DNA of 64,000 nucleotides from Candidatus Dojkabacteria bacterium. GTDB taxonomy: Bacteria; Patescibacteriota; Dojkabacteria; B142; JAFGMG01. The stretch is taken from assembly GCA_016927655.1 (NCBI GenBank), contig JAFGMG010000008.1, forward strand, positions 5,929-69,928. The letters are read 5' to 3'. Below the pieces are notes generated by a model. The model searched no databases. It had not been told where the DNA came from and saw only the letters and a program-made list of their open reading frames with translations. The position numbers and the translations under genes were made by a program. This document shows, piece by piece, positions 1 through 64,000 of this stretch. Numbering within the stretch: the stretch's first letter is position 1; every line of letters begins with the position of its first letter.

Positions 1-981
1 AACATCATCCGCACTAAAAAAAGCAACCCTTTTTCCATTCATGTCCATATACACCGGTTTTGATGCTTCAGCTTCTCCGGTTGAGGAGGCTCCAGCAAGC
101 AGCAGCCCGCTCTTCGAAAAGGCTTGAATTGTATTTTCAAGAGCATTTCTTCCCCCATCTCCAAAATGATTTCCGACACCTGCAGCATCAAAACCAATCT
201 CTTTTAGTGCTGCAACGTTTCTTTCATCACCAATAAACTGCATACACCCCTTGCAAGGCGTAGGATCGCCCGATACAGGATTCTCAAGCATAATCAACGA
301 CAAAGTACTGTTTTTTATAACATCTGCGTATCTATCATACAACAGCGTATAGTTGTCTGTTTGATCCAACCATGTCCTATCCACCGCCCTTGCCGGAATC
401 GTCTCTCCAGCCGAATATATTGAACCGGCAGAATCTGGATCAAACGTATAATACTTTCCCTGATATTCAAACAGACTGTGGACGAATTCGTCATATTCGC
501 CTTGATTTAAATATGTTGTTTTTTTCAAAGAACATAGCGGATAATTTTCGATATTCTCAAAATCCCAAAAAGAAATTCCGTCAACTGTAAAATTTTTTAA
601 TCTAGGATCTAAATCATCTGGGGATACTAAAACTAATTCGTTTTTATTCTCTTTAATAATTTCATACGGAGTTTTATCCTGCAAAACAGAAAGAGTCAAA
701 ACGGTTTTATTCTCATCATTCAAATCTAACTGCTCCAGGCCACCTATCGTTGTTTTCAAGGCCCTTCCGGAAAGTTCCTGCAGTGAAAATCCCGTATCTA
801 GATTATAGAATGAGCCAGCTAACACGAAACAATCATAATACTCCACCTCTTTTTTTTCTTCTTGGATTGTTCCCAGATTTAAACTCGGCCCACCGCTGCG
901 GCCCAAAACCACTAACCCGCCTATAAACCCGGCGATAAAAAGTATGGCAAATAGATACTTTAATCTTGAACGTTTTCTCAC
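1..981 (-). CDS. CapA-family (poly-gamma-glutamate/capsule biosynthesis-like) metallophosphoesterase, membrane-anchored; partial, C-terminus runs off the window start
   Basis: Minus-strand translation has an N-terminal TM helix (VRKRSRLKYLFAILFIAGFIGG), then NLE-like 'LIMLENPVSGD' and 'VGNHFGDGG' motifs typical of the CapA calcineurin-like phosphoesterase family. Probable GTG start at 979-981 overlaps the stop of the upstream gene. Not in the ORF track because there is no ATG. Confidence 0.5.
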   Translation of the reverse strand, partial: MRKRSRLKYLFAILFIAGFIGGLVVLGRSGGPSLNLGTIQEEKKEVEYYDCFVLAGSFYNLDTGFSLQELSGRALKTTIGGLEQLDLNDENKTVLTLSVLQDKTPYEIIKENKNELVLVSPDDLDPRLKNFTVDGISFWDFENIENYPLCSLKKTTYLNQGEYDEFVHSLFEYQGKYYTFDPDSAGSIYSAGETIPARAVDRTWLDQTDNYTLLYDRYADVIKNSTLSLIMLENPVSGDPTPCKGCMQFIGDERNVAALKEIGFDAAGVGNHFGDGGRNALENTIQAFSKSGLLLAGASSTGEAEASKPVYMDMNGKRVAFFSADDV

Positions 982-1505
982 TTGATCAATAATAATTGCA
1001 TTTTATATTCTTCATCATCAAATTCTGTGTCATTTACCTTTAGCTTCTTTTCTACTTCTTCCACCTCAACACCGAAAGCTTTTGTCATTTCATCTTTTTT
1101 AGACTCTTTATGAAGCAATAGTATCTGAGGGTCTATTCTCCCGACATATTTAACAAGATCATTATCAATCTCTACCCCATTTCCAATGACTAGTATATCT
1201 ATCTGACCCAGCTGCTCCAGATCTTTCTCATTTAATTCAATCATCTGCGGGATCAGCAATATATTCACATCACAAATATCCACCAAGAAAGCCATTTTCC
1301 CCTTTTTTTCTATCGCCATACAAAAAATCTCCTTAACCTCATATTCACCAGCATTATAAATAAAATATCCCCTTTCATCTTTCTTCGAAAAATTTACATA
1401 TATATTTGCATCATCCGGGATTTTTTCAGGGGTTTTGTATGCAAGTGCAGCAATAGTATCCTTGCACTTGATAAGAAAATATCCATCTTTTTCCTTTATT
1501 TCCAT
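978..1505 (-). CDS. hypothetical protein (175 aa), acidic C-terminus
   Basis: ORF track entry; no motif recognised. Confidence 0.4.
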   Translation of the reverse strand: MEIKEKDGYFLIKCKDTIAALAYKTPEKIPDDANIYVNFSKKDERGYFIYNAGEYEVKEIFCMAIEKKGKMAFLVDICDVNILLIPQMIELNEKDLEQLGQIDILVIGNGVEIDNDLVKYVGRIDPQILLLHKESKKDEMTKAFGVEVEEVEKKLKVNDTEFDDEEYKMQLLLIK

Positions 1506-1679
1506 ACACTCAAATCTAATAAATACATGATGCCCATCATAGCATTTTTTGGAAGAAAAAATAAATTATCCCCAAAAGTAATTGTGGCGCTACGTATAAT
1601 CCTGTTTATCACTATGAAGCGCCAAAGCACATCTATTTTGTATCATAAATCGCTGCTATGGGAATAATTCTAAAATTTA

Positions 1680-1688
1680 TGCTATAAT
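1680..1688 (+). promoter_or_regulatory. extended -10 element (TGcTATAAT) upstream of rpmE/prfA/prmC; AGGAG RBS at 1704-1708
   Basis: TGCTATAAT read at 1680-1688, about 33 nt upstream of the rpmE ATG. Confidence 0.35.
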
Positions 1689-1720
1689 CACTTCGTTCTA
1701 TTCAGGAGTGAATACAACCA

Positions 1721-2077
1721 ATGAAAAATCAAAAACACCCAAAATATCAGTATGTCGTTTTCCAGGATTCTGGTGCGGACTTTACTATCCTTACAAAATC
1801 AACGGCTACCAGTGATGAAACAATCAAATGGGAAGATGGGGAGGAATATCCTTTAATCAAAGTCGAGATATCAAGTGCATCCCACCCTTTTTACACAGGC
1901 AAACAAAAAATTGTTGATACTGAGAACAGAGTCAAGACTTTTGAGAAGAAGATAAAAAGTGCAAATACTGAAGTACTCGAGGCTAAAAAACAGAAGCGCA
2001 GAGCAAGAAGGGCCAAGGTTGATGCCATAAAGGCAGGCAAACGAGTCACATTGACCGATATGCTTAATGACTTATAA
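1721..2077 (+). CDS. rpmE: 50S ribosomal protein L31 (bL31), Cys-less type-B form with a Lys/Arg-rich C-terminal extension
   Basis: HPKY...SHPFYTGKQ signature of L31. The CxxC zinc knuckle is absent. 3' end overlaps the prfA start by 11 nt. Confidence 0.8.
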
Positions 2078-3140
2078 ACATTCTTCTGAAAAATATAAAG
2101 AGATAATTGAAGAATACGAAAAGGCAGAACAAGACCTTCAGGATCCATCAGTCATTCAAAACCCACAGAAACTCTTGGCAGCCAGCCGCAAACACTCTGA
2201 TTTAAAAGAATTATATGTTCTGGCTTCGAAATACCTCCAAAATGCCCGGCAGATCGAAGAAAATCTGGAACTTCAAAATTCAAATGACCTAGAACTTAGA
2301 GATCTTGCCGAAAACGAGATCTTGGATCTTACAAAGAAAAACACTGATCTTGACGACACTCTAAAAACGCTCTTAAGATCAAGCGATCCAAACGACAAAC
2401 GAGATGCTATACTGGAAATTCGAGCTGGAACAGGAGGAGAAGAAGCTGCCCTATTTGCAGCAGACTTACTAAGAATGTATATCAAATACGCCGAATCAAA
2501 GGGCTGGATAATTCAGACACTCAGCACAAGCTACACTGGCAGCGGAGGCATTAAAGAATCTATAATAAGCCTTAAAGGTAAAGACGCCTATGGAAAGCTA
2601 AAATTTGAAAATGGAGTACACAGAGTTCAAAGGATTCCCTCTACTGAAAGTTCCGGCCGCATTCATACATCAGCAGCTTCTGTCGTGGTCCTGCCAGAGG
2701 TTGATGATATACCAGACATAATTATTAACGACCAGGAGATTAAAGTGGATGTTTATAGAGCTGGCGGGCCAGGAGGCCAAAGCGTAAACACAACAGATTC
2801 AGCCGTTAGAATCACACACCTGCCTACAGGCATCATTGTTACCTGCCAGGATGAAAAATCACAGCACAAGAACAAAGCCAGAGCCTTATCAGTACTAAAA
2901 AGCAGACTTTTCCAGCTACAGCAGGATGAAATTGCTCAGAAAGCTGATTCCCAAAGGAAATCCGCCATCAAATCTGGAGACAGATCGGCAAAAATCCGAA
3001 CATATAACTTTCCACAAGGTAGAGTAACTGACCACCGAATCAAAAAAACGTGGCACAACTTGAATGAGATATTGGATGGAATGCTTGATGAAATAATTTT
3101 GGATACCTCGAAGCAATTATCAAACGGGATTGATATGTAA
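2067..3140 (+). CDS. prfA: peptide chain release factor 1
   Basis: PST tripeptide ([14 protein letters not shown]) and GGQ motif ([26 protein letters not shown]). Confidence 0.9.
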
Positions 3141-3154
3141 ATCACACTTGCGTA

Positions 3155-4030
3155 ATGTCAACAATAAAAACTCTCATAAAGACCTTTCCAACAAATCAAA
3201 TCAATGATTTGTATGCGATCTTGTCTAAACTCACAAAAAAATCAAAAGAAGAACTTCTTGCAACTCCCGAATTGGCTCTGACACCTTCTCAAAAAAAATC
3301 ATTGACAATACTATTACAAAAATACGGGTCGAAAGAACCGCTTGCCTATATACTTGGTTACAAATATTTCTATAATTCCAAATTTGCGGTAAATAAAAAT
3401 ACATTAATCCCTAGACCAGAGACTGAAATAATTGTAGAAATGCTTTTGAAGATTTTTGGCGATCAAGCCCGCCATTCGCTAACTATGCTGGAAATCGCCA
3501 CTGGGAGCGGTTGCATCCCTGTATCCATTCTCAAAGAAATTGAAGAGCATCCAGCCTCCTACCCCACTCTCAAAATACTCGCAACTGACATTTCAAAAAA
3601 AGCCCTGGAAGTTGCAGAAAAAAATGCCCGGCAAATTCTCACGCGAGACAGCCAGCTAAAAATTAGATTCTCTCACTCGGACATACTCAGCAAAAAAAAC
3701 AAAGATAAATTTGACTTCATTGTCTCCAATCCTCCATATATCACTCCAGAAGAATATAAAAATCTAGATAGATCCGTACATGATTATGAGCCGAGAATCG
3801 CTCTGGAAGCAGGAGAGGCTGGATTGGAAGTGTTTAGAAAGATTCTTGAAAAGACCAGGAGGAATATCAAACACAACACTCTCTTTCTCTTTGAAATTAA
3901 TCCTTCGACACTAGAGGGCTTGGAAAAACTAGTCAAATCATATTACCCGCAAGCCGATATCAAAATTCTTGCCGATCAATACAAAAGAAAACGTTTTCTA
4001 AGTTTCAAACCAGGCAAAATCATACATTAA
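3155..4030 (+). CDS. prmC: release factor glutamine N5-methyltransferase (HemK/PrmC)
   Basis: NPPY motif (IVSNPPYI) and SAM-binding motif (LEIATGSGCI). Sits in the conserved prfA-prmC arrangement. Confidence 0.85.
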   Translation: MSTIKTLIKTFPTNQINDLYAILSKLTKKSKEELLATPELALTPSQKKSLTILLQKYGSKEPLAYILGYKYFYNSKFAVNKNTLIPRPETEIIVEMLLKIFGDQARHSLTMLEIATGSGCIPVSILKEIEEHPASYPTLKILATDISKKALEVAEKNARQILTRDSQLKIRFSHSDILSKKNKDKFDFIVSNPPYITPEEYKNLDRSVHDYEPRIALEAGEAGLEVFRKILEKTRRNIKHNTLFLFEINPSTLEGLEKLVKSYYPQADIKILADQYKRKRFLSFKPGKIIH

Positions 4031-5202
4031 CGCACACCGATCTCAATTTCGATTTCAATACTATCATTGTCTCTCAAGACATTCAGAACAACTTTTTCGC
4101 CTATTTCCGAAGATTGAATATAGCTACTGAGATTCTTCTCCCCTAAATCTGCCCCTGCATAGCCAATTATGAAATCTCCCACTCTCAATCCAGCCGATTC
4201 AGCAGGACTTCCAGATTCTATTCTGGTCAATTGTGCTGCACTCAAAGCTTGATTGTCCATAAAAACCACCCGAGTTTGATACTCCACACCCAAATATGGC
4301 ATTCTAAATTCCCCATATTCTTCTAACTCGGCTAACCTGCTTTTTATCCGATTTATCGGGAGCGCAAATGATAAATTATCTGCTCCACTGACTGTTGCGA
4401 AATTGATACCTATTACCTGTCCTTTGAGATTTAATAATGGGCCACCTGAATTACCTGGATTAATCGCAGCATCAGTCTGAATTACATCATCAAAAGTTTC
4501 GAGAGCCGAATTGAAGAAACTCCCGCTTGTAATATCCACACTTCTGCCGAGACCACTGATAACCCCAGTCGTCACACTCCCGGAGAGTTCTCCAAGTGGA
4601 TTGCCGATAGCTATCACTTGCTGCCCTACCTTTAATTCATCGCTATCACCTAAAGTCAAAGGAACCAGATTATTACTCTGTTCAACTTCAATAATAGCAA
4701 TGTCATTGACTTGATCGCGATAAATCTGCTTAACCTCAACTACCTCTTCAATCCCATCAACTTGAACAAAATATTTTGCATTGAGTTCGGAAACAACGTG
4801 CTGATTGGTTGCGATCATCCCATTGCCGATCACAAAACCTGTGCCCAAAATGCCTCCGGAACTATAGGTATCCCCTTCGATCCCGATTCCGACAACACTT
4901 GGACTTGCAATCTCAACAATCGAAGTAACCCTTTCTTCTGGAGTTCCCTTTTCAAGAAGGTCTTGTAATCTTTCATAGTTTTCTATGCTTGTACTATCCC
5001 CCTCATCTTGAACTTCACACCCTATCCTATTCCAGGCGCTGGAATCCTCTATAACTGCCGTACAAGCCCATTTCTTTGTATACCCGGCGTAAGTCAGGAC
5101 CCCAACTGCAGATGCAACCGAAATAATAGTAAATACAGATATAAGAAAACAGCCTAAATATACCCTTGCTTTTAAGCGTTTTCCTCTTGGTTTATTTTCC
5201 AT
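4027..5202 (-). CDS. HtrA/DegP-family trypsin-like serine protease with C-terminal PDZ domain, N-terminal TM anchor
   Basis: GNSGGPLLN catalytic serine motif, His (ATNQHVV), and PDZ (GLRVGDFIIGYAG). Confidence 0.8.
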   Translation of the reverse strand: MENKPRGKRLKARVYLGCFLISVFTIISVASAVGVLTYAGYTKKWACTAVIEDSSAWNRIGCEVQDEGDSTSIENYERLQDLLEKGTPEERVTSIVEIASPSVVGIGIEGDTYSSGGILGTGFVIGNGMIATNQHVVSELNAKYFVQVDGIEEVVEVKQIYRDQVNDIAIIEVEQSNNLVPLTLGDSDELKVGQQVIAIGNPLGELSGSVTTGVISGLGRSVDITSGSFFNSALETFDDVIQTDAAINPGNSGGPLLNLKGQVIGINFATVSGADNLSFALPINRIKSRLAELEEYGEFRMPYLGVEYQTRVVFMDNQALSAAQLTRIESGSPAESAGLRVGDFIIGYAGADLGEKNLSSYIQSSEIGEKVVLNVLRDNDSIEIEIEIGVR

Positions 5203-5229
5203 TTATTGATTTTAAAAAATAAAATCAGA

Positions 5230-6453
5230 TTATCTGGAAATATTTTCTAAGGCTTTGTCCAATTGAGGATCTCTTCGATTTATGAAATCTTCCTCGCTAA
5301 GCTCTACCTCAACATCAGGCTTGATAGGATTCTCTGAACTTAGCACTCTCCCGCCTGGAAGTACCCACTCCTGGAAAACAACATGCAAAGATCCGCCATT
5401 TTTCAAGGAGATGACCTTCTGTTCAACTCCTTTCCCTACTGTTGGCATGCCAATTATTTCACCCCTGTTATTATCTTGGATCGCTCCAGCAAAAATTTCT
5501 GATGCTGATGCACTTCCCTCATTTACCAGTACTATTATTTGCACCTCCTCAAATCTACCATTTCTCTTTGCCTTTGATTGAGTTTCATTCCCATCGCGAT
5601 CTCTCTCCGACATTAAAAGAGTATTTCTTGGAAAGAATTCATCTAAAACATACAAAACTCCATCGACATATCCACCGGGATTATTTCTTAAATCAACTAT
5701 GATTGTATCAGGATTTTCTGCGTATACTGCCGAAGCTGTTTCGTCCCATTGATTTTTAAACTCAGACAGACTGTCTTCTGTAAATTGAGAAATTTTAATC
5801 TTATAGACCCCATTTTCCAAATCCTCATAGGTGATACTTTTAACATCGATTTTTTCTCTAGTTATTTCAAATACTAAAGGATCCTGCTGCCCTATTCGTA
5901 CTACTTTCAAATTCACGACTGTACCGGCTTCACCTTTTATCAATTCGGCCGTTTCATATGCTTCTTTCCCTTTAGTGTCAACCCCGTCAACTTCGATAAT
6001 TTTATCCCCCGGCCTCAACCCTGCCTTCTGAGCAGGATAACCATCGATCGGAGTTTCAATTTCGGTGTATTCTCCCGTATAACGCAATGTAGTCCCGATA
6101 CCTTCAAATTCTCCTGCATTAGATTCAAGATAATCAGCAGTTTCTTGACTATTTAAGTAACTGTTGTATGGATTCCCAAGGGAATTAACTAATCCCTTTA
6201 TTGCCCCATCAAGCATTAACTCTCCATCCAGCTCTTCCACTAAATAGCTATTCTCCAATTCTGTCCAAACCTCCCAGAGCGTATCAACGTTTACCCCATT
6301 GGCATTGCCATTTAGATCCCCTGTGAGAACATAACCCGGAGCTTTTGCATTCTCTGCATTGATTTTACCTACGAAAAACCCGGTTAAAAAAACTGCCCCA
6401 ACGACGAAAATAAATACAAAACCTGTCGTTGCCCTGCGGATGTTATTCTCCAT
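5230..6453 (-). CDS. ctpA: carboxy-terminal processing protease (S41 family), PDZ-containing, N-terminal TM
   Basis: PDZ (GLRPGDKIIEVDG) and S41 catalytic region (IVLVNEGSASASEIFAGAIQD). Confidence 0.85.
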   Translation of the reverse strand: MENNIRRATTGFVFIFVVGAVFLTGFFVGKINAENAKAPGYVLTGDLNGNANGVNVDTLWEVWTELENSYLVEELDGELMLDGAIKGLVNSLGNPYNSYLNSQETADYLESNAGEFEGIGTTLRYTGEYTEIETPIDGYPAQKAGLRPGDKIIEVDGVDTKGKEAYETAELIKGEAGTVVNLKVVRIGQQDPLVFEITREKIDVKSITYEDLENGVYKIKISQFTEDSLSEFKNQWDETASAVYAENPDTIIVDLRNNPGGYVDGVLYVLDEFFPRNTLLMSERDRDGNETQSKAKRNGRFEEVQIIVLVNEGSASASEIFAGAIQDNNRGEIIGMPTVGKGVEQKVISLKNGGSLHVVFQEWVLPGGRVLSSENPIKPDVEVELSEEDFINRRDPQLDKALENISR

Positions 6454-6458
6454 GGATT

Positions 6459-8195
6459 TTATATAAGATTTATAGTTTTGATCTCATCCAGTTTTGCATC
6501 TGTTTTGATACCAACTAGATCATTTTTTAACGAAACTATTGTAGCACAAGTTCCCCAATTCTTCGGATGAATAATCCTGACATTCTGCCCCACCCTCAAT
6601 TTATTTTGTTTCTTAATTACCTGCACTTCTCCATTTCCTCTACCTGCTATTAATACATCGTTTCGTTGCGGACTCACAACTACAAAGCTGTCTTTTAAGA
6701 CCTGCTTAATTGGGTTGGCCAATCCCGTCAAATCTATTCCGCCTAGAATGACAATAGTTATCAGACTTCCCAAATCAAAGTCCACAATATCATTGAATAA
6801 CCCCAAATCTATCGAGTCTGCAACAATAAGTTTCTTGCCATTTCGTATAAACGTTTCAAAATCAGTTTTATACAAATTTGATACAATAACGCCATCTTTA
6901 TCAAAAGATCCTTCGAAATTTTCTCCAAAGATTATCTTTGGTCTTAGCTTTAGATAATTTTTGAACTTCTTTGTTTTTTGTTGTCCCATCTGACGAACAA
7001 GAATATAACCTTTTTTCAGGTCGCTCAAATCAATCAAACCTTCAATTGAGCTGCTGAAATGGTTCCCTAATTTCTGATTCTTCCTTACAGTTTCTCCCTC
7101 TATCACTCCAATTTCTAATTTTTCGAATGAATCCGGATTTGAATAGTCAAATACTCGAATTTTTGATACGTTTGAATGATCCACTTTCACCTTCAGTTCT
7201 TCATTATAGTATTCAAAAACGTTGTCTTTTCTTTTTTTCAATAACTTGTTCATAGAAGAGAAATTCTTAATTTTTCCTTTATTACCAAATAAAACTCCTT
7301 TGTATTTCCTCCCTCCATAGCTTTCATTATTCTGAAAATCCGAATACACCCAATGATCAGGATCAGGATGCAGCACTCTGTTTGATTCAAATTCATTATT
7401 TGAATTTATCTTCAATGTCCTGCCTATCTCAATTTTGCTAACCAAAATCAAATTTTTATTAAAATTTTCTTTATTTAAATATTTCAGTTCGTTTTCCTCG
7501 GGCAGCTCGGAAAGCACACCTTCCCAGAGTCCATTTTCATCAAGCAGTAGATCAAATTCTCCAGTCGTCTTATCTTGAAAACTCTTTTTCAATAAAATTT
7601 CGATAAAAGAGTTCATTTTATCTGCCCATACAAATTCTCCCATCATCACTATCATCCCCGAAACTTCAATTTTCTCTAATAATTTTTCAAATGCTTTAAT
7701 TACAGGCTCTTCAATCTGGGATCTATTTTCAAGATCAACATATGGATCAAAAAGGAAATTATTTAGTAAAGAGGGGTCAAGAGTTGTCAAATCCACCTTC
7801 TCCGACTTAACTTCGAGTGTATTATTCTTCGCGAAATAATTGAAAAAAGAAACCTCCTTGAAGCCAATTTTAAATCCCTGGATCTTGTCTGTTGAATAAA
7901 TGCGAGAAAGCACCTCAAAGCTTTGGCGTTCTAAGGTTTTCTCTCTTTTGATATATGACCAGCTGGGATTTTGCCTATAATTAATATTTTTCGCAAAAAA
8001 AATAACCTCATTGTCGCAAGTATCAGCAATATGTGTCTGAAGATCATCTTGATTAAATCTGGAAATCCGCTCTATAGATGCATTTTTCTGAATAAGACCC
8101 TTTGCCCCCCATTCAAAAGTCAACGTATTTAGGAAAAAATCCCCTTTCGCAAAGAAAGTGATGTTTTTTTGACTCGTAGGCAGTTTAATTTTCAC
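6459..8195 (-). CDS. hypothetical protein, 578 aa, no recognisable domain
   Basis: Long uninterrupted ORF with balanced composition; no TM segments and no recognisable motif. Confidence 0.35.
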   Translation of the reverse strand: MKIKLPTSQKNITFFAKGDFFLNTLTFEWGAKGLIQKNASIERISRFNQDDLQTHIADTCDNEVIFFAKNINYRQNPSWSYIKREKTLERQSFEVLSRIYSTDKIQGFKIGFKEVSFFNYFAKNNTLEVKSEKVDLTTLDPSLLNNFLFDPYVDLENRSQIEEPVIKAFEKLLEKIEVSGMIVMMGEFVWADKMNSFIEILLKKSFQDKTTGEFDLLLDENGLWEGVLSELPEENELKYLNKENFNKNLILVSKIEIGRTLKINSNNEFESNRVLHPDPDHWVYSDFQNNESYGGRKYKGVLFGNKGKIKNFSSMNKLLKKRKDNVFEYYNEELKVKVDHSNVSKIRVFDYSNPDSFEKLEIGVIEGETVRKNQKLGNHFSSSIEGLIDLSDLKKGYILVRQMGQQKTKKFKNYLKLRPKIIFGENFEGSFDKDGVIVSNLYKTDFETFIRNGKKLIVADSIDLGLFNDIVDFDLGSLITIVILGGIDLTGLANPIKQVLKDSFVVVSPQRNDVLIAGRGNGEVQVIKKQNKLRVGQNVRIIHPKNWGTCATIVSLKNDLVGIKTDAKLDEIKTINLI

Positions 8196-8201
8196 GGCCT
8201 T

Positions 8202-8453
8202 TTAGACGTACTCTGTAAATGGAAGAAGTGCCATGTATCTAGCTCTTTTTATCTCCTTTTTGAGTTTTCTTTGACAAATTGGGGATACCCCAGTCTTTTC
8301 AGGCTCAAGTATTCTTCCTCTTGTAGTTATAAATTTCTTAAGCTGATAAACATCCTTATAAGAAATCTTACCCGGATCTTTGCCGAAAGGACAGCTGAGA
8401 TTTTTCGGCTTTCCTTTATAGTTACTGCTGTTTTTCTTTTTCCTAAATGCCAT
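8202..8453 (-). CDS. rpsR: 30S ribosomal protein S18 (bS18)
   Basis: YKDV..LKKFITTRGRI...RKLKKEIKRARYMALLPF matches the S18 consensus. Conserved rpsF-ssb-rpsR order. Confidence 0.85.
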   Translation of the reverse strand: MAFRKKKNSSNYKGKPKNLSCPFGKDPGKISYKDVYQLKKFITTRGRILEPEKTGVSPICQRKLKKEIKRARYMALLPFTEYV

Positions 8454-8470
8454 AATTCTTTATGTTATTC

Positions 8471-8995
8471 CTAAAATAAATCATCTGCTTCCTGATCAAT
8501 TTCATCGTTTTCCGCTTTGTCTTCACTCTCTTTCTTCTCTTTCGGTTTTTCTTCTCTCTTCCCTTCTTGTTTTTTGTCTTGAGTTTCTGGTTTTTCGTCA
8601 CTTTCGTCAGCAGGTTCAGTAGATCTTGCCTGCTCAACTCCAACTCCTTCTCTGTCTTTCTTATCGAGAAGTTTCATATCATCAATTTTTACTTCTGTTT
8701 TGTAATGCCTATTTCCGCTTTCATCATCCCATACCCTTGTGCGTAACTCACCTTCTAAATAGACGAGCATTCCAGTAGAAAGAATCTGCGCACATATCTC
8801 GCCTAGCTTATTCCAAGCAACAATATTGTGGAATTCAGTTCTTTCCTGCAAATTATTTTCCGCGTCTTTCCAGGTTGTATTGGTTGCAACACCGAATGTG
8901 CAAACCGTCGCTCCTGAAGAAGTCTCCTTCAAAACAGGGTCTCTTGTCAGATTCCCGACAAGCATTACTTTATTTAGAGATCTTGATGTTGACAT
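8471..8995 (-). CDS. ssb: single-stranded DNA-binding protein
   Basis: OB-fold N-terminus (NKVMLVGNLTRDP...) and acidic C-terminal tail ending DDLF. Confidence 0.9.
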   Translation of the reverse strand: MSTSRSLNKVMLVGNLTRDPVLKETSSGATVCTFGVATNTTWKDAENNLQERTEFHNIVAWNKLGEICAQILSTGMLVYLEGELRTRVWDDESGNRHYKTEVKIDDMKLLDKKDREGVGVEQARSTEPADESDEKPETQDKKQEGKREEKPKEKKESEDKAENDEIDQEADDLF

Positions 8996-9014
8996 AACCT
9001 AACTGCTTAAAAAA

Positions 9015-9302
9015 TTATTTATTATCCTCTCTGATTAATACATGTCGCAGAATATCACTCTGAAGCTTAAGCTCATTTTCAAATTCCTTGACATTTACTT
9101 GAGGCATTTCAATGTCTAATACCACATAATAACCCTCTTCATGTTTCTTGATTGGATAGGCCAGATGCCTTTTCCCCCAGATATCAGTTTCTTTAATCTC
9201 ACCTTTGGATTTTACAATTAGTTTTTCAATTCTTGCAAGCACCTTTGATTTAATGTCCTCAGGCAGCAAAGGCTTGATAATCACCATTAATTCGTACTTC
9301 AT
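9015..9302 (-). CDS. rpsF: 30S ribosomal protein S6 (bS6)
   Basis: MKYELMVIIKP...WGKRHLAYPI...GYYVV fits the S6 consensus. Start trimmed to the internal ATG at 9300-9302; the track ORF extends to 9371. Confidence 0.8.
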   Translation of the reverse strand: MKYELMVIIKPLLPEDIKSKVLARIEKLIVKSKGEIKETDIWGKRHLAYPIKKHEEGYYVVLDIEMPQVNVKEFENELKLQSDILRHVLIREDNK

Positions 9303-9383
9303 ACCTAAAAAACTTGAATAAATATAGACGAAGTGATGATAGCATAACGGAAATCTTTTGTCCACAGCCACCAGAGCAGATAA

Positions 9384-10457
9384 TCAAGCATTATGCTTGA
9401 TTATCAAGACATCTCCGTCTTGAATAGTATAATCAGCTCCCTCAAGCCTAAACTTGCCCTTCTCTTTTGCTCCTTGAAAGCCTCCCAGTTCAACAAAATC
9501 TTCATAGTGCACAACCTCGGCTGCAATGAAATTTTTCTGAAAATCGGTGTGAATCACCCCCGCTGCCTGAGCAGCATTCATTCCTGCCTTTATAGTCCAT
9601 GCCCTAGACTCTTTTTCCCCTGCTGTGAAAAAAGAGATCAAACCTAAAACCTCATAACACATTCGTATCAATGCTTCCAAGTTTATTTGATCAATTCCCA
9701 GTTCCTCAACATACTCGACCTTTTCCTTGTCACTCAGTCCTTCGAGATCCTGGATATCTCTTAGATTAACTCTGAAATGATTCCTCCCCTGAAGAAAAGT
9801 CTGTAACTCCGGCGAAAAATCTGCCTTGTCAGAATTTATAAGATAAATTACATCCTTGTCTGTAAGAAGTGACAATTCTTTTCTTTTTGTTTTTACAAAA
9901 TCTTTCTGCGGAAATTCAAATTCATAGGCTTTCTTTTCAGATTCGAGATGTTTGAGCAGATCTTGAAGAATTCCCAGCCAATCTGCCTCATTTTCATTTG
10001 TTCTTGCCAATCTCTCCTGCTTTAGTGCTACAGCTTTTACAGTTTCAATATCTTTTAGTATCAATTCCAATTCTACCGTTTCAATATCAGCCACGGGTTC
10101 AATTTTGTCATTCACATGCTTGATATTTGGGTTCTCAAAATCCCTGACAACATGAAGAATAATATTCACTTCTCTGATATTTGCAAGAAACTGATTTCCA
10201 AGCCCCTCCCCTCTATGCGCGCCTTTTACAAGACCCGCAATATCAAAAAATTCAATAACAGCCGGGACAATCCTTTTTGAATTCTCCATTTGAGCAAGCT
10301 TATCTAACCTTTCGTCCTTAACTTTGACAATCCCTACATTCGGGTCAATAGTGCAGAAAGGATAGTTCTCAGCTGCAACCTGGGCATGAGTCAAAATATT
10401 AAAAAGAGTCGATTTCCCAACATTGGGAAGACCGACAATACCAACCTTAAGATCCAT
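9384..10457 (-). CDS. ychF: ribosome-binding ATPase YchF (Obg-family GTPase with C-terminal TGS domain)
   Basis: GIVGLPNVGKSTLFN...NYPFCTIDPNVG N-terminus and TGS-type C-terminus. Confidence 0.9.
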   Translation of the reverse strand: MDLKVGIVGLPNVGKSTLFNILTHAQVAAENYPFCTIDPNVGIVKVKDERLDKLAQMENSKRIVPAVIEFFDIAGLVKGAHRGEGLGNQFLANIREVNIILHVVRDFENPNIKHVNDKIEPVADIETVELELILKDIETVKAVALKQERLARTNENEADWLGILQDLLKHLESEKKAYEFEFPQKDFVKTKRKELSLLTDKDVIYLINSDKADFSPELQTFLQGRNHFRVNLRDIQDLEGLSDKEKVEYVEELGIDQINLEALIRMCYEVLGLISFFTAGEKESRAWTIKAGMNAAQAAGVIHTDFQKNFIAAEVVHYEDFVELGGFQGAKEKGKFRLEGADYTIQDGDVLIIKHNA

Positions 10458-10485
10458 TTGGAATAATTTAAACTGGAGAATTATA

Positions 10486-11988
10486 TCACTTAATCACGAA
10501 CACTTTGTTTTGATCAATTACTTTTTTGCCAAGCTCAAGCCTGATATCCGAGGCAGCATAAAGAGTTGCCAATAAATCTCCTGATTTGACCTGCTGCCCG
10601 GGCTGCATATGCACATAAAGCCCCGATTCCTTTATACGTGGGTTCCCAAGAGCCTTTGCTACTTCGAATATTCTTTTATTGTTGATCGATTCAAGGACTC
10701 CAGAACGAGGAGCCTTATATTCATAGACTATTCCGCCAACTTCCAGCGAATCAGAAGTAACCTCTACATCACCGCCCTGTGCTTCTACAATCTCACGGAA
10801 TTTTTTTTCTGCTTTTCCGCTATAGAGCGTTTCCTGGGCAAGATCAAACCCCCCGCCCTTTTGGGCCTTTCCAACCATTTCAAGCAAAATCCCCGCCATC
10901 TCTAATGCAGAGTTTTCAAGTTGCTGCGATTTTTGGGGATGCTGCTCATATACCCTTAAAAATTCCTTACATTCCAGAGCAGGTCCGACAGCATTCCCAT
11001 CTATTCCCATGACCTGCCTCTTATACACATTAACCTTAACCCCGAATTCCATCCCAAGCAGATCAAACATATTTTTAACTTTATCGAATTCTCCCTCATG
11101 TATCTTTGAGCTTGGACCAATCGGAACATCAAAAATAACGTGGTTTACACCTTGTGCAATTTTTTTTGCCATAATACTTGAAACAAATTTATCTATTGAT
11201 TCGATTCCGATATGTTTTTGATAACGAATGATCTCATCATCAGCCGGAGCAAGATCAAGCCCTCCGCCCCATACCATGAAAGCTCCATTTTTATCGACCA
11301 TTTCCTCGAGCTGACGTCTGTTAAAAACCATCGGCATAATAACTTCAAGCATATCCGTAGTTGCACTGGCACTAGTAACAGCTCTAGTTGAAGTATTCGG
11401 AACAATAACACCATTTGCGGCAACTATCGGGACTACAATCGGAGTTACTCCTTTTCCTGCAATTCCCCCAATCGAATGTTTATCTGCGACCGTACCCTGG
11501 AATTTCAAAATTTCTCCGGTCATGGCAAGGGCCTTTGTCATAAGGAGTATCTCTCCTTTGTCAAATCCAGGGCTGTACCCAGCCGCGATAAACACCGCAA
11601 TTAGAACTTCGTTCAACTTACCATTTGCAATATCGCGCATTATATAAAAAAAATCTTTGTAATCAAGCTTCTCACCAAGCAGTTTTTTCCTAATGGAAAC
11701 CGCTGATTCAATCTGATCTAAAAGACTAATTTCAATGACTGTTTTATCTTTTATGGCATTTTTCTGCCATATGTCTTCATAAATGCCAATCTCTCCCTCA
11801 TCTACAAGTGTCTGGGTAGTGTCTATCGTCGCTACAAGGGGCTCTGCAAGCCCGCTCCACTTTATTGAGACTCTATCCCCCACATTTACACCAACACCAT
11901 ATTCATTAGCATCAGCCTCATTGATTATGCAAATTAATTCATCTCCGGAATTGATATCAAGTTTTTTTGCAGCTAAAAAGAATTTCAT
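10486..11988 (-). CDS. AMP phosphorylase (archaeal-type DeoA / thymidine-phosphorylase family with ~90-aa N-terminal extension)
   Basis: Pyrimidine-nucleoside phosphorylase family motifs (DKHSIGGIAGKG, TSTRA) plus the N-terminal extra domain typical of AMP phosphorylase. 500 aa against about 440 aa for TP. Confidence 0.7.
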   Translation of the reverse strand: MKFFLAAKKLDINSGDELICIINEADANEYGVGVNVGDRVSIKWSGLAEPLVATIDTTQTLVDEGEIGIYEDIWQKNAIKDKTVIEISLLDQIESAVSIRKKLLGEKLDYKDFFYIMRDIANGKLNEVLIAVFIAAGYSPGFDKGEILLMTKALAMTGEILKFQGTVADKHSIGGIAGKGVTPIVVPIVAANGVIVPNTSTRAVTSASATTDMLEVIMPMVFNRRQLEEMVDKNGAFMVWGGGLDLAPADDEIIRYQKHIGIESIDKFVSSIMAKKIAQGVNHVIFDVPIGPSSKIHEGEFDKVKNMFDLLGMEFGVKVNVYKRQVMGIDGNAVGPALECKEFLRVYEQHPQKSQQLENSALEMAGILLEMVGKAQKGGGFDLAQETLYSGKAEKKFREIVEAQGGDVEVTSDSLEVGGIVYEYKAPRSGVLESINNKRIFEVAKALGNPRIKESGLYVHMQPGQQVKSGDLLATLYAASDIRLELGKKVIDQNKVFVIK

Positions 11989-11999
11989 CTGGTATCAGA

Positions 12000-12923
12000 C
12001 TAATATGCCCAAGGATAGATAGATTTCAGTGCCGGTCCCAGTTCTTCCGCTTTCAAGACACCGGCCTCGGTGATATAAGCTGTCACTAATCTTGCGGGGA
12101 TCAGCTCAAATGAAGGATTGATGATGTTTAAATTCTTCGGAGCATCCTCCCAAACTTCTTTTGCGGGACGCATTTCGATGTTAGGTTCTGAGGACTGTCC
12201 AGTTGGATCAATTTTTAGCAGTGAAGCAAGTACATAGAACTCGTCTTTTCCATCTTCTGCGGCAAGAGCGATTTGATAGCTGCCGACTTTATTTATTACC
12301 CGCCCATCCATGAAAACCTCATCAGCCCCAATCACAATCGCCTCAACTGGAAGGTATCTATCATCAACGATAAAAGACGCACTCGCCGAATCAACTATCT
12401 GCGTGGCATTTACGCCAGCATCAAGCAGTTCTTTTGCCGTTTTTCTACCCTGGTAAAGCGGTCTTGTTTCAGTCGATACAACAGTCATCTCTGGATTCTT
12501 TTTCGCTGCAGCAGCAATGCCTTCAGTTGAGGTTGAAGAATGACAATGCGTAAGTATGACTTGATATTTGGCTAGTAATTCCGCCGAAAACTGAATTATC
12601 CTCGCTTTTGACCTTCTTATAATCTCCTCAAATTGCCTAGTCGCCTCAATTATTTGAGATTTATGGTTTATATTATTTGATTTGATCTGGCCTAGAACAA
12701 ATTTCACTGCGTTTCTGGCTAATGGCTCATTTTCCCTTGCCCGGCTCAACTTATAACCTGCACTCTCCACACTTTCTAAAAGATTATCCTCCTGTATATT
12801 GGATTCTGCAGCAATTCTCATGCCTTCCATAGCAACCAAAGCAACGTTCGTGGCTCCTTGAATTTTAACGGTTTCAATATCTTTGCAAAGCTGATTTATA
12901 CGCTCTTCATAATCAGAAATCAT
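12000..12923 (-). CDS. ribose-1,5-bisphosphate isomerase (eIF-2B alpha/beta/delta-like, e2b2 family)
   Basis: eIF2B/MtnA-like fold sequence (GATNVA..., ILTHCHSSTSTEG, IVIGADEV..DGRVINKVGSYQIALAA), adjacent to the AMP phosphorylase. Confidence 0.7.
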   Translation of the reverse strand: MISDYEERINQLCKDIETVKIQGATNVALVAMEGMRIAAESNIQEDNLLESVESAGYKLSRARENEPLARNAVKFVLGQIKSNNINHKSQIIEATRQFEEIIRRSKARIIQFSAELLAKYQVILTHCHSSTSTEGIAAAAKKNPEMTVVSTETRPLYQGRKTAKELLDAGVNATQIVDSASASFIVDDRYLPVEAIVIGADEVFMDGRVINKVGSYQIALAAEDGKDEFYVLASLLKIDPTGQSSEPNIEMRPAKEVWEDAPKNLNIINPSFELIPARLVTAYITEAGVLKAEELGPALKSIYPWAY

Positions 12924-12970
12924 ATTTATGATCTAACTTAAATTCAGTTTAGAGAGAATTGCGAAAAATA

Positions 12971-14302
12971 TCAAATACTAACTTCTTCCTTCCATTTTGG
13001 AATGTATATTGGGAGATCTGCATTTATCTCATCAAACTTCTGCATTCTTTGAGGCTCAGCATGTACGAGAAAGACCTTTTTTAAAGATTTCTTTTCAAAT
13101 CTATCTAACCATGCTTGCAAATCAGTTGTATCTCCATGCGCTGAGAAACCATAGAATTGCTTAATCCTTGCTCTGACCTTTACTCTTTTTTTATTAATGT
13201 AAATTTCCTCCGGTTTCAATGTAAGTTCTCTTCCCAGCGTGTCTTCCGCTTGGAATCCAACTATTGCAATGGCATTTTTTGGATCCGGAAGGTTGCTTGA
13301 TAAATGACCAAGTATTCTCCCGCCTTCGCACATACCACTTCCTGCAATAATAATTTTAGGTTCGCCCTTAGAATTCTTTAGCATCCTCCCCGGCTTCATG
13401 ATATATCGAACTTTTTCAAAATCAAATAACTCTGCTCCTTGAACATCATTAGCAAATATCGATTGTGTATATTCATTTGTCATATTTATTGCAAGTGGAC
13501 TATCTACGAATATACCTACCTTCTTCTTGATCCTATCTTCCCTATAAGCTTTTTTCAGAATGTTCAATATTTCTTGTGTTCTTTGCAACGCGAAAGCCGG
13601 GATAATCACATTTCCGTTTCTATCTATTGTTTCGTTTATATAACTGACAAACTCTGCCTCTGTCTTCTCCCTGTCTGGATGCACTATCCCACCATAAAGT
13701 GCCTCCATTAATACAAAATCTGCTTTTCGCTCAGCGGTATCAAAAGTCTCCAGGAATGGATGTTTTAATCTACCAATATCGCCCGAGAAATAACCAGTAA
13801 TACCGCTCTTATCTATTACTTTTAGACTTGCAGCTCCAAGGACATGCCCCACCTTTTCAAATTGCATCTTAACCCCATGATCCTCAAATACGTCTTTATA
13901 ACTTTTGGAATTAAATAATTGAATGGTTCGAATAGCATCCGTTGTATCATACAAGGCAACCGTCGATAGTCTTTTCTGAAGATTGTTTTCCTGTATCTTG
14001 GCAGCATCAAGCAGCAAGTGATAACTTAATGCCGAAGTTTTTTGCGTAGAATAAACCTTCCCCCTAAACCCTTCCCTGACAAGCCGGGGAAGCAACCCTA
14101 GATGGTCTAAATGAGCATGAGTTATTACGACAAAATCAATCTGTTTTGGTGCAAACTCAAACTTCTCATAATTCCGATATTCTACATCTTTACCCTGAAA
14201 CATCCCGCAATCTACAAGGAAACTTACATTACCGGTTTTTACAAGATAACAGGAACCGGTCACTGTCTCCGCTGCACCGAAGAATTTTATACTCATACTC
14301 AT
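12971..14302 (-). CDS. MBL-fold beta-CASP family RNA-metabolising hydrolase
   Basis: HAHLDH metallo-beta-lactamase motif and beta-CASP-like C-terminal region (FSAHGD). Confidence 0.7.
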   Translation of the reverse strand: MSMSIKFFGAAETVTGSCYLVKTGNVSFLVDCGMFQGKDVEYRNYEKFEFAPKQIDFVVITHAHLDHLGLLPRLVREGFRGKVYSTQKTSALSYHLLLDAAKIQENNLQKRLSTVALYDTTDAIRTIQLFNSKSYKDVFEDHGVKMQFEKVGHVLGAASLKVIDKSGITGYFSGDIGRLKHPFLETFDTAERKADFVLMEALYGGIVHPDREKTEAEFVSYINETIDRNGNVIIPAFALQRTQEILNILKKAYREDRIKKKVGIFVDSPLAINMTNEYTQSIFANDVQGAELFDFEKVRYIMKPGRMLKNSKGEPKIIIAGSGMCEGGRILGHLSSNLPDPKNAIAIVGFQAEDTLGRELTLKPEEIYINKKRVKVRARIKQFYGFSAHGDTTDLQAWLDRFEKKSLKKVFLVHAEPQRMQKFDEINADLPIYIPKWKEEVSI

Positions 14303-15780
14303 AATAATTCTTTAACAATATTTAATAATCGCTCCTTTTCATTAAGCGTTGGATCCTCAAGGACCTTTTCTAACAACTCATTTAAAATTTTCCCGATATC
14401 GGCACCTTTTATCCCCAATCCGAGCAGATCATGTCCATCAACAGCTAAATCAGAAATTTTAAAGGCACTATCCTCTGCTAGGATTTTACTTATTCTTTCT
14501 TGGAGCGCATCAATCTCAAAGTCAGTAAATGTAGACTTTGGATTCGCGGATGCATCAGCGATCCTCAATTTTATAAGATCCTCAACATTGTCCATTCCAC
14601 CCACCCTGCTGATAAACCTCCTAATAGCCGCATCACTCCAGCCTCCGACACTCTGATAATTTTCCTGTTCTTCCCGCCTCAGCTTTTCAAGATGCTCTTG
14701 ATTTATACTTTGATCATTTTGTTTTCTCCAGTCAGCAGAGGGGTAATAGAACATATGATGCCTGACAAGCAGTGCCACCCTATCGATTTCTTTTTTGGGG
14801 AATTTCATTCGCTGCATAACTTCCTGTGCAATTTTTGCTCCCTCGATATCGTGCTGGTAGAAATGCACTCCTTTTTCATCTTTGCTGTAAGTTTTTGGTT
14901 TTGCAATATCATGGAACAAGGCAACTAGTTTGATCTCATCTTGAGAGACATCCACGACTTTTAGAGTATGGTTATAGACATCATCAACGTGAAATTCCGG
15001 CTGAGTAACACCTATCCCTTCAACAAGTTCAGGTAAAAATATCTCTAGAAGTCCCCCCTTGCGAAGCAACTCAATACCAACGGATGGCTTTGGAGATTTA
15101 TAAAGAACTTTCAAAAACTCATCCCGGACACGCTCAATGGCAATATTTTTAATAATATATGAGAGCTCCCTGATAGCTTCAAACGTTCCTGTCTCAATTG
15201 TAAAATTAAGCTGACTGGCTAATCTGCAAGCCCTTACAAGTCTCAACCCATCTTCACTAAACCTCTCTTTTGGATTCCCGACAGCCCGGATCAATCCTTC
15301 CTGAAGATCATTTATCCCCCCAAACATATCAACAACAACTTCATCGAAACTCGCACCCGAATCATCAAGATTTACAAGATCAATTGCCAGGGCATTTATT
15401 GTGAAATCCCTTCTTTCCAGGTCATCTTCAAGCTTATCAGCAAATTCAACTTTTGAAGGCCACCTAGAGCTTACATAGTCACTCTCACTGCGATAGGTAG
15501 TGACCTCAACATTGTACCTTTCCGAGTCTCTGTCCTCCATTACAACTACAACTGTTCCGAATTTGGCACCAACGTCTACTGTCTTTGGGAAAATCTTTTT
15601 TAGGCCATCTGGGGCGCAATTTGTCGCTATATCAAAGTCAGACGGATCTTTCCCAAGTATCAAATCTCTCACAGAACCTCCAACTAAATATGCCTCGTAT
15701 CCATTTTCACTCAAAACATCAGCAACTCTTTTCACATAAAGGGGAATTTTTGCCTTTATTTTATCGATATTCTTTTCCAT
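14299..15780 (-). CDS. cca: CCA-adding tRNA nucleotidyltransferase with HD domain
   Basis: Pol-beta head (LVGGSVRD...DFDIAT), RDFTINA motif and an HD region (HD...). Confidence 0.8.
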   Translation of the reverse strand: MEKNIDKIKAKIPLYVKRVADVLSENGYEAYLVGGSVRDLILGKDPSDFDIATNCAPDGLKKIFPKTVDVGAKFGTVVVVMEDRDSERYNVEVTTYRSESDYVSSRWPSKVEFADKLEDDLERRDFTINALAIDLVNLDDSGASFDEVVVDMFGGINDLQEGLIRAVGNPKERFSEDGLRLVRACRLASQLNFTIETGTFEAIRELSYIIKNIAIERVRDEFLKVLYKSPKPSVGIELLRKGGLLEIFLPELVEGIGVTQPEFHVDDVYNHTLKVVDVSQDEIKLVALFHDIAKPKTYSKDEKGVHFYQHDIEGAKIAQEVMQRMKFPKKEIDRVALLVRHHMFYYPSADWRKQNDQSINQEHLEKLRREEQENYQSVGGWSDAAIRRFISRVGGMDNVEDLIKLRIADASANPKSTFTDFEIDALQERISKILAEDSAFKISDLAVDGHDLLGLGIKGADIGKILNELLEKVLEDPTLNEKERLLNIVKELL

Positions 15781-15797
15781 AAAATTATTTTTATAAT

Positions 15798-16424
15798 TTA
15801 TAGGGCACTTCTGCCTTCAAACGCTTTTCTAATAGTATATTCATCCAGATAGTCAATGTCTGCTCCACTCGAAAGACCTCTTGCAAGTTTCGTTATTTTT
15901 ACCTTACCTCTCAAATCCTTATTTGCGTCGATCTCTTTTTGAATATAGAGAGCCGTTGATTCGCCTTCCATATTTGGATTTAAACCGATAATCAACTCTA
16001 TTTCCTTTGATTTTGATTTTGATTTTTTCAGTCTATCCAAAAGCTCTTTCAATCTAATTTCATCCGGACCGATTCCATTCATAGGAGATAATATTCCGCC
16101 GAGGACGAAATAAACTCCCTCGAAATCACCCGTTTTTTCGATTGCAAGCAGATCCAATGCATCTTCAACCAGCATTATGACCGATTTGTCTCGCTCATCA
16201 CTCGAACAAATCGGACAAATCTCCTCATCACTGTAATGATAACATTCCTTACATAGCTTTACACCATCCCTGGCCTGAGTAATTGCAGTTGATAAATTAT
16301 CGCTAAGTTCTTTCGGAGCTCGCAAGAGAAAAAACGCTATTCTTGAGGCTGATTTTGGGCCAATACCAGGCAGTGAGGAAATTCCATCAATCAATTCCTC
16401 TATGCTCTTTGGCAGAATTTTCAT
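15798..16424 (-). CDS. recR: recombination protein RecR
   Basis: HhH (LPGIGPKSASRIAF), C4 zinc finger (CKECYHYSDEEICPICS) and Toprim domain. Confidence 0.9.
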   Translation of the reverse strand: MKILPKSIEELIDGISSLPGIGPKSASRIAFFLLRAPKELSDNLSTAITQARDGVKLCKECYHYSDEEICPICSSDERDKSVIMLVEDALDLLAIEKTGDFEGVYFVLGGILSPMNGIGPDEIRLKELLDRLKKSKSKSKEIELIIGLNPNMEGESTALYIQKEIDANKDLRGKVKITKLARGLSSGADIDYLDEYTIRKAFEGRSAL

Positions 16425-16444
16425 GCGCTATTTTTAAGAATTTG

Positions 16445-16744
16445 TTAAGCACCTAGCATTGACTTCATCTTGTCCATATCCATATCTTTTGCCATTTCTT
16501 TCTGGACCTTTTTTGTAGCATCTTTCATTGCTTCTTTAATTCCATCAATCAAATCAACTTTTCTTGCAGGATTTAATAACTCTTCTGCAATTTCGATGTC
16601 GTCTATCTCTTGAATTCCATTTATTAGAACTCTTACGTTCTCATCTCTGGAAAATCCCTCAACCGTCATCTTTTTCATTTGTTTCTGCATTTTCCTGGCT
16701 TCCTTTTGAAGCCTGTATAAATCTTTAATTTGTGAAAAAGCCAT
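16445..16744 (-). CDS. ybaB: nucleoid-associated protein YbaB/EbfC
   Basis: 99-aa protein with the YbaB pattern, in the conserved dnaX-ybaB-recR arrangement. Confidence 0.8.
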   Translation of the reverse strand: MAFSQIKDLYRLQKEARKMQKQMKKMTVEGFSRDENVRVLINGIQEIDDIEIAEELLNPARKVDLIDGIKEAMKDATKKVQKEMAKDMDMDKMKSMLGA

Positions 16745-16761
16745 AATAATATTTTAATAAA

Positions 16762-18279
16762 TTATAAATCGCTAAAAACTTCCTCGACTATATTCTCATT
16801 TGAATCATCCATTTCCTCTTCCTTCTCAATTTTTTCGATAAGCGCCGGATCAATTTCACACTTTACGATAACTTTTATACCATATTTGTCCTGAAAAATC
16901 TTCGCCAGAATTTCTCTTGTCGAAACTGATTCAATTTTCTGCTTGTGGAATTTATATGGGACTTTCAACAGGATAGTATCATTTTGAATTGAATCAAGCT
17001 CGGCTTTCGAAAGGAAGGCATAGAGATGATGATTATGCTTTCTAGTCGCCTCTACCAATAAATTCCAGTCTTGGTTCAGTGCCTCAAATGATAACTTTGA
17101 AATATCATCCTTCTTAGAACCTTTTTGAACAGATTCCTTTTTTGCTTCTCTGGCAATCGTCTCTACCGGTTTAGTGTATTCTTCCACTTTCTGTACATCT
17201 TCCTGTACATCTTTCCGCTCCTCTTTTTGTTCTGCATCCATCTTTACGTTTCCAAGTTCCAGAATTGCTATCTCAAGAGGCAGGGTTATGATCTGGGCAT
17301 CTCTAAGCTCCGCTCCAGCCGAAGAAAATTTCGATAGTATCTGAACAATTCTAGCAAGGCTTACTTTTGAATTACCCTCCATCACTTCACGTATTAAACC
17401 TCGGAAGTGCTGAATTGTCTGAAAAATCAATTGATCAACTGAGAACCCGTCTTTTATCAAATCCTGGGAAAACTTAATCGCACTGTTTGAGTCCCCTGCA
17501 ATCAAAAAACCCGCAAATTTTTTTATCGATGCCTTATTTATCAGACCAAAAGATTTCTCAACATCGTCGAGGCTGATCTCCTTGTCTTTTTTAATCTCAA
17601 AATTAAGAAGCTTAGAAAACAAACTTTCGCTATCTCTGAAACTTCCGCCGCTTAATTCAAAAATCTTCAAAACCGCCTCCCTGCTGATTTTCACTCCTTC
17701 TGACTTAGCAATTTTTTGAAGTTTTTCAAGTAATTCACCCTCGCTGGCCAATTTCAGATCAAATCTTTGAACTCTAGAAAGAATTGTTAGAGGAATTTTG
17801 TGCGGTTCGGTAGTCGCAAGTACAAAAACAATAAACTCAGGAGGTTCTTCTAGAGTTTTTAGAAGCGCATTAAACGCTTCTTTAGTGAGCATATGTACCT
17901 CATCAATTATGTAAATCTTGTATTTACCTTCAGCAGGGGCAAAATTGACTTTCTCTTTAAGAATCCTTATTTCCTCAATTCCTCTATTGGATGCGGCATC
18001 GATCTCTATTAAGTCTATGTAGCTGCCCATTTCTACTTGCTTGCAGACACTGCACTTTCCGCAGCAATCTCCGTTCTTTTCCGGATTTTTGCAGTTTAGG
18101 GCTTTAGCAAGCAGTCTAGCCATAGAAGTTTTGCCAGTACCTCTCGGTCCAGCAAATAGGATTGCATGTGAGAGACTCTCTGTTTTTAGGGAATTGAGAA
18201 GCACTTTCTTAATCAGATCATGCCCCAATATCTCAGAAAACTTTTGAGATCGATATTTTTGGTAAATTGCTTTGGACAT
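16762..18279 (-). CDS. dnaX: DNA polymerase III subunit gamma/tau
   Basis: AAA+ Walker A (GPRGTGKTS), DEVH box and a zinc motif (CCGKCSVC). Confidence 0.9.
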   Translation of the reverse strand: MSKAIYQKYRSQKFSEILGHDLIKKVLLNSLKTESLSHAILFAGPRGTGKTSMARLLAKALNCKNPEKNGDCCGKCSVCKQVEMGSYIDLIEIDAASNRGIEEIRILKEKVNFAPAEGKYKIYIIDEVHMLTKEAFNALLKTLEEPPEFIVFVLATTEPHKIPLTILSRVQRFDLKLASEGELLEKLQKIAKSEGVKISREAVLKIFELSGGSFRDSESLFSKLLNFEIKKDKEISLDDVEKSFGLINKASIKKFAGFLIAGDSNSAIKFSQDLIKDGFSVDQLIFQTIQHFRGLIREVMEGNSKVSLARIVQILSKFSSAGAELRDAQIITLPLEIAILELGNVKMDAEQKEERKDVQEDVQKVEEYTKPVETIAREAKKESVQKGSKKDDISKLSFEALNQDWNLLVEATRKHNHHLYAFLSKAELDSIQNDTILLKVPYKFHKQKIESVSTREILAKIFQDKYGIKVIVKCEIDPALIEKIEKEEEMDDSNENIVEEVFSDL

Positions 18280-18296
18280 TTATGCGAAATTATTTC

Positions 18297-18512
18297 TTAT
18301 CTGACACCCTTTTTTCTAAGCTTCCTTGTCGCCGCTCTCCTTCTCCTTTTTTGTTTTGCAAATTCTTTTTTGAATTCGTGTCTTTCCGCTGTTGGTTTGA
18401 TTCTGTATCTATTTCTTTCATATTCATCCGGGATATTTTCCCTTAAAGTTTCTCTCCACAACATCCTCAATGCCTGATCAATCGGCATATCATCATGTAC
18501 TATTACTGCCAT
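18297..18512 (-). CDS. rpsU: 30S ribosomal protein S21 (bS21)
   Basis: 71-aa basic protein; ...YRIKPTAERHEFKK... and a C-terminal KRRRR tract match the S21 pattern. Confidence 0.7.
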   Translation of the reverse strand: MAVIVHDDMPIDQALRMLWRETLRENIPDEYERNRYRIKPTAERHEFKKEFAKQKRRRRAATRKLRKKGVR

Positions 18513-18558
18513 AATTACTTCACCTCCCCTTTAAATTCAAAAATTATGTCGTATTATA

Positions 18559-20187
18559 TCAGAAAATGCTCCTTAGAAACTCACCAATGAAGCCCAGCCA
18601 GATATCTTTCAAAATTACCAAAACACTTAGCCCGATTAGGAAGAAAAATGATATCCGAGAAATTCTCTCCTGCATTTTCACTCCGAGTGGTTTTCTTCTG
18701 ATTTTTTCAATCACCAAAAACAAGATCTGCCCTCCATCAAGAAGCGGAATTGGTAAAATATTCATAAATGCTAGAGAAACGCTAACCAATCCGGCGATAT
18801 TTATCAGGCTCTTGTAATCTCTACCGACAACTAGTGTATTAATGTGCTCTCCTACTCCCCAAATACTCGTGACTGATTGGCCGGCAATTCCCGGGTCTTT
18901 TTGCTCGACTGATACGCTTAGAATTTCAAAAAGGGCCACAGGATTGTATCCAAATACATTGATGGTATGCGTAATACCACTCAATGCCTTGTTCCCCGAA
19001 TAGTCCAGATCATATTGAGCAACAAGCGGGACATAATTGAGTTGAAAACTGGCCCCCAGAAGGAGCTGGTCCCCATTCTTTTCATTCAACTGAATCTCCA
19101 GATCATGCAAGCTGCCATTCTGTCTTAGTACTTTCAAGTTTATCTTTTGTCCCGCATTCGCCTCCAAAGAATCAGAAAAGTCCTGTGCTTTGGTATAATT
19201 TGTTGCAACACCATTTATCTCAAGCACGATATCTTTCGGCTCAAGACCTCCATTTTCAGCAGGAGAATCCTCATTTACAGTACTGATAATTATTTTATCC
19301 TCAATCTCTGGATCTATATTCAAATCTATCCCTGCTGTATTTAGTGGCAATTTCTCCTCCCTGATCTCTCCCGTTGCAATTATCTGATATTTCACAAAAA
19401 CCTCTTTGCCCAAAGATGCTTGATACAAGCTGTTAAATTGCTCCAGATTAATAATCTGCTGATTATCAATCTCAAGAAGAATAAATCCGAGATTCTCTTC
19501 ACTTACATCAAAGCCAGCCTCTTTCAATTCTTGATTATAGACATTCCCAACTAAAGGTTTTTCGACTTCCTGAACATTCGTTCCTACAAATGGATACTCT
19601 GCGATCTTATAAAAACTGGTTTTAAAATCCGAAACTGCTAAAAATAGATAGAAAATAAAAAACGCTGCGAATAAATTCATAATCACCCCGGCAGTATAGA
19701 CAAATAATTTGCCCATAAAACTTTTCTTCAGAATAAAATTTGGATCATTTGGGATTAATGCTTTTTTTACATATTCAAGAAGTTCCGCTTTCTCTTCCTG
19801 ATCCAGTTTTTGGCTCTCTTCCAGCTTATAGAGCTTTGAGAGGATTGAAGAGTTTTTCCCGGCAATTTCTTCGAGTTTAACTTCATATTTCTTTTTCTGC
19901 TCTTTTGTAAAGTCTTTCCGCTGAACCTGCATAAAACTCGAAGCATCCTCATCTCCAAGGACTTTGACATAGCCTCCAAGCGGAATTGCATTGATCCTAT
20001 AAAGTGTATCCTTGTACCTTCTTGCAAATAATTTCTTTCCGAATCCGAACGCAAATTCTTCCACCTCGACCCCGATTATTTTTGCCGCCAGAAAATGCCC
20101 CAGCTCATGTACGAAAACTAGAAATCCGAAAAGGACGATAAGAACAATTATTGTAAGAAGGAAATCAATAAGAATCATATGTTGCAA
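18559..20187 (-). CDS. rseP: RIP site-2 zinc metalloprotease RseP (M50), with PDZ domains
   Basis: HELGHF (HExxH) in TM1, internal PDZ, and C-terminal LDGG motif. Confidence 0.8.
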   Translation of the reverse strand: MQHMILIDFLLTIIVLIVLFGFLVFVHELGHFLAAKIIGVEVEEFAFGFGKKLFARRYKDTLYRINAIPLGGYVKVLGDEDASSFMQVQRKDFTKEQKKKYEVKLEEIAGKNSSILSKLYKLEESQKLDQEEKAELLEYVKKALIPNDPNFILKKSFMGKLFVYTAGVIMNLFAAFFIFYLFLAVSDFKTSFYKIAEYPFVGTNVQEVEKPLVGNVYNQELKEAGFDVSEENLGFILLEIDNQQIINLEQFNSLYQASLGKEVFVKYQIIATGEIREEKLPLNTAGIDLNIDPEIEDKIIISTVNEDSPAENGGLEPKDIVLEINGVATNYTKAQDFSDSLEANAGQKINLKVLRQNGSLHDLEIQLNEKNGDQLLLGASFQLNYVPLVAQYDLDYSGNKALSGITHTINVFGYNPVALFEILSVSVEQKDPGIAGQSVTSIWGVGEHINTLVVGRDYKSLINIAGLVSVSLAFMNILPIPLLDGGQILFLVIEKIRRKPLGVKMQERISRISFFFLIGLSVLVILKDIWLGFIGEFLRSIF

Positions 20188-20192
20188 ATTAT

Positions 20193-20750
20193 TTAAACAG
20201 TCATTAAATCCTTTTCTTTTTCAATAGAAATTTTTTCAATTTGCCCGTTTATCTCATCAACTTTTTCCTGTAATTGATTCAGCTGTCTTTCCATATCTTC
20301 TTCGGACATATCTCCCTGCTTTTCAGTCTCTTCAATATTGGATTTTACATCCTGCCTGATCTGTCTGACTCGAATTCTTGCCTCTTCGACTCTTTGTTTG
20401 AGTATTTTCACATATTCCAGTCTTCGCTCTTCAGTTAGAGGCGGCAATGCAATACGAATAAGATCCCCATCTACTACAGGATTGAGTCCTGCATCTGATT
20501 TTCTAATCGCAGACTCAACCGCTTGAATTATTGTTTTGTCCCAAGGCTGTACTGTAAGGAGGGTCGGATCAGCTACGTTTATATTGGCTACCTGCTCAAG
20601 CGGCATATCCTGTCCATAAGCTTCAACCTTGATGCTCGATACTAAATCGGTACTTGCCCTTCCACTTCTTAATTTACCAAGTTCGATATTCAGATGCTCA
20701 AGAACCTCAGAGAACTCACTCTTGAGCTGATCTAGTCCTATTTTAGCCAT
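20193..20750 (-). CDS. frr: ribosome recycling factor
   Basis: 185 aa; full-length RRF consensus (VEAYGQDMPL..., PPLTEERR). Confidence 0.9.
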   Translation of the reverse strand: MAKIGLDQLKSEFSEVLEHLNIELGKLRSGRASTDLVSSIKVEAYGQDMPLEQVANINVADPTLLTVQPWDKTIIQAVESAIRKSDAGLNPVVDGDLIRIALPPLTEERRLEYVKILKQRVEEARIRVRQIRQDVKSNIEETEKQGDMSEEDMERQLNQLQEKVDEINGQIEKISIEKEKDLMTV

Positions 20751-20774
20751 AAGTTGTAGCTATAAAAATTAGAA

Positions 20775-21389
20775 TTATTCAAGACCACAGCTGCTGGCTG
20801 GACCAGCTATCTGGAATCTTGTAAATCTTCCAATTTCAATTTTTTCACCGACTGCTGCTATAAGTTCATTAAGAATATCTTCAATTGTTTTAGAGTCATC
20901 TTTTACATAAGGCTGTTTCAGAAGAACAATTTCCTGATAGAACTTTGAGAGCTTGCCCTCTAGGATCTTTTCTCGGACGTTTTCCGGCTTCCCTTCAAGA
21001 TCTGATGCATATACAGCCTTTTCTTTCTCCAATATTTCCACTGGAATATCTTCAATCGTAATATATTCGGGGCTGCTTGCTGCGATGTGCATCGCAACAT
21101 TTCTGCCGAATTCTCTAAATTTATCACTTCTTGAAGCGAAGTCTGTCTCGCTGTTTAACTCAACCAAAACTCCGATTTGTCCTTCTCCGTGGATATAATG
21201 CGCAATAAAGCCATTATCGGCGGACCTCCCGGCCCTTTTTGCAGCTTTAGCGATTCCCTTTTCTCGAAGATATTCAATCGCTTTCTCCATATCGCCACTT
21301 GAATTCTCAAGAGCTTCTTTCACATTCGCAATTCCCACACCAGTTCGCTTTCTAAGTTCTTTAATCTGATCCATTGTAATTGTGCTCAT
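20775..21389 (-). CDS. tsf: elongation factor Ts (short form)
   Basis: N-terminal UBA-like (IKELRKRTGVGIANVKEALE...) and a dimerisation core. Confidence 0.85.
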   Translation of the reverse strand: MSTITMDQIKELRKRTGVGIANVKEALENSSGDMEKAIEYLREKGIAKAAKRAGRSADNGFIAHYIHGEGQIGVLVELNSETDFASRSDKFREFGRNVAMHIAASSPEYITIEDIPVEILEKEKAVYASDLEGKPENVREKILEGKLSKFYQEIVLLKQPYVKDDSKTIEDILNELIAAVGEKIEIGRFTRFQIAGPASSCGLE

Positions 21390-21439
21390 TGTATTTTTGC
21401 TAAAAAACTAAATTCTTGATATCAGTATATATTATCTGC

Positions 21440-22630
21440 CTACCCATTCAAAATTTCTTCCGCAGCTTTTGCGCCAATTCCTTTTAGTTCTACCAATTCA
21501 GCTTTTTGCATCTTTTTTGCCTTTTCAACTGAGATTTTATTATCTTTTAAAGCTTTCTCGATTCTTGCACTCAATTTTTTAGATTTTACTGGTTTTACGG
21601 GCTTCACTGATTTCGCGGCTGATTTTACAGCTGGCTTTTCTACTTTATTTTCATTTACCTCAATTTCTGCTGCCGCAACTTTTTTCGCTTCCTTTTCCTT
21701 TTGTACTCCCTCAAGAATTCCTCCGGAAGACTTTGTTTTTCGCACTATTCGCTTTGGTTTTACAAATCTTGGCTCGTTCTCGGTAATTTTCACTTCCGCT
21801 ACTTCCTCGACTACCGCTGCTGCTGCTTCCTCATCGATCTCGGCTTGCTTCTTGATCGCGACATCAACTTTTGTATAGTCTTTGAAATCGTGTTTCACTC
21901 CTTTACCTGCATTCCCCTGCTTGACAGCCTCAGCAAAAAGAGCAAGAAACATTTCAATTGAGGAAACTGCATCATCATTTGCCGGAATTGGATAGTTTAC
22001 CTGTTCAGGATCAGTATTTGTATCAACTAAAGCTACAATTGGGACTCCAACATTACCAGCTTCAAAAATTGCATTCCTTTCATATTTAACATCTACCAGA
22101 ACAAGAGCTGATGGATTTGATTCCATCGTTTTAATGCCTTTATACAATCTATCTAATCTCTCCCACTCTTTTTTCATTCTTGAAATTTCAAATTTCGTCC
22201 TTCCCTCTACTCCTTGCTCGAATAACTCTTCAAGTTTGGCAAGTTTGGATAGACTTTTTTTAATTGATTTTGAATTTGTCAAAAGCCCTCCAACCCATCT
22301 GTGGGTTACAAAATATGCACCAGAATCAACTGCGTATTTTTCGGTCATTTCCTTTGCCTGCCTTTTTGTTCCAACAAAAAGGACAGGTCCCCTGCTTGAA
22401 GCTTCAACTAAAAACAGAAGTGCCTTTTTGAGTAATTCGTCTGTTTTAATAACATCGATTATATGGACACCGTTTTTACTGCCAAAAATATACTGCTCCA
22501 TCTTTGGATTCCATCTTTTTGTCTGATGTCCAAACTGCACACCAGCCTTTAGGAAATCTTTAATCTCAGGAGTATCGAAAGAAAGCTTGACCTGCTTTAC
22601 TGCAGCAGGTTCTTTTGTGGACTCGACCAT
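21440..22630 (-). CDS. rpsB: 30S ribosomal protein S2 (uS2) with ~140-aa Lys/Ala-rich C-terminal extension ending in an HhH-like motif
   Basis: S2 core (FLKAGVQFGHQTKRWNPKM...). Extension carries KPVKPVK repeats and terminal ELVELKGIGAKAAEEIL. Confidence 0.9.
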   Translation of the reverse strand: MVESTKEPAAVKQVKLSFDTPEIKDFLKAGVQFGHQTKRWNPKMEQYIFGSKNGVHIIDVIKTDELLKKALLFLVEASSRGPVLFVGTKRQAKEMTEKYAVDSGAYFVTHRWVGGLLTNSKSIKKSLSKLAKLEELFEQGVEGRTKFEISRMKKEWERLDRLYKGIKTMESNPSALVLVDVKYERNAIFEAGNVGVPIVALVDTNTDPEQVNYPIPANDDAVSSIEMFLALFAEAVKQGNAGKGVKHDFKDYTKVDVAIKKQAEIDEEAAAAVVEEVAEVKITENEPRFVKPKRIVRKTKSSGGILEGVQKEKEAKKVAAAEIEVNENKVEKPAVKSAAKSVKPVKPVKSKKLSARIEKALKDNKISVEKAKKMQKAELVELKGIGAKAAEEILNG

Positions 22631-22754
22631 AATTTATACCTTATTAATAATTAAACCTCCCCATTTAAGCGTAGAATGAAATCATTCTTCCGCAGGTAAT
22701 TAACAAATGGGTGTTAGACTTGCAGAGATTATAACACAGGAGAAAGGTAGTTAT

Positions 22755-23258
22755 CTAGGGGCGGAACATTAAATAATTAAAGGCAATCATCTTTTCAAGC
22801 GCCTCCTTAAGCCTTTCAGCCTCCTGATGCTTTAGTCGTTTAACTTCGAAAAGTGGCGCGCTTTTATTTTTCATACAAACACCAACCGTGGCATATTTCC
22901 GGGATTTGGCAGTATACACATTTCCAATATCCGCTGCATTATAGGTCTGAGTTGTTTCCCCCGCTCCAATAAATGGCTTGTATGTCAGAGTCACCCTGTT
23001 TGCAAACACCTGGATAGTTAAGGTTGTGAAAAACTGTGATCTGGTAGTCTCAAGAGTAAAAATCAGCTTATTTACTTCGGCCCACCAGTCTCTTTCCGGC
23101 GTAGGTTCAACGGGATAAACCCGCCTGTCTTGATAGAAAGGTTCTCTCGTATTGTAAATATAGTTACCTCTAGAAGTTTGCTCGCTAAGTGTCATTTTGT
23201 TCCAGATAAGGGGTAATTGCCTATGAAAACGTTCAATACCCAGGAGCTTACCCTTCAA
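22755..23258 (-). CDS. hypothetical protein (167 aa)
   Basis: ORF only; possibly a bacterial PH-like fold, but not supportable from sequence. Confidence 0.3.
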   Translation of the reverse strand: MKGKLLGIERFHRQLPLIWNKMTLSEQTSRGNYIYNTREPFYQDRRVYPVEPTPERDWWAEVNKLIFTLETTRSQFFTTLTIQVFANRVTLTYKPFIGAGETTQTYNAADIGNVYTAKSRKYATVGVCMKNKSAPLFEVKRLKHQEAERLKEALEKMIAFNYLMFRP

Positions 23259-23354
23259 TATAAACGCTATAAATGGTTTATTCTGTATTAATTACAAGAT
23301 GCATATCAAATGCGCAACAAGAAAATCCGAAAATAAGAGAATATATGTGGATAA

Positions 23355-25580
23355 TTATAGAAGTTCGAGCTCTTTCTTTTTCTGAGCAAGCTCTTTTCTT
23401 TTAATGCTCTTATATTCTTTGACTTCAGGATAATCTGGATGAGACCAGAATTCCCCGAAACGCCCCTTCTTAAGGATCATCTTCTTTCCGTCACTTGCTT
23501 TTGGAATACTTCCATAAAGTTTTCTAAAGACCTCCTTTGTATATTCCAGGCTCTCAATATTTTTCTCCTTTGGATAATCAGGATGCGCCCAGAAATAGCC
23601 GAAACGACCTTTTTTGAATAAATAATCCCGTCCATCCTCAGTTTTTGGTGCAGGCTGATATTTCGACAGGAAATCCTTTGACTTGGTTTTTATTTTGTCT
23701 GTTTCCCTATCCTCGATCGCCTCCATGCCCTTACAATCCGGCCATTTCGAACAGCTGTAAAACCGCCCATATTTACCAAGCTTGATAAGCATTGCAGATT
23801 TACATTCTGGGCATTTTACAGATTTTGGAGCCTCGCCTAAGATATTATAGTCCTCTCTATCTATCTCCTTTGTCTTTTTCTCTAGAATTTTTTCAAACGG
23901 CACATAAAAATCATCCACTGTCTTTACCCAGTCCAGCTTTCCATTTGCTATCATATCAAGCTTATCTTCCAGCTCAGCAGTAAAGTTATAATCCACAATC
24001 TCTGAAAAATGATCTTCCAGAAGTTTTACAACGATAATGCCCGTATCTGTAGGTTTTAGATATCTTTCAATTTTTTCGACGTATCCGCGCGAAATAATCG
24101 TCGAAATGATCGGAGCGTAAGTCGAAGGACGCCCTATCCCATATTTCTCAAGCTGCTTAATAAGCGTTGCTTCCGAATATCTTGCGGGTGGCTGAGTAAA
24201 CTTTTGAGCCGAAATCACGGACTCCGGATATAATTCCTGCCCTTTTTCGAAAGCGGGAAGACTCATTTCCTTAAGCTTTCTTTTATTGAATTTGAAAAAT
24301 CCATCAAAGACTATTCTCTCTCCGCTTAGCTCAAAAGTGTATTTACCGGCGTTGACTTGTACTTTCATAGCCTCGACTTCAGCAGATTGCGCCTGCGAAG
24401 ATACAGTTCTGCCCCAGATCAGCTCATAAAGTTTCTCTTCATCCCCGCTTATTTTCAAATCTTTAGCAAGCTTTGAGACATCAGTCGGCCTTATTGCCTC
24501 GTGTGCTTCCTGGGCCACTTTCTGTGTGGTTTTATAGAGTCTTTTTGATTCAGGTAAATATTTACTGGAAAAATTCTTTTTAATATAGCCCCTAATACTC
24601 TCTATCGCCTTAGAGGACAGGCTTATTGAGTCAGTCCTCATATATGTTATCAAACCTTTCTCATATAACTTTTGGGCAGCCCGCATTGTTCTTGAAGCCC
24701 CAAAACCGTATCTATTTGAAGCACTTTGCTGCAAAGTGCTTGTTTTAAAAGGCGGCGCAGGATTACGTTTTCTTAAGACCTTCTCTACTTCCTCGACAAT
24801 CCACTTTACTTCTTTTAAATCTTTTAAAATTCTGCCGACTTCGCTCTCTTTTTCGATTTTGATCTTTTTCCCATTCTTTTTAGTTAGAAGGAAAAATTTA
24901 TCGAGGTTCTCTTTTATTTCTTCTCCATCTTTATAAATTTTCTCCTCAAATTTTGACTGTTTTTTTTCTAAAAGATCTGCATTAATATTCCAGAACTCCT
25001 CAGCTTTAAAGGCATCTCTTTCGCGCTCCTTCTCCACAACAAGCCTCAAAGCGACAGATTGTACCCTGCCGGCAGAAAGCCCGAATCTAACCTTTTTCCA
25101 GAGCAGCGGTGACAATTTGTAACCCACAAGCCTATCCAAAATGCGACGCGTTTGTTGCGCATCTACTAGATTCATATCAATTCCTCTTGGATGCTGTAAT
25201 GCGTCCTTAACGGCGTCTTCGGTTATCTCCGTAAACACTATTCTTTTGAGACTTTTGCCTGGTTTAACCCTGCCTCTCTCACTCACTATCCCAAGTTTCT
25301 GAGCTACATGCCATCCAATTGCCTCTCCTTCCCTATCCGGATCAACTGCAAGTATAAGCTCCTTGCACCCAGCATACTCTTTTTTTAGAGCTTTCAGCGC
25401 ATCTGCATTGGTTACAATGTATTTTGGCTTATACTTCTTTTCCGTATCGACCCCGATCTCCTTCTTTGGCAGATCAATAATATGCCCTTTAGAAGCCTTG
25501 ACCTTATAGTCTCCGCCAAGATATTTCTTGATATATTTTTCTTTTGAGGGGGACTCTACGACCACAAGAGATTTGCTCAT
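23355..25580 (-). CDS. topA: DNA topoisomerase I
   Basis: Toprim N-terminus (LVVVESPSKEK), catalytic Tyr region, one C4 zinc ribbon (CPECKS...CSKWPDC). Followed by two Cys-less ribbon-like repeats (KKGRFGxFWxHPDYP). Start placed at the internal ATG at 25580; the track ORF extends to 25628 and would overlap dprA. Confidence 0.85.
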   Translation of the reverse strand: MSKSLVVVESPSKEKYIKKYLGGDYKVKASKGHIIDLPKKEIGVDTEKKYKPKYIVTNADALKALKKEYAGCKELILAVDPDREGEAIGWHVAQKLGIVSERGRVKPGKSLKRIVFTEITEDAVKDALQHPRGIDMNLVDAQQTRRILDRLVGYKLSPLLWKKVRFGLSAGRVQSVALRLVVEKERERDAFKAEEFWNINADLLEKKQSKFEEKIYKDGEEIKENLDKFFLLTKKNGKKIKIEKESEVGRILKDLKEVKWIVEEVEKVLRKRNPAPPFKTSTLQQSASNRYGFGASRTMRAAQKLYEKGLITYMRTDSISLSSKAIESIRGYIKKNFSSKYLPESKRLYKTTQKVAQEAHEAIRPTDVSKLAKDLKISGDEEKLYELIWGRTVSSQAQSAEVEAMKVQVNAGKYTFELSGERIVFDGFFKFNKRKLKEMSLPAFEKGQELYPESVISAQKFTQPPARYSEATLIKQLEKYGIGRPSTYAPIISTIISRGYVEKIERYLKPTDTGIIVVKLLEDHFSEIVDYNFTAELEDKLDMIANGKLDWVKTVDDFYVPFEKILEKKTKEIDREDYNILGEAPKSVKCPECKSAMLIKLGKYGRFYSCSKWPDCKGMEAIEDRETDKIKTKSKDFLSKYQPAPKTEDGRDYLFKKGRFGYFWAHPDYPKEKNIESLEYTKEVFRKLYGSIPKASDGKKMILKKGRFGEFWSHPDYPEVKEYKSIKRKELAQKKKELELL

Positions 25581-25596
25581 TTGTATCGAACGGAAG

Positions 25597-26691
25597 TTAA
25601 TAAATATAGATGTATCTTCCAGCTTCATCCTGTTTTAGAACACTTTTTATCTCCATCTCTGTCAATGAGGCTAACAGAATACCATAATCATTGTCAAATA
25701 TTTTCACTAAATCGTCGATAGTTTTGGGGTTCTTTTTGACCTGATCTGCAATTTTCTTTTGGAATGAACTAAACTCAAAATCCTTCCTTTTCATTTTTTC
25801 GTCCCATTTAACAACTCCCAATTGTTCTAATAGACACTTTGGGGAGAAAATCAACTTTGCTTTTTCTAAATAGATGATTTTATTCGTTCCTTGCAACCGC
25901 TTAGTAGATATCTCAGCAGGAACGGCATAAACTTCCCGGTTTTCCTGGAATGCCTGATGCGCTGTAATCAATGCACCGCTTCTTTCTCCCGCCTCAGTAA
26001 CAATCACCCCTCTTGAAATCCCCGCGATAATTCGATTTCTTCTTGGAAAATCATGTGCCCTGAATGAATCTCCGGGCATAGTCTCTGATACTACCAGACC
26101 CCCATTCTCGAGTATTTTGCAATACAGATCTTCATTACCTGCTGGAGTAGGTTCATGAGCACTTGAAGCAAGAACAGCAATAGTCCTCGCTTTATACTTC
26201 AATGCTGCCCTATGAGCAATGGCATCAATCCCATAAGCCATTCCGCTAACGATGATAAAATCATGAGCAGCAAGTGCCTCTATAAACCATTCAGTCGCGA
26301 GTTTCCCATAAATGCTATACCCCCTTGTCCCAACTATCGAGATTAATTTAGAAAAATTTTGACAAAGCGAAATATCCCCTTTGTAAAAAAGTATAATCGG
26401 AGGTTCGTAAATATGCGCAAGATTATAAGGATAAGAATCTTCTCCAAATACAACAAATTTCAGACCGGATTTTTCGACTTTCTCGAGAAATTTTCGCGTA
26501 TCAATTTCATCAACAGTATCAAGGAAATATCTCAATTTCCCCTTGATCATTTCTTTGCATCTGCCCTTTTTATAGGCTTCTTGGAGCTGGGCTATACCCT
26601 GATAGTTTTCCAAGATCATGTGGAGAGTTCTAGGACCCGTTCCAGAGAAAAGTGCGAGCTTTATTCTCAATATTTTTTCTTCTTTTTGCAT
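25597..26691 (-). CDS. dprA: DNA processing protein DprA (Smf)
   Basis: Rossmann-like DprA core (IVGTRGYSIYG...VSGMAYGIDAIAH). Conserved topA-dprA neighbourhood. Confidence 0.85.
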   Translation of the reverse strand: MQKEEKILRIKLALFSGTGPRTLHMILENYQGIAQLQEAYKKGRCKEMIKGKLRYFLDTVDEIDTRKFLEKVEKSGLKFVVFGEDSYPYNLAHIYEPPIILFYKGDISLCQNFSKLISIVGTRGYSIYGKLATEWFIEALAAHDFIIVSGMAYGIDAIAHRAALKYKARTIAVLASSAHEPTPAGNEDLYCKILENGGLVVSETMPGDSFRAHDFPRRNRIIAGISRGVIVTEAGERSGALITAHQAFQENREVYAVPAEISTKRLQGTNKIIYLEKAKLIFSPKCLLEQLGVVKWDEKMKRKDFEFSSFQKKIADQVKKNPKTIDDLVKIFDNDYGILLASLTEMEIKSVLKQDEAGRYIYIY

Positions 26692-26756
26692 AATAAGTTA
26701 TCATACAAAAGAATACTTGCCAGAAAATGGAAGTTGCATGGAGAATTCATGGAAAT

Positions 26757-28586
26757 TTATCTGTATAGCCAGCTCAAGAAATCACGAATAACGGGCATTG
26801 ATTTATAACCCCTTCCCCCTTCTTGAAGATGAATGACAAAACTGTAGTCCTTTCCTTCGTATTCAAAACCACCAATTGCCCACGAATGTGCTCCGTCTAC
26901 CTTTTTCCCATTTCTATATTCTGTTGCATCAGCCGATCCTGTCTTTGCGTAAGGATTCCCTGGGGAGTTCTTCAGTGCTGTAGCACTACCCCGATAGCCA
27001 TTCACTGCATATTTCATCCCTTTTCTAATTGTTCTAAAATTCTCCTTACTGACACTCACCTCACTTAATACTTCCGGTGCAATTATTTCTACCTCTTTTC
27101 CAGTTTGATCCGTAATTTTACTTACCAAATGCGGTTTGTAAATCACCCCTTCGTTAGCTATTGCACTTACCATTGTGACCATCTGAATAGGAGTGGCCGT
27201 TACAAGCCCCTGTCCAATAGCCGTATTACAAATATCCGCAAGATACCAGGGTTCGCCAACTTTCTCTTCCTTCAATTCTGGAGATGCCATTGTTCCTGCT
27301 TGTTCACCGGGAAGATCGATTCCGGTTTTTTTACCAATTCCAAATTGATCCGTATACTTTATCAGCGATCTGATTCCGTCTGCTTTTTCAGTCAAAGCCA
27401 AAGCTGTTTTACAAAAAAAGACATTACTCGATCTTCCAAGGCCTTCCACCACAGTCATTGTCCCAAGATATGCATTATCAGCTTCACATAATTTATAAAG
27501 CGGCAATTCAACGCAGCCTGATTGGAATTGGGTACTAGGAGTTATTGCCCCCTCTTCTAGTGCGGCCGCTGCTACCATGGGTTTAAAAGTTGATCCTGTT
27601 GGAAGCTGCAAAGCAATCGACCTGTTTAAAAGAGGAGTTCTTTCATCATTCATAAGTGCGGTAAAATCTTTGACACTTATCCCTTCCGTAAACAGGTTAT
27701 TGTCATAGGAAGGCACATTAGCCATAGCCTTTATTTCTCCAGTCCGGCTCTCCATAATAACCGCTACACCCGCAAATGAATCCGTTACATCTACCTGCTT
27801 TTCAAGTATTTCATACAATTTTTTCTGCCAGTTTGAATCGATTGTCAAATACAAGTTTGAGCCCTCTTGCGGACTGGCCGAAATGTATTCTTCAAGAATT
27901 TTATCTTCCAGATCTGTTTTTTTCACTTCAGTCCCGTCAGTCCCCCTTAGTGCCTGATCGTATTGCTTTTCAATCCCCTCTTTCCCGATCTTGGCATTCT
28001 GGTCCAGACCTGTTTGCTCAATTTCACCTTCATTTATATCCCCAACATAACCTAGTATGTGGGCCATCCCAGTATTTTGACCATACTGCCTGATTGCAGT
28101 TTCTTCTGTATAAACACCATAAAGCTCATCTAATCTCTCAGTCAAACTAATGTATTTCTCGAAGGAAATATCCGCATCGATAGTCACAACAGGCTTCCGC
28201 TCATCTTCTATTGCTACCTCAACGATACCAACAATATCCTCCTTATCGATTTCTAGAATAGTCGACAGCAGATTTAATTTATTTTCATCTTCCAAATCAA
28301 ATTCCTTTGTTTTGATGTAAACAGAAAAGGCGGGGATATTTTTGGCTAAAATCTCACCATTCTCGTCGTAAATTACACCTCTAGAAGCTCTAAGAATGTT
28401 CTTATTTTGTGAAATATTCGTTGCACGAATCAGGTTTTCTTTACCCGACACAATCTGCAGATCAAAAAGATTAGTAAGCAGGAACCCCATCATTAAAATC
28501 AGAGTTATCATAATAAAAAGCAGTCTCCAGCTTGAAGGTGCTACTTGCTTATCGTCTGTAATTGTCTCAATGATATGTCTTGTCAT
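26757..28586 (-). CDS. mrdA: penicillin-binding protein 2 (elongasome transpeptidase)
   Basis: N-terminal TM; transpeptidase motifs STFK, SSN and KTGS; lies downstream of mreBCD. Confidence 0.85.
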   Translation of the reverse strand: MTRHIIETITDDKQVAPSSWRLLFIMITLILMMGFLLTNLFDLQIVSGKENLIRATNISQNKNILRASRGVIYDENGEILAKNIPAFSVYIKTKEFDLEDENKLNLLSTILEIDKEDIVGIVEVAIEDERKPVVTIDADISFEKYISLTERLDELYGVYTEETAIRQYGQNTGMAHILGYVGDINEGEIEQTGLDQNAKIGKEGIEKQYDQALRGTDGTEVKKTDLEDKILEEYISASPQEGSNLYLTIDSNWQKKLYEILEKQVDVTDSFAGVAVIMESRTGEIKAMANVPSYDNNLFTEGISVKDFTALMNDERTPLLNRSIALQLPTGSTFKPMVAAAALEEGAITPSTQFQSGCVELPLYKLCEADNAYLGTMTVVEGLGRSSNVFFCKTALALTEKADGIRSLIKYTDQFGIGKKTGIDLPGEQAGTMASPELKEEKVGEPWYLADICNTAIGQGLVTATPIQMVTMVSAIANEGVIYKPHLVSKITDQTGKEVEIIAPEVLSEVSVSKENFRTIRKGMKYAVNGYRGSATALKNSPGNPYAKTGSADATEYRNGKKVDGAHSWAIGGFEYEGKDYSFVIHLQEGGRGYKSMPVIRDFLSWLYR

Positions 28587-28588
28587 TA

Positions 28589-29062
28589 CTAAACTTTAAA
28601 GCTTACATCTTCTCTCCCGGGTTTAAGAAGGTATTTAAACATGTACACTAATACCAAATGCGTAAATAAAAATATAAAGAAATTCAGCATACCGAAGTCG
28701 CTATGCCCATTCAACAAGTAGTTAGAGCCAACAAATAAAACTCTATATAAGGATAAAAATAAAAACACCGCAAGATAATTCCTCTCTTCAGCTAAAATTT
28801 CGAGGAATCGATCTATGACAAGTATTGCAAATAACGAAGCTCCAAAACAAAGGGATGGTAAACCAATGATACCAATACTAATAAAACTCACAAGTATTCC
28901 TAGAGCAGACACCCAGATGATATTTCTGCTTCTTAGATCGAAAAGCGTCAAAGCGCCCAATGCGACGTAGAGGTCTACTGCCCCGAAAAGAGCCGTATGC
29001 CCTAGAAACGCTTCCCAAATAAGGACCACAAAACTAAAGATGGCTAAATTCCTAATCTTCAT
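28589..29062 (-). CDS. mreD: rod shape-determining protein MreD (polytopic membrane)
   Basis: 157-aa hydrophobic protein in the mreB-mreC-X-mrdA position. Called from context. Confidence 0.5.
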   Translation of the reverse strand: MKIRNLAIFSFVVLIWEAFLGHTALFGAVDLYVALGALTLFDLRSRNIIWVSALGILVSFISIGIIGLPSLCFGASLFAILVIDRFLEILAEERNYLAVFLFLSLYRVLFVGSNYLLNGHSDFGMLNFFIFLFTHLVLVYMFKYLLKPGREDVSFKV

Positions 29063-29861
29063 AATCTAAAACAAAGACCTCACGTAAATTAAATGGATTA
29101 ATTTCAGTTTCAAGAATTACTTCTTTTGTTGTCTGACTTGGAAATTCGCTGATTTCTTTCACTTGGCCCAAATAAAGATCCGCCGGATAATTACTATTTA
29201 TTCCAAGAGTCATAAACTTGTCTCCAATGGTTAAAACCTCATTTGATAGAATTTTTTCGACTTTCAATCTTACTCCCTGCTCTGAAACAAGAACTCCTTT
29301 GACCCCGGAAGTACTAATTGCACTTATTTTTGTATCTTTTGAGAAGATGCTCCTGACTTTTGCGGATCTGGAGGATATTTCTATTATTTCTCCCAAAGCA
29401 TATGCCTTATAAACAACCACATCACCCTTTTCAAGCCCGTTATTTGTACCTTTATTGATATAAAATACTCCAGACTCTTCGCTTGAAATACGGATGATCT
29501 GCGCTGGAACAAGCTTATAACTTGGTGCAAAACTAACCTCTAATTGGGTTTTATAAACCTCAAGCTCTCTTATTTCGGCCTGCAGATCTACTACCTCCGT
29601 ATTCAAATCTTCAACTTGAGATTGATATTTATCTCGTTCTGTTTTTAGATTGTTCAAATCTCCAATTATTTCAAAAATTTCTTCAAATTTATCGACCCGT
29701 TTTTTAATAACTACCCGATAACCGGATTGTAAACTCTCGCTAGCACTCTTAACTCCATCGAGAACCCCCAGCTGGTCAAGGAGAAGAGAGGCAATCGATA
29801 TCCCAATCAATACTATCAAGGTTACGAAAATGTTATTGTTGCGAGCTTTTCGTTCTTTCAA
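29052..29861 (-). CDS. mreC: rod shape-determining protein MreC
   Basis: N-terminal TM, coiled coil, beta-rich C-terminus; positional. Confidence 0.7.
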   Translation of the reverse strand: MKERKARNNNIFVTLIVLIGISIASLLLDQLGVLDGVKSASESLQSGYRVVIKKRVDKFEEIFEIIGDLNNLKTERDKYQSQVEDLNTEVVDLQAEIRELEVYKTQLEVSFAPSYKLVPAQIIRISSEESGVFYINKGTNNGLEKGDVVVYKAYALGEIIEISSRSAKVRSIFSKDTKISAISTSGVKGVLVSEQGVRLKVEKILSNEVLTIGDKFMTLGINSNYPADLYLGQVKEISEFPSQTTKEVILETEINPFNLREVFVLDYED

Positions 29862-29878
29862 AACCTGTTATATGAAAA

Positions 29879-30931
29879 TTAAATAAACTCTTCTCCTTTT
29901 ACTTGAATCCTCTCAAGAAGATCTATTTCCGAAAGAAGTGTACTTGTTCCTCTTGCAACGGCACTCATTGGATCCTCGTCAATTATTATAGGTGTTCTCA
30001 ATTTTTCCTCAAGATATTTATCAATTCCATCTAGCAGTGCCCCACCCCCGACTAATGTGATTCCGCGCTCGAGCAAGTCAGATAATATTTCTGGAGGAGT
30101 TTGCTCGAGCGCCTCTCTGGCAGCTTCCGCAATTTTATCTAGAACTTTTACAATCGCTTCCCGGATCTCCACACTTGAAACAGTCATCACTTTTGGCAAG
30201 CCGGAAACCAGGTCGCGCCCCTTAAGCTGCGCCTCTTTTTCTTTTCGCATCGAATAGGCAGATCCAATCGCAATTTTTATATCTTCTGCCTGCTTATCTC
30301 CAATTGCGACATTGTACTTGTGACGGGCATAATTTACGATTTCCTGATCAATTTCATCGCCCGCAATTCTTACAGTATTATCAACAACGATCCCCCCAAG
30401 CGAGATTATTGCAATATCAGTAGTACCTCCCCCAATATCAATAATCATTGAACCAGCAGCATCTTCAATTGGAATTTTGGCTCCAATGGCTGCTGCCATC
30501 GGCTCTTCAATAATATAAGCTCTTCTTGCTCCAGCAGTAACTGCTGCATCTATCACGGCTTTTCCTTCGACCTCAGTAATATTTGACGGCACTCCAATCA
30601 CTACTCGAGGCTTAGCAAAAGTAAATAATTTTGGAAAATCTTTGTGAACTTTTCTGATGAAGTAGCGGATCATAGCCTCTGTGCTGTCAAAATCTGATAT
30701 CACTCCATCTCTTAGCGGTCTCACAGCAACAATATTAGCAGGTGTTCGGCCGATCATTCTCTTCGCTTCTGCCCCGACCGCCAGAATTTGTTTAGTATTT
30801 TTGTTCACCGCAACAACAGAGGGCTCCGAAATCACGATTCCGTGGCCTTTAACTGCAACCATTGTATTGGCTGTACCAAGGTCTATCCCGACATCATGAG
30901 TAAACAAATTCCAAATACTTGGATTTGACAT
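29879..30931 (-). CDS. mreB: rod shape-determining actin homolog MreB
   Basis: VGIDLGTANT...EPSVVA...EPMAAAIGA...DIGGGTTD actin-fold motifs. Confidence 0.9.
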   Translation of the reverse strand: MSNPSIWNLFTHDVGIDLGTANTMVAVKGHGIVISEPSVVAVNKNTKQILAVGAEAKRMIGRTPANIVAVRPLRDGVISDFDSTEAMIRYFIRKVHKDFPKLFTFAKPRVVIGVPSNITEVEGKAVIDAAVTAGARRAYIIEEPMAAAIGAKIPIEDAAGSMIIDIGGGTTDIAIISLGGIVVDNTVRIAGDEIDQEIVNYARHKYNVAIGDKQAEDIKIAIGSAYSMRKEKEAQLKGRDLVSGLPKVMTVSSVEIREAIVKVLDKIAEAAREALEQTPPEILSDLLERGITLVGGGALLDGIDKYLEEKLRTPIIIDEDPMSAVARGTSTLLSEIDLLERIQVKGEEFI

Positions 30932-30974
30932 TTGAGATTATTAAACTTATGGGGTATTTTAACACTTTGCAGCC

Positions 30975-31256
30975 TTATTTTGCGAGCTCTTCTCGAAAGT
31001 CTGCGAGAATATATTCTGTGCTCAATCTTCCCTCGTTTTTCCTTGCTTTTTTATACGCCTTCATAGAAACATTTATAGATTTCACTGCACCCGCACTATC
31101 AAGGGCTCTAACCTTTTTGAGATTTACTCCTTGTTTTTTCGATTTTGCAGTCGCTTTCTTGGACCATGCACCAGAAACACCTCCAGCGCTACCCCTTCTG
31201 TGTCTTCTTGTTTTACCAAAATTTGCTGTTTTATTTGAAATTTCACATTTTCTCAT
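30975..31256 (-). CDS. rpmB: 50S ribosomal protein L28 (bL28)-like
   Basis: 93-aa basic protein; MRKCEISNK...GKTRRHRRG resembles the L28 N-terminal consensus (M.k.C.i.gK...SH). Confidence 0.55.
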   Translation of the reverse strand: MRKCEISNKTANFGKTRRHRRGSAGGVSGAWSKKATAKSKKQGVNLKKVRALDSAGAVKSINVSMKAYKKARKNEGRLSTEYILADFREELAK

Positions 31257-31573
31257 CGCATAAGGATAATACTATATCCCGTCCTTTTCTGCAACCAGTA
31301 AGATAATTACTTTAAAAAATAAAAACGGGAAACCGCACAAGATTTTCTAAAAAATCCTAGCCTTTAAGCTGAACAATTTGCTATAATCTTACTACCTCAC
31401 ATGGACGTTTGCAGGATCTAATTGAGTCTACAAGCAACTATATGGGAATCCAAAATCGTCCCGATTCTTGAATCTGGATTGAGGACAACCACATGATTTT
31501 CGTGCTTTCAATTACCTTGCAGACTGAGATGTGAGGTTCTTGACTAACGAAATTGACAATAGAAAATTGCAAT

Positions 31574-31647
31574 GCTGGGATAGCTCAGTTGGTCAGAGCA
31601 ACGGTTTTGTAAACCGTAGGTCGCGAGTTCGACTCTCGCTCCCAGCT
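31574..31647 (+). tRNA. tRNA-Thr (anticodon UGU)
   Basis: Cloverleaf read by hand: acceptor GCTGGGA/TCCCAGC, D-arm TAGCTCAGTTGGTCAGAGCA, anticodon loop TT-TGT-AA, T-arm GGTCGCGAGTTCGACTCTCGC. No encoded CCA. Confidence 0.85.
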
Positions 31648-31652
31648 TTCTA

Positions 31653-31725
31653 GCTGAAGTAGCTCAGTTGGTAGAGCATTCCCATGGTAAGGGAAAGGTC
31701 GTGGATTCGAGCTCCACCTTCAGCT
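31653..31725 (+). tRNA. tRNA-Thr (anticodon GGU)
   Basis: Acceptor GCTGAAG/CTTCAGC, anticodon stem TTCCC/GGGAA with loop AT-GGT-AA, T-loop TTCGAGC. No encoded CCA. Confidence 0.85.
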
Positions 31726-31746
31726 CCATTTTTAAGCAAATTAACA

Positions 31747-32451
31747 ATGCAAATTGAAGGTAGAAATCCCGTTTTAGAAGCCCTTAGAGCCAACACCCCT
31801 TTAGACAAACTCATCCTTGAAAAAAATATCAAACAAGATGAGAAAATATCAGAGATCCTCAAACTAGCCCAGAAGCGCAAGGTAAACGTCGTATTTGATA
31901 AGAAATACCTACTCGACCAGAAATCACAAACAAAAGTCCATCAAGGCGTCATAGCAATTGGGACAGACAAACAACAAGCCGACTTTGCTACACTGATAAA
32001 AGATAAGCAGGCGTTTCTAATTTACATCAGAGAAGCATTATACGAACATAATGTCGGCGCAATAATACGGACCGCAGAATGTGTAGGAGCAACAGGAATT
32101 ATCCTCCCTCCAAAAATCCAACTATCTCCACAGATTAGACGAGCTGCTATGGGCGCTACCGAACATATTTCTATACTCAATTGCGGATTATTTCAAGCGA
32201 TCAAAAACTCACAGGACGCGGGGTTAAAGGTAATAGGTATTGAGCGTACAGATAAATCCAAGAGCCTGTATGAAATAGAACTGCATACTCCTTTGATGCT
32301 GATTGTTGGCGGCGAAGACCGAAGTTTGAGCAAACAAATTATCGACAAATGCGACAAAGTCGTAGAAATCCCTATGAAAGGAAAAATTAATTCCCTTAAT
32401 ATGTCTGTTGCCGCAGCTATAGTTATGTACGAAGTCCTCAGGCAGAACTAA
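31747..32451 (+). CDS. rlmB: SpoU/TrmH-family RNA 2'-O-methyltransferase (RlmB-like)
   Basis: N-terminal L30e-like (GRNPVLEALRA) and SPOUT motifs (GAIIRTAECVGA, LIVGGEDRSLS, NSLNMSVAAAIVMYE). Start moved to the ATG at 31747 because the track ORF overlaps tRNA-Thr. Confidence 0.8.
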   Translation: MQIEGRNPVLEALRANTPLDKLILEKNIKQDEKISEILKLAQKRKVNVVFDKKYLLDQKSQTKVHQGVIAIGTDKQQADFATLIKDKQAFLIYIREALYEHNVGAIIRTAECVGATGIILPPKIQLSPQIRRAAMGATEHISILNCGLFQAIKNSQDAGLKVIGIERTDKSKSLYEIELHTPLMLIVGGEDRSLSKQIIDKCDKVVEIPMKGKINSLNMSVAAAIVMYEVLRQN

Positions 32452-32490
32452 ACCCCGGTTTAGTGTATAATTGGCATATCTAGAGTGGAT

Positions 32491-32562
32491 AGGGCTTTAG
32501 TGTCAATGGTAGCACGACGGTCTCCAAAACCGTTAGTGTAGGTTCAAATCCTACAAGCCCTG
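32491..32562 (+). tRNA. tRNA-Trp (anticodon CCA)
   Basis: Acceptor AGGGCTT/AAGCCCT, anticodon stem ACGGT/ACCGT with loop CT-CCA-AA, T-arm GTAGGTTCAAATCCTAC. In the conserved position upstream of secE-nusG. Confidence 0.8.
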
Positions 32563-32565
32563 CTT

Positions 32566-33759
32566 TCAAACCTTCATTGCCGAGCGCCTTTTTCTCTCAA
32601 ACAACCCAAATAGCTCCCTGACTTGTTCAGGAATATTTCTCGAAAAGACTTTCCCGATAGAAGTTTCATCAAATTTTTTATGACGTCCAGTAAGAACTAC
32701 TTCAAGAAAACTCAAGCCATTTGACGTAACCATATCCTGAGAAGGTCTATAGCCATAATCTCCAAACAACGAACGTGTTAGTTCGCTAATACTTGCCCCA
32801 TTACAGAATCTCTCCACAATTTCCACAAGCACCTGAGGAACTACAGGTATTTCACGGAACTCTTGCAGCGGGTCTTGAATATATGCGGCTTCTTGTATGC
32901 ATCCAGGTCTCTGCTCTCGTTCTCGTTCCTTTCGAAAAACCAACTCGTAATAATTTTTTGCCGATCGAAGTCTTTTTTTCTTATGCTCATCAACATCAAC
33001 TGGAAGTTCCGTCTCCATGAGAACAACTAAACCACTAGCCAGCAAGGCGTTATAGTCAACATCAGGATCAACCCCTGCCCTGTTTTTCACCCAAGGGACA
33101 AACAACACTTTTTGAGCTAGCTTTCTAATCCCAAAATTTCTTTGACCAGACATGAAGTTCCTGACTTCCTTGTTGTAATCCCCAACTACTTCCAAGTCTT
33201 CAAACATTCCAGATTCTTCCAGCAATGGAAGAATTGTATAATAATTTGCATATGTCCTAAGCAATTTTTCTATATGTGGAAGTCGTGCAAGAGTAGCAGA
33301 AATTTCTCTGTCTTCCAGCACTTCGACAAACTGCAAGCGCTCATTTTCATATTCTGATAATTTCTCATAATATTTGGCAAGTTCAGGAGATACTCTTAAG
33401 TCAATTTCATTGCCTGCAAACAATCCTAAGGTACTACCGGCAACTATTGCTGCAGAAATTAGTATATGGCGGACGTCCCTACTGAACCCTACACTCACAC
33501 CGGTAGATTGGGAAACTGTTTCGATACTATCAGAAGAAAGCATATGCTCATTTGCTATTAATAATTTCTCTCGTGGAGACAGAAGCACACCTCCCCTTGA
33601 TTTTGAATCCCAGACATAAAACAACCTCTCTACTTCCTGCCAAAATGGCTCCACTTGTTCTGCTTCAAGGCGTGCTTGAATACCTTCGAATATCTCCTCG
33701 TCGTAGCGTCTTTCAGCCTTGCGGATATCAACAACTCTCACTCCAAGGGTTTCATCCAT
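32566..33759 (-). CDS. hypothetical protein (397 aa), no recognisable family
   Basis: Long ORF on the strand opposite the flanking tRNA-Trp and secE; no TM segments and no motif recognised. Confidence 0.35.
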   Translation of the reverse strand: MDETLGVRVVDIRKAERRYDEEIFEGIQARLEAEQVEPFWQEVERLFYVWDSKSRGGVLLSPREKLLIANEHMLSSDSIETVSQSTGVSVGFSRDVRHILISAAIVAGSTLGLFAGNEIDLRVSPELAKYYEKLSEYENERLQFVEVLEDREISATLARLPHIEKLLRTYANYYTILPLLEESGMFEDLEVVGDYNKEVRNFMSGQRNFGIRKLAQKVLFVPWVKNRAGVDPDVDYNALLASGLVVLMETELPVDVDEHKKKRLRSAKNYYELVFRKEREREQRPGCIQEAAYIQDPLQEFREIPVVPQVLVEIVERFCNGASISELTRSLFGDYGYRPSQDMVTSNGLSFLEVVLTGRHKKFDETSIGKVFSRNIPEQVRELFGLFERKRRSAMKV

Positions 33760-33866
33760 AGTTAAAAATAAATAATTCGCCGATTATATCAGCCAGGGCA
33801 ACACAAGTTCATATTTTTCTGATATAATCTTCATGCGTTCACTAAGTTCAGGTGATAGTTTTTTTT

Positions 33867-34151
33867 ATGGCAAAACCTAAGAAAGCCAAAGTCAGAAAGA
33901 CCGTCGGCAAGATAGCAAAACAAGCGGAGCGAAAAACAAGAGGCTTAAGAGCTCTCCCCAAATTGCCCTTGAAAATCTGGGGATTTTTAAAATCCGTCAG
34001 GAATGAACTGAAAGAGGTAGAATGGCTTTCAGGAAGAGATACGTTTAAATGGACGAGTGCAGTTATTCTAACTGCTCTGCTCTTTGGACTTTTAATAGTG
34101 TTACTTGATCTAGGATTTTTTGAAATAAGAGACTTATTATTTAGAATCTAA
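33867..34151 (+). CDS. secE: preprotein translocase subunit SecE
   Basis: Single C-terminal TM with SecE pattern (SVRNELKEVEWLSGRDTFKWTSAVIL...). AGGTGA RBS 11 nt upstream of the ATG at 33867; the track ORF starts at a GTG at 33852. Confidence 0.75.
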   Translation: MAKPKKAKVRKTVGKIAKQAERKTRGLRALPKLPLKIWGFLKSVRNELKEVEWLSGRDTFKWTSAVILTALLFGLLIVLLDLGFFEIRDLLFRI

Positions 34152-34152
34152 A

Positions 34153-34758
34153 ATGACAGAAAAAACAGAAAATAAAAAACCTCAAGAAAAAGAAAGCAGC
34201 AGCTCAAAAGCAAAGAAAGCGAAAATCAAAAACGACAAATTGAATTGGTATATCCTAAATACCTACTCAGGACACGAGAAAAAGGTAGCTGCTCATCTGG
34301 AGGAAAAAATTGAAGCAAATGAGATGAAAGATAAGATTACCGATGTAATTGTTCCCATTCACGAAAAGATTGTCGTAAAGGATGGGAAGAAAAGAACAGT
34401 CGAGGAAAAATTGTTCCCTGGATATGTACTAGTTCAAATGGAAATGAACGAAGACACATGGCGGGTAGTCAGGAATACAGAAGGTGTAACAAGCTTTGTC
34501 GGTACTGAAAAAAAACCGACTCCATTAAATGAAAAGGAAGTAAAGAGCATCCTGGCCTTTATGGATGTCAAACAGCCAGCATACACAGCAGCATTTGCAG
34601 TCGGAGATGCTGTACGAGTAAATGACGGTCCGTTTAAAGACTTTGTAGGAGCAATCAGCGAAATTAATGAAGATAAAGGTCAAATCAAAGTGCTTCTTTC
34701 AGTTTTCGGAAGAGAAACACCAGTTGTTTTAGATTTTTTGCAGGTAAACAAATTATAA
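34153..34758 (+). CDS. nusG: transcription termination/antitermination factor NusG
   Basis: NGN domain (WYILNTYSGHEKKV) plus KOW (FAVGDAVRVNDGPFKDFVGAI). Confidence 0.9.
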   Translation: MTEKTENKKPQEKESSSSKAKKAKIKNDKLNWYILNTYSGHEKKVAAHLEEKIEANEMKDKITDVIVPIHEKIVVKDGKKRTVEEKLFPGYVLVQMEMNEDTWRVVRNTEGVTSFVGTEKKPTPLNEKEVKSILAFMDVKQPAYTAAFAVGDAVRVNDGPFKDFVGAISEINEDKGQIKVLLSVFGRETPVVLDFLQVNKL

Positions 34759-34780
34759 ACTAGCTTTTAAGATATCAAAA

Positions 34781-35206
34781 ATGGCAAAACCAATAAAAAC
34801 ACAAATGAAGCTGATCATTGAAGCCGGCAAAGCAACTCCTGCCCCACCAATTGGACCGGCACTTGGACAACACGGTGTAAACATCGGGGATTTTGTTAAC
34901 CAATTCAATGAGAAAACAAGAGATAAAATGGGCAACAAAATCCCAGTCATCCTGACTATTTACGATGACAGGAGTTTCTCGATGGAATTCAAACAACCGC
35001 CTGTTGCCGACTTGATTCAAAAAGCAACCGGTATCAAAAAAGGATCTGCAACACCAAATACAGAAAAAGTCGGAAAACTGAGCAAAGCCCAGGCAACAGA
35101 AATTGCCGAGGTAAAGATGCCAGACTTGAATACAAACAAGATTGAATCAGCCGTTAAGATTGTACAAGGAACTGCAAAAAGCATGGGACTTGAGGTTGAG
35201 GAATAA
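34781..35206 (+). CDS. rplK: 50S ribosomal protein L11 (uL11)
   Basis: AGKATPAPPIGPALGQHGVNI consensus. Confidence 0.9.
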   Translation: MAKPIKTQMKLIIEAGKATPAPPIGPALGQHGVNIGDFVNQFNEKTRDKMGNKIPVILTIYDDRSFSMEFKQPPVADLIQKATGIKKGSATPNTEKVGKLSKAQATEIAEVKMPDLNTNKIESAVKIVQGTAKSMGLEVEE

Positions 35207-35243
35207 TTCGCAGCAAAGATTTTATAATAACCACGTAATAATT

Positions 35244-35924
35244 ATGAGCAAAAAACAAAAAGAAGCAAATAAACTTATCGATAAAAAGCAATACTCCCTT
35301 GATGAAGCACTTGAACTGCTGCCAAAAATCTCAACTTCAAAATTTGCAGGGTCTGCAGAATTGACGGTAAATCTGAAATTAAACGAGAAACAGAAGAAAG
35401 ATCCTATTAGAGGCAGCATCACTTTCCCAAATGCCTTCGGTGAACAAATCAAGGTTTTAGCTCTGGTTGAAGAAGGTGATGTAAAAACAGCAAAAGCTGC
35501 TGGCGCAGATCATGCAGGACTCGAAGAATTTGTAGAAAAAATCGAAAAGGAGAACTGGTTTGACTTTGATATTGTAATCACTACTCCAAAGCTCATGCCC
35601 CAAATCGCAAAACTTGGGAAATATCTTGGAAGAAAGGGTTTGATGCCAAACCCCAAAAATCAGACCGTTACAGCGGATCTTGAGAAAGTGATCAAACAAT
35701 ACAAACAAGGGAAAAAAGACTTCAAAAAGGACGACCAAGATGCAATCAGACTCGTAATAGGAAAAACAGATATGAGTGCAGATCAGCTCAAAGCAAATTT
35801 TGAAGAATTTAGGAAAGTGTTAAAGCCCCATCTTGATAAACTGGGACCTGATGCAATCAAGAATATTCACCTGGCTCCAACTATGGGGCCAAGCTTGAAA
35901 ATTGTATTAAGCGAATTAAAATAG
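35244..35924 (+). CDS. rplA: 50S ribosomal protein L1 (uL1)
   Basis: L1 consensus from MSKKQKEANK...; start at the ATG at 35244. The track ORF begins upstream inside rplK. Confidence 0.9.
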   Translation: MSKKQKEANKLIDKKQYSLDEALELLPKISTSKFAGSAELTVNLKLNEKQKKDPIRGSITFPNAFGEQIKVLALVEEGDVKTAKAAGADHAGLEEFVEKIEKENWFDFDIVITTPKLMPQIAKLGKYLGRKGLMPNPKNQTVTADLEKVIKQYKQGKKDFKKDDQDAIRLVIGKTDMSADQLKANFEEFRKVLKPHLDKLGPDAIKNIHLAPTMGPSLKIVLSELK

Positions 35925-35934
35925 CTGAATTTAT

Positions 35935-35963
35935 TTACAAATTAATAGAAAACAAGGTATAAT
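35935..35963 (+). promoter_or_regulatory. sigma-70-like promoter (TTACAA-17-TATAAT) for rplJ-rplL
   Basis: Hexamers read at 35935-35940 and 35958-35963. Confidence 0.4.
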
Positions 35964-36130
35964 CACCTTGTCATTTCATCAAAGACGGCCAGTGCTAAAT
36001 AGCTTAATATCTAGCCTAGATGGAAAGTTCTACAAAGAATCCAGCAGAAATTATGAAGGATTCATAGAATCTAGAATTTTCCCCCACCGTCTTTAAGGCG
36101 GTTTTTTTTATTTTATACGCAATTATAGTT
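35964..36130 (+). promoter_or_regulatory. structured rplJ leader (candidate L10 autoregulatory leader)
   Basis: About 165-nt untranslated leader with long-range complementarity (AAAGACGG ... CCGTCTTT) closing a domain, followed by GGCGG-T8, immediately 5' of rplJ. Confidence 0.4.
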
Positions 36131-36649
36131 ATGGCGCTAACAAAAAAAGGAAAACAAGACATAGTCGATGATTATAAAAGTAAACTAGAAGCTGCAGAAG
36201 CTGTTTTTGTCATTCAGCCAAAAGGCATCAGCCCAAATGAAGCTAGCGAATTTAAAAAAATCCTAAGTGAAAAAAATGCAAGTTTCAACGTAGTCAAAAA
36301 TACGCTTTTCAAAATTGCAGTTGAAAAATCAGATAAGAAAATCACAATCGGAGACGGAGAAAATGCAGTTGTTTTTTCGGGTGGAGATGCTGTTGATGTA
36401 GCCAAAGCATTGAGTGATTTTATCAAAGCAACTGATAAAGCAGAATTTCGAACAGCACTAGTAGAAAATCAAGAAATCGACTTTGAACAATTTGCAACTC
36501 TCTCAAATCTTCCAAGCAGGGAAGTTCTGCTTGCCCAAGTACTTGCAACAATGCAGGCACCAGTTACGGGATTTGTAAGAGTTCTAAACGGGAATCTAAG
36601 TGGATTTATGAATGTATTAAATGCAATTAAAGACCAAAAAGGGTCCTGA
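36131..36649 (+). CDS. rplJ: 50S ribosomal protein L10 (uL10)
   Basis: L10 consensus and position before rplL. Confidence 0.9.
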   Translation: MALTKKGKQDIVDDYKSKLEAAEAVFVIQPKGISPNEASEFKKILSEKNASFNVVKNTLFKIAVEKSDKKITIGDGENAVVFSGGDAVDVAKALSDFIKATDKAEFRTALVENQEIDFEQFATLSNLPSREVLLAQVLATMQAPVTGFVRVLNGNLSGFMNVLNAIKDQKGS

Positions 36650-36683
36650 ATATTATTTAAATTAATTTATTAAGCAAACCATA

Positions 36684-37076
36684 ATGGCAGAATTAAAAGG
36701 CGATGCAAAAAATATTGCTGAAATGCTAGAGAAAATGACAGTTCTTGAACTATCAGAACTAGTCAAAGCTCTAGAAGAAAAGTTCGGCGTATCAGCAGCA
36801 GCTCCAGCAATGGCAGTGGCAGCAGCTCCAGCAACAGGTGAGGCAGCAGGCGAAGTGGAAGAAAAATCCAACTTCGATGTTATCCTTGCAGAAGCAGGTG
36901 CAAATAAAATTGCTGTAATCAAAGCCGTAAAAGCAGCTTCAGGCCTAGGCTTGAAAGAAGCTAAAGAGCTTGTAGAATCAGCACCAAAGCCAATCAAAGA
37001 AGGCGTTGCAAAAGAAGACGCAGAAGCTTTGAAAAAAGCACTTGAAGAGGCTGGTGCAAAAGTTGAGCTTAAATAA
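36684..37076 (+). CDS. rplL: 50S ribosomal protein L7/L12 (bL12)
   Basis: N-terminal dimerisation helix, Ala/Pro hinge, and C-terminal domain ([20 protein letters not shown]). Confidence 0.9.
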
Positions 37077-37101
37077 AATGAGTTCATAAAGACACATGAA
37101 A

Positions 37102-37135
37102 AGAACCTTGCTATTGCAAGGTTCTTCCTTTAATA
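37102..37135 (+). terminator. intrinsic terminator after rplL
   Basis: Hairpin AGAACCTTGC-TATT-GCAAGGTTCT followed by a T-rich tract. Confidence 0.5.
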
Positions 37136-37166
37136 TTGAGTTTGATAAATCTTAAAATCAAAAGTC

Positions 37167-37862
37167 ATGAACGAACTTCTACCAGCCGCTTTGATTGATG
37201 AAGGGATCATTACCAGAGTCACACTCCTTATGATCATCATGCTTCCTATAGTTGGTACTGTGATCGGATTTACCAAGCATGTAATTGGTCTAAAGTCACT
37301 TGGGTTGTACGCACCAATTGTTATGACCTATGCGTATTTCCAAATTGGTTTATCAAGCGGCCATTCAAGTTGGATCGACCAGGTGTTCTACAGCTTTAAA
37401 GTCGGAATAGCATTAACCATAGTTGTTTTCCTCACCACCCTGCTTGCTCACAAGGTCACGAAACTAATGCGTCTTCATTATTCACCAAAAATTGCTTTAG
37501 TAATAAGCACAGTCGCAATCAGTATGTATCTGGTAATTATTGTTGCAAGATATTTAGATCTTGAGACATTTCTTGAAAGCAGCTTCATTCCAATCATTCT
37601 GCTTTCTACTGTTTCAGAGCAATTTGTAGTTACAATGGCCCAGAAAAATATAAAAACAGCTTTCAGCTTAACGCTGACTACAACAATCATCTCATTTTGC
37701 ACGTTTGCCCTGATCATCTACGGCCCTTTTCAGAATCTAATGATTGATTATCCTTATCTTTTGATTCTAACTTTCCCGCTCAATATTATGATTGGTAAAT
37801 TTACCGGGCTGAGACTACTTGAATATTTTAGATTCCAGAATGTTATTCCGCAAAACGAATAA
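37167..37862 (+). CDS. 7-transmembrane membrane protein (resembles the 7TM module that accompanies ATP-grasp peptide-ligase systems)
   Basis: Seven hydrophobic helices counted by eye; no soluble domain. Separated by 2 nt from the downstream ATP-grasp fusion gene. Confidence 0.55.
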   Translation: MNELLPAALIDEGIITRVTLLMIIMLPIVGTVIGFTKHVIGLKSLGLYAPIVMTYAYFQIGLSSGHSSWIDQVFYSFKVGIALTIVVFLTTLLAHKVTKLMRLHYSPKIALVISTVAISMYLVIIVARYLDLETFLESSFIPIILLSTVSEQFVVTMAQKNIKTAFSLTLTTTIISFCTFALIIYGPFQNLMIDYPYLLILTFPLNIMIGKFTGLRLLEYFRFQNVIPQNE

Positions 37863-37864
37863 AA

Positions 37865-40204
37865 ATGAGCTTTCTAAACACATTTAAAAATCGGGAAAAA
37901 ATTCTTGGGCGAAACGAGAGAAATCTCAAATATATCCGGCCCTACAATCTCACGCGCGCAAAAAAAATTGCCGATAACAAACTGCTGACAAAAGAAATTC
38001 TCGAGAAAAATGGTATACCAACGCCAAAATTAATTGGGAAAGTCGAATCTATCCAAGATCTAAAAAATTTCGATTGGGAATCCCTGCCAAACAGCTTCGT
38101 TATTAAACCAGTACAAGGGCTTGAGGGAGCCGGGATCGAAATTTTCTACAACAGGGATAAACAAGGCAGGTGGATCATGGGAGATGGCAGGAAAGTCTCC
38201 GTTGGAGACTTAAAAGCCATGGCAATTGATATTATGGACGGGAAATATTCACTCCACAACCAAAAAGACAGTGTATTTTTTGAAGAACGGGTAAAAATGC
38301 ACAAAGTTTTCAAATATTATGCCTATAAGGGAGCTCCTGATATTAGAATTCTTGTCTTCAATAATATTCCAATAATGTCTTATCTCCGGCTTCCGACAAA
38401 AGAATCCAAAGGTAAGGGGAATTTAGCTCTTGGCGCTGTTGGAGCTGCAATCGATCTTGCCAGTGGAATAACGACAACTGCTGTACTTGGGAAAGATACC
38501 ATTGTTGAGAAAATTCCCGGAACAAACTTAAATGTTGGAGGTTTAAAAATTCCATATTGGGATGAAATACTCAAAATAGCTATAAAAGCGCATCAAGTCA
38601 CCGGACTCGGCTTTGCTGCAATCGACTTTCTAATTGACCGGGATCTCGGCCCGCAGATCATTGAACTTAACGCCAGACCAGGTCTTTCAATACAAATTGC
38701 AAATAGAGATGGTCTTAGATGGAGACTCAGAAAAGCTGCAGGGCTCAAAGTTACAAGTCCACTGAAAGGAATTAGAATTGCTAAAGATCTTTTTGGAGGG
38801 CAGCTCGAGGAACAAATCGAAAAAATTTCAGGTAAATCGATTATAAGCCATATCATGCCTGTCGAGATAATCGATCCAAATCAAAAAAAGATTCCTGCTC
38901 TTGCCTTGATTGATACAAGCAGACGTACTACAACTATAAATTATAAACTCGCGCAAAAAGCGGGTATTCCAATTTCTGAAGAAAGCTTCAAAGAAACAAG
39001 CATGTCAGATATTTCTTTTAGTCTCGCCGGTAAAATTATCAATGCCGACTGCCGTGTAGTCAAAGATAAAATCCGGGGATACAATATGCTGATTGGGCGA
39101 AGAGATCTAGGCGACTTTCTAATTGACATCAGAAGAGTCGCTACCGGGAAAGAAGATCTGCAAAAAGAAGAACTTGTTTCAGTACAAGGGCTTCAAAAGC
39201 CGGAAAATATTGATAATGCACTTGCTGAAATTGCAGAACAAATCTACATAGTTAGAAATATCAGACCGACAAACGCATCTTCAGAGAAGAAAGAATTTAA
39301 CAAAAAGAAAACTTACAGTCCGCAACTTGAGTACGAGCCGGTAAATATTGATACTGATAACCTGATATACAAACTTAGCAACCTGAATCCGGATAGAAAT
39401 ACCCAGATTGGCAAACTACTATCTGAAAAGATCGACTCTTTAAGAAAAGCAATCTATCTAATCGAGGCGATTGGGGAAGATGATAAATTTCCGCAAAGAG
39501 CCGAGAACCTTTATGGCGTGCCGGATGTTAAGATTTTTACTAAGGCTGTAGAACTTATTCGAGAAACTGACGCTATCAAACCGGATGTAAGAAAAGAGAA
39601 AGTCCTGGATAAGTCAGAAGTTGAAAAAAGAATAGCAGATCATATCAAAAAAATCGGGATTGAAGCAAAAATCGAATACATCAGAAACGGCGCCGGGAAA
39701 GCCTCGATCGGGAAAAAACAAGGGATTATTTATTTAAATCCGGATTATAAATTTACCGAAACTAAATTATTAGGGACCTTGGCACACGAAATCGACATCC
39801 ATTTGGCGAGGTCCTTTTATGGCAGACAGCGACCTTATAAAATCTATAGTTATGGGACAGCTGGATACCTAGAAGTTGAGGAAGGGCTGGCCGTAAGAAA
39901 TAAAGCCGAGGTTTTAAAAAGTCAGCAGCCAATTAGAAATGCGGCTATTATGTACGTCGCAGCGTATTTAAATCACAAAAACTCCTTTAGAGAAACATAT
40001 AACTATCTCCTCAAGCTCGGCATATCAAAAACAAATGCTTACAATTTTACAATGAGAACAAAAAAAGGCATGATAGATACCTCAAAACCAGGAGCGTTTT
40101 TGAAAGATATGCTCTACTTTTCAGGTTATCTCAAAGTAAAGGATTTAAGCAAAGAGGAGATAGGAAAACTGATAAAAAGCGGAAAGACTTCTACAGTTAT
40201 TTAA
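37865..40204 (+). CDS. three-domain fusion: RimK-like ATP-grasp amidoligase + retropepsin-like (DUF785-type) domain + DUF1704/QEGLA MATCAP-like metallopeptidase
   Basis: ATP-grasp motifs FVIKPVQGLEGAGIEI, DIRILVFN and IELNARPG in the first ~310 aa. Mid-domain PALALIDTSRRT reads as a retropepsin-like D-T/S-G motif with G replaced by S. C-terminal LAHEIDIH (HExxxH) followed about 25 aa later by EEGLA. Confidence 0.65.
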   Translation: MSFLNTFKNREKILGRNERNLKYIRPYNLTRAKKIADNKLLTKEILEKNGIPTPKLIGKVESIQDLKNFDWESLPNSFVIKPVQGLEGAGIEIFYNRDKQGRWIMGDGRKVSVGDLKAMAIDIMDGKYSLHNQKDSVFFEERVKMHKVFKYYAYKGAPDIRILVFNNIPIMSYLRLPTKESKGKGNLALGAVGAAIDLASGITTTAVLGKDTIVEKIPGTNLNVGGLKIPYWDEILKIAIKAHQVTGLGFAAIDFLIDRDLGPQIIELNARPGLSIQIANRDGLRWRLRKAAGLKVTSPLKGIRIAKDLFGGQLEEQIEKISGKSIISHIMPVEIIDPNQKKIPALALIDTSRRTTTINYKLAQKAGIPISEESFKETSMSDISFSLAGKIINADCRVVKDKIRGYNMLIGRRDLGDFLIDIRRVATGKEDLQKEELVSVQGLQKPENIDNALAEIAEQIYIVRNIRPTNASSEKKEFNKKKTYSPQLEYEPVNIDTDNLIYKLSNLNPDRNTQIGKLLSEKIDSLRKAIYLIEAIGEDDKFPQRAENLYGVPDVKIFTKAVELIRETDAIKPDVRKEKVLDKSEVEKRIADHIKKIGIEAKIEYIRNGAGKASIGKKQGIIYLNPDYKFTETKLLGTLAHEIDIHLARSFYGRQRPYKIYSYGTAGYLEVEEGLAVRNKAEVLKSQQPIRNAAIMYVAAYLNHKNSFRETYNYLLKLGISKTNAYNFTMRTKKGMIDTSKPGAFLKDMLYFSGYLKVKDLSKEEIGKLIKSGKTSTVI

Positions 40205-41206
40205 TTATCTCCCCCTAAGACTGCTTTTGATCACATCCAAATGCTTCAACGCCTCGGCAACACCCGTAACGACTGCATCCAGAGGATCGTCCACAACGTG
40301 TGCAGGTACTCCGGTAGCTTTGGTGAAAAGCTCATCAATATCACTAAATAGTGCAGTTCCGCCGCTTAATACCATTCCCCTATCAATAATGTCAGAAGTA
40401 AGCTCCGGCGGAGTCTCTTCCAAGACAGTTTTTATTGCACCAATGATTTGATTTAGAACAGGCTTAACAGCGTCATTAAGCTCATTTGAATTTATCATTA
40501 AAGTAACAGGCATACCATTTGCAACACTTCTACCACGAACTTCCATTTCCTTGGGATTGTCATGAAAAACTGCAGAACCAATTTCAATTTTCATTTTCTC
40601 TGCCATCTGTTCCCCAATTACCAGACCTTTTATCTTCCTCATATAATTTACAATTGCTTCATTTAGAGCATCGCCCGCTATTCGTTTGGATTCATAATTG
40701 ACAATTCCATTCATAGAAATTACTGCAACCTCAGTAGTACCCCCGCCCATATTCACAATCATATTTCCAGTGCTGGTACTAATTGGAAGCTCCGCGCCAA
40801 TAGCGGCGGCAATCGGCTCAGGAATAAGATATATTTTCCCGGCTCCTGCTGCTGCTGCTGCCTCAATTACAGCTCTTTCCTCGACAGAAGTAAGACCTGC
40901 TGGAACACTTATCATAACTTCCGGCTTTACAAAGCGGCTCCTGCCGATTGCCTTATTAAGCAGCGCTTTTAACAGAGCTTCAGTCAGACGGTAACTTGCA
41001 ATCACTCCCTGCCTTAGGGGTCTTCTTGCAACAATGTTCCCAGGGACTTTACCAAGCATTTCCTTCGCTTCATTGCCGACAGCAAGAACCTTTCGATCGT
41101 CCAGGGACACTGCCACAACACTTGGTTCTCGTACAACAACCCCCTGCCCTTGCAGAAAGACTAAGGAATTCGCTGTTCCAAGATCAATTGCAACTTTTTT
41201 TGCCAT
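40205..41206 (-). CDS. second actin-like MreB paralog
   Basis: IDLGTANS...EPSVVA...EPIAAAIGA...NMGGGTTE. Confidence 0.8.
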   Translation of the reverse strand: MAKKVAIDLGTANSLVFLQGQGVVVREPSVVAVSLDDRKVLAVGNEAKEMLGKVPGNIVARRPLRQGVIASYRLTEALLKALLNKAIGRSRFVKPEVMISVPAGLTSVEERAVIEAAAAAGAGKIYLIPEPIAAAIGAELPISTSTGNMIVNMGGGTTEVAVISMNGIVNYESKRIAGDALNEAIVNYMRKIKGLVIGEQMAEKMKIEIGSAVFHDNPKEMEVRGRSVANGMPVTLMINSNELNDAVKPVLNQIIGAIKTVLEETPPELTSDIIDRGMVLSGGTALFSDIDELFTKATGVPAHVVDDPLDAVVTGVAEALKHLDVIKSSLRGR

Positions 41207-41257
41207 AATGATTCATCTAACACCTGCTATCAAAGTTATGTTACAATTACAGAGTTC

Positions 41258-42730
41258 ATGAAAAAAAGACTTCAAAAAATTATACAGGCATTCTTTATTC
41301 TCTTTGTAATTGCAGCTTTTGGCTGTATTACCGCTGTTACCCTTATTATAGCACAGGGGGGGAAAATTACACCCACCGGAATTACCCAGACGGGAATTTT
41401 GAGGATTAATTCCGAGCCGGCCGATGGGATTAAAGTCTTCATAGATGGAGAACGAGTTTCTCTAGTAGATAAAAGGGTTGAAGGGCTCGAAGAAGGCGAC
41501 TATACTTTGCGGATTGAAAAAGAAGGATACCTGCCCTGGGAAAAACGAGTCAGTGTTGATAACGGCATAGTGAAAGAAATTTATGCTTCTCTTCTCAAAG
41601 AAGATCTAGAACTCAAACAGCTGACAAATACAAATATTGACAGGGTATTTTTCTCTCCTGATGGAAGTTATGCTTATTATGTAATTACCAAATCAGATAC
41701 ACCCTCTGAAAATGGAATATGGAGATTGAAACTAACTCAAAATACTCTCGAGTCAATCGGCCTTGTCAAGACACAATCAGAAAGGATCTCAGAGATCACG
41801 AAAGCCATTGCCGGCATTTTGCAAGGAGAATATGTCATAGATATCGCTCCAAATAATTCAAAAATTATATTACGGAATGAGAATAGCAGCCTATTTTTCA
41901 TCTACTACATCGATCAAGCTCAACTTGTCGATATCAAAACACCAACAAGTCTTGGATTTACTCCTGAGAAATATTTCTGGTTCAAGAATGGCGATTCATT
42001 GATTGCTCAATCCGGCAATTCGGTTTATGAGTTAAATCTAGGTTCAAACCAAATTACACTTGTTTATAATTTCCAGGGGGTTGATCCAATTTTTGCAGTA
42101 AATGGCAGGAATATAATAATCTATGCAAACGACCAATACTACAGCTACGAAAATGAGTCCAGGAGCTTACTTGGCCAAAAATTCACACTCCCTGCCCCGG
42201 ATCAACTCTGGCTGAGCCAAGAATCGGACGACTTACTTTTTATCAAATCTACTGGTGTTCTTTATTTTGCAAATCTTAAAAAAGAAATAGTAGAAATTGG
42301 AGAATATGAGATTGTAGATATTTCTAACGATGGTCAGAATGCAATTTTAAGAAATACTGGCGGAGCTCTTTACAGTTTCAGGGGCGAACTAATTGTGGCA
42401 ACAGACAAAATAAGCACCAGTACTAAACTGATTCAAGAGAACTACGATTCAAAATCCCAAATATACAAATTTTCTCCGGACAGCAACTATCTTCTTGAAC
42501 GAGTTCTATACAACGGACAAAGCATATTCAAGCTAATCGGGCTTTACGGTGAAAACACATATGATCTACTTATAACGTCGAAACACGTTGGCGCCAACAA
42601 CTTTGGCTTGGTAAACGGTTCGAGAGAATTTCTGATCTTGCTAAAAGATACTACCTCGGCAGCTGATACTGGGACCACTCAAAGCACTGCTGTTGAAGCG
42701 AATTTGTACAAAATCGAGCTAGTGGATTAG
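41258..42730 (+). CDS. membrane-anchored PEGA-domain protein with C-terminal beta-rich region
   Basis: N-terminal TM, then PEGA-like segment (LRINSEPADGIKVFIDGERV...GDYTLRIEKEGYLPWEKRVSV). Confidence 0.55.
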   Translation: MKKRLQKIIQAFFILFVIAAFGCITAVTLIIAQGGKITPTGITQTGILRINSEPADGIKVFIDGERVSLVDKRVEGLEEGDYTLRIEKEGYLPWEKRVSVDNGIVKEIYASLLKEDLELKQLTNTNIDRVFFSPDGSYAYYVITKSDTPSENGIWRLKLTQNTLESIGLVKTQSERISEITKAIAGILQGEYVIDIAPNNSKIILRNENSSLFFIYYIDQAQLVDIKTPTSLGFTPEKYFWFKNGDSLIAQSGNSVYELNLGSNQITLVYNFQGVDPIFAVNGRNIIIYANDQYYSYENESRSLLGQKFTLPAPDQLWLSQESDDLLFIKSTGVLYFANLKKEIVEIGEYEIVDISNDGQNAILRNTGGALYSFRGELIVATDKISTSTKLIQENYDSKSQIYKFSPDSNYLLERVLYNGQSIFKLIGLYGENTYDLLITSKHVGANNFGLVNGSREFLILLKDTTSAADTGTTQSTAVEANLYKIELVD

Positions 42731-42754
42731 ACTATTCCCCGAGTAAAAATTATG

Positions 42755-42828
42755 TGCACTTGGCAGGAGTCGAACCTGCGACCTTCTCGTTAGGAGTGAG
42801 ATGCTCTATCCGTCTGAGCTACAAGTGC
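42755..42828 (-). tRNA. tRNA-Arg (anticodon CCU)
   Basis: Reverse complement folds with acceptor GCACTTG/CAAGTGC, D-arm GCTCAGACGGATAGAGC, anticodon loop CT-CCT-AA (one A:C mismatch at the stem base), T-arm GCAGGTTCGACTCCTGC. No encoded CCA. Confidence 0.75.
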
Positions 42829-42877
42829 ATCATTAAAGCTGCTCTAATTATACTACAGTTAACAATTTGTTTGGGAA

Positions 42878-43486
42878 TTAAACTTGAACCTTTCCATAAT
42901 ACCCCATCGGCTTATGAACGTTTACCGGATAATCCATGAGTTCTGTATCTGAGAACCAAAGTTCAATTTCTTCTTTGGCCTCATCAACTGAACCAGAGGC
43001 ATGTACAAGATTATAAAACGGTCTCATTTGTTCGTTGGCAAGATCGGCATTGTCCCAGCTATAATCTCCTCTAATAGTACCCGGAGCAGCCTTGACTGGA
43101 TTTGTCTCCCCTACCAGTTTACGCCCGATACTTACCGCTTCCGGTCCTTCAAAAACCATCGCTAGAACTGGTCCCATCGAGAGATACTCGACAAGCCAGC
43201 CTTTAACAAGTCCCCCAATTTCTTCCGGCACATCAGTCCCCAGTCTTTCCACTGGATCAATTCCTTTTTCTTTGTATTCAGCAAGCGTTCTCCCCCCAAC
43301 CTTTTCCTTCCATTCCTTACTATCAGGGTAATGTTTTTCACTCATATCATCAGTAGCAGCGATAAATTCCAGGGCTACCATTTTCAAACCCACTCTTTCA
43401 AATCTGGAAATTATTTCCCCCATCAAGCCCCTTGCAACACCATCGTGTTTAATTATTATCAGTGTTTTTTCTTTAGTTTTATCCAT
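42878..43486 (-). CDS. ndk: nucleoside diphosphate kinase-like protein (extended, ~35-aa insertion)
   Basis: IIKHDGVARGL...SMGPVLAMVFEG...GTIRGDY...NLVHASGS (catalytic His retained). Confidence 0.7.
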   Translation of the reverse strand: MDKTKEKTLIIIKHDGVARGLMGEIISRFERVGLKMVALEFIAATDDMSEKHYPDSKEWKEKVGGRTLAEYKEKGIDPVERLGTDVPEEIGGLVKGWLVEYLSMGPVLAMVFEGPEAVSIGRKLVGETNPVKAAPGTIRGDYSWDNADLANEQMRPFYNLVHASGSVDEAKEEIELWFSDTELMDYPVNVHKPMGYYGKVQV

Positions 43487-43503
43487 TTGAAATTGCTAAT
43501 AAA

Positions 43504-44127
43504 TTATTTTTCCAGATCAAGCATTCCAATATAATCGACCTTTTCATAATCACTCAAATCTTCGAATTTATCCCCAAACCAATGTGTGATTTCTCTTTTT
43601 GCTTCTTCCTTAGAATCAGAAATATGCACTAAAGTCTGAAATACGATTCTTCCGGATTTGACTGCTAACTGAGGAGTATCATACCCCCAATTGCCTCTAA
43701 TAGTGCCGACATCTGCAGTTGTTGGATCTGTTGCCCCCGCGAGCTTTCGAACGATTTTCACCGCCTCGTTCCCTTCCCAGACAGAGATAATCACTGGCCC
43801 GGATGATAAATATCTTACTAGTCCGTCATAAATTCTCTGCCCAATTTCTTTTTTGTCAGTCGTGCCCATTTCATCCATTATTCTTTTCTCATCGCCGCTG
43901 TAATTTGCCCAGGTTTTCTCTCCCATGCCAATCAGCCACTCATCAGTGCCTGGATAATTTCCCCTGGCCTGCTCTTCTGTCGCCTGAATCATCCTTGCTG
44001 CAACAAGTTTCAACCCAGCATCTTCAAGCTTTTTCCAAGCTCTGCCGATCAATCCTCGTTTCACCCCATCGGGCTTGATCATCATAAAAGTCTGCTCAAT
44101 ACTTGGGAAATTTTCCTTTGCTTTCAT
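43504..44127 (-). CDS. ndk: nucleoside diphosphate kinase-like protein, tandem paralog (extended)
   Basis: MMIKPDGVKRGL...SSGPVIISVWEG...GTIRGNW...TLVHISDS; same insertion position as its neighbour. Confidence 0.7.
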   Translation of the reverse strand: MKAKENFPSIEQTFMMIKPDGVKRGLIGRAWKKLEDAGLKLVAARMIQATEEQARGNYPGTDEWLIGMGEKTWANYSGDEKRIMDEMGTTDKKEIGQRIYDGLVRYLSSGPVIISVWEGNEAVKIVRKLAGATDPTTADVGTIRGNWGYDTPQLAVKSGRIVFQTLVHISDSKEEAKREITHWFGDKFEDLSDYEKVDYIGMLDLEK

Positions 44128-44143
44128 TCAATTTTTTTAATAT

Positions 44144-44770
44144 CTAAAGAAGTTTACGTTTTTTAAGCATTTCTATTATCGCATCAGTTACCTCTTCTGG
44201 TCCACCATTGCCATCAACCTTTTCCCAATCGCAATAGATCTCTTCCTTGACCATCTTTCTAAAAATTTTTTGCAATTTCTTTTGTTTTGCCACACTTTTT
44301 TCGAACATATCAGGCCCTTCATCATGACCCTCTTCTTTATTTTTCCGCTCGATCGCAACCTCCGGATCAACGTCTAAATAAATCGCCAGATCGGGTCTTG
44401 GAATATTAAATTCAACTCCATAGTCAATCAATTTCTGCAGTTCTACTTGACTCATAAGTAGTGATTGATATGCAATTGTTGTAGTGAAATAGCCATCAGC
44501 AATAAAAACCTTTTTCTTATCTTTGCCAACATAAGGAGAAATATTATCTGTATAGAGAGTTTTATCAAGTAAGTAAGAAAGCACCCAGGAAGCTGTATTC
44601 ATTTTGGTTTCACCTTGCAATGCTGGGTGGATAATTGTCTCGTAGAATGCATTGTGCACCGGGAATTCAACACCCTTCACTTTAACTCCCATTTTCGCCA
44701 ATCTGTCTGAAATTTCAATCCGCTGGAAACCTTTACCGCCGCCATCAATTGACTCAAGGACTAGAAACAT
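44144..44770 (-). CDS. thymidylate kinase-like P-loop kinase with non-canonical Walker A (IDGGGKGF)
   Basis: Tmk-like layout (LESIDGGGKGFQ...ADGYFTTTIAYQ, against canonical EGxDGxGKTT...DRY). The Ser/Thr after the Lys is replaced by Gly and DRY by DGY. Confidence 0.5.
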   Translation of the reverse strand: MFLVLESIDGGGKGFQRIEISDRLAKMGVKVKGVEFPVHNAFYETIIHPALQGETKMNTASWVLSYLLDKTLYTDNISPYVGKDKKKVFIADGYFTTTIAYQSLLMSQVELQKLIDYGVEFNIPRPDLAIYLDVDPEVAIERKNKEEGHDEGPDMFEKSVAKQKKLQKIFRKMVKEEIYCDWEKVDGNGGPEEVTDAIIEMLKKRKLL

Positions 44771-44851
44771 ATAAAAGTTCTAACAGCTAAGCTGAGTGAT
44801 TGTAACTTCAAATGGAATTTTGTGCAACACGATAATCCTCTATTCTGAAAT

Positions 44852-45088
44852 TTATTTCGATTTCTTCCAGAACAATGCCTGAATAGCAAGCGCTGTGATG
44901 ATTGTGTATATTGTCAGACCATACACGCAAACCGGAATACCAAGTAAATATCCTTCATCAGTAACAGCAGAACAGCCAAAATCGCAAGATTCTGTAAAAA
45001 TCTCATCGTAACTTAAAAATCCGGAGAACATCATTCCTGCAATGCCAATCACAAGCACAATCTGCATAGTTCTTTTTAAATCTAACAT
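44852..45088 (-). CDS. small 2-TM membrane protein with CxxxC loop (possibly a VKOR-like fragment)
   Basis: 78 aa; SCDFGCSAVTD...GIPVCVYG resembles the N-terminal Cys-loop of the VKOR family but is too short to be a full VKOR. Confidence 0.3.
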   Translation of the reverse strand: MLDLKRTMQIVLVIGIAGMMFSGFLSYDEIFTESCDFGCSAVTDEGYLLGIPVCVYGLTIYTIITALAIQALFWKKSK

Positions 45089-45142
45089 TGGAAATACTTA
45101 ATAATTTAGCCAATAGCATAATCCACCAAAAGATGATTGTCG

Positions 45143-46003
45143 TCAATATTCTACTGCTATTCTGCCCTTGACATCAGTTCTATGAACTTCGATGCCAAAT
45201 TGCTTGAGATTATCCAGAGTCTCTTGGTGCGGATGCCCAAATTTATTATCTTTTCCAACCGAAACATACGCCTTTTCAGGATGGGTTAATTCGAGAAATT
45301 CTGTTGAAGTACTCGTTTTGCTGCCATGATGACCAACCTTGATTGCGTCCAGGTCATAAGTACTACCGGCAAAAATCTGCTCCTCATATTTACTCGGCAG
45401 ATCACCTCCGAAATACATTGCAAAGTCTTTGTAAACCAATACAAATGCAGCCGAAGCGTCATTGACATCCCACATGCAGCGTTTATCTTCTTCCCTAATT
45501 TCAACATCGCACTCTTCATAAATATCAAACGTCGGCCAAAGCATATCAAAATATGTGCAGCAACCCAGAGAAAAATCCTTTTGAGAATCCAGCTTCCAGT
45601 TCCCAATTTCGCCTTCCTTCACATCCTGCTGGAATTGGCGGAATGCCTCATTGCCATCTTCAAATGGGAGGAATGAGACAGCGTCTACATCGTAATAATC
45701 AAATACGAAGGGCATTCCGCCCACATGATCCTGATCAGGATGAGTTAAAATAACCAGATCCAGTGTCCGGTCCCAGAAAGGGATCACATCTTGAAGTTCC
45801 TGAATGACACTATCATCCGGCCCTGCATCAACTAAAATATATTTATTGTCCGCGGTCTTGATCAAAATCGCATCTCCCTGGCCAATATCTAGAATAAATA
45901 TTTCTAGGTTTCCCGAAGGCGAGCTGAAGATCAGATAACTAATCACAGCAATCAATGCCGTCAAAATGCCGCAAATTTTAATTAGCAATTTCTCGTTTCT
46001 CAT
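45143..46003 (-). CDS. comEC: ComEC C-terminal MBL-fold (DNA-uptake nuclease-like) domain as a separate ORF with its own TM anchor
   Basis: ILDIGQGDAILIK...VILTHPDQDHVGG metallo-beta-lactamase motifs of the ComEC C-terminal domain. Overlaps the upstream ORF by 26 nt in another frame. Confidence 0.7.
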   Translation of the reverse strand: MRNEKLLIKICGILTALIAVISYLIFSSPSGNLEIFILDIGQGDAILIKTADNKYILVDAGPDDSVIQELQDVIPFWDRTLDLVILTHPDQDHVGGMPFVFDYYDVDAVSFLPFEDGNEAFRQFQQDVKEGEIGNWKLDSQKDFSLGCCTYFDMLWPTFDIYEECDVEIREEDKRCMWDVNDASAAFVLVYKDFAMYFGGDLPSKYEEQIFAGSTYDLDAIKVGHHGSKTSTSTEFLELTHPEKAYVSVGKDNKFGHPHQETLDNLKQFGIEVHRTDVKGRIAVEY

Positions 46004-47456
46004 TTATTTTCCTGTAGCTGATTTCTATCATACACAGCAATATAGTTAAATAAATTATCAAAACAAGCCAACCAGTCAGACCGACAATTTTTACACTTGC
46101 GAACGGCAGTCCTCCGAAAAAATTAATCACTCTAATGATATAGTCCATTATCAAAATAAGCGGGAAAGCAGCAATTTTGGCCGTAGGGAGCGAAATCAGC
46201 GAAACTGTTACTACGATTGCAGAATAGAAGGTCAAAATTGTGACAACAGGCAAAACCAGCAAATTCACAAAAAGTGCCACAATTGAAAAAGTTTCAAAAT
46301 TAAGCATACTTACCGGAGTTGTCAACAAAATCGCTGATAATGTTGCGGGAAGCTCGCCAAGAAATTTTTTATATTTCTCGACCACCGAACTTCGTTCTAT
46401 ACTCTTTGAGAGGCCGACTATCCCAACTGTCGCAGCGAACGACAACTGGAAACTGACCGTGAAAACTGAAAGCGGATTCATAATTGACAGAACCAGAACG
46501 GCAATAGCCAAAAGAGAAAGAATTGAGGTCTTCCGCCCGATTGTTTTCGAAAAAAGTACAGTGTATCCCATAATTCCGGCACGCATCGCTGGGAGATTAT
46601 CAAACCCTACTAAAACTAAAAAGCAAAACAGTAGGAATGCTGTGAGCCATATCACATACTTACGGTGAATAACTCCAGCAAGCTTCAACAGCAACAAGAC
46701 TATCACCGAGACATTAAATCCCGAAACAGCGATGATATGAGTCGTCCCGGTATTCGAAAGATTCTTTGAAAAATCCTCAGGCATACTTGCTCTCTCGCCC
46801 CATACAAGTCCCGCAGCCAGCGATGCGTGCGGTTCCGGGAGAATTTTTCTGACACGCACACTCAAATCCTCCCGAAATAATGCAATTCTCTCAAAAAAGC
46901 TTTTTTTATGCCCCACCACCCAATACCCCTGCACCTTCACTTGGTAGAAAATCCCCTGAGTTTTCAGATACTCCTTGTAGTCAAAATCTTCCACCATCTC
47001 AGGCTCTTTCAGGAAAAATTCTCCCTCGATCACATCACCGTAATGAATCTTGGAAGTCTTTGGAAATGATGCAATCGCCAGCCCCTCAAAATTTTCTCCT
47101 TTTACCCGGCATTTTTTGTTGTAGCTGCCTTTCTCCGGCACCGAAACAACATGCATCTGCCCAACCGCGACCCCATAACTCTCTGCTACACGCTGCATTT
47201 TCGTTTCCCCGGCGAACGAATCAAACCGCCAAAAGCCAAGCAGGCTAAATGTCACCATTACAATTACCGGCAACAGCAGCCGTAGATTTCTTGCAGATAT
47301 CAATGCAAACCAGAGTAAATTGAACCCCAAAATGCCAATAACTATAGGGCCGACACCAAAGTAACCCAACACTATACCAAGCACAAATCCCAAACTCGCT
47401 TGCAAAAAAGGCAGATTTATCAGATAAATTGCGACAAAACCTAGCCGTTTTCGCAT
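45978..47456 (-). CDS. comEC: ComEC/Rec2 competence channel, membrane (Competence + DUF4131-like) portion
   Basis: Polytopic membrane protein directly downstream of comEA, with a soluble OB-like insert between TM blocks. Confidence 0.7.
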   Translation of the reverse strand: MRKRLGFVAIYLINLPFLQASLGFVLGIVLGYFGVGPIVIGILGFNLLWFALISARNLRLLLPVIVMVTFSLLGFWRFDSFAGETKMQRVAESYGVAVGQMHVVSVPEKGSYNKKCRVKGENFEGLAIASFPKTSKIHYGDVIEGEFFLKEPEMVEDFDYKEYLKTQGIFYQVKVQGYWVVGHKKSFFERIALFREDLSVRVRKILPEPHASLAAGLVWGERASMPEDFSKNLSNTGTTHIIAVSGFNVSVIVLLLLKLAGVIHRKYVIWLTAFLLFCFLVLVGFDNLPAMRAGIMGYTVLFSKTIGRKTSILSLLAIAVLVLSIMNPLSVFTVSFQLSFAATVGIVGLSKSIERSSVVEKYKKFLGELPATLSAILLTTPVSMLNFETFSIVALFVNLLVLPVVTILTFYSAIVVTVSLISLPTAKIAAFPLILIMDYIIRVINFFGGLPFASVKIVGLTGWLVLIIYLTILLCMIEISYRKINEKREIAN

Positions 47457-47459
47457 TTT

Positions 47460-48101
47460 CTAAATTGTAATTTCGTTTTTTATCTTCTCAAAAGTGCTCT
47501 CGCCGATACCACTCACATCCATTATTTCCTCAATCGCCCCAAACGGCCTTGCATCAATTATTTTCTGCGCCGTCGATGGCCCTATGCCTGATAACCCATC
47601 CAACTGCTCTAATGTTGCAGTATTGAGATTGACCAATCCCGTTTGAGATCCAGCAGCCGAAGTCCCTTCAGTATCCTGTCCTTCCTCGATCGATGGAATA
47701 TAGATTTTCTCTCTGTCCTCGACGAGTTTTGCCAGATTCATCTGCTTCTGGATATAGTACATATCAGCTTTTTCGGTGAATCCTCCTGCAAGCTCAATTA
47801 CCTCAAGCAGACTCACACCCTCATCTACTTCAATCACCCCAGGATTTGCAACCTGCCCCTCGATATCCACCACAAGTTTTTTCTCTTCTAACCCAGCTTG
47901 ATTTATCCCTTTTATCTGTTCAATTTCCTCCCCAGTCAACAATCTAATATCTTCTTCCCCTTTTTGATTTTTTTGAAAAAACAGCACCCCGCAAATCACC
48001 GCGCAAATGGATAAAATCAGGGCAATTGGAATTTTAAACCGTTCGAGCAGGTTTTGAATATCGATATTTTCCATGCAAAGGCTAGATAATAAACACCCCA
48101 A
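47460..48101 (-). CDS. comEA: competence protein ComEA (SLBB + tandem HhH DNA-binding)
   Basis: N-terminal TM, C-terminal LNTATLEQLDGLSGIGPSTAQKII...GIGESTFEKIK. Confidence 0.8.
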   Translation of the reverse strand: MGCLLSSLCMENIDIQNLLERFKIPIALILSICAVICGVLFFQKNQKGEEDIRLLTGEEIEQIKGINQAGLEEKKLVVDIEGQVANPGVIEVDEGVSLLEVIELAGGFTEKADMYYIQKQMNLAKLVEDREKIYIPSIEEGQDTEGTSAAGSQTGLVNLNTATLEQLDGLSGIGPSTAQKIIDARPFGAIEEIMDVSGIGESTFEKIKNEITI

Positions 48102-48181
48102 CTCTACCAGACAATCCTTGCCAGATTATGGAAAATTTATGAAAATTTGATGGAAATTAATTCAAAAAAAATATCCCTTTT

Positions 48182-49081
48182 TTATTTCCTGCCAGGCAAT
48201 CTCACCCAGTCCAGCTTCTTCAAATCCACGTTCACTATATTTGCTGCGAAGAAAATCATTATGCCCCCAGCTAGCTCGCTAATCGTTGGAGATTCATGCA
48301 AGAAAATATAATTGATAACAAGCGCAAACATAAGTTCAGTCGCCAAAATAATAGTCCCAACATTTACATCAAAGTGATTGAAACCGTATATGGTTAAATT
48401 ACCAATAAACACAAGGCATATCCCAAACAGGACAATTACTGCCACAGAACTCAGATGAAAATCTCCAATCATTTCCTGTCCGCTTAACACCCCAAGAAGA
48501 AGCATTAAAATCGCCCCAACAGAATACTGGAAGAATAAAAGTGACTGACGCTTTATATGTCCGAGTTTCTTTCTAAGACTATTCGATACAGCATCTGCTA
48601 TACCAGAAAACAGCCCGAATAATAGACCTATACTCAAACCGTTTATGTCGAAGGGATATACGAAAAACCCAAGACCGATGCATGCCATAATTATCCCAAT
48701 CCACTTCTGAAAATTTATTTTTTCCTTATAGAACATCGTACCTATTAACAATGCTGTAATAATGTCCCCGAAATATAATGCAAACAAGACATTTGAAGCT
48801 TTTTCTTCAACAACACCATAAGTCCAGAAAATAATTGAGAGTGGAAATGCGAACGCAAATATCATTAGTAAAAATCTATCCTTCTTTTTTACCTGCAGGG
48901 AAATTTTATTATATATGACCAACGCGACGACAACCAGAAACGCGACTAGCAATCTACCTCCAACTTGCGCGAATTCCCCGAACATTTTATCCAATTCACG
49001 CACAAAAACTCCAAAGAAAGAGAAAATGAAAGCAGCACACAACAAAGAAAGAAAACCTCGATATTCCTCTTTAATCTTCAT
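48182..49081 (-). CDS. EamA/DMT-superfamily transporter
   Basis: About 10 TM, duplicated 5-TM EamA layout. Confidence 0.65.
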   Translation of the reverse strand: MKIKEEYRGFLSLLCAAFIFSFFGVFVRELDKMFGEFAQVGGRLLVAFLVVVALVIYNKISLQVKKKDRFLLMIFAFAFPLSIIFWTYGVVEEKASNVLFALYFGDIITALLIGTMFYKEKINFQKWIGIIMACIGLGFFVYPFDINGLSIGLLFGLFSGIADAVSNSLRKKLGHIKRQSLLFFQYSVGAILMLLLGVLSGQEMIGDFHLSSVAVIVLFGICLVFIGNLTIYGFNHFDVNVGTIILATELMFALVINYIFLHESPTISELAGGIMIFFAANIVNVDLKKLDWVRLPGRK

Positions 49082-49108
49082 TTGCCAGTTTTAACAGAAA
49101 ATATTTAT

Positions 49109-49873
49109 TTACAAACTATAAATCTCCACCCTCTCTATATAATAATCTCCAATCGGCTTGGAGATGCTGTCATCTGCAGCATTTTCGATTTGCGCTGAAT
49201 TAATCGTCTCTACCACACTCTGCCCGCCCACGACTGTTGCAAAAACTGTATGCCTTCCCTGAAGAGGATCAAGCCTCGAATCAGTATTCGCTGCAGTTAC
49301 AATAAAGAACTGACTGCCATTGGTATCGGGGCCCGCATTAGCCATCGCAACAGCATATTTCTCAAGCCTTCTTGAAGTGACACTTATATCATTTGAATAG
49401 CCCGCACTCTGCAGATTCGCAATTTGCGTAGAATTAAGACTTAAAGAACTCCAATTAATTTCATCATCAAATGTGTACCCGGGCCCGCCAAGCCCGTCAT
49501 TGTCCGGGTCTCTATCAAGCGTCGTTCTGCTTCCCGATTGAATAAGAAAATCATTAACAACTCGGTGGAATTTCACACCGTCATAGTATCCAGCATTCGC
49601 TAAAAAGACAAAATTATTAACCGTTACAGGAGCATTCTGCTCGTAAAGATCCAATTCAATAAGGCCTTTGTTAGTATAAATCTTTGCCCTGTAGTCCTTG
49701 CCTGAAACAAGCTGCATTGCTGGAGCTTTGTCGTATTCATAAGCATTTGTTTCCTGATCGATTAGAAACCCAGCAAAAGGAAATTGATATCCTGCCACGA
49801 CAAAATAGCTCAAGATCATCAGAACAATGATACCAACCATATAAATCCAGAATTGATTTTCCTCCTTGAACAT
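49109..49873 (-). CDS. ppiB: cyclophilin-type peptidyl-prolyl cis-trans isomerase, membrane-anchored
   Basis: FHRVVNDFLIQSG...NGSQFFIV...HTVFATVVGG cyclophilin signature; N-terminal TM. Confidence 0.85.
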   Translation of the reverse strand: MFKEENQFWIYMVGIIVLMILSYFVVAGYQFPFAGFLIDQETNAYEYDKAPAMQLVSGKDYRAKIYTNKGLIELDLYEQNAPVTVNNFVFLANAGYYDGVKFHRVVNDFLIQSGSRTTLDRDPDNDGLGGPGYTFDDEINWSSLSLNSTQIANLQSAGYSNDISVTSRRLEKYAVAMANAGPDTNGSQFFIVTAANTDSRLDPLQGRHTVFATVVGGQSVVETINSAQIENAADDSISKPIGDYYIERVEIYSL

Positions 49874-49882
49874 AATTTAGTA

Positions 49883-52726
49883 TTACTCCCCGACAACATA
49901 ATTAATCAGACGGTCTTTGACATATATTACACGTATTATAGCCTTTCCAGCAAGATATTTCCCGATTTTTTCAGATTTTTTTGCTTCTATTTCAACCTCA
50001 GACTGCTCACTTTCTGCCGGCATTTCTAGATTATCTCGCAATTTCCCGTTAACTTGAACGGCAATAGTGACCATTTTGTCTTTTGCCATGTTTTCATCAT
50101 ATACAGGCCACTTTTCTAAATGAATCGAAGTTTCATTTCCAAGTTCTTGCCACAGTTCTTCAGTAATAAATGGTGCAAATGGCGCAAGAACTAAAAGGAA
50201 CTTTTCCCATACTTTTTGGTCCAGCTGTTCAACATTTTGCGCATAATTCACAAACTCCATCATCTTGGCGATCGCGGTATTAAATGAAAGCGTCTCAAGG
50301 TCTTGACCAACTTTCTTGATCAATTTATTGATTTCTACCTGTTGGGTAGTTTCAGGTTTTTCCTCCCCGACCTTATCCTTTAGACCCCAGACTTTGCCCA
50401 AAAACCTTTTAATTCCCAGAACTCCTTTCGTCGACCATGGCTTATCATCAGAAAGTGGCCCCATGAACATCTCGTACATCCTCAATGTGTCTGCACCGTG
50501 GCTCTCTACAACGTCAGTTGGATTGATGACATTACCCCATCTTTTACTCATTTTGCGGCCATCTTCACCAAGTATCAATCCCTGATGTCTATGAACTTTA
50601 AAAGGCTCATCGAAATCAATATATCCTGCGTCATACAACACTTTTGTGAAAAATCTGGAGTACAGCAAATGCCCGTTTACATGTTCCGGTCCGCCAAGGT
50701 AAAAATCAACCGGCATCCACTTTTTCAAAGCTTCTGGGGATGCGAATTGCTTGTCATTTTTCGGATCCAAATAGCGGTAGTAGTACCAGCTCGAGCACAT
50801 GAAAGTGTCCAGGGTATCGACTTCTCTTCTCCAGCCCTTTCCGTATTTTTCTTCGACCCCTTCTTGAAAAGATTTGGAATATGTCAAAGGTGATTGTCCG
50901 GTAGGTTTGAAATCTACGTCATCAGGCAATACAACAGGGAGATCTTTTTCGTCCACAGGATGTAAATTCCCTTCTGGGTCATAAACCATCGGAATCGGCG
51001 CACCCCAGAATCTCTGCCTGCTCACTGACCAGTCGCGTAGCTTATAGGTCACTTTTGCCTCTCCAATACCTTTCTCCTCCAGCCATTTCACGACTGCCTC
51101 TTTTGCCTCTTCCGATTTCAATCCATCAAACTGGCCCGAATTGACGACTCTTCCATATCCTGAAAAAGTTTCCGCTCCATACAGATATCTCCTAAGACCA
51201 ATAATATTTTCTTCATGTGAGCATTTTTTCAAAAATTCTTCCGGACTCATCCAAACAGCATCCTGAATATCTTTTTCATCCTCATTTACATCAATAGGCT
51301 CATCTTCCAATAATTCCAATAGAACCGGCTGATTCAACCTATGCCTATATACGTTTTTATGATCTGCAAAAAAGTGCGATTCTATTTCACCTCCAAGAGT
51401 TTTGACTGCTTTGCATTTATATCCAGTTTCTTCCAAGACTTCTCTTTCAGCAGCGGCAAGTAAATCCTCCTCATCATCAATTCCACCTATAACTGGTGAA
51501 ACCCAGTTATTCTTCTTCCAATTGACGGCCAATACCTTCCCGTCCGATTCCCTTTGCACGACAGCAGATATTGTTTTTCGGAATTCTTCATCTTTCCTTT
51601 CTTTTCCGAATATTGGTATTACAACTTCTTTGATTTCCAGCTTGTATTTTTTTGCAAAATCCATATCTCTCTGGTCATGGGCGGGAACTGCCATTATTGC
51701 CCCAGTACCATAATCAGTCAGGACATAATCGGCAATCCAAATTGGAATATTTTTCTCTGTGGCTGGGTTGATTGCATATGCTCCGGTAAATACCCCTGAC
51801 TTACTTTTTGTCATATCAGTTCTCTCAATTTCTGTCTTTTTCTTCGCATCCTCGACATATTTTTCGACTTCTCCCTTTTGCTCTTCAGTTGTAATTTGCT
51901 TTACCAATTCATGTTCCGGCGCAAGGACCATATATGTAGCTCCAAAAATAGTATCAGGTCTGGTCGTAAACACCTTTAAGGTCTTATCTGAATCAACGAT
52001 TTCGAACCTTATCTGTGCCCCTTCACTTCTCCCAATCCAATCCCTCTGCCTTTTAACTGTCTCTTTTGGCCAGTCGACCTTGTCCAGATCTTTTGCCAAT
52101 CGATCTGCGTATTCTGTGATTTTCAAATACCACTGCTCCATCATTTTATGTTCAACTGGAGTATCGCACCTCTCGCACACCTCCTGCCCATCTTTGTCTA
52201 CCACCTGCTCGTTTGCAAGAACTGTCTTGCAGCTTGGACACCAGTTTACTTTCTGATTTTTTCTATATGCCAAGCCTTGATTGTACATAAGCAGGAAGAA
52301 CCACTGCGTCCATTTGTAGTAGTCGGGATTGTGGGATCCAACTTCACGGTCCCAATCATATGAAGCTCCAATCTTAACTAGTTGACTTTTGTAATTTTCA
52401 ATAGCCTTATCAGTATTTATCCTTGGGTGAATATTTGTCTTTACTGCATAGTTTTCTGCCGGTAAACCAAAGGCATCCCATCCCATAACCTGGAGAACTT
52501 TCTCACCTTTCATTCTTTTAAATCTTGCCAAGATATCACACCCAACATATATTTCCGTATGCCCAACGTGCAGACCAGATCCCGATGGATAAGGAAGCTG
52601 CGGCAGGATGTAATATTTGTTTTCATGCGTGGCATCTTCAGGAGTTTTGTAAATTCCTGTCTCTGCCCATTTTTTGATCCATTTTGGCTCGATTGCCTTT
52701 GGATCGTATTGTGCTTTGCTGTCCAT
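49883..52726 (-). CDS. leuS: leucyl-tRNA synthetase carrying an inserted Nudix-hydrolase-like domain
   Basis: HIGH motif (HVGH), editing-domain TTRPDT, AHDQRD, KMSKR. The insertion between AHDQRD...KYKLEIK and SGQFDGL carries the perfect Nudix box G x5 E x7 REVLEETGY. Confidence 0.9.
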   Translation of the reverse strand: MDSKAQYDPKAIEPKWIKKWAETGIYKTPEDATHENKYYILPQLPYPSGSGLHVGHTEIYVGCDILARFKRMKGEKVLQVMGWDAFGLPAENYAVKTNIHPRINTDKAIENYKSQLVKIGASYDWDREVGSHNPDYYKWTQWFFLLMYNQGLAYRKNQKVNWCPSCKTVLANEQVVDKDGQEVCERCDTPVEHKMMEQWYLKITEYADRLAKDLDKVDWPKETVKRQRDWIGRSEGAQIRFEIVDSDKTLKVFTTRPDTIFGATYMVLAPEHELVKQITTEEQKGEVEKYVEDAKKKTEIERTDMTKSKSGVFTGAYAINPATEKNIPIWIADYVLTDYGTGAIMAVPAHDQRDMDFAKKYKLEIKEVVIPIFGKERKDEEFRKTISAVVQRESDGKVLAVNWKKNNWVSPVIGGIDDEEDLLAAAEREVLEETGYKCKAVKTLGGEIESHFFADHKNVYRHRLNQPVLLELLEDEPIDVNEDEKDIQDAVWMSPEEFLKKCSHEENIIGLRRYLYGAETFSGYGRVVNSGQFDGLKSEEAKEAVVKWLEEKGIGEAKVTYKLRDWSVSRQRFWGAPIPMVYDPEGNLHPVDEKDLPVVLPDDVDFKPTGQSPLTYSKSFQEGVEEKYGKGWRREVDTLDTFMCSSWYYYRYLDPKNDKQFASPEALKKWMPVDFYLGGPEHVNGHLLYSRFFTKVLYDAGYIDFDEPFKVHRHQGLILGEDGRKMSKRWGNVINPTDVVESHGADTLRMYEMFMGPLSDDKPWSTKGVLGIKRFLGKVWGLKDKVGEEKPETTQQVEINKLIKKVGQDLETLSFNTAIAKMMEFVNYAQNVEQLDQKVWEKFLLVLAPFAPFITEELWQELGNETSIHLEKWPVYDENMAKDKMVTIAVQVNGKLRDNLEMPAESEQSEVEIEAKKSEKIGKYLAGKAIIRVIYVKDRLINYVVGE

Positions 52727-52739
52727 AGATTTGTACTAA

Positions 52740-53035
52740 TAAACAAAAAAAGTCCCTGCCAAACTACATCATTACGAAATATAGTTTAACAGGGACCTTC
52801 AATTAACTAAAGGTGGTACCACCCATTTTCCTGTAAATGTCTTTCAATTCCTCATTCACAGCTCATTTTAAGCATTTTAACGGTTGCAACTCGGATGGTT
52901 CTAATCGTGCGATTCAGAAGACAATCTCACTAATCGCACTTTCTTCCATCATTTCGCCTATTTACTAGGCACAAAGGAGTGAGTATAAGCTGTTATCGTC
53001 ATCAAAAAAGACTCAAGCCGCCCCTTTGATTAGTT
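52740..53035 (-). promoter_or_regulatory. T-box riboswitch leader of leuS
   Basis: On the minus strand, an extended -10 (TGATATAAT), then a stem-I-like hairpin (GTGCGATT...AATCGCAC) with a K-turn-like GATGG/CCATC base, an AGAAAG-type internal loop and an AGUGAGA distal loop. T-box sequence AAUGGGUGGUACCACC gives antiterminator GGG[UGGUACC]ACC...GGUCCC. Terminator GGUCCCUG...CAGGGAC-U7 sits 17 nt before the leuS ATG. Confidence 0.6.
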
Positions 53036-53092
53036 AGGATAATTATATCAGATAGCCAAATGATACTAAACAAAATATGTCAACTAATTAAA

Positions 53093-53638
53093 TTATTTGA
53101 CATCTTCAGGTCTGCGCCAAATATATGGCCAGCGATCATAGACCATCTTAAATCCAGCAGCTTCCATCATCTTTCTATCCAAACTTACCTCCCAAGCTTC
53201 TGCAACACAACCTCCAGGTCTTACAGAATTATATAAATCATGGTACTCATCGAGCTCCTTGAGCCCAGCATTCGTTACACCAATCAACGAGACCAAATCT
53301 GCAAGTAAGGAATTTTCAGCAAGAAATTCTGTGATTTCCTCCTTGTGATGGGTATGATTGATCCCATCTGGAAGTTCACCGCCTTCATCAACCAGTGTTG
53401 TATCAAATTTGGCATCTACAGTGACAATCTTTTTTAGGTTTGGAAATACTTCTTCTCTTATCGCATTCCTTAAGGTAGAATCTGTCCTTCCAGAGCCTAA
53501 ATCAATCAATGTCCCGACACTCTCTGCAAAATCAGGGGACACCTCTTTCTCTAACACAGCAGCAATGATATCAAAGAAGAAAGAACCACTGTCCTCCGAA
53601 ACACGAAGATTGGCTGCTTCTTCTGGTGTAAGAGTCAT
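53093..53638 (-). CDS. class I SAM-dependent methyltransferase
   Basis: Motif I LIDLGSGRT and VRPGGCV. Start set at the ATG at 53638; the track ORF extends 10 codons further. Confidence 0.55.
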   Translation of the reverse strand: MTLTPEEAANLRVSEDSGSFFFDIIAAVLEKEVSPDFAESVGTLIDLGSGRTDSTLRNAIREEVFPNLKKIVTVDAKFDTTLVDEGGELPDGINHTHHKEEITEFLAENSLLADLVSLIGVTNAGLKELDEYHDLYNSVRPGGCVAEAWEVSLDRKMMEAAGFKMVYDRWPYIWRRPEDVK

Positions 53639-53709
53639 ATTAGGGTTTAAAAAAATAAAAAAATTCAAGCTAAAAATCCAGGATAATTATACAGATAAAT
53701 CAGAAGAAG

Positions 53710-54120
53710 ATGTATTTTCCTAGAAAAACACCTGTAGATTTTCGGCAAACAGAGCCTCCATCGGTTCTACTTGCTCAAAATTTCGGCTATAATACTTTCA
53801 TGGAAAACGTATTTCGCAGAACCGTTATCATTTCCCTTATAGCTGGAGCTTTTTCAACTGTATTTCTAATGCTTACCCCGCTTGAGATAATCCCATGCAA
53901 AACCAGACAGATTTACCCAGGTGCGGTCTATGAAAACAGCCAATGCTCAGGTTATCTGGCAAATAAAATAAACTTTTCCAAAGTCCCCGGCACACCAGCG
54001 ATTGACTACAACCTGCTCCTGCTCTATTCCATTTTGATCATTGGAGGGATAATACTTTCCACATTTTTCGTGAGCTTGATAACTCTCTACATGAAAGCTG
54101 GAAGAGAGCCAAAATTATAA
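53710..54120 (+). CDS. hypothetical small membrane protein
   Basis: ORF with two predicted TM helices; no homology recognised. Confidence 0.25.
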   Translation: MYFPRKTPVDFRQTEPPSVLLAQNFGYNTFMENVFRRTVIISLIAGAFSTVFLMLTPLEIIPCKTRQIYPGAVYENSQCSGYLANKINFSKVPGTPAIDYNLLLLYSILIIGGIILSTFFVSLITLYMKAGREPKL

Positions 54121-54993
54121 AAAGACGGGAAAAAGTAATCCGATTATAACAGCTCCAATCCCGATATACTGCAGTCTTGTCATTCTCTCTTTTAGAAAAA
54201 TATATGCAAAAATCACTGCAACTGCGGAAGTCGAAGAGGTAGCGGCAATCGTTACCGTAGTATGTTTCGAGAATTCAAAACCAAGTGCTAATGCAATATT
54301 CCCTATTCCATTCAATATTCCTGCAAAAAAAGCAATCCAGAATAATTTCTTTGAAGTTTTTACGATTTCTTTCCTCTTTTTTATAACTAGCGGCACAAGC
54401 AATACAGTCACTAGCAGACTTTCAAGCACAATCAATACCCCCCAGCCATCACGGTCGATAAACCAATCAAAAGCAGGGAAATACAAAGCATAGGCAAGCA
54501 TCACCGCGAAAGCAAAAGCAAAGCTATACAGGCTGTTTTTCTTGGCCGGACTAGGATTTTTCTTTTTGCTTTCTTTCGCTATACCAACACCAGTAAGGAT
54601 AATTCCAAAATACACCAGACCCGCAAATAGCATTTTCCCTACATCGAAGTCCTCACCAAAAAAAGTAAAAGAGACAACTGCCGAGATAAGTGTATAGGTG
54701 GAAACAATCGGAGTTACAAAGCTGACTTTTCCGTACTTGAAAGCAGTAAAAAGCAGAAACATGATAACTATCTGCGTAAATGCAAAACCAAAGATAATCA
54801 AGTAAATCTTAAAATCTAGATCCGGCATTGTTGAATCGGCAAACAGCAGCGGAAGCGCACAAATCAGGGTTCCAAGCCGGAAAAGAAACAAGCTCAAAAT
54901 TGAACTAATTTTATCAACAGATCTTTTGATATAAATATCAGCAGCTGCCCAGCCCAGTGACGCACCAAGCCCGCCGAGAATCGCAATTAACAT
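54115..54993 (-). CDS. EamA/DMT-superfamily transporter (second copy)
   Basis: 10-TM duplicated EamA topology. Confidence 0.6.
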   Translation of the reverse strand: MLIAILGGLGASLGWAAADIYIKRSVDKISSILSLFLFRLGTLICALPLLFADSTMPDLDFKIYLIIFGFAFTQIVIMFLLFTAFKYGKVSFVTPIVSTYTLISAVVSFTFFGEDFDVGKMLFAGLVYFGIILTGVGIAKESKKKNPSPAKKNSLYSFAFAFAVMLAYALYFPAFDWFIDRDGWGVLIVLESLLVTVLLVPLVIKKRKEIVKTSKKLFWIAFFAGILNGIGNIALALGFEFSKHTTVTIAATSSTSAVAVIFAYIFLKERMTRLQYIGIGAVIIGLLFPVFL

Positions 54994-55033
54994 TCTTTTT
55001 CAAAAATAATGTCCGGCTTATAAGTAAAAGACC

Positions 55034-55903
55034 TCATTGCAAAATACCAACCACTTCATCCATTTCTACTTGATCTGGGAATTCTTCAGTTAATTTTTCT
55101 AAATCTTCTTTCTCCATCTTCCAAGTCAACGCCTCAAGATTATCCTTCAGATGCTCAGCCGAGTGTGTAGTTGCAACCATTGCTACGCCTTGAGAATAAA
55201 TCCAATTAAGCGCTATCTGAGCAGAAGTCCTGTCATATTTTTCCGCAATTTCATCCAGAATCTTATATTTACCGACCTCCACTAGACCACCCAACATAAG
55301 AGGCCTGTAAGCTTGCAAAATCACGTCATTTTCCCTGCAAAAATTTCTCAGGCCAGTAATTTCCGGTCCACGTACTCGCAGATTGTAATGCACCTGATTG
55401 ATGACAATTGGATATTTACTGTGTTCCATCATTTCCTCGAGAGACTCTTTACTGTAATTGCTCACTGCAATATTTTTCGCCTTTCCCTCCTCCACCATCG
55501 TGTTCAAAGCCCTAGCCGTCTCTTTGATTGGTGTTTCAAGATCACGCGCATGATGAAATAAAACATCGACATAATCCAAACCCAAACGATCCAGACATTC
55601 GTTGGCAGATTTAACAAATTTATCATAGCCCCCATTCAAGCGTTTGACCGCAGTTGCGATCATCAGGCTCTCACGTTCATAGTCTTTGATTGCCCTTCCG
55701 ACTATTTCTTCAGTATGCCCTTCCGCATAATTCTCAGCCGTAAAAATAAATCTTACGCCACTGTCTATATGCATCTTTATCGCCCCTATGTCTCGCTCAT
55801 CATCATTGTCAGGATTCCTCATTTTGTCACCGCCCATCAGCCAGGTTCCGAGTCCATAAACAGGGATAGAAAAGTTGTTTTTTGAATTTGTTATAAACCG
55901 CAT
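55034..55903 (-). CDS. aldo/keto reductase
   Basis: AKR motifs (GLGTW, DTAENY-like ENYAEGHTEE, IGVSNY-like IAVSNYS). Start at the ATG at 55903. Confidence 0.8.
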   Translation of the reverse strand: MRFITNSKNNFSIPVYGLGTWLMGGDKMRNPDNDDERDIGAIKMHIDSGVRFIFTAENYAEGHTEEIVGRAIKDYERESLMIATAVKRLNGGYDKFVKSANECLDRLGLDYVDVLFHHARDLETPIKETARALNTMVEEGKAKNIAVSNYSKESLEEMMEHSKYPIVINQVHYNLRVRGPEITGLRNFCRENDVILQAYRPLMLGGLVEVGKYKILDEIAEKYDRTSAQIALNWIYSQGVAMVATTHSAEHLKDNLEALTWKMEKEDLEKLTEEFPDQVEMDEVVGILQ

Positions 55904-56027
55904 GCTTAGATTATAGCTTTTCAAGGATTTATTGACAAAAAATCGAGAATTTAGCAAATAAACTGTGATAAATCCACACTTCAACGTTCTTGAAAACCAA
56001 TACCATAAGAAAGGAGGTGAAAATGCA

Positions 56028-56288
56028 ATGACAATAGCAGGAAATACACCTGATGCTCCTATCCCAACTCCAAGACAGGATAAAGTTCGTCCTCTCCATT
56101 CGAGGTTGACATCACATCAGCACGCAGAAATTTGTGCTAGGGCAAATGCTCGTGGTGAATCTTATGCTCCAGATTATGTCGTAGAATGGCATCAGCAAAG
56201 ACCAGATTGGGAAAATAACTCCGATATAATAGAGCCGTTACCGCAGGTAGATGATTGCGAACAAACCGGCCCAGCAATTGAATGCTGA
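56028..56288 (+). CDS. small orphan protein (86 aa) with near-consensus SD
   Basis: AAGGAGGTG 10 nt upstream of the ATG at 56028; no similarity recognised; two Cys near the C-terminus. Confidence 0.3.
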   Translation: MTIAGNTPDAPIPTPRQDKVRPLHSRLTSHQHAEICARANARGESYAPDYVVEWHQQRPDWENNSDIIEPLPQVDDCEQTGPAIEC

Positions 56289-56422
56289 ATCTTCATTCTC
56301 CCTTTTTATTAGGGGGTAGTTTCTTGTGCTGCAATTTTTTTGCTTTTTTATATTTCCCCTCTCATTCTCATCTCAAGCTCAATAGAAATGATATAATTCC
56401 CTGTTGTTTTCATTTAAATTCC

Positions 56423-56498
56423 GGGGTCGTAGCTTAATGGCTAAAGCACTGCTATGGCATAGCAGGGAGTGTGGGTTCAAGTCCCATCGACTCCACCA
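56423..56498 (+). tRNA. tRNA-Ala (anticodon GGC) with genomically encoded CCA
   Basis: Acceptor GGGGTCG/CGACTCC with the G3:U70 Ala identity pair, anticodon loop AT-GGC-AT, T-arm GTGGGTTCAAGTCCCAT, then A-CCA. Confidence 0.8.
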
Positions 56499-56573
56499 AT
56501 CTTTCTAGGTTTGACAAATAGGAAGAATGGAAAGAAAACACAGGTTTTAAACATGTAGATTAATCAGCAAAGA

Positions 56574-57104
56574 CTAAATCACACAACTCGCAGCATCAAA
56601 CTCCCCCTCTATCACTCTCTCATCCCAGACAAATTTCAGATCGCCCTTTAAGCCAGTTTCAGTATCTTCGGTATTCAGTTCGAAGCTCGTAGTTGGAATT
56701 GAGCTGATTTCTGTGCTGGTTCCTTCAATTGTCCTTTTGAAAACAGAAACATTCTCAATTACATACTCTCCTGGTACACCAGAAAATTTAATAACAGCAA
56801 GCAAATTTTCATTAGAATAGTCAAATGCTCCCTCACCACACACCTGCTCATTCTCATATAAGTACAAAACTTTAGAATCCTCCAGCGTCTCAAGCAAACT
56901 CGCAGTAGTTTTCTCCTCAATCTCATAATCATTAAAATCAATAGAAATCTCACCCGGATCCAGCTGAATAGCATCCGCGGTATCTCCTTCGTCCCCGGAA
57001 GAGCTATTTGAAGCAATTCTGAAAGTATCATAAAGCAAGTATCCCGTAACGGCTACACATAAAATCAGAAATCCATACGCCAGTTTTTTAGTATTCATCG
57101 GCAA
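56574..57104 (-). CDS. hypothetical secreted/membrane-anchored acidic protein
   Basis: N-terminal hydrophobic helix, Asp/Glu-rich, C-terminal Cys pair. Confidence 0.35.
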   Translation of the reverse strand: MPMNTKKLAYGFLILCVAVTGYLLYDTFRIASNSSSGDEGDTADAIQLDPGEISIDFNDYEIEEKTTASLLETLEDSKVLYLYENEQVCGEGAFDYSNENLLAVIKFSGVPGEYVIENVSVFKRTIEGTSTEISSIPTTSFELNTEDTETGLKGDLKFVWDERVIEGEFDAASCVI

Positions 57105-57255
57105 TATTTAGTAATAATTCATAATTTACATTTTGCACTTAAAGACAATTAAGATCAAGCTCTTTTTAATATTTCTATAGAACTCCCAGCTTGACTTCAT
57201 TTTCAGCATATATTAAATTGTTCTAAGAATATCCTTGTAAAGGAAAACTTGCTTT

Positions 57256-60200
57256 TTGCAATTCTTGCATATGAAAAAACAACAGAAGATATACTTAATT
57301 AGTAGCACTGCTCTATCGCTTGTTGCAGCTTTTGTCTTAGCAGCATTTTTCAGTAGAGGAAATAGCAAACCCGAAGCCTGGACAGCAACAGACAACCCAT
57401 TTTATCAAGGCGATGTTGGAGATTATTACGATGATGGGGAACTCTATCATCCAAATGATATCGCAGTTGATGGTTCCGGTGACTACTATGTTTCAAACTA
57501 CTATAATTACAGAATAGAAAAATTCGACTCTTCAGGAAATTTTATTACTAATTGGGGCGGACAAGGCTCAGGAGATGGTCAATTTCAAGATACCCGCTCT
57601 ATCGTAATCGATGGAGCTGACAATATATATGTATCAGATCCCACATTAGAAAGAATCCAGAAATTCGATTCTGATGGAAATTTCTTATTAAAATGGGGTT
57701 CTGCGGGCTCTGGCAATGGGCAATTCAATAACCCAAATGGGGCCTATGGCTCAGGAATGACTTTAGCAGTAGATGGATCGAATAATATATATGTAGCAGA
57801 CAGGGGTAATAATAGAATTCAAAAATTTAACAGCTCAGGAACTCATTTACAGAACTTCACAAATGCTGTATTGACAACTCCAAATGGAGTCGGAGTGGAT
57901 TTAAATACCGGGAATGTCATTGCAGCAGAATATAGCCAGATGAACATTTTTGACTCATCTGGAACCCTGCTTGACGACTGGAATCAACCAGGGGAAAGTC
58001 TTGATATAGCTATTGACAGCTCAGGAGATATTTTATCTATCGCCAATAGTCCAGCATATATTTACAAATATGATCAAGCAGGTAATTTGCTGGACACCTT
58101 TAACGACAGTACAACCCAAGGTCATACAGATGGCGATTTGAGCAATTCAAGAGGGATGGGACTGGATGGCAGCGGCAATATTTTAATCGCAGATACGGGC
58201 AACAATAGATACCAGGTTTTTAACACCTCAGGAACCTATATTAAAAAAGGCGGGAGCGAGGTCTTAAACGGATATAATTTTTACTATCCATACGATATCG
58301 CTTTCGATCAAAGCGGCAACTACTATGTTTTAGATACTGGCAGCTATCGGGTTCAAAAGTATAATTCCAGCGGAGTTTATCAACTCACAGTTGGAAGGAC
58401 AGACGGAGAGGATGGCACTGGAGACGGAGAATTTGATTACGCAGAGGGGCTGGGAGTTGATTCTTCCGGGAATCTATACGTAGCAGATTCCAGCAATGAT
58501 AGAATACAAAAATTCAATTCGGCCGGGGCTTTTCAATTAAAATTCGGGACAAGCGGATCCGGCAATGGTCAATTTGATTACCCTACTGATGTTGCAGTTG
58601 ATGATGACGGCTTTATATATGTAGTCGATGCCGGAAACGATAGAGTTCAAAAATTTACTTCAGCAGGTGAATACATAACTCAATGGGGAACATCTGGATC
58701 AGGAAATGGGCAGCTAGATTATCCAAGCTATATCGCAATTGAAAGTGACTTCGGTGATGTCTGGGTGACTGATTATAACAATAACCGCGTCGAGAGATTT
58801 ACAAAATATGGGATTTATATCGACCAGTTCGGAACATCCGGTACAGGGGATGGTGAATTCGACGGCCCAGCAGGAATTGCAATAGATTCGCAAAACAACC
58901 TTTTTGTGCTGGATCAAAACAACAACCGGGTTCAAAGATTTGATGAAAATGGGACTTATAAAGGACAGCTAGGAGGGACGTACGGAGCTGGAGACCAGGA
59001 GCTGGATTACCCCTATGGCCTTGGCTTTAATGAAAATACCGGGGAACTTTTTATTCCTGATACATTTAATAACAGAATACAGAAATATCAGTTTGATATA
59101 ATCCCGCCAGACATTTACGTATCTGCAATCAGCGTCAATCCAAGCTCAGGAAATACAAGATATATTCGAGGATTGGCAGAAGACTCACTGACAAATATTA
59201 CTTCCATACAATTCAAAATCAACGTAACAGGAACCTGGACTAATTGCACAATAAGCGACGGCTTACTTGACGAAAAATCCGAAACCTTTATCTGCAGCTA
59301 CACTAGAGAACTCGACCCCGGCTCATACAATTTCTACCTCAGAAGTACTGATTCTATGACGAATACGGGAAGCAGTTTTATCTATCCATTTACAGTAGCT
59401 GGCAGCGACGGAACTACAGACGACCAAACAGATGGAACAGCAGATGAAATAGCAGACGATCAAACAGACGAAAGAATAAATGACACTGAGGTGGTAGATG
59501 AGCCTGGCAACGTGGTCGAATTTTTAAACGATTCATTAGATCAGATAAATCTGGGTGGATTGCCGCAGAAAATTATTGATATTCACAATAAAATAGCTCC
59601 AATTACGCTTAGTGCTCTACTCGCAATTCTTGCCACTTCATCATTACTAGCCTATCCATACAGCACAATTTATTATGGTATCGAGTGGCTGGCAGATATT
59701 AAAAAGAAAAAAGCATACGGACTCGTCTTTGACAAACGAGACAAAAAACCTATACCTTTTGCAATTGTAGAGCTTTTTAAGGGTGAGCAGCTGATAAAAA
59801 GAGCTGTAACAAATAATCACGGCAAATTTCTTCTTATTGCCGATAAAGGAGAATACACTATCAAAATCAAACAAATGGCATACCAGGATTACTCCGAACA
59901 GCTCAAAATAAACAGCAACGAATACTCTATAACAGAAACTTTTGGGATATTAAAAAAAGAGGATAATTTTTCAACAAATGTTAATCTTGCCAGAAAAAGT
60001 ATTCGTAAAACAGCACCATTGCTGTTCTATGCAGGCCTTACTTGGTCAGCAATTGCACTGTTATTATCATTCACACTATTTAATATGGCAATTGTAGCCT
60101 TGTATCTTGTACAGATATTGATTCTATTATTCAACAAAGCACCAAGGAATTGGGGATTTGTATTTGATGTTGATAGCAGGATGAAATTACCCAAAATATT

Positions 60201-60429
60201 TGTCCAGGCCTACGATCCAAATACCAACCAGGCAGTAGACACGCAGATCACTGATGAATACGGAAGGTTTGGCTTTACCCTGCCCGGGAAAATCTATGAA
60301 CTATTAGTAAACTCTGAAGGATACAAACTTGCAGCAAATAATAAAACAGTTGAAAAAGCCGGCAGAAAATATATTAAATATCAGGTTGGAACAAACAAAA
60401 TTGATCGCATTGGATTAGAAAGAAAGTAA
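57256..60429 (+). CDS. large NHL-repeat (double beta-propeller) surface protein with C-terminal TM segments interleaved with carboxypeptidase-regulatory-like beta-sandwich domains
   Basis: Signal/TM N-terminus; about 11 NHL-type repeats (...NNRIQKF..., DTGNNRYQVF, DSSNDRIQKF, DAGNDRVQKF...). Then a hydrophobic helix, a CarbopepD_reg-like segment (GLVFDKRDKKPIPFAIVELF...), two more TM helices, and a second such segment (GFVFDVDSRMKLPKIFVQAYD...). Confidence 0.65.
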   Translation: MQFLHMKKQQKIYLISSTALSLVAAFVLAAFFSRGNSKPEAWTATDNPFYQGDVGDYYDDGELYHPNDIAVDGSGDYYVSNYYNYRIEKFDSSGNFITNWGGQGSGDGQFQDTRSIVIDGADNIYVSDPTLERIQKFDSDGNFLLKWGSAGSGNGQFNNPNGAYGSGMTLAVDGSNNIYVADRGNNRIQKFNSSGTHLQNFTNAVLTTPNGVGVDLNTGNVIAAEYSQMNIFDSSGTLLDDWNQPGESLDIAIDSSGDILSIANSPAYIYKYDQAGNLLDTFNDSTTQGHTDGDLSNSRGMGLDGSGNILIADTGNNRYQVFNTSGTYIKKGGSEVLNGYNFYYPYDIAFDQSGNYYVLDTGSYRVQKYNSSGVYQLTVGRTDGEDGTGDGEFDYAEGLGVDSSGNLYVADSSNDRIQKFNSAGAFQLKFGTSGSGNGQFDYPTDVAVDDDGFIYVVDAGNDRVQKFTSAGEYITQWGTSGSGNGQLDYPSYIAIESDFGDVWVTDYNNNRVERFTKYGIYIDQFGTSGTGDGEFDGPAGIAIDSQNNLFVLDQNNNRVQRFDENGTYKGQLGGTYGAGDQELDYPYGLGFNENTGELFIPDTFNNRIQKYQFDIIPPDIYVSAISVNPSSGNTRYIRGLAEDSLTNITSIQFKINVTGTWTNCTISDGLLDEKSETFICSYTRELDPGSYNFYLRSTDSMTNTGSSFIYPFTVAGSDGTTDDQTDGTADEIADDQTDERINDTEVVDEPGNVVEFLNDSLDQINLGGLPQKIIDIHNKIAPITLSALLAILATSSLLAYPYSTIYYGIEWLADIKKKKAYGLVFDKRDKKPIPFAIVELFKGEQLIKRAVTNNHGKFLLIADKGEYTIKIKQMAYQDYSEQLKINSNEYSITETFGILKKEDNFSTNVNLARKSIRKTAPLLFYAGLTWSAIALLLSFTLFNMAIVALYLVQILILLFNKAPRNWGFVFDVDSRMKLPKIFVQAYDPNTNQAVDTQITDEYGRFGFTLPGKIYELLVNSEGYKLAANNKTVEKAGRKYIKYQVGTNKIDRIGLERK

Positions 60430-60434
60430 TCTCC

Positions 60435-61667
60435 TTAATAAGGCACAATCCCTGCTGGATTTATTCTTCCATAATAATTCGACACAACATCGACGCCAGG
60501 AGGAGCAATGCTCAAATGAAGATGAGTCCCTGAACATCTGCCAGTACATCCCATATACATAATTTTCTGCCCCGCCCCTACTCTTTGACCGCTATGAACA
60601 TAATATGTCCCACTTCCATGCATATATACAGAACTATAACCATTATCATGCCTGATCACAGTGCAAAATCCCATAGAACCGCCACACCACCCTGCCTTCA
60701 AAATAGTTCCAGATCCAATAGAGTTGATCGGGCAACCACCGGATTTAGAAAGATCAACCCCGGTATGGCTATATCTCCAGCCGCGAACAAATTTATAACC
60801 CGGACAGTATAATAATGGATTTACAAAAGTACCGGGTGCAACGTTTACCGCAGTATTGCCAAGATTCACGTAACTAGCTCCTCCAGACGAGCTTGCCACA
60901 ACCGGAGGATTGTATGTAGCATCAGGAATGAACAATTTTTGATTAACCGATACTTTATAATCAGGCGGAACAAGATTATTCAATTCAATCAAATCGAATT
61001 TATTTGCACCCTTAGTCTTTTTGATAATCGAATCCAGATTATCGCCGGATTTGACAGTATAAAGAACACCGTTCATAGGAGGAATATCGAGTACCTGCCC
61101 AACAGTCAAAGTATCTCTTCCAGAGGGAATATTATTTGCCCATCTAATCGTATCTTGTGAAATTTCGAACTCTTTGGCAATTGTGGATAAAGTGTCTCCA
61201 GATTTGACTGTGTATTTGAGTATAGAATAATCCACATTGCTCGCAGTTGTTTCAACTATAGACTCCGTAGTTCCTACTTGCAGAAAAATATCGTTATTCC
61301 CGATAGCTCCTGAAGATGCAATGATACCTGCTTCTTCTGTGGCAAAAATATCCGTTCTGGTGCTGATACTAGCAAGAAGTGTCCCAATAGTAACTACAAC
61401 TACAAAGAATTGGAAAGAAGAACGATAAAAAGAAGTTCTTCCCCAATACATTTTCCTGACCACAAAACTTTTCAAACCAGCTGTCCCTGCAACAGATAGA
61501 CCTAGAAATACTGCAATAATTCTGACTATCTGGACAAATCTGACTGCAATATACTCATACAGACTTGAAAAGAATAAAAGAACTAGAGGCTTCTGCTTCG
61601 TTTCTCTTGCAGCCCTAAAATTTGCCACAATTGAATTATTATCTTCTTCCACTGATATCATTTTCAA
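60435..61667 (-). CDS. LysM-LysM-M23 peptidoglycan endopeptidase, membrane-anchored
   Basis: Two LysM (YTVKSGDTLSTIAKEF..., YTVKSGDNLDSIIKKT...) and a C-terminal M23 (HTGVDL..., GTHLHL). Confidence 0.8.
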   Translation of the reverse strand: MKMISVEEDNNSIVANFRAARETKQKPLVLLFFSSLYEYIAVRFVQIVRIIAVFLGLSVAGTAGLKSFVVRKMYWGRTSFYRSSFQFFVVVVTIGTLLASISTRTDIFATEEAGIIASSGAIGNNDIFLQVGTTESIVETTASNVDYSILKYTVKSGDTLSTIAKEFEISQDTIRWANNIPSGRDTLTVGQVLDIPPMNGVLYTVKSGDNLDSIIKKTKGANKFDLIELNNLVPPDYKVSVNQKLFIPDATYNPPVVASSSGGASYVNLGNTAVNVAPGTFVNPLLYCPGYKFVRGWRYSHTGVDLSKSGGCPINSIGSGTILKAGWCGGSMGFCTVIRHDNGYSSVYMHGSGTYYVHSGQRVGAGQKIMYMGCTGRCSGTHLHLSIAPPGVDVVSNYYGRINPAGIVPY

Positions 61668-61692
61668 ATGTATGAACAGGCACGCAATTATA

Positions 61693-63045
61693 CTACATTG
61701 ACTCGTGTAATGTCGCTAAAAATTCCTGATTGTCTTTTGTTTTCTTCAGCCTGTCAATAAGCATTTGAGTTGCCTCATCCCCTTTAAATGAATCAAGCAT
61801 TCTTCTCACTCTCCAGGTTTGTGCTAAAACATCCGGATCAAGCAGCTGATCATCATTTCTGGTTCCGGAATTTTGGACATCAATTGCCGGGAAAATTCTT
61901 TTATTAGCAAGTTTCCGATCAAGTTTCAGCTCCATATTTCCAGTACCTTTGAATTCTTCAAAAATAACTTCGTCCATCCTGCTGCCGGTTTCGACCAAAG
62001 CAGTTGCAATAATAGTCAAACTGCCGCCCTCTTCGAAGTTTCTAGCTGCCCCGAAAAATCTCTTTGGAGGATAAATTGCAACTGGATCAAATCCACCAGA
62101 TAAAGTCCTTCCAGATGGCGGAGCTACAATATTGTAAGCCCTTGCGAGTCTAGTAATTGAATCCATCAAAATCACAACATCTCTATCCTGTTCGACAATT
62201 CTTTTCGCCCTATCAAGCGCTAATTCGGCTACTCTTGTATGATCCTCCGGTGGTTCATCGAAATTCGATGCGACCACTTCACCATCAACAGATCTTTTCA
62301 TATCGGTGACCTCTTCAGGCCGCTCTCCAACAAGCAAGACAATCAAATGTATATCTGGATGATTTTTTTTAATTCCATCGGCAATATCTTTTAGCAGCCA
62401 TGTCTTTCCAACTTTTGGAGGTGAAACAAGCATACCTCGTTGTCCTTTGCCAATTGGAGCAAGCATATCAATAATTCTAGTTGATAGATTTGCCCTATCA
62501 GTCGCAGTAGTTATCTGCTCATTTGGGAAAATCGGTGTAAGCGAGCCGAAGCTCGGCCTCGAAAGCGCCTCATCCGGACTTGTCCCATTAATTGCTTCTA
62601 TTCGAAGCAGAGATAAATATCTTTCGCCTTCTTTCGGAGGACGCGCCTGCCCCGAAACAAAATCTCCCTGTCGTAAATTAAACCTTTTAATCTGCGAACC
62701 AGAGACATAAACGTCATTTTCGCCGGGAAGCATCTTTAGAGACCTCAAAACTCCATGTGCTCCATCATTGATTACCTCCAAAACTCCTTCAGCAAAGATA
62801 TTTCCTCCTCTTTTTGTCTGCTCTCTTAGTATTTCAATAATCAGATCTTCTTTACTCAAATCAGCTACCCCCTTCAGTTCAAGGGTCTCAGCCATTTTTC
62901 TAAGATCTGCCACAGTTTTTGTGTTCAGCTCTCTTAGACTCATAGCATCAGCTATTTTGTCTTTTGTTTTTGTTGAATATGTAATTATCGGCTTCACAGT
63001 TTTTCTTACAACCTTTGTACTGGTTTTACTTTCCTTCGCACTCAT
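61693..63045 (-). CDS. rho: transcription termination factor Rho
   Basis: Rho N-terminal/CSD-like region, RecA-type ATPase with Walker A (PPKVGKT). Confidence 0.9.
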
Positions 63046-63129
63046 ATACGCATTGATAAAAATTTAAATAAATCATGAAATTATGCATTTCTGTTGGGAT
63101 AAAACATTTTTGAGGAATATTTCAAATTG

Positions 63130-63158
63130 AGTATAGAATGAAGTTTAGGCAAAGTCAA
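63130..63158 (-). promoter_or_regulatory. candidate promoter for rho (TTGACT-17-TATACT)
   Basis: Hexamers read on the minus strand; would give a ~77-nt 5'UTR. Confidence 0.35.
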
Positions 63159-63167
63159 CCCCAATAG

Positions 63168-63375
63168 TAAAAAAAGTTGGGATCGGCACTGCCCCGACCG
63201 ATCCCACCGGAGAACATTTTCATACGTGCTCTGGTGGAAACGCTGGGACTAGTCTCAAGGTGCATCCAGTTCCGAGAGTCCAGTAAGTCCTCCAAAAATA
63301 GTTTTACCTAAATTCAGAGGTGTACGCGAACCAGACTCTGGGAACTGCAAACACCTTGGTTGTAAAAGTTCTGTA
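63168..63375 (-). ncRNA. candidate ~205-nt structured small RNA with its own promoter and intrinsic terminator (identity unknown; 6S-like end-pairing)
   Basis: Minus strand: TTGACA-18-TAGAAT promoter (plus 63379-63408), no ORF, 5' AGAACUUUUACA pairs with 3' UGAAAAUGUUCU, then terminator GGGAUCGG-N11-CCGAUCCC + U7 (plus 63168-63205). Confidence 0.3.
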
Positions 63376-63499
63376 GTCATTCTATCCTATAGTATCCATA
63401 TATGTCAAGCCTATAGTTTAGCGTTTCATGAGCAGACCCTGCCACACAGCGGCTCGCAAGCACGGCCATATCTAGATATTTGGAAATGCGCGCTGGGCG

Positions 63500-64000
63500 C
63501 TACAAACCAAGTGCCAGCGCTTTGATGCTTTTTGAGGTTTTCAATACTTTCAAACCTAGGTTTTCCAATTCTTTTCTTCTCTGCTCTTCTCTGAGAGTTT
63601 TTCCAACTATTCCAGTAAGACTTAGTTCCCCCAGCGCTGCGACATTCGCACTTAGCGCTTTATCCTTTAGTGAGCTGGCAATAGCGATAGCTACAGCCAA
63701 ATCAATTCCGGGGTCATTCACACGCAAACCGCCGGCAATATTTACATAAACATCTTTATCATAAAGTTTCAATCTGGCGTGTTTCTGGAGCACTGCACAA
63801 ATAACTTGAAGTTTAGAACTCGAGATACCCTGCGCCACTCTTTTTGGCTGCGAAAAAGAGGTAACATTAGTCAAAGCCTGAACTTCGATAACTATAGAGC
63901 GGTTTCCCTCAATAATTGCGCTTCTGCAAACACCCGGAGATTTCTCGCCGGATACAAAAAAGAGTGGCGCATCCCCCAGATCTTCAAGCCCACTCTCCCC
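63500..64000 (-). CDS. radA: DNA repair protein RadA/Sms, C-terminal (Lon-like) part; N-terminus beyond window end
   Basis: ...SFSQPKRVAQGI...VYVNIAGGLRVNDPGIDLAVAIAIASS...GELSLTGIVG; the reading frame continues open to position 64000. Confidence 0.75.
   Translation of the reverse strand, partial: GESGLEDLGDAPLFFVSGEKSPGVCRSAIIEGNRSIVIEVQALTNVTSFSQPKRVAQGISSSKLQVICAVLQKHARLKLYDKDVYVNIAGGLRVNDPGIDLAVAIAIASSLKDKALSANVAALGELSLTGIVGKTLREEQRRKELENLGLKVLKTSKSIKALALGL

Follow-up and report, generated by a model that had tools for sequence, protein, structure and literature searches.

Canonical leucyl-tRNA synthetases and related Nudix systems

Few enzymes are as conserved or as well studied as the aminoacyl-tRNA synthetases. 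The canonical leucyl-tRNA synthetases (LeuRS), such as the Thermus thermophilus enzyme (1H3N/2BYT) and the family of the Escherichia coli structure 4AQ7, display in order the HIGH signature, a zinc-binding CxxC...CxxC motif, the CP1 editing domain with its Thr-rich stretch and catalytic Asp, the KMSKS signature, and the anticodon-binding and C-terminal domains. Additional catalytic domains, a familiar feature of eukaryotic synthetases, are rare in prokaryotic ones. The NCBIfam model NF040702 (ileS_w_GNAT) sets a precedent among the prokaryotic class Ia synthetases, as it describes an IleRS that carries an N-acetyltransferase domain; both the synthetase and the added domain are different from those described here, and our protein reaches 87 bits against the model cut-off of 1999. 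The NCBIfam scans brought up no model that combines LeuRS with a Nudix domain, and we found no paper on a Nudix domain, or on other enzyme domains (serine-hydrolase, HAD, Ham1/ITPase, methyltransferase), nested in LeuRS. Nudix enzymes are otherwise linked to synthetases through their products. Synthetases make Ap4A and Ap3A from the aminoacyl-adenylate and ATP or ADP and, in the LysRS/Ap4A/NUDT2 axis as with the bacterial Ap4A hydrolases, the side product Ap4A is degraded by a Nudix hydrolase. There, the partners are separate proteins and the synthetase is the class II LysRS; this axis is the basis of the substrate analogy used below. The minimal Nudix hydrolases closest in fold to our domain (3I7U, 1VC8, MutT1, 2AZW) are likewise separate proteins, of 130-160 residues.

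Architecture of the LeuRS gene

The window analyzed here, a stretch of 64,000 nucleotides from an ultra-small bacterium of the candidate phyla radiation (CPR; Dojkabacteria), contains a LeuRS gene of 947 codons (positions 49883..52726) on the minus strand, as are all the features given below. The TIGR00396 leuS_bact model reports it with 986.5 bits (cut-off 548.4) in two stretches located around an insert, and it aligns to 1h3n with 739 bits. The protein is 100% identical to P0008, which is NCBI MBN1331773.1, annotated as leucine--tRNA ligase of Candidatus Dojkabacteria bacterium. It possesses the domain order and motifs of the T. thermophilus and E. coli enzymes. The HIGH signature of the synthetic site is HVGH (aa 53-56; 52559..52570), its residues H53, G55, and H56 being invariant among the 45 relatives compared, in which the KMSKS signature, here KMSKR (aa 725-729; 50540..50554), is conserved as well. 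The part of the CP1 editing domain that precedes the insert (aa 228-369; 51620..52045) is delineated by PF13603 and by the alignment to the T. thermophilus enzyme, which extends to residue 362 there and pairs D354 of our protein with D347. It harbors the Thr-rich motif TTRPDT (aa 254-259; 51950-51967) and the editing-site motif AHDQRD (aa 349-354; 51665-51682). PF13603 returns 235 bits as two matched stretches, of which the first, listed one covers aa 228-377 (profile positions 1-148 out of 185), while the remainder follows the insert; in the relative P0181, the same profile resumes after the Nudix domain at positions 124-185. The post-insert part of CP1 (~aa 524-560; 51047..51157) starts with GRVVNSGQFDGL..., aligns to T. 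thermophilus residues from 380 on, and leads into the catalytic core. Further downstream, the anticodon-binding domain is identified by PF08264 (86.5 bits; aa 798-910; 49997..50335). The gene is therefore that of a canonical bacterial-type LeuRS, with its synthetic (HIGH, KMSKS) and editing (TTRPDT, AHDQRD) motifs intact.

Two features distinguish this protein from canonical LeuRS. One is the absence of the leucine-specific domain that precedes KMSKS (T. thermophilus ~580-636), residues 720 and 725 aligning to T. thermophilus 579 and 637. This absence is compatible with LeuRS membership because some natural LeuRS also dispense with the domain, the Mycoplasma mobile enzyme having a tetrapeptide there, according to its description in PMC3643597. 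The other is a segment inserted at a position that we call site A (aa 370-523; 51158..51619), which comprises a Nudix domain and two short linkers and begins 15 residues past the editing-site Asp of AHDQRD. Residues 6-369 align to T. thermophilus 3-362 and residues 524-720 to 380-579, so that ~154 residues replace the 17-residue loop of the T. thermophilus CP1 domain (residues 363-379). A preliminary description of this DNA had placed a Nudix-like domain at 51120-51620 in the CP1 region, and had estimated ~150 residues where bacterial LeuRS have ~35; its span agrees with the insert and its estimate is roughly correct, as the distance from KYKL to SGQFDG is 166 residues here and 29 in T. thermophilus.

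The Nudix hydrolase domain itself (aa 383-501; 51224..51580) is reported by PF00293 with 51.4 bits (E-value 1.4e-13) in the whole protein and with 56.8 bits in the excised insert (gathering score 21.1). Its Nudix box, GGIDDEEDLLAAAEREVLEETGY (aa 414-436; 51419..51487), is a complete match to GX5EX7REUXEEXGU, as had been proposed on first inspection. When the six-frame translation of the 64 kb is scanned with a loosened version of the pattern, a single site is returned, which also passes the strict one. The GC content of the insert (0.36-0.41) lies inside the range of the gene and near the window mean of 0.395. The AlphaFold2 (AF2) model of the insert alone exhibits the canonical α/β/α sandwich of Nudix proteins (pLDDT 83), and that of the whole protein (pLDDT 89, pTM 0.78; ~90 in the Nudix region) places β-strands 369-373 and 525-527 on either side of the domain. 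A complete Nudix-fold domain is thus nested at the tip of a β-hairpin loop in the CP1 editing domain.

Structural neighbors of the Nudix domain

Foldseek analysis reports hits with many solved Nudix structures at a probability of 1.0. Minimal Nudix enzymes are the nearest in fold; they comprise the Ap4A hydrolase of Aquifex (3i7u), the Thermus Ap6A hydrolase Ndx1 (1vc8; rmsd 2.2 Å), the Mycobacterium tuberculosis ApnA hydrolase (9cxx), Mycobacterium smegmatis MutT1, and the Enterococcus faecalis structure 2AZW, with target-normalized TM-scores of 0.79-0.82 for 3i7u, 1vc8, MutT1, and 2AZW. These minimal hydrolases share with the insert the fold and a complete Nudix box at 15-26% sequence identity (17-25% for the ApnA hydrolases 3i7u, 1vc8, and 9cxx, with 23.9 bits for 3i7u by sequence). 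They differ from our domain, which is nested in another enzyme and displays family-specific conserved residues (R383, K457, R461, E484, and W492). No curated Nudix subfamily model is reached by the domain, all scores being far under the cut-offs: the RppH models NF001938, NF001937, and NF001934 return 25.9, 23.5, and 20.9 bits (cut-offs 116, 139, and 241), NudB (dihydroneopterin triphosphate diphosphatase, NF006961) 24.9 bits (cut-off 103), the MutT1 8-oxo-(d)GTP phosphatase model NF052459 14.9 bits (cut-off 475), and the models for NudE and YffH, which act on ADP compounds, 20.7 and 17.1 bits (cut-offs 169 and 79.55).

Distribution in CPR bacteria and DPANN archaea

A family profile search retrieved 214 representatives of 50%-identity clusters at E<=1e-10, and ~110 of the 150 best among them are LeuRS or LeuRS fragments; no other type of host protein was identified in these 150. 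More than 100 independent clusters, drawn from CPR bacteria and from DPANN archaea, have the Nudix domain within LeuRS. The domain is also embedded in LeuRS at 41 of the 49 top-scoring GTDB species-representative loci, as well as at most of the best metagenome loci. The insertion is widespread in CPR LeuRS, where the preliminary description had suggested looking for it, and extends to the archaeal side, in both cases among tiny symbiotic organisms. Site A accommodates 156 of 220 domains, 12 being found around aa 215/217, three to four at aa 243/249, and one each at 582/590 and 615/633. A LeuRS may contain one to three Nudix copies, three being present in P0133. Copies located outside site A are nearest to site-A copies of other proteins and not to the copy of the same protein; the multiple copies are old paralogues, not recent duplicates. 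A single Nudix family of CPR and DPANN organisms hence occurs overwhelmingly inside LeuRS, in at least five loops and as one to three copies, or as a separate gene beside it.

Separate genes next to LeuRS are found in DPANN archaea (P0001, P0002, and P0005; loci L001, L005, and L091). Their products are true orthologues of the insert, with 50-60% identity along its entire length, linker regions included, and with an identical box core, REVLEETGY; unlike the insert, they are encoded by genes of 160-170 codons that begin 9-34 nt after the LeuRS gene and share its orientation. The LeuRS that they follow is of the bacterial type in L001 and L091, and of the archaeal type in L005. Free-standing orthologues are also found at two loci without any LeuRS nearby (L007 and L009). 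The remnant gene at L043 reads AHIQLH at the editing motif, the Asp residues being lost, and retains an intact Nudix box, and at L049 the gene upstream of LeuRS has a degenerate box.

Among 205 domains of the family, 168 of which are embedded, the three glutamates of REx2EE (E429, E432, and E433) are 99-100% conserved, as is G414 (99%), followed by W492 (98%), R383 (93%), K457 (91%), R428 (89%), and R461 (82%). The strict box is present in at least one copy in 113 of 149 representatives, and many of the 36 devoid of it are fragments. With a median pI of 5.5 and a net charge of -6 (pI 4.8 for the insert of the window), the domains are acidic. In a neighbor-joining tree of the LeuRS core, computed without support values, Nudix-bearing and Nudix-free enzymes are interleaved. 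The Nudix domain is not an ordinary part of LeuRS, which answers one of the two objections that the preliminary description had raised against itself. No position of the LeuRS core separates the two groups (maximum mutual information 0.24 bit, at variable positions), and neither group shows any variation in the editing and synthetic motifs.

Putative function of the nested domain

The conserved box and its surroundings predict that the Nudix domain is a catalytically active pyrophosphohydrolase. Because Nudix-bearing and Nudix-free LeuRS are interleaved, no LeuRS position discriminates between them, the motifs are invariant, and the L043 remnant exists, we infer that the domain is a flexibly tethered and self-sufficient accessory module that is not integrated into the aminoacylation or editing machinery. 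We tentatively favor, with a little less than even confidence, a tethered, autonomous, and active enzyme for which small nucleoside polyphosphates would be the likeliest substrates and ApnA the leading LeuRS-linked candidate. A small molecule is preferred to RNA because the domains are acidic. The enzyme would use Mg2+ to cleave, by Nudix chemistry, a small nucleoside polyphosphate rich in phosphate, in a site where the box would be surrounded by three conserved basic residues (R383, K457, and R461), E484, and W492, and the LeuRS tether would hold it near the synthetase, which would go on charging and proofreading tRNA-Leu as normal. The dinucleoside polyphosphates Ap4A and Ap3A would be the leading candidates, non-canonical NTPs being the alternative. 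Clearance of Ap4A-type by-products may be considered a live though weakly supported candidate, as ApnA hydrolases are among the nearest folds of the modeled domain and the domain is associated almost exclusively with LeuRS; their high rank may also simply arise from their being the smallest Nudix folds. LeuRS has been reported to be a poor Ap4A producer relative to LysRS or PheRS.

The frequent loss of the domain, the absence of covarying residues, and the unrelated enzymes nested in the same loops suit equally well a model in which the Nudix domain is a pure passenger. It would then be a generic housekeeping enzyme, for instance a MutT-like sanitizer of the nucleotide pool, unrelated to the chemistry of LeuRS, with LeuRS serving as a permissive, essential, and well-expressed scaffold, and modules sitting in conserved loops would move between lineages by homologous recombination via the conserved flanks. 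We regard this model as less probable, yet as a serious competitor: besides the interleaving of the two kinds of LeuRS among close relatives, several of the small enzymes sharing these loops are classic house-cleaning enzymes, orthologues exist at loci without a LeuRS, and the L043 remnant keeps its Nudix domain while its LeuRS part decays. It fits less easily with LeuRS being the almost exclusive host, with the entry into at least five loops in up to three copies that are old paralogues, and with the persistence of the domain beside LeuRS even when the LeuRS type differs; recombination via conserved flanks would account for spread at a single site, not for recurrent capture at several. An action on the ends of tRNA-Leu, either removing a 5'-triphosphate or a nucleotide cap in the manner of RppH or NudC, or repairing a pyrophosphorylated or blocked 3' end, is improbable. 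The common insertion sites all flank or fall in CP1, which binds the CCA end, RppH models are the best NCBIfam matches, and the fold matches include RppH as well as decapping enzymes. However, the best RppH score is far below threshold, an acidic charge as found here is unusual among RNA-binding Nudix enzymes, the free-standing and remnant forms survive without a tRNA-binding partner, and frequent loss among close relatives argues against a required step of tRNA maturation.

The main proposal of the preliminary description, in which the domain hydrolyzes leucyl- or mis-activated aminoacyl-adenylates as an added pre-transfer editing site, has the location of the domain in its favor, within the editing domain and close to the catalytic Asp, as well as its being a hydrolase of an adenine-nucleotide-type fold family. 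Nudix enzymes attack a metal-held diphosphate (P-O-P) linkage. The aminoacyl-adenylate has a single phosphate and is dealt with by enzymes of the HIT family, or else by the sites of the synthetase itself and of its CP1 domain; because it is an acyl-phosphate anhydride and not a Nudix-type diphosphate, this proposal appears very unlikely. Moreover, the post-transfer editing motifs of CP1 are fully kept, so that there is no editing deficit to compensate, no LeuRS residue covaries with the insert, and the domain is dispensable among close relatives and occurs unlinked from LeuRS. Just as doubtful is a Nudix fold devoid of catalysis that would serve for nucleotide sensing, for regulation, or as a structural spacer. 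Degenerate boxes do exist in some copies of multi-Nudix proteins and in the gene upstream of LeuRS at L049, and the representatives lacking a strict box point the same way, but the window copy has a perfect box and the near-invariance of the glutamates in domains of 30-60% overall identity is hard to explain without catalysis. Finally, an assembly chimera, the other objection foreseen in the preliminary description, an in-frame mis-join, or a pseudogene is effectively refuted by the uninterrupted reading frame of uniform composition, by the deposition of the identical protein as MBN1331773.1, and by the recurrence of the same architecture with the same junctions in the independent clusters, which stem from many assemblies, studies, and phyla.

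Other enzymes nested in LeuRS

The proofreading domain of this LeuRS houses a second, apparently active hydrolase, in an arrangement that is found again in hundreds of bacterial and archaeal sequences. Were this hydrolase to act on something that the synthetase produces, minimal-genome organisms would possess a new level of by-product control, physically coupled to the enzyme; as a passenger, it would make an essential and universal gene a vehicle for carrying and exchanging accessory enzymes, which bears on the gene economy of CPR and DPANN organisms. The Nudix-LeuRS hypothesis is directly testable with recombinant protein. The Nudix domain is not the only guest, since the same loops of relatives' LeuRS contain a serine (α/β) hydrolase, a HAD_2 domain, a Ham1 ITPase, a SAM methyltransferase, and a 149-residue domain. 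A broader and rather speculative reading, to which we give little credence at present, is that the CPR/DPANN LeuRS is a hub gathering small enzymes in loops around its editing and catalytic domains as a synthetase-anchored clean-up platform. Its set would comprise one to three Nudix domains, the commonest module, together with a serine (α/β) hydrolase, a HAD phosphatase, a Ham1-type ITPase, and a methyltransferase, and its targets would be ApnA, PPi or NMP, mis-activated adenylates or mischarged esters, and non-canonical NTPs. If true, this would represent a new organizational principle of quality control in minimal cells. Phylogenies built on LeuRS may be affected, since insertions of the Nudix type can distort the underlying alignments. 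The proteins that contain them are annotated simply as leucine--tRNA ligase or as class I tRNA ligase family protein, and sometimes even as alpha/beta fold hydrolase.

Architecture of the Dojkabacteria LeuRS

The minus-strand ORF 49883-52726, uninterrupted over its 947 codons, encodes a leucyl-tRNA synthetase (LeuRS) identical to NCBI MBN1331773.1, annotated as leucine--tRNA ligase of Candidatus Dojkabacteria bacterium (Dojkabacteria being candidate division WS6). The enzyme is of the bacterial type (scoring 986.5 bits with TIGR00396, whose cut-off is 548.4), and Pfam analysis reports, besides NUDIX, the domains tRNA-synt_1, LeuRS editing (PF13603) and Anticodon_1. The synthetic-site motifs HVGH (residues 53-56) and KMSKR (residues 725-729), together with the editing motifs AHDQRD (residues 349-354) and the Thr-rich TTRPDT (residues 254-259), are invariant or nearly so among 45 aligned relatives, whether or not these have the insert, and the host LeuRS, as judged by its motifs, looks fully functional. 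The leucine-specific domain found ahead of KMSKS in Thermus LeuRS is missing: in the alignment to the T. thermophilus enzyme (Tth, PDB 1h3n), residues 720-725 (nucleotides 50540-50570, residues ~720-729) bridge Tth residues 579-637. This is reminiscent of Mycoplasma mobile LeuRS, for which PMC3643597 describes a tetrapeptide replacing the leucine-specific domain.

Nested within this otherwise canonical LeuRS is a conserved Nudix domain whose catalytic motif is intact. The preliminary description had located a Nudix-like domain in the CP1 editing region at 51120-51620, and this was borne out, approximate sizes included. Pfam NUDIX matches residues 383-501 (51224-51580, minus strand) with 51.4 bits (E 1.4e-13), rising to 56.8 bits for the excised insert, against a gathering score of 21.1. 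Residue-by-residue alignment pairs residues 6-369 with Tth 3-362 and residues 524-720 with Tth 380-579, leaving an insert of ~154 residues (370-523; 51158-51619, minus strand) where Tth has a 17-residue loop. The insertion position, hereafter site A, lies 15 residues past the Asp of the editing site, the last residue of AHDQRD (D347 in Tth). The editing-domain profile breaks off at position 148 of 185 in the window protein; in the relative P0181 it picks up again beyond the Nudix, where positions 124-185 of the profile match. The Nudix box GGIDDEEDLLAAAEREVLEETGY (51419-51487, minus strand) conforms to the strict pattern and is the sole match to a loosened pattern when all 64 kb are translated in six frames.

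AlphaFold2 predicts a canonical Nudix sandwich for the insert alone (pLDDT 83), and models the whole LeuRS with a pLDDT of 89 (pTM 0.78; ~90 in the Nudix region). In the model, short β-strands (369-373 and 525-527) stand on either side of the Nudix domain, consistent with its placement at a hairpin tip. Foldseek matches it to solved Nudix enzymes with a probability of 1.0, all at 15-26% identity. The best of these are 2azw (an uncharacterized MutT/Nudix protein), M. smegmatis MutT1, the Aquifex Ap4A hydrolase 3i7u, the Thermus Ap6A hydrolase Ndx1 (1vc8, rmsd 2.2 Å) and the M. tuberculosis ApnA hydrolase 9cxx; DIPPs, ADP-ribose pyrophosphatases and RppH are also among the matches. The NCBIfam Nudix subfamily models all score far under their cut-offs, and a PDB sequence search returns at best 31.6 bits, to uncharacterized or oomycete Nudix proteins. 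By these sequence comparisons, the insert is classified as a Nudix superfamily member outside every characterized subfamily.

Two alternative readings of the architecture were rejected. LeuRS of other lineages do not ordinarily contain the Nudix domain: Thermus has only the 17-residue loop at this place, and nothing corresponds to the insert in the chains of the E. coli group, Neisseria (6q89 group), Agrobacterium (5ah5) and Mycoplasma, whose best alignments end at window residues 369-376, directly ahead of it. Close CPR relatives without Nudix have 10-44 residues at site A. An assembly chimera or a pseudogene is ruled out by the uninterrupted ORF, by its uniform composition (the GC content of the insert being that of the rest of the gene), and by the recurrence of the architecture in more than 100 independent clusters, and in genomes and metagenomes, which excludes chimerism. 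Finally, inspection by eye argues against an intein or mobile element, as the insert has just a Nudix fold and lacks an endonuclease, and the intein-type Cys/Ser/Thr and His-Asn boundary residues are absent at the junctions KEVV/IPIFG and GYG/RVVNSG.

A family of LeuRS-nested Nudix domains

The window Nudix is one of a large family that is specific to the LeuRS of CPR bacteria and DPANN archaea. Used as the only query, the insert at first retrieved seven proteins, six being free-standing Nudix proteins (143-174 residues, 50-60% identity) and the seventh a fragment starting with the LeuRS motif AHDERDFEFAKKY; the larger extent emerged from an exhaustive profile search and from genome and metagenome scans. 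Among 1.84 billion cluster representatives, the profile search reported 1767 matches with E<=1e-3, of which 214 had E<=1e-10 and 18 had E<=1e-30. Mapping segments of the window LeuRS onto the best 150 identified ~110 as LeuRS or LeuRS fragments with an internal Nudix, and no other type of host protein was identified among these representatives. In GTDB species-representative genomes, 41 of the 49 best loci are embedded in LeuRS. Their record titles name, for bacteria, Saccharibacteria, Paceibacteria, Berkelbacteria, Nomurabacteria, Buchananbacteria, Moranbacteria and other Patescibacteria, and, for archaea, the DPANN Woesearchaeota and Pacearchaeota. The metagenome scan agrees with the GTDB scan. 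PF00293 is present in 49 of the 120 LeuRS closest to the window protein. Public annotations describe the Nudix-bearing sequences as plain LeuRS or as a generic hydrolase.

A further LeuRS with an embedded Nudix (L010:42-2105, JGI 3300045340 Ga0490011_015785) contains in-frame TGA codons at conserved Gly positions (YTQK*NLVNS*AFTGL vs GRVVNSGQFDGL), and the conserved Trp of RDW and RYWG is replaced by a CGA codon. Both features point to a recoded genetic code like that of Absconditabacteria, with UGA read as Gly and possibly CGA as Trp.

The position of 220 family domains relative to LeuRS could be determined. Site A, between CP1 and the next strand, holds 156 of them, while 12 lie between window residues ~215 and 217, three or four between residues 243 and 249, and one each at 582/590 and 615/633; the other 46 are free-standing proteins or fragments without LeuRS parts. 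Some LeuRS carry two Nudix domains, P0133 has three confirmed by Pfam, and P0128 and P0138 look similar to it. Minor-site copies are 50-63% similar to site-A copies of other proteins, as against 21-50% to the site-A copy of their own protein, and are therefore old paralogues drawn from one pool and not recent tandem duplications.

Other enzymes nested in LeuRS

Pfam analysis reports further enzymes nested in LeuRS loops. These are a serine or α/β hydrolase (PF06821/PF12697) in P0144 and in many other relatives of 980-1200 residues, a HAD_2 phosphatase in P0130, a Ham1-type ITPase directly ahead of the anticodon-binding domain in P0158 (197 bits), and a SAM methyltransferase at site A in P0071. 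A 999-residue bacterial-type LeuRS from a DPANN genome (L001:4070-4520, residues ~365-515) has a 149-residue insert exactly at site A that returns no Pfam match at E<=0.1, its Nudix being encoded separately downstream. With unrelated enzymes nested in the same loops, LeuRS in CPR and DPANN lineages is an acceptor for small enzyme modules in general, several of them classic nucleotide "house-cleaning" enzymes. A serine-hydrolase and a family Nudix also occur together in a 393-residue protein without recognizable LeuRS parts (P0271, L171:1559-2740, on a contig of only 2.8 kb), which could be a free-standing pair of the LeuRS-nested modules or a further remnant; read in the standard code, the gene called on that contig does not yield the P0271 sequence.

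NCBIfam holds an exception model for IleRS with a GNAT domain, a precedent for a prokaryotic synthetase carrying an added enzyme domain. Both LeuRS and Nudix are well known; their nested architecture, its recurrence and its breadth appear to be undescribed, the literature search having returned no account of LeuRS with Nudix or other nested enzymes; it missed most subscription journals, and an earlier description may exist.

Free-standing Nudix genes next to LeuRS

In three DPANN loci the orthologous Nudix is free-standing and is the next gene after LeuRS, at a distance of 24 nt in L001, 9 nt in L091 and 34 nt in L005. The loci are syntenic (L001:2978-6483, L091:2343-5483 and L005:1714-5137), with the order LeuRS-Nudix-...-ScpB-RNase HII. 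Their synthetases differ, being of the bacterial type with the insert of no assigned family in L001, of the bacterial type without insert in L091, and of the archaeal type in L005 (TIGR00395, 895 bits). It looks as if the synthetase had been replaced in situ and the Nudix kept as the next gene. In L091:3915-4988 and L095:2546-3619, a bacterial-type LeuRS core is joined to a C-terminal region that shares 44% identity with the C-terminal region of the archaeal-type L005 enzyme, which recalls the hybrid LeuRS of haloarchaea reported in PMC4005665.

A decayed form is found in locus L043, where a plain LeuRS of 813 residues is followed, 94 nt downstream, by a 281-residue gene (L043:5716-6561). This gene is a remnant of a Nudix-bearing LeuRS, with a decayed CP1 fragment that reads AHIQLH in place of AHDxRD, an intact Nudix box and a post-insert motif, GIMINS, that is still recognizable. 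The remnant shows that the Nudix is worth retaining by itself, and suggests that the next-gene forms may have arisen in this way, LeuRS being replaced and its Nudix part kept. Downstream of the remnant lie another Nudix-like ORF, which is atypical (6622-7170), and RNase HII.

In a saccharibacterium (L049:809-1453), a second Nudix gene of 214 codons ends 3 nt ahead of the start of a LeuRS that itself has an intact embedded Nudix. Its box, GGVEEGQTAETAAREEIQQETGY, is degenerate, Glu being changed to Gln and the Arg displaced, and this upstream copy may be inactive.

Catalysis, substrate and alternatives

Across 205 aligned family domains (168 embedded, ~30-60% identity), the glutamates of REx2EE are 99-100% conserved, followed by G414 (99%), W492 (98%), R383 (93%), K457 (91%), R428 (89%), R461 (82%) and E484 (78%). 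The strict Nudix box is found in 113 of 149 representatives, and fragments account for many of the others. Such purifying selection is the pattern that an active pyrophosphohydrolase would show, and we consider a non-catalytic role of the domain very improbable. The basic residues R383, K457 and R461 suggest a phosphate-rich substrate. A role on tRNA ends is improbable to a lesser degree; the family domains are acidic (median pI 5.5, net charge -6; pI 4.8 for the window insert), which speaks mildly against RNA. The fold matches, a mix of ApnA hydrolases, MutT1, ADP-ribose pyrophosphatases, DIPPs and RppH, favor no single substrate class. Of the two activities put forward in the preliminary description, hydrolysis of aminoacyl-adenylates now seems most doubtful, notwithstanding the vicinity of the insert to the editing site, and Ap4A hydrolysis falls within the reading we tentatively prefer, namely that the Nudix domain acts on a small nucleoside polyphosphate, synthetase-derived ApnA being the leading LeuRS-related candidate.

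The main rival, which we regard as less likely, is a generic housekeeping Nudix for which LeuRS would serve just as a vehicle. In a neighbor-joining tree of 120 LeuRS (775 core columns, without support values), Nudix-bearing and Nudix-free enzymes are thoroughly interleaved (for example P0023/P0036, P0030/P0038, P0048/P0076 and P0062/P0097), and the α/β-hydrolase module is equally patchy. Free-standing orthologues also occur at a distance from LeuRS (L007 and L009), and no LeuRS core position tells Nudix-bearing from Nudix-free enzymes, although covarying residues would be a sign of a docking interface or of changed active sites; the maximum mutual information is 0.24 bit, at variable surface positions. 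These findings, and the L043 remnant, speak against tight integration with LeuRS. Against a mere vehicle, colonization of several LeuRS loops by the Nudix family is counted in favor of an association with LeuRS, as are the restriction to LeuRS hosts among the best 150 representatives, the next-gene Nudix of the DPANN loci and the Nudix gene directly ahead of LeuRS in L049. We infer that the insert is an active, loosely tethered accessory pyrophosphohydrolase.

The genes around the window LeuRS encode a cyclophilin, EamA transporters, ComEA/ComEC, an aldo-keto reductase and proteins without known function, and provide no functional clue to the insert. The DNA-uptake channel ComEC is encoded by two overlapping minus-strand ORFs (45143-47456), either a true split or a frameshift, with the Competence domain at 45978-47456 and the metallo-β-lactamase domain at 45143-46003. 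ComEA adjoins them on the upstream side (47460-48101, minus strand).

Follow-up and report, generated by a model that had tools for sequence, protein, structure and literature searches.

A structurally reduced T-box riboswitch predicted to control leuS in a Dojkabacteria lineage

What kind of RNA element precedes the leucyl-tRNA synthetase gene of this Dojkabacteria genome, and how might it control that gene? The window (the whole stretch of DNA that we analyzed, 64 kb in length) contains a leader on the minus strand at 53050-52745, inside a 366-nt gap between two ORFs; all leader elements described below lie on the minus strand, and their coordinates are given in the direction of transcription. 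A 191-aa ORF lies upstream (53668-53093, minus strand), and the gene that would be regulated, a 947-aa ORF (52726-49883, minus strand), lies downstream. Pfam identified tRNA-synt_1, the LeuRS editing domain, Anticodon_1 and NUDIX in the latter, with the NUDIX domain inserted after the editing domain, and the protein is 100% identical to the NCBI entry “leucine--tRNA ligase [Candidatus Dojkabacteria bacterium]”, which bears out the suggestion of the initial annotation that the genome is CPR-like. The window is compact, with 39.5% GC and a gene content typical of CPR. Dojkabacteria is a candidate phylum formerly called WS6. The initial annotation had also proposed a canonical T-box riboswitch leader upstream of leuS. 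The T-box leader upstream of leuS, with its terminator/antiterminator switch, is upheld by our analyses, but the word canonical is not, since Stem I is truncated and the leader has no match to the Rfam T-box model (RF00230) at its gathering threshold. We propose, with a probability of roughly three in four, that the leader is a working T-box riboswitch of reduced structure that would control leuS by transcription attenuation, a reading drawn from the sequence and from its comparison with related leaders.

A search of the whole window with Rfam 15 at the gathering threshold returned tRNAs only and no T-box match. In a permissive scan of 601 nt, RF00230 scored 33.3 bits (E = 1.1e-5; the gathering score is 93), with an alignment that runs end to end over 52961-52788 but places 70 Stem I model positions on 18 nt and deletes Stem II. 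Bacillota leuS leaders used as positive controls (L028, L033 and L041) scored 138.5, 120.6 and 116.8 bits. The initial annotation had named a covariance-model scan as the check on its reading, and by that measure, with no match above threshold, its claim failed; comparative evidence rescues the T-box identity. We consider the leader a probable T-box on the basis of a sub-threshold but full-length alignment together with comparative evidence from four other lineages.

The comparison covered 160 leuS loci from GTDB genomes and JGI metagenomes, plus the contigs of the closest LeuS homologs in a 5.8-billion-protein collection. Four further distinct leaders with a T-box core were found upstream of leuS, at L096, L161, L162 (the L163 leader is identical) and L171, the last from an NCBI MAG that is the one labelled Dojkabacteria among these four related metagenomic lineages. 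Identity among the five LeuS proteins is no more than 56-71%, and the leaders can therefore be treated as independent samples. The L162 leader precedes a 178-aa ORF, of function not known, that abuts leuS; this ORF, located downstream of the T-box, is not homologous to the 191-aa ORF of the window. Against RF00230, the relatives scored 63.8 (L096), 32.6 and 30.3 bits, and L161 was not among the matches at E <= 0.01. The order of elements is the same in all five leaders: the promoter, a short hairpin, a second hairpin with a covarying 5-bp closing helix, a 4-bp CGGN/NCCG hairpin with CCGUUA, a variable purine-flanked hairpin, and then the T-box, antiterminator and terminator. On the contigs of the closest LeuS homologs, T-boxes are present at P0002, P0003 and P0043 and absent from eight equally close leuS loci (P0004, P0010, P0016, P0025, P0026, P0037, P0038 and P0058), and 5 of 13 sampled close leuS loci carry one. 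Among the CPR-like loci (Magasanikbacteria, Saccharibacteria and others, an estimated ~40 of the 160), only L096 has a T-box; Bacillota-type leuS loci among the 160 do carry T-boxes. Presence at some close loci and absence from others indicates that the element occurs only in a patchy subclade.

An extended -10 promoter, TGATATAAT, can be read from the sequence at 53050-53042, just outside the interval described in the initial annotation, which had noted a promoter of this type. The sequence YTGATATAAT occupies the equivalent site in L096, L161, L162 and L171, and the promoter is thus kept in 5/5 leaders; transcription would start at about 53035. A TTGACA at 53083-78 was rejected as a -35 element because it lies 27 nt upstream of TGATATAAT, which is too distant.

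The T-box core, AAUGGGUGGUACCACC, is located at 52827-52812, where both the sequence itself and the Rfam alignment place it and where it had initially been annotated. The exact sequence GGGTGGTACC occurs once in the 64 kb, and the window contains no further T-box core and no second TGGNACC in a T-box-like context. Together, the T-box sequence and antiterminator span 52827-52792, as delineated by sequence, Rfam alignment and covariation: helix A1 pairs GGG (52824-22) with CCC (52794-92), helix A2 pairs ACCUU with AAGGU, and between them lies the 7-nt bulge UGGUACC (52821-15), which is identical in 5/5 leaders. In A1 and A2, 100% of cells pair over the five leaders, with compensatory changes. 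The UGGU bulge, also used by the Bacillota leuS controls, fits the ACCA 3' end predicted for a tRNA with discriminator A, as the initial annotation had it. Bacterial tRNA-Leu typically has A73 as its discriminator. The window encodes five tRNAs (Thr x2, Trp, Arg and Ala) in its 64 kb, and neither it nor the related loci that were fetched contain a tRNA-Leu gene. The window also encodes a CCA-adding enzyme (14299-15780), and an encoded CCA is missing from some of its tRNA genes.

The intrinsic terminator (52797-52745), located by a terminator scan, consists of a 20-bp hairpin at 52797-52751 and U7 at 52751-45. The 5' arm of this hairpin, GGUCCCUG, shares bases with the antiterminator 3' strand, and GGUCCC is common to both, such that the two helices are mutually exclusive, in agreement with the initial annotation. 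In constrained folds, the terminator conformer of the window has an energy of -36.6 kcal/mol and the antiterminator alone -7.4 kcal/mol; the corresponding values are -32.6 and -5.9 kcal/mol in L096, -50.5 and -3.3 kcal/mol in L161, -28.2 and -23.3 kcal/mol in L162 (which has a long A2 insertion), and -34.8 and -3.9 kcal/mol in L171. These energies are consistent with the default-OFF logic of T-boxes. Compared with shuffled sequences, the whole window leader gives z = -5.4, and 0 of 100 shuffles fold as well.

Alternatively, the leader could be a translational or dual T-box that mainly controls ribosome access, with the apparent terminator serving as a sequestrator, as in actinobacterial ileS leaders with a truncated Stem I. 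To date, a truncated Stem I has been reported in translational T-boxes (PMC7583486 section 6.2; PMC7778990), large insertions expand Stem III and helix A2 in L161 and L162, an arrangement that the review ties to translational T-boxes (PMC7583486), and the window hairpin ends just 18 nt before the start codon. In every leader, however, the GC-based hairpin is followed directly by 5-7 U. The distance from U-run to start codon, moreover, varies from 18 nt (in the window, where U7 is followed by the leuS ATG at 52726) to ~250 nt, so the hairpin would be unable to sequester the initiation region in most leaders. There is also no SD upstream of the window leuS, and SD-like motifs are rare in the window, preceding only 7/47 genes. 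The U-runs, the variable distance to the start codon and the rarity of SD motifs make attenuation much likelier than SD sequestration, and we regard control mainly at the level of translation as unlikely.

The first hairpin of the leader corresponds to a truncated Stem I (53027-52973; RNAalifold and covariation). In the window, its lower helix pairs AAAGGGG (53027-21) with CUCCUUU (52979-73) and, beyond a C joiner, its upper helix pairs GGCU (53019-16) with AGCU (52991-88), with a 24-nt apical loop and the 3' internal loop UAUA-CUC-A. Written in the order lower helix 5' strand, joiner, upper helix 5' strand, apical loop, upper helix 3' strand, 3' internal loop and lower helix 3' strand, the homologous hairpins are AUCGGGG, C, AGCU, UGAAAUAAU, AGCC, UAGA CUC A and CUCCGAG in L096; AGGGGAG, C, AGCU, UGCAAUAAC, AGCU, UAUA CUC A and CUCCCUU in L161; and AUCGGGG, A, AGCU, UGAAAUAAU, AGUU, UAUA CUC A and CUCCGGA in L162. 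L171 has a 7-bp stem (UCUUCAG/CUGAAGA) with the 7-nt apical loop AGA CUC C, and no joiner, upper helix or internal loop. Across the five leaders, 5/7 pairs of the lower helix change on both sides. Stem I measures 55 nt in the window, 21 nt in L171 and 40 nt in each of the other three relatives, versus 94 nt in the Bacillota controls. The elbow-platform motifs AGAGA and GGU(U)GGUGNNAG are absent in 5/5 leaders and both present in 3/3 of the 94-nt controls; neither an AGAGA bulge nor a GGUNGGUGNNAG loop occurs in Stem I of the window or its relatives. Inspection of the five leaders by eye revealed no conserved K-turn at the base of Stem I, with GA dinucleotides only in L096 and L162. Between Stem I and Stem II, the MFE fold of the window includes a linker hairpin, GCCUA-GUAAA-UAGGC (52970-52956), which differs in sequence and length in L096 and L161 and is missing in L162 and L171, and which is therefore no conserved element; we rejected it as a substitute elbow contact on the same grounds.

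Conservation marks the trinucleotide CUC (Leu) at 52983-52981, with its 3' purine A at 52980, as the candidate specifier (52983-52980). CUC is invariant in 5/5 leaders, and the next base is A in 4/5 and C, a non-purine, in L171. It occupies the canonical specifier position, at the 3' end of the loop and next to the closing helix, and the Bacillota leuS controls have the same CUC specifier in the context GAA-CUC-G/C. No Leu codon is used less often in the window than CUC (8.6%), and this rarity fits the T-box “C rule”, which has been attributed to contacts of Stem II with tRNA G34 (PMC7583486). The other reading frames of ACUCACUCC, and UUA, were rejected as specifiers on position and conservation. 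From this evidence we predict that CUC at 52983-52981, not UUA, is the actual specifier, and its reader would be tRNA-Leu(GAG).

The assignment of UUA belongs to a different model, that of the initial annotation, in which a canonical T-box has its Stem I at 52950-52894, with a K-turn-like base, the internal loop AGAAAG as specifier loop, the distal loop AGUGAGA and, as candidate specifier, UUA (52904-52902), which tRNA-Leu(UAA) would read. Rfam indeed puts the window Stem I on this hairpin, and UUA is a Leu codon that is commoner here (16.8%) than CUC. The hairpin exists, but its identity as Stem I does not survive comparison with the relatives. It carries an S-turn strand, and its homolog in L096, in an alignment with the higher score of 63.8 bits, is assigned by Rfam to Stem II; the supposed Stem I is therefore Stem II by homology. 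In that L096 alignment, CGGAGAAGUCCGUUA falls on the IIA/B F-box and most of Stem I is deleted. UUA is replaced in 3/4 relatives by GUA, which does not encode Leu, and forms the first three bases of (G/U)UAGAA, a motif that is conserved as a whole and matches the S-turn strand of Stem II (PMC7583486). No relative retains the K-turn-like base or the AGUGAGA loop (in L096, a 3-bp stem is capped by a UUUU loop), and the AGAGA and GGUNGGUG platform motifs are absent. Finally, every leader has the invariant CUC (CUC-A in 4/5) in the proper place of the upstream hairpin. Together, these data make the canonical model highly improbable.

As a Stem II, the second hairpin (52950-52894) is supported by covariation and by the Rfam alignment of its L096 homolog. 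In the window, its lower helix pairs GAUGG (52950-46) with CCAUC (52898-94), its S-turn-type internal loop is made up of a 5' strand, AAGAAA, and a 3' strand, GAUUAGAA (52906-52899), and its upper helix is formed by GUGCGAUU and AAUCGCAC. The lower helices of the relatives are GGCGG/CCGUC, GGUGG/CCACC, GAUUG/CAAUC and GGCGG/CUGCC; 100% of cells pair, and in 3/5 pairs both bases change. The strand (G/U)UAGAA is conserved opposite AAGA; the window has UUAGAA (52904-52899), and G67 of the S-turn is described as tolerating substitution by U (PMC7583486).

Directly 3' of Stem II lies a Stem IIA/B pseudoknot with an F-box, CGAGUUGCAACCGUUAAAAUGC (52893-52872), predicted from RNAalifold, Rfam and covariation. 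IIA is formed by CG..CG, the F-box CCGUUA (52883-52878) aligns to the CCGUUA of the Rfam model, and IIB pairs GCA (52887-85) with UGC (52874-72). At a fixed CCG-N6 spacing, IIB covaries as GCA/UGC in the window, AAG/CUU in L096 and GAC/GUC in L161; among the five leaders, a IIB pairing was not evident in L162 or L171. The MFE fold and Rfam alignment place Stem III, CUGUGAAUG/CAUUUACAG followed by GAAAA, at 52861-52831. An RRRNG-Stem III-AA motif has been described (PMC7583486), and by eye it is exact in the four relatives, with an approximate 5' part in the window.

Covariation was assessed over these helices in two ways. RNAalifold, applied to an uncurated MAFFT alignment of four decoding modules, recovered both Stem I helices, the lower helix of Stem II and IIA, and left CUCA single-stranded. 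We also built a skeleton alignment of the five leaders, hand-curated and fitted to the structure, with equal-length helix strands and conserved joiners in their real order. In this alignment, 93.8% of 130 cells pair and 15/26 pairs change on both sides, counts that come from only five sequences in an alignment fitted to the structure by hand; none of 500 column shuffles reached the observed values, and partners slid by 1-3 columns pair in 34-55% of cells. R1, a covariance model trained on the decoding modules of four leaders, matched only its training set among 175 loci and the window. With filters off, it scored L171 at 10.9 bits, aligning Stem II and IIA and misplacing Stem I. L171 is a more diverged relative and provides no independent confirmation of Stem I.

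The compensatory changes also bear on whether the leader is functional at all. The low Rfam score, the patchy distribution (5/13 close loci and 0/~40 other CPR loci) and a Stem I that becomes progressively shorter, to 21 nt in L171, could reflect a decaying or non-functional T-box remnant, acquired for example from a Firmicute and now eroding, with a degraded Stem I and with leuS expressed via leaky termination. Erosion is difficult to reconcile with helices that are maintained by compensatory changes and with a reduced architecture, promoter, CUC-A, S-turn, F-box, bulge and terminator that persist at 56-71% LeuS identity. An intact terminator of -37 kcal/mol before an essential single-copy synthetase gene would, in addition, be strongly deleterious in an eroding leader, and we consider a remnant very unlikely.

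From sequence elements that are conserved and covary in five lineages, and from helices that are mutually exclusive, we infer that a tRNA is bound, which tRNA it is and whether transcription or translation is regulated. The most likely mechanism is tRNA-Leu(GAG)-dependent antitermination in which Stem II and the IIA/B pseudoknot would compensate for the truncated Stem I. Transcription would begin at the extended -10 promoter, and the nascent mini Stem I would present the Leu codon CUC and its 3' adenosine and capture uncharged tRNA-Leu(GAG). The Stem II S-turn, positioned by the IIA/B pseudoknot, would then clamp the codon-anticodon helix, by analogy with actinobacterial ileS T-boxes that have no elbow platform. 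Pairing of the 3'-ACCA of the uncharged tRNA with UGGU would stabilize the weak antiterminator (~-7 kcal/mol, flanked by Stem III) and allow read-through into leuS; with charged tRNA or no tRNA, the stronger terminator (~-37 kcal/mol) and U7 would form and transcription would stop. The points that we counted against the transcription-attenuation reading are the score of 33 versus 93 bits, the lack of an evident K-turn, the number of leaders (five only) next to eight equally close loci without one, the C that follows CUC in L171, the low R1 score of L171 with its misplaced Stem I, pair counts taken from an alignment fitted to the structure, and the lack of a tRNA-Leu gene in the window and the fetched loci against which to match specifier and bulge. 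A published rule also counts against it: in transcriptional T-boxes, rapid capture of the tRNA is said to require the long Stem I platform (PMC7583486, section 6.2), and the window leader has no such platform. The broader proposition, that this Dojkabacteria (CPR) lineage has a distinct T-box class performing co-transcriptional tRNA-dependent antitermination without a Stem I-elbow contact, seems to us evenly balanced between true and false.

The leader has the discriminator half of an ordinary T-box and a decoding half like that of the short-Stem-I ileS T-boxes of Actinobacteria. Like the Bacillota leuS T-boxes described by RF00230, it precedes leuS and has CUC, a UGGUACC bulge whose U would face a discriminator A, a Stem II S-turn, a IIA/B F-box with CCGUUA, Stem III, and an antiterminator that overlaps an intrinsic terminator. 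Unlike them, these leaders have a Stem I of 21-55 rather than ~94 nt, no AG bulge/distal-loop elbow platform, no evident K-turn and, in 3/5 leaders, an additional, variable hairpin that separates Stem I from Stem II, and they score 30-64 rather than 117-139 bits against a gathering score of 93. Actinobacterial ileS T-boxes whose Stem I is short or “ultrashort” act on translation and rely on Stem II (PMC7583486 sections 4, 6.2; PMC11297988), and the structures of those from M. tuberculosis and N. farcinica (6UFG and 6UFM) are summarized in PMC7583486. The window leader and its relatives resemble them in their truncated Stem I without an elbow platform, the Stem II S-turn purine strand GUAGA, the IIA/B pseudoknot, the position of the specifier at the 3' end of a small loop (apical in L171), and Stem III/A2 insertions in some leaders (PMC7583486). 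They differ in having an intrinsic terminator and U-run rather than an SD sequestrator, in combining leuS with CUC rather than ileS with AUC, and in their CPR host. The abstract of Sherwood et al. 2015 reportedly describes “many”, not all, short-Stem-I ileS leaders as predicted to be translational, and a few terminator-type short-Stem-I ileS leaders may already have been noted there. With the glyQS T-boxes of B. subtilis and G. kaustophilus, the window leader would share transcriptional attenuation by the same discriminator module, but glyQS keeps a long Stem I and is without Stem II and IIA/B, whereas the window leader is the reverse.

As far as could be established, a truncated Stem I coupled to an intrinsic terminator, on leuS and in a CPR lineage, is a new combination. 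In TBDB, the class II model was searched only in Actinobacteria, and transcriptional T-boxes have a longer Stem I (PMC7778990). In 7.7 million open-access papers and bioRxiv, no description of a T-box from CPR, Patescibacteria, Saccharibacteria or Parcubacteria came to light. The T-box family and its logic are well known; what is new is the host phylum for a T-box regulator, and the architecture challenges a stated rule. If true, the proposition of a distinct T-box class would contradict the current view, under which only translational T-boxes can dispense with the long Stem I platform and transcriptional ones require it, and, if the leader works, a truncated Stem I, which has been tied to slow, reversible translational switches, operating on a one-shot terminator would test the kinetic argument for elbow docking. 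The decoding module, at ~21-55 nt, would offer a naturally minimal unit for engineering. In the annotation of the Dojkabacteria genome, the leuS specifier would be corrected to CUC, probably read by tRNA-Leu(GAG). The curated RF00230 threshold misses leaders of the window type entirely, which implies that surveys relying on RF00230 count too few T-boxes in uncultured phyla, and our reading, if true, would extend T-box control of an aminoacyl-tRNA synthetase to the CPR, where standard models miss such leaders.

In the mini Stem I, the truncated hairpin that presents the CUC specifier, the apical loop reads UG(A/C)AAUAA(U/C) in three of the related metagenomic lineages with homologous leuS leaders (L096, 2737-2745; L161, 1916-1924; L162, 2121-2129), and the loop in the window (53012-52992, minus strand) has the same ends, UGA...GAUAAC, around a 15-nt insertion. 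This conservation of sequence suggests that the apical loop has a role, such as forming a tertiary contact. The 5' flank of Stem I in these same three relatives can also pair with the segment just 5' of Stem II, the next conserved hairpin (GGCGCU/AGCGCU, 2717-2722 with 2784-2789, in L096; GACG/CGUU, 1897-1900 with 1981-1984, in L161; CCUG/CAGG, 2102-2105 with 2164-2167, in L162), a base pairing that would place Stem I and the linker inside a three-way junction. No such flank pairing is possible in the leaders of the window or of L171, another related lineage. A junction enclosing Stem I may stand in for the missing K-turn, the motif found at the base of canonical Stem I.

When the leader adopts the terminator (OFF) conformer, the palindrome GGUGGUACCACC (52823-52812, minus strand) can fold back on itself as a small hairpin. 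This hairpin appears when the leaders of the window, L161, L162 and L171 are folded to minimum free energy (MFE), where it masks the UGGU bulge; it is a side effect of the ACC with which A2, one of the antiterminator helices, begins.

LeuS of the window contains a complete NUDIX domain (51224-51580, minus strand; residues 383-501; Pfam PF00293, E = 1.4e-13), which is inserted directly after the editing domain and has the Nudix box GGIDDEEDLLAAAEREVLEETGY. NUDIX and/or alpha/beta-hydrolase domains (PF06821, PF00561, PF12697) occupy the same site in many CPR LeuS homologs, labeled Magasanikbacteria, Dojkabacteria or Nomurabacteria, and these insertions account for their length of 940-1200 aa.

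Across the whole window, an SD-like core lies between -20 and -4 of the start codon in only 7 of the 47 predicted genes. Two of the five tRNA genes (Thr-GGU and Ala-GGC) encode the 3' CCA and the other three lack it; a CCA-adding enzyme gene is located at 14299-15780. Adjacent genes at 10486-12923 (minus strand) are similar to those for AMP or thymidine phosphorylase (PF00591, PF07831, PF02885) and ribose-1,5-bisphosphate isomerase (IF-2B family, PF01008); these two enzymes catalyze the first two steps of the nucleoside-salvage pathway that CPR and archaea typically carry. In a 779-aa fusion protein (37865-40204, plus strand), a sugar-transfer-associated ATP-grasp domain (PF14397) is joined to a MATCAP-like carboxypeptidase domain (PF08014), an unusual pairing.

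In L162, a 178-aa ORF (2462-2998), also present in L163, lies 3' of the T-box; it has no Pfam match and is not a homolog of the 191-aa ORF that precedes the leader in the window. Because the T-box precedes this ORF, which directly abuts leuS, tRNA-Leu appears to control expression of the 178-aa protein together with that of LeuS.

Follow-up and report, generated by a model that had tools for sequence, protein, structure and literature searches.

What occupies the interval between radA and rho in this Candidatus Dojkabacteria genome? The window analyzed here, which is the whole stretch of 64 kb, carries on its minus strand a rho coding sequence (Pfam Rho_N, Rho_RNA_bind, and ATP-synt_ab) whose product is 100% identical to a Candidatus Dojkabacteria Rho protein at NCBI. 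Upstream of rho lies the C-terminal end of a RadA-like protein (ChlI/Lon_C-type domain), and a LysM/M23 peptidase gene follows rho. An initial annotation of this DNA had proposed a promoter-to-terminator unit on the minus strand between radA and rho, followed by a separate promoter for rho, and this layout was borne out. The proposed near-consensus promoter matches the consensus at 11 of 12 positions, a terminator scan found the same strong intrinsic terminator, and the promoter assigned to rho is kept in relatives. The elements concerned are as follows.

63410..63417, minus strand: upstream promoter element ACTATAGG, separated from the −35 hexamer by one base
63379..63408, minus strand: sigma-70-type promoter TTGACA-18-TAGAAT
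63408-63403, minus strand: −35 hexamer TTGACA
63393-63386, minus strand: second ACTATAGG, in the promoter spacer and abutting the −10 hexamer
63384-63379, minus strand: −10 hexamer TAGAAT
63169..63205, minus strand: terminator hairpin HP3, GGGAUCGGU-CGGGGCAGU-GCCGAUCCC (63205-63179), followed by AAC and U7 (63175-63169)
63130..63158, minus strand: rho promoter TTGACT-17-TATACT, outside the RNA and forming the boundary of the unit
61693..63045, minus strand: rho coding sequence, the downstream neighbor

Transcription from the first promoter would start near A63372 and end at about 63169, giving a transcript of ~204 nt. This transcript has a predicted folding energy of −84.3 kcal/mol (z = −6.6), and none of 200 shuffled sequences folded as well. 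Promoter-like sites in the segment from 62000 to 64000 numbered 7, compared with 3.5 expected. The region had been described as free of open reading frames; strictly, frames of 41, 46, and 44 amino acids overlap it, and the start of the 41-amino-acid frame sits inside the −10 box, upstream of the likely transcription start. What holds is that there is no conserved small-protein frame: since an insert within the RNA (P3, below) measures from 0 to 38 nt in relatives, no reading frame can be conserved, and small-protein coding was rejected. Likewise, the region is richer in GC than the rho leader (0.42 to 0.50 versus 0.27 to 0.29), as had been noted of its surroundings in general, but not richer than the radA coding sequence (0.41 to 0.48).

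We compared the window with 17 other distinct Candidatus Dojkabacteria loci. The motif CCCAGAGUCUG-GUUCGCGUACA-(variable hairpin)-ACUUACUGGAC-UCUNGG, shared by the window and a relative (L001, below), belongs to a long hairpin, HP1, with the following parts.

63256..63358, minus strand: HP1, the family-defining core, placed by the covariance model, covariation, and pattern and model matches in related loci
63340, minus strand: invariant C, opposite a non-G base
63339-63331 and 63283-63275, minus strand: the two strands of helix P2, AGAGUCUGG and CUGGACUCU, including a tandem U.G/G.U
U63330-A63284, minus strand: closing pair
63329-63321 and 63288-63285, minus strand: asymmetric loop, with UCGCGUACA on its 5' side and ACUU on its 3' side
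63320-63289, minus strand: P3, the variable apical hairpin

The outer stem, P1, is variable in sequence, while the core of HP1 reads UCCCAGAGUCUGG-UUCGCGUACA ... ACUGGRCUCUNGG throughout the family. The 10-bp helix, in which neither the tandem U.G/G.U nor the unpaired C ever varies, opens into the loop. The unpaired C faces C, U, or A, never G; within P2, AGAGUCUGG pairs with CUGGRCUCU, and the tandem U.G/G.U is found in 18 of 18 sequences. On its 5' side, the loop is 9 nt long and UCGCGUACA is almost invariant; the 3' strand is variable and measures 3 to 5 nt. P3 has 6 to 10 bp where present and is capped by apical loops of any sequence. One relative (L226) has no P3, and there the "internal loop" becomes a terminal loop of 15 nt. 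Each RNA carries one or two HP1 elements: the arrangement is tandem in L001/L088 and in L083, so that L001, the Dojkabacteria metagenome-assembled genome that best matches the window, has two tandem copies of the motif upstream of rho where the window has one.

The covariation analysis with orthologous regions that the initial annotation had called for supports this structure. In a MAFFT alignment of 12 sequences, 94.3% of the cells in the HP1 stems were paired, and compensatory double changes were seen in 16 of 28 pairs. The covariation score was 0.55, compared with 0.20 in shuffles (0 of 500 shuffles reached the observed value), and pairing fell to 32 to 47% when the partner strand was slid by 1 to 3 columns. 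The covarying pairs include all six of P3 and 8 to 10 of P1, and an alignment of 18 sequences fitted to the covariance model gave the same picture; over both alignments, pairing with a slid partner strand was 31 to 47%. Because of the invariant G.U pairs and the scores of the covariance model on the window (79.6 bits on the minus strand versus 22.7 bits on the plus strand), the RNA strand was settled as minus. No known three-dimensional RNA motif (K-turn, loop E, or T-loop) fits the HP1 loop, an observation that sits uneasily with its use as a docking site; K-turn, loop E, T-loop, and S15/S8-type rRNA mimicry were dropped on inspection, what we take to be their defining nucleotides or register being missing.

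Because the first set of loci had been selected by the core sequence itself, an unbiased set of Dojkabacteria rho loci was gathered via the Rho protein alone and searched with the covariance model built from the first set. The RNA was found in 9 of 10 distinct protein-fetched Dojkabacteria rho lineages, 250 to 500 nt upstream of rho and with scores of 60 to 83 bits. At the L102/L103 rho locus, which has a 640-amino-acid Rho call and different neighboring genes, no RNA was found upstream. In the unbiased loci, the 5' strand of HP1 is fixed and the 3' strand varies but keeps its pairing, for instance through an A-to-G change that yields U.G, and the junction CUUA is replaced by UAAA, ACAA, or UCAA. 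With the same model, no match was obtained in 79 rho loci of other phyla (a Saccharibacteria locus included), and the 64-kb window gave no match besides this RNA. An exact-pattern scan of metagenome contigs with 21 core bases returned 12 loci, 10 of which are genuine, with conserved flanks; the pattern matches in L084 and L087 are chance hits in GC-rich DNA with no flanking conservation. A dispersed repeat was rejected, as the HP1 core and HP3 each occur once in the window. A phage origin was also rejected: a 15-mer scan of viral contigs with this short query gave about the count expected by chance, and none of the hits fit the model, the best (E = 0.065) lying in GC-rich DNA.

The promoter of the RNA is conserved along with it. 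In relatives the layout is CTATAGG-N1-2-TTGACA-N10-11-TATAGG-N-TAnAAT, with TTGACN also occurring as the first hexamer; the upstream element, CTAT[AG][AG]G located 1 to 2 nt before TTGAC, is present in the 9 tabulated loci and visible in others. This ACTATAGG architecture does not recur in the 64-kb window, tRNA genes included, except that the rho promoter shows a weak variant of it, and the idea that it represents a general promoter type was rejected on account of its absence from tRNA genes and the rest of the window. Between the RNA and rho, TTGACN-17/18-TATA[CA]T was found in 10 of 10 long-form loci (those whose RNA ends in HP3) with rho downstream. Taken together, these comparisons show the region to be a single-copy gene predicted to encode a structured noncoding RNA of ~200 nt, specific to Candidatus Dojkabacteria (WS6, Candidate Phyla Radiation), with its own strong conserved promoter and a conserved intrinsic terminator just before the rho promoter. 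The marks of an independent small-RNA gene, namely, conserved promoter, terminator, and covarying structure, are thus all present in the aligned sequences, and the earlier proposal of a self-contained noncoding unit with a separate promoter for rho is backed by them.

Downstream of HP1, the RNA has a 3' domain that comprises HP3 and two further elements.

63233..63252, minus strand: segment X (CUAGUCCCAGCGUUUCCACC), a predicted antiterminator strand that would pair with HP3 (5' strand and loop)
63209..63232, minus strand: HP2, the variable hairpin in the middle, which caps the X:X' rod and contains UGAAAAUGUUCU

Twelve long-form loci end in HP3, and a hairpin at the HP2 position is present in all long-form relatives, its sequence not conserved. 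The HP3 24-mer family occurs in 11 of the loci, and the U-run that follows HP3 is conserved as well. Changes in the HP3 stem are limited to wobble swaps (G.U to A-U and U.G to U-A), and its 9-nt loop, NGGGGCAGU or, in two lineages, UCGGGCAGU, is invariant except for wobble changes. Six loci have short or tandem forms that lack HP3 (L001/L088, L082, L083, L086, L091, and L092), and several of them have a U-rich tract leading on from the base of HP1. A second, degenerate copy of HP1 in the 3' domain of the window was considered and rejected, as the model score was no more than 6.7 bits and came entirely from the terminator stem.

HP3 is missing from most minimum-free-energy folds of the full-length RNAs; in these folds, its 5' strand and loop are taken up by X, which gives a rod capped by HP2. 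Forcing HP3 to form in the window RNA costs 6.3 kcal/mol. As a control, only the interval between HP1 and HP3 was shuffled, with dinucleotide content preserved, and P(HP3) was taken as the mean pair probability of the stem. P(HP3) was 0.001 in the native window RNA and 0.87 in the shuffles. It was at or below 0.03 in 9 of 12 native long-form RNAs, compared with 0.85 to 0.99 in shuffles, and in 11 of 12 it fell within the lowest 0 to 2% of the shuffled values. Nine RNAs were folded both ways, and in the seven in which the alternative fold is favored, its advantage over HP3 ranged from 2.6 to 13.4 kcal/mol. The sequence of X differs between lineages, and its complementarity to the invariant HP3 is kept. 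On thermodynamic prediction, then, the 3' domain would form mutually exclusive terminator and antiterminator structures. As far as this equilibrium prediction goes, termination at HP3 may not be the default outcome, or the RNA may refold once released. An evolved antiterminator is awkward for a plain small-RNA gene and points to regulated read-through.

The 5' end of the RNA was examined as well.

63360..63371, minus strand: BoxA-like RNA 5' end GAACUUUUACAA, matching GCUCUUUAACAA at 9 of 12 positions

Matches of at least 9 of 12 to GCUCUUUAACAA were found at the transcript start in 8 of 17 loci, nearly all of them 6 to 8 nt past the −10 box. Random 30-nt windows of the same loci gave such matches at a rate of 1.5%. 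Across the window, a degenerate BoxA-like pattern showed no overall enrichment (10 matches versus 6.6 expected), and the element is missing or weak in L097, L225, and L092. Because the loci are interrelated, the motif is AT-rich, and three lineages are without it, we keep the label at "BoxA-like." Untranslated transcripts such as those of rRNA and CRISPR arrays are shielded against Rho by BoxA, whereas at suhB the element can also promote termination by Rho (PMC5725501, PMC7665894). A start of this kind would fit a long untranslated transcript better than it would a stand-alone RNA.

Which function would account for these features? The explanation that we favor, with a probability falling a little short of even, is that the locus produces mainly a stand-alone, trans-acting RNA, ribonucleoprotein or regulatory in character, which binds protein or RNA and has a switchable 3' end. 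It is favored because a promoter and a terminator of its own, together with a promoter for the next gene, are the signature of a stand-alone small RNA. HP1 would serve as the docking site for a macromolecular partner, either a protein or, through the self-complementary loop tetramer GUAC, another RNA loop. We infer docking because the strand is conserved beyond what pairing demands, the G.U pairs and the unpaired C are invariant, P3 is dispensable, and the element comes in one or two copies. In the long form, the 3' domain would be bistable, since X can base pair with the first half of HP3. The RNA would then either form its 3' end conditionally or, once released, refold into a second rod that leaves the 3' tail single stranded. 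The independence of the unit is further supported by L085, in which the RNA follows radA and no rho is nearby, and by L102, in which rho has no RNA upstream.

A close second, doubtful on balance but a serious contender because of the masked terminator and the BoxA-like start, is a conditional-termination leader for rho. Here, transcription would begin at the strong promoter with the BoxA-like start, HP1 would sense a factor or ligand, and the competition between X:X' and HP3 would decide whether the polymerase stops or continues into rho. The RNA released by termination would then be either a by-product or a molecule with a second role. In one variant, BoxA and hairpin together would act as a lambda-nut-like site that makes the polymerase terminator resistant; in another, the leader would be a riboswitch. 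Masking of the terminator by upstream sequence in 9 of 12 homologues, unlike in the shuffled controls, fits such a leader, as do the enrichment of the BoxA-like sequence at +1 and the poor U-tracts of some lineages, for example, L097 and L089. Tandem HP1 copies, moreover, could pair in the 1:2/2:3/3:4 manner of the trp attenuator. The invariance of HP3, on the other hand, is unusual for a riboswitch terminator. Nor would rho be transcribed only through the element: in 10 of 10 long-form loci with rho downstream, a near-consensus promoter lies past the terminator, and transcription from it would escape this kind of control. A sensor would be expected to share a strand with the switch, and in the 12 RNAs no such strand was found: duplex energies between the 3' strand of HP1 and the middle region had z values near 0, no better than shuffles in 9 to 10 of 12 RNAs and significant in 2 to 3 of 12. 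Since there is no consistent complementarity of this strand, HP1 is not tied to the X/HP3 switch by simple strand exchange.

Gene order bears on the leader model in both directions. Wherever the sequence extends downstream, the RNA lies immediately ahead of rho and in the same orientation, L085 being the one exception. In L093, an inserted opposite-strand gene parts the RNA from radA, and the RNA stays beside rho. However, the whole clpC-radA-rho-LysM/M23 block is syntenic in the Dojkabacteria genomes compared; because of this, the adjacency says little about function, and conserved gene order alone can explain it. The two exceptions also count against a leader: the L102 lineage has rho without the RNA, and L085 has the RNA without rho, in the order clpC-radA-RNA followed by a small NikA/RHH-like open reading frame. 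The stand-alone and rho-leader roles could coexist.

Known systems share individual traits with this RNA. Like lambda nut and the BoxA of rRNA and CRISPR leaders, it has a BoxA-like start (GAUCUUUAAUAA or GUUCUUUAAAAA versus GCUCUUUAACAA) on an untranslated transcript, a conserved hairpin soon afterward (as BoxB in nut), and a terminator downstream; unlike in nut, the BoxA-like element lies at +1, and HP1, at ~100 nt, is unrelated to BoxB. The Pseudomon-Rho motif is likewise a conserved RNA structure upstream of rho within one lineage (Weinberg et al. 2010, PMC2864571), but it has no sequence or model similarity to the RNA described here, which is confined to Dojkabacteria and comes with a promoter and a terminator of its own. 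With riboswitch and attenuator platforms, the RNA shares a terminator in which the 5' half has an alternative pairing partner upstream, far from shuffled expectation; it differs in its invariant terminator, in having no strand shared between hairpin and switch, and in the promoter that precedes the next gene.

That HP1 is a metabolite-binding riboswitch aptamer, single or tandem, we consider quite unlikely. The highly conserved junction between covarying stems, the tandem arrangements reminiscent of glycine riboswitches, and the terminator/antiterminator pair downstream would all suit an aptamer. However, no gene besides rho is associated with the element, and rho is served by a separate promoter; the apical stem is dispensable; no coupling was seen between aptamer stem and expression platform; and no riboswitch family of Rfam matches.

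Indeed, no Rfam family of any kind matches. The search that had been suggested was run on the window and on 8 homologous loci. At gathering scores, Rfam 15 reported only tRNAs elsewhere in the window; at permissive cutoffs (E ≤ 10 for window positions 63050-63520 and E ≤ 5 for the 8 homologous loci), mir-1298, RAGATH-13, snoR101, and beta_tmRNA appeared in the region far below their thresholds, as generic hairpins. The initial annotation had recognized no SRP, tmRNA, or RNase P signatures, in agreement with the lack of Rfam matches and with an ARAGORN run on the region, which was empty. SRP RNA was excluded since HP1 has apical loops of differing size and sequence and thus provides no conserved GNRA-capped domain IV. 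Between HP1 and the Ro60-binding helix of Y RNA, the 5' strands look superficially alike (GUCUGGUUCG versus GGCUGGUCCGA); in each case, a C is left unpaired in a conserved helix, and sequence conservation is specific to one strand. Kinship with Y RNA was rejected, because the pairing register differs, no Rfam Y_RNA match was obtained, and no rsr gene lies nearby; we regard the likeness as coincidence. The literature on small RNAs of Dojkabacteria and the Candidate Phyla Radiation, 6S RNA, and rho-leader motifs yielded nothing relevant beyond the Pseudomon-Rho and BoxA papers. This is therefore a previously undescribed RNA family, with no relative in Rfam and none found in the literature, albeit one of a familiar general kind.

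A likeness to 6S RNA had been suggested on the basis of pairing between the two ends of the transcript. The two segments do exist (AGAACUUUUACA at 63372-63361 and UGAAAAUGUUCU at 63222-63211), and 10 of their 12 bases can pair. However, UGAAAAUGUUCU lies ~40 nt inside the RNA rather than at its 3' end, and the pairing appears in neither the minimum-free-energy fold nor the consensus fold of 9 homologues, which leaves it without support from prediction or conservation; in relatives, the partner of the 5' end is instead the sequence immediately after HP1. A divergent 6S RNA, that is, a rod-shaped mimic of the open promoter that sequesters the sigma-70 RNA polymerase holoenzyme, appears very unlikely. 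6S RNAs (RF00013 and relatives) and this RNA do agree in being single copy, ~200 nt long, largely rod shaped, conserved lineage-wide, and transcribed from a sigma-70-type promoter of their own, here a strong one. HP1 is rod-like, and in L085 the rod reaches ~150 nt. Moreover, 6S RNAs are hard to find by sequence; to our knowledge none has been described for this phylum, and we found none in the literature. What opposes the assignment is that no 6S model matched, whether at positions 63050-63520 (E ≤ 10), over the whole window (gathering score), or in the 8 homologous loci (E ≤ 5), and that the conserved loop is small and lopsided (9 nt versus 3 to 5 nt), with no large two-sided bubble. The helix beyond the loop has only 0 to 10 bp, is absent in L226, and is too short to mimic the upstream promoter duplex. 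The separate conserved 3' hairpin domain and the core that can be duplicated, with two copies per RNA in some lineages, likewise set this RNA apart from 6S RNA.

Finally, a chance hairpin without function, flanked by fortuitous promoter- and terminator-like sequences of the sort that arise at background rates in AT-rich DNA, is hardly conceivable and is refuted by the comparison, in which all elements are conserved together with compensatory changes while the Rho proteins of the RNA-bearing loci are only 70 to 85% identical.

Bacteria of the Candidate Phyla Radiation have tiny genomes, and we found no lineage-specific noncoding RNA described for them in the literature, nor any regulatory RNA for this phylum. 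Here, the RNA, with its promoter, structure, and terminator, has been conserved while the neighboring Rho diverged to ~70% identity, and because it is kept so strictly, it very likely does something important. New structured RNA motifs are commonly found in large numbers; in that light the finding is solid and not extraordinary. It gives experiments something definite to work on: the coordinates are exact, a covariance model is at hand, and the tandem G.U pairs, unpaired C, GUAC loop, and X segment can each be mutated. The position of the RNA and its masked terminator also allow a direct test of whether an RNA element is linked to the supply of Rho. Two more unusual outcomes, which together we judge rather improbable, would be a new rho-linked control element, in which the BoxA-like start, HP1, and the masked HP3 set the run-on into rho, or an RNA-only dimer or multimer held together by HP1 loops kissing via GUAC. 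The former would tie the supply of the termination factor to the state of the elongation/Nus machinery or to the stripping of the antiterminator by Rho.

As for the GUAC tetramer, its pairing, if real, must join two loops, because positions three apart cannot pair within one loop. Such loop-loop pairing of HP1 is a lead, not a result, with two variant lineages to go on; the tetramer stays self-complementary in its rare variants, GUAU in L225 and AUAU in L227, and in the extended form CGUACG in L093.

HP1, the long 5' hairpin of the RNA (outer stem P1, core helix P2, apical hairpin P3), carries a short palindrome in its loop, and counterparts of this tetramer were found in related loci:
Window 63325-63322, GUAC tetramer of the HP1 loop
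L225 2550-2553, counterpart of the tetramer
L227 2594-2597, counterpart of the tetramer
L093, a further counterpart, in the HP1 loop
The variants run from GUAC through GUAU to AUAU, all of them self-complementary, and in L093 the loop palindrome is lengthened to CGUACG. The CGCG immediately 5' of GUAC constitutes another palindrome. Because the tetramer remains self-complementary when it changes, its sequence suggests loop-loop kissing of HP1, either between two molecules or between two tandem copies.

Both the copy number and the extent of HP1 vary among the related loci:
L001 2148-2328, tandem HP1 pair
L083 1298-1480, tandem HP1 pair
L088, tandem HP1 pair
L226 2627-2699, natural minimal HP1
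In L001, L083, and L088, HP1 occurs twice in tandem, without the 3' terminator hairpin HP3. Since the 3' strand of copy 1 is by construction complementary to the 5' strand of copy 2, an alternative pairing resembling that of the trp attenuator is possible in these lineages. L226 has lost P3 and keeps P1 and P2, closed by a terminal loop of 15 nt (UUCGCGUACAACUUA). P3 also bears a likeness, in its 3' strand, to the 3' domain of the RNA: in L225 and L227, this strand (GUUCGGUCGGGU) is close to the 5' strand and loop of HP3 (GGGGUCGGUUCGGGC), and in the window, L090, and L093, it is loosely similar to the sequence immediately 5' of HP3. Judged by this likeness, the 3' domain may be a degenerate duplicate of HP1.

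At its 5' end, the RNA resembles the BoxA element bound by NusB/NusE (GCUCUUUAACAA):
Window 63371-63360, minus strand, BoxA-like stretch (RNA nt 1 to 12)
Of 17 related loci, 8 have a BoxA-like transcript start, the closest being GAUCUUUAAUAA in L090 and GUUCUUUAAAAA in L104, while a small 5' hairpin replaces it in several lineages (L097, L089, and L092).

Two promoters were compared across lineages, that of the RNA and that of rho:
Window 63417-63379, minus strand, two (AC)TATAGG copies in the RNA promoter
Window 63158-63130, minus strand, rho promoter
Copy 1 of (AC)TATAGG lies directly 5' of the -35 hexamer and copy 2 adjoins the -10 hexamer, the two being ~24 bp apart. The pair recurs at the equivalent position in L085, L089, L090, L093, L095, L097, L099, and L104; both copies are kept across lineages, and the intervening spacer is variable. 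Apart from a weak variant at the rho promoter, the pair is absent at the other promoters of the 64-kb window. The paired motif could represent an extended form of the promoter or serve as a binding site for a transcription factor. As for rho, comparison of homologous positions showed a TATACT -10 hexamer with a 17-bp spacer in nearly all lineages, a non-consensus base thus being kept with unusual strictness.

Many Dojkabacteria Rho gene calls are 490 to 640 aa long (e.g., P0005, P0006, P0010, and P0100), the remainder measuring 416 to 450 aa. The long calls may reflect start codons placed too far upstream, within the AT-rich leader, or genuine N-terminal insertions; the 640-aa call belongs to L102, the sole locus without the RNA. 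L085 is the one locus where no rho follows the RNA, and another gene is next in the same orientation; a further ORF was noted in the window:
L085 2475-2888, minus strand in the locus, gene for a 137-aa protein
Window 57256-60429, plus strand, 1057-aa ORF just past the LysM/M23 gene
The 137-aa protein has a weakly NikA/ribbon-helix-helix-like N terminus (E = 0.001, below the Pfam cutoff). Separately, the 1057-aa ORF of the window contains many NHL-type repeats (SGNGQF.../NNRIQKF...) and a membrane region at its C terminus.
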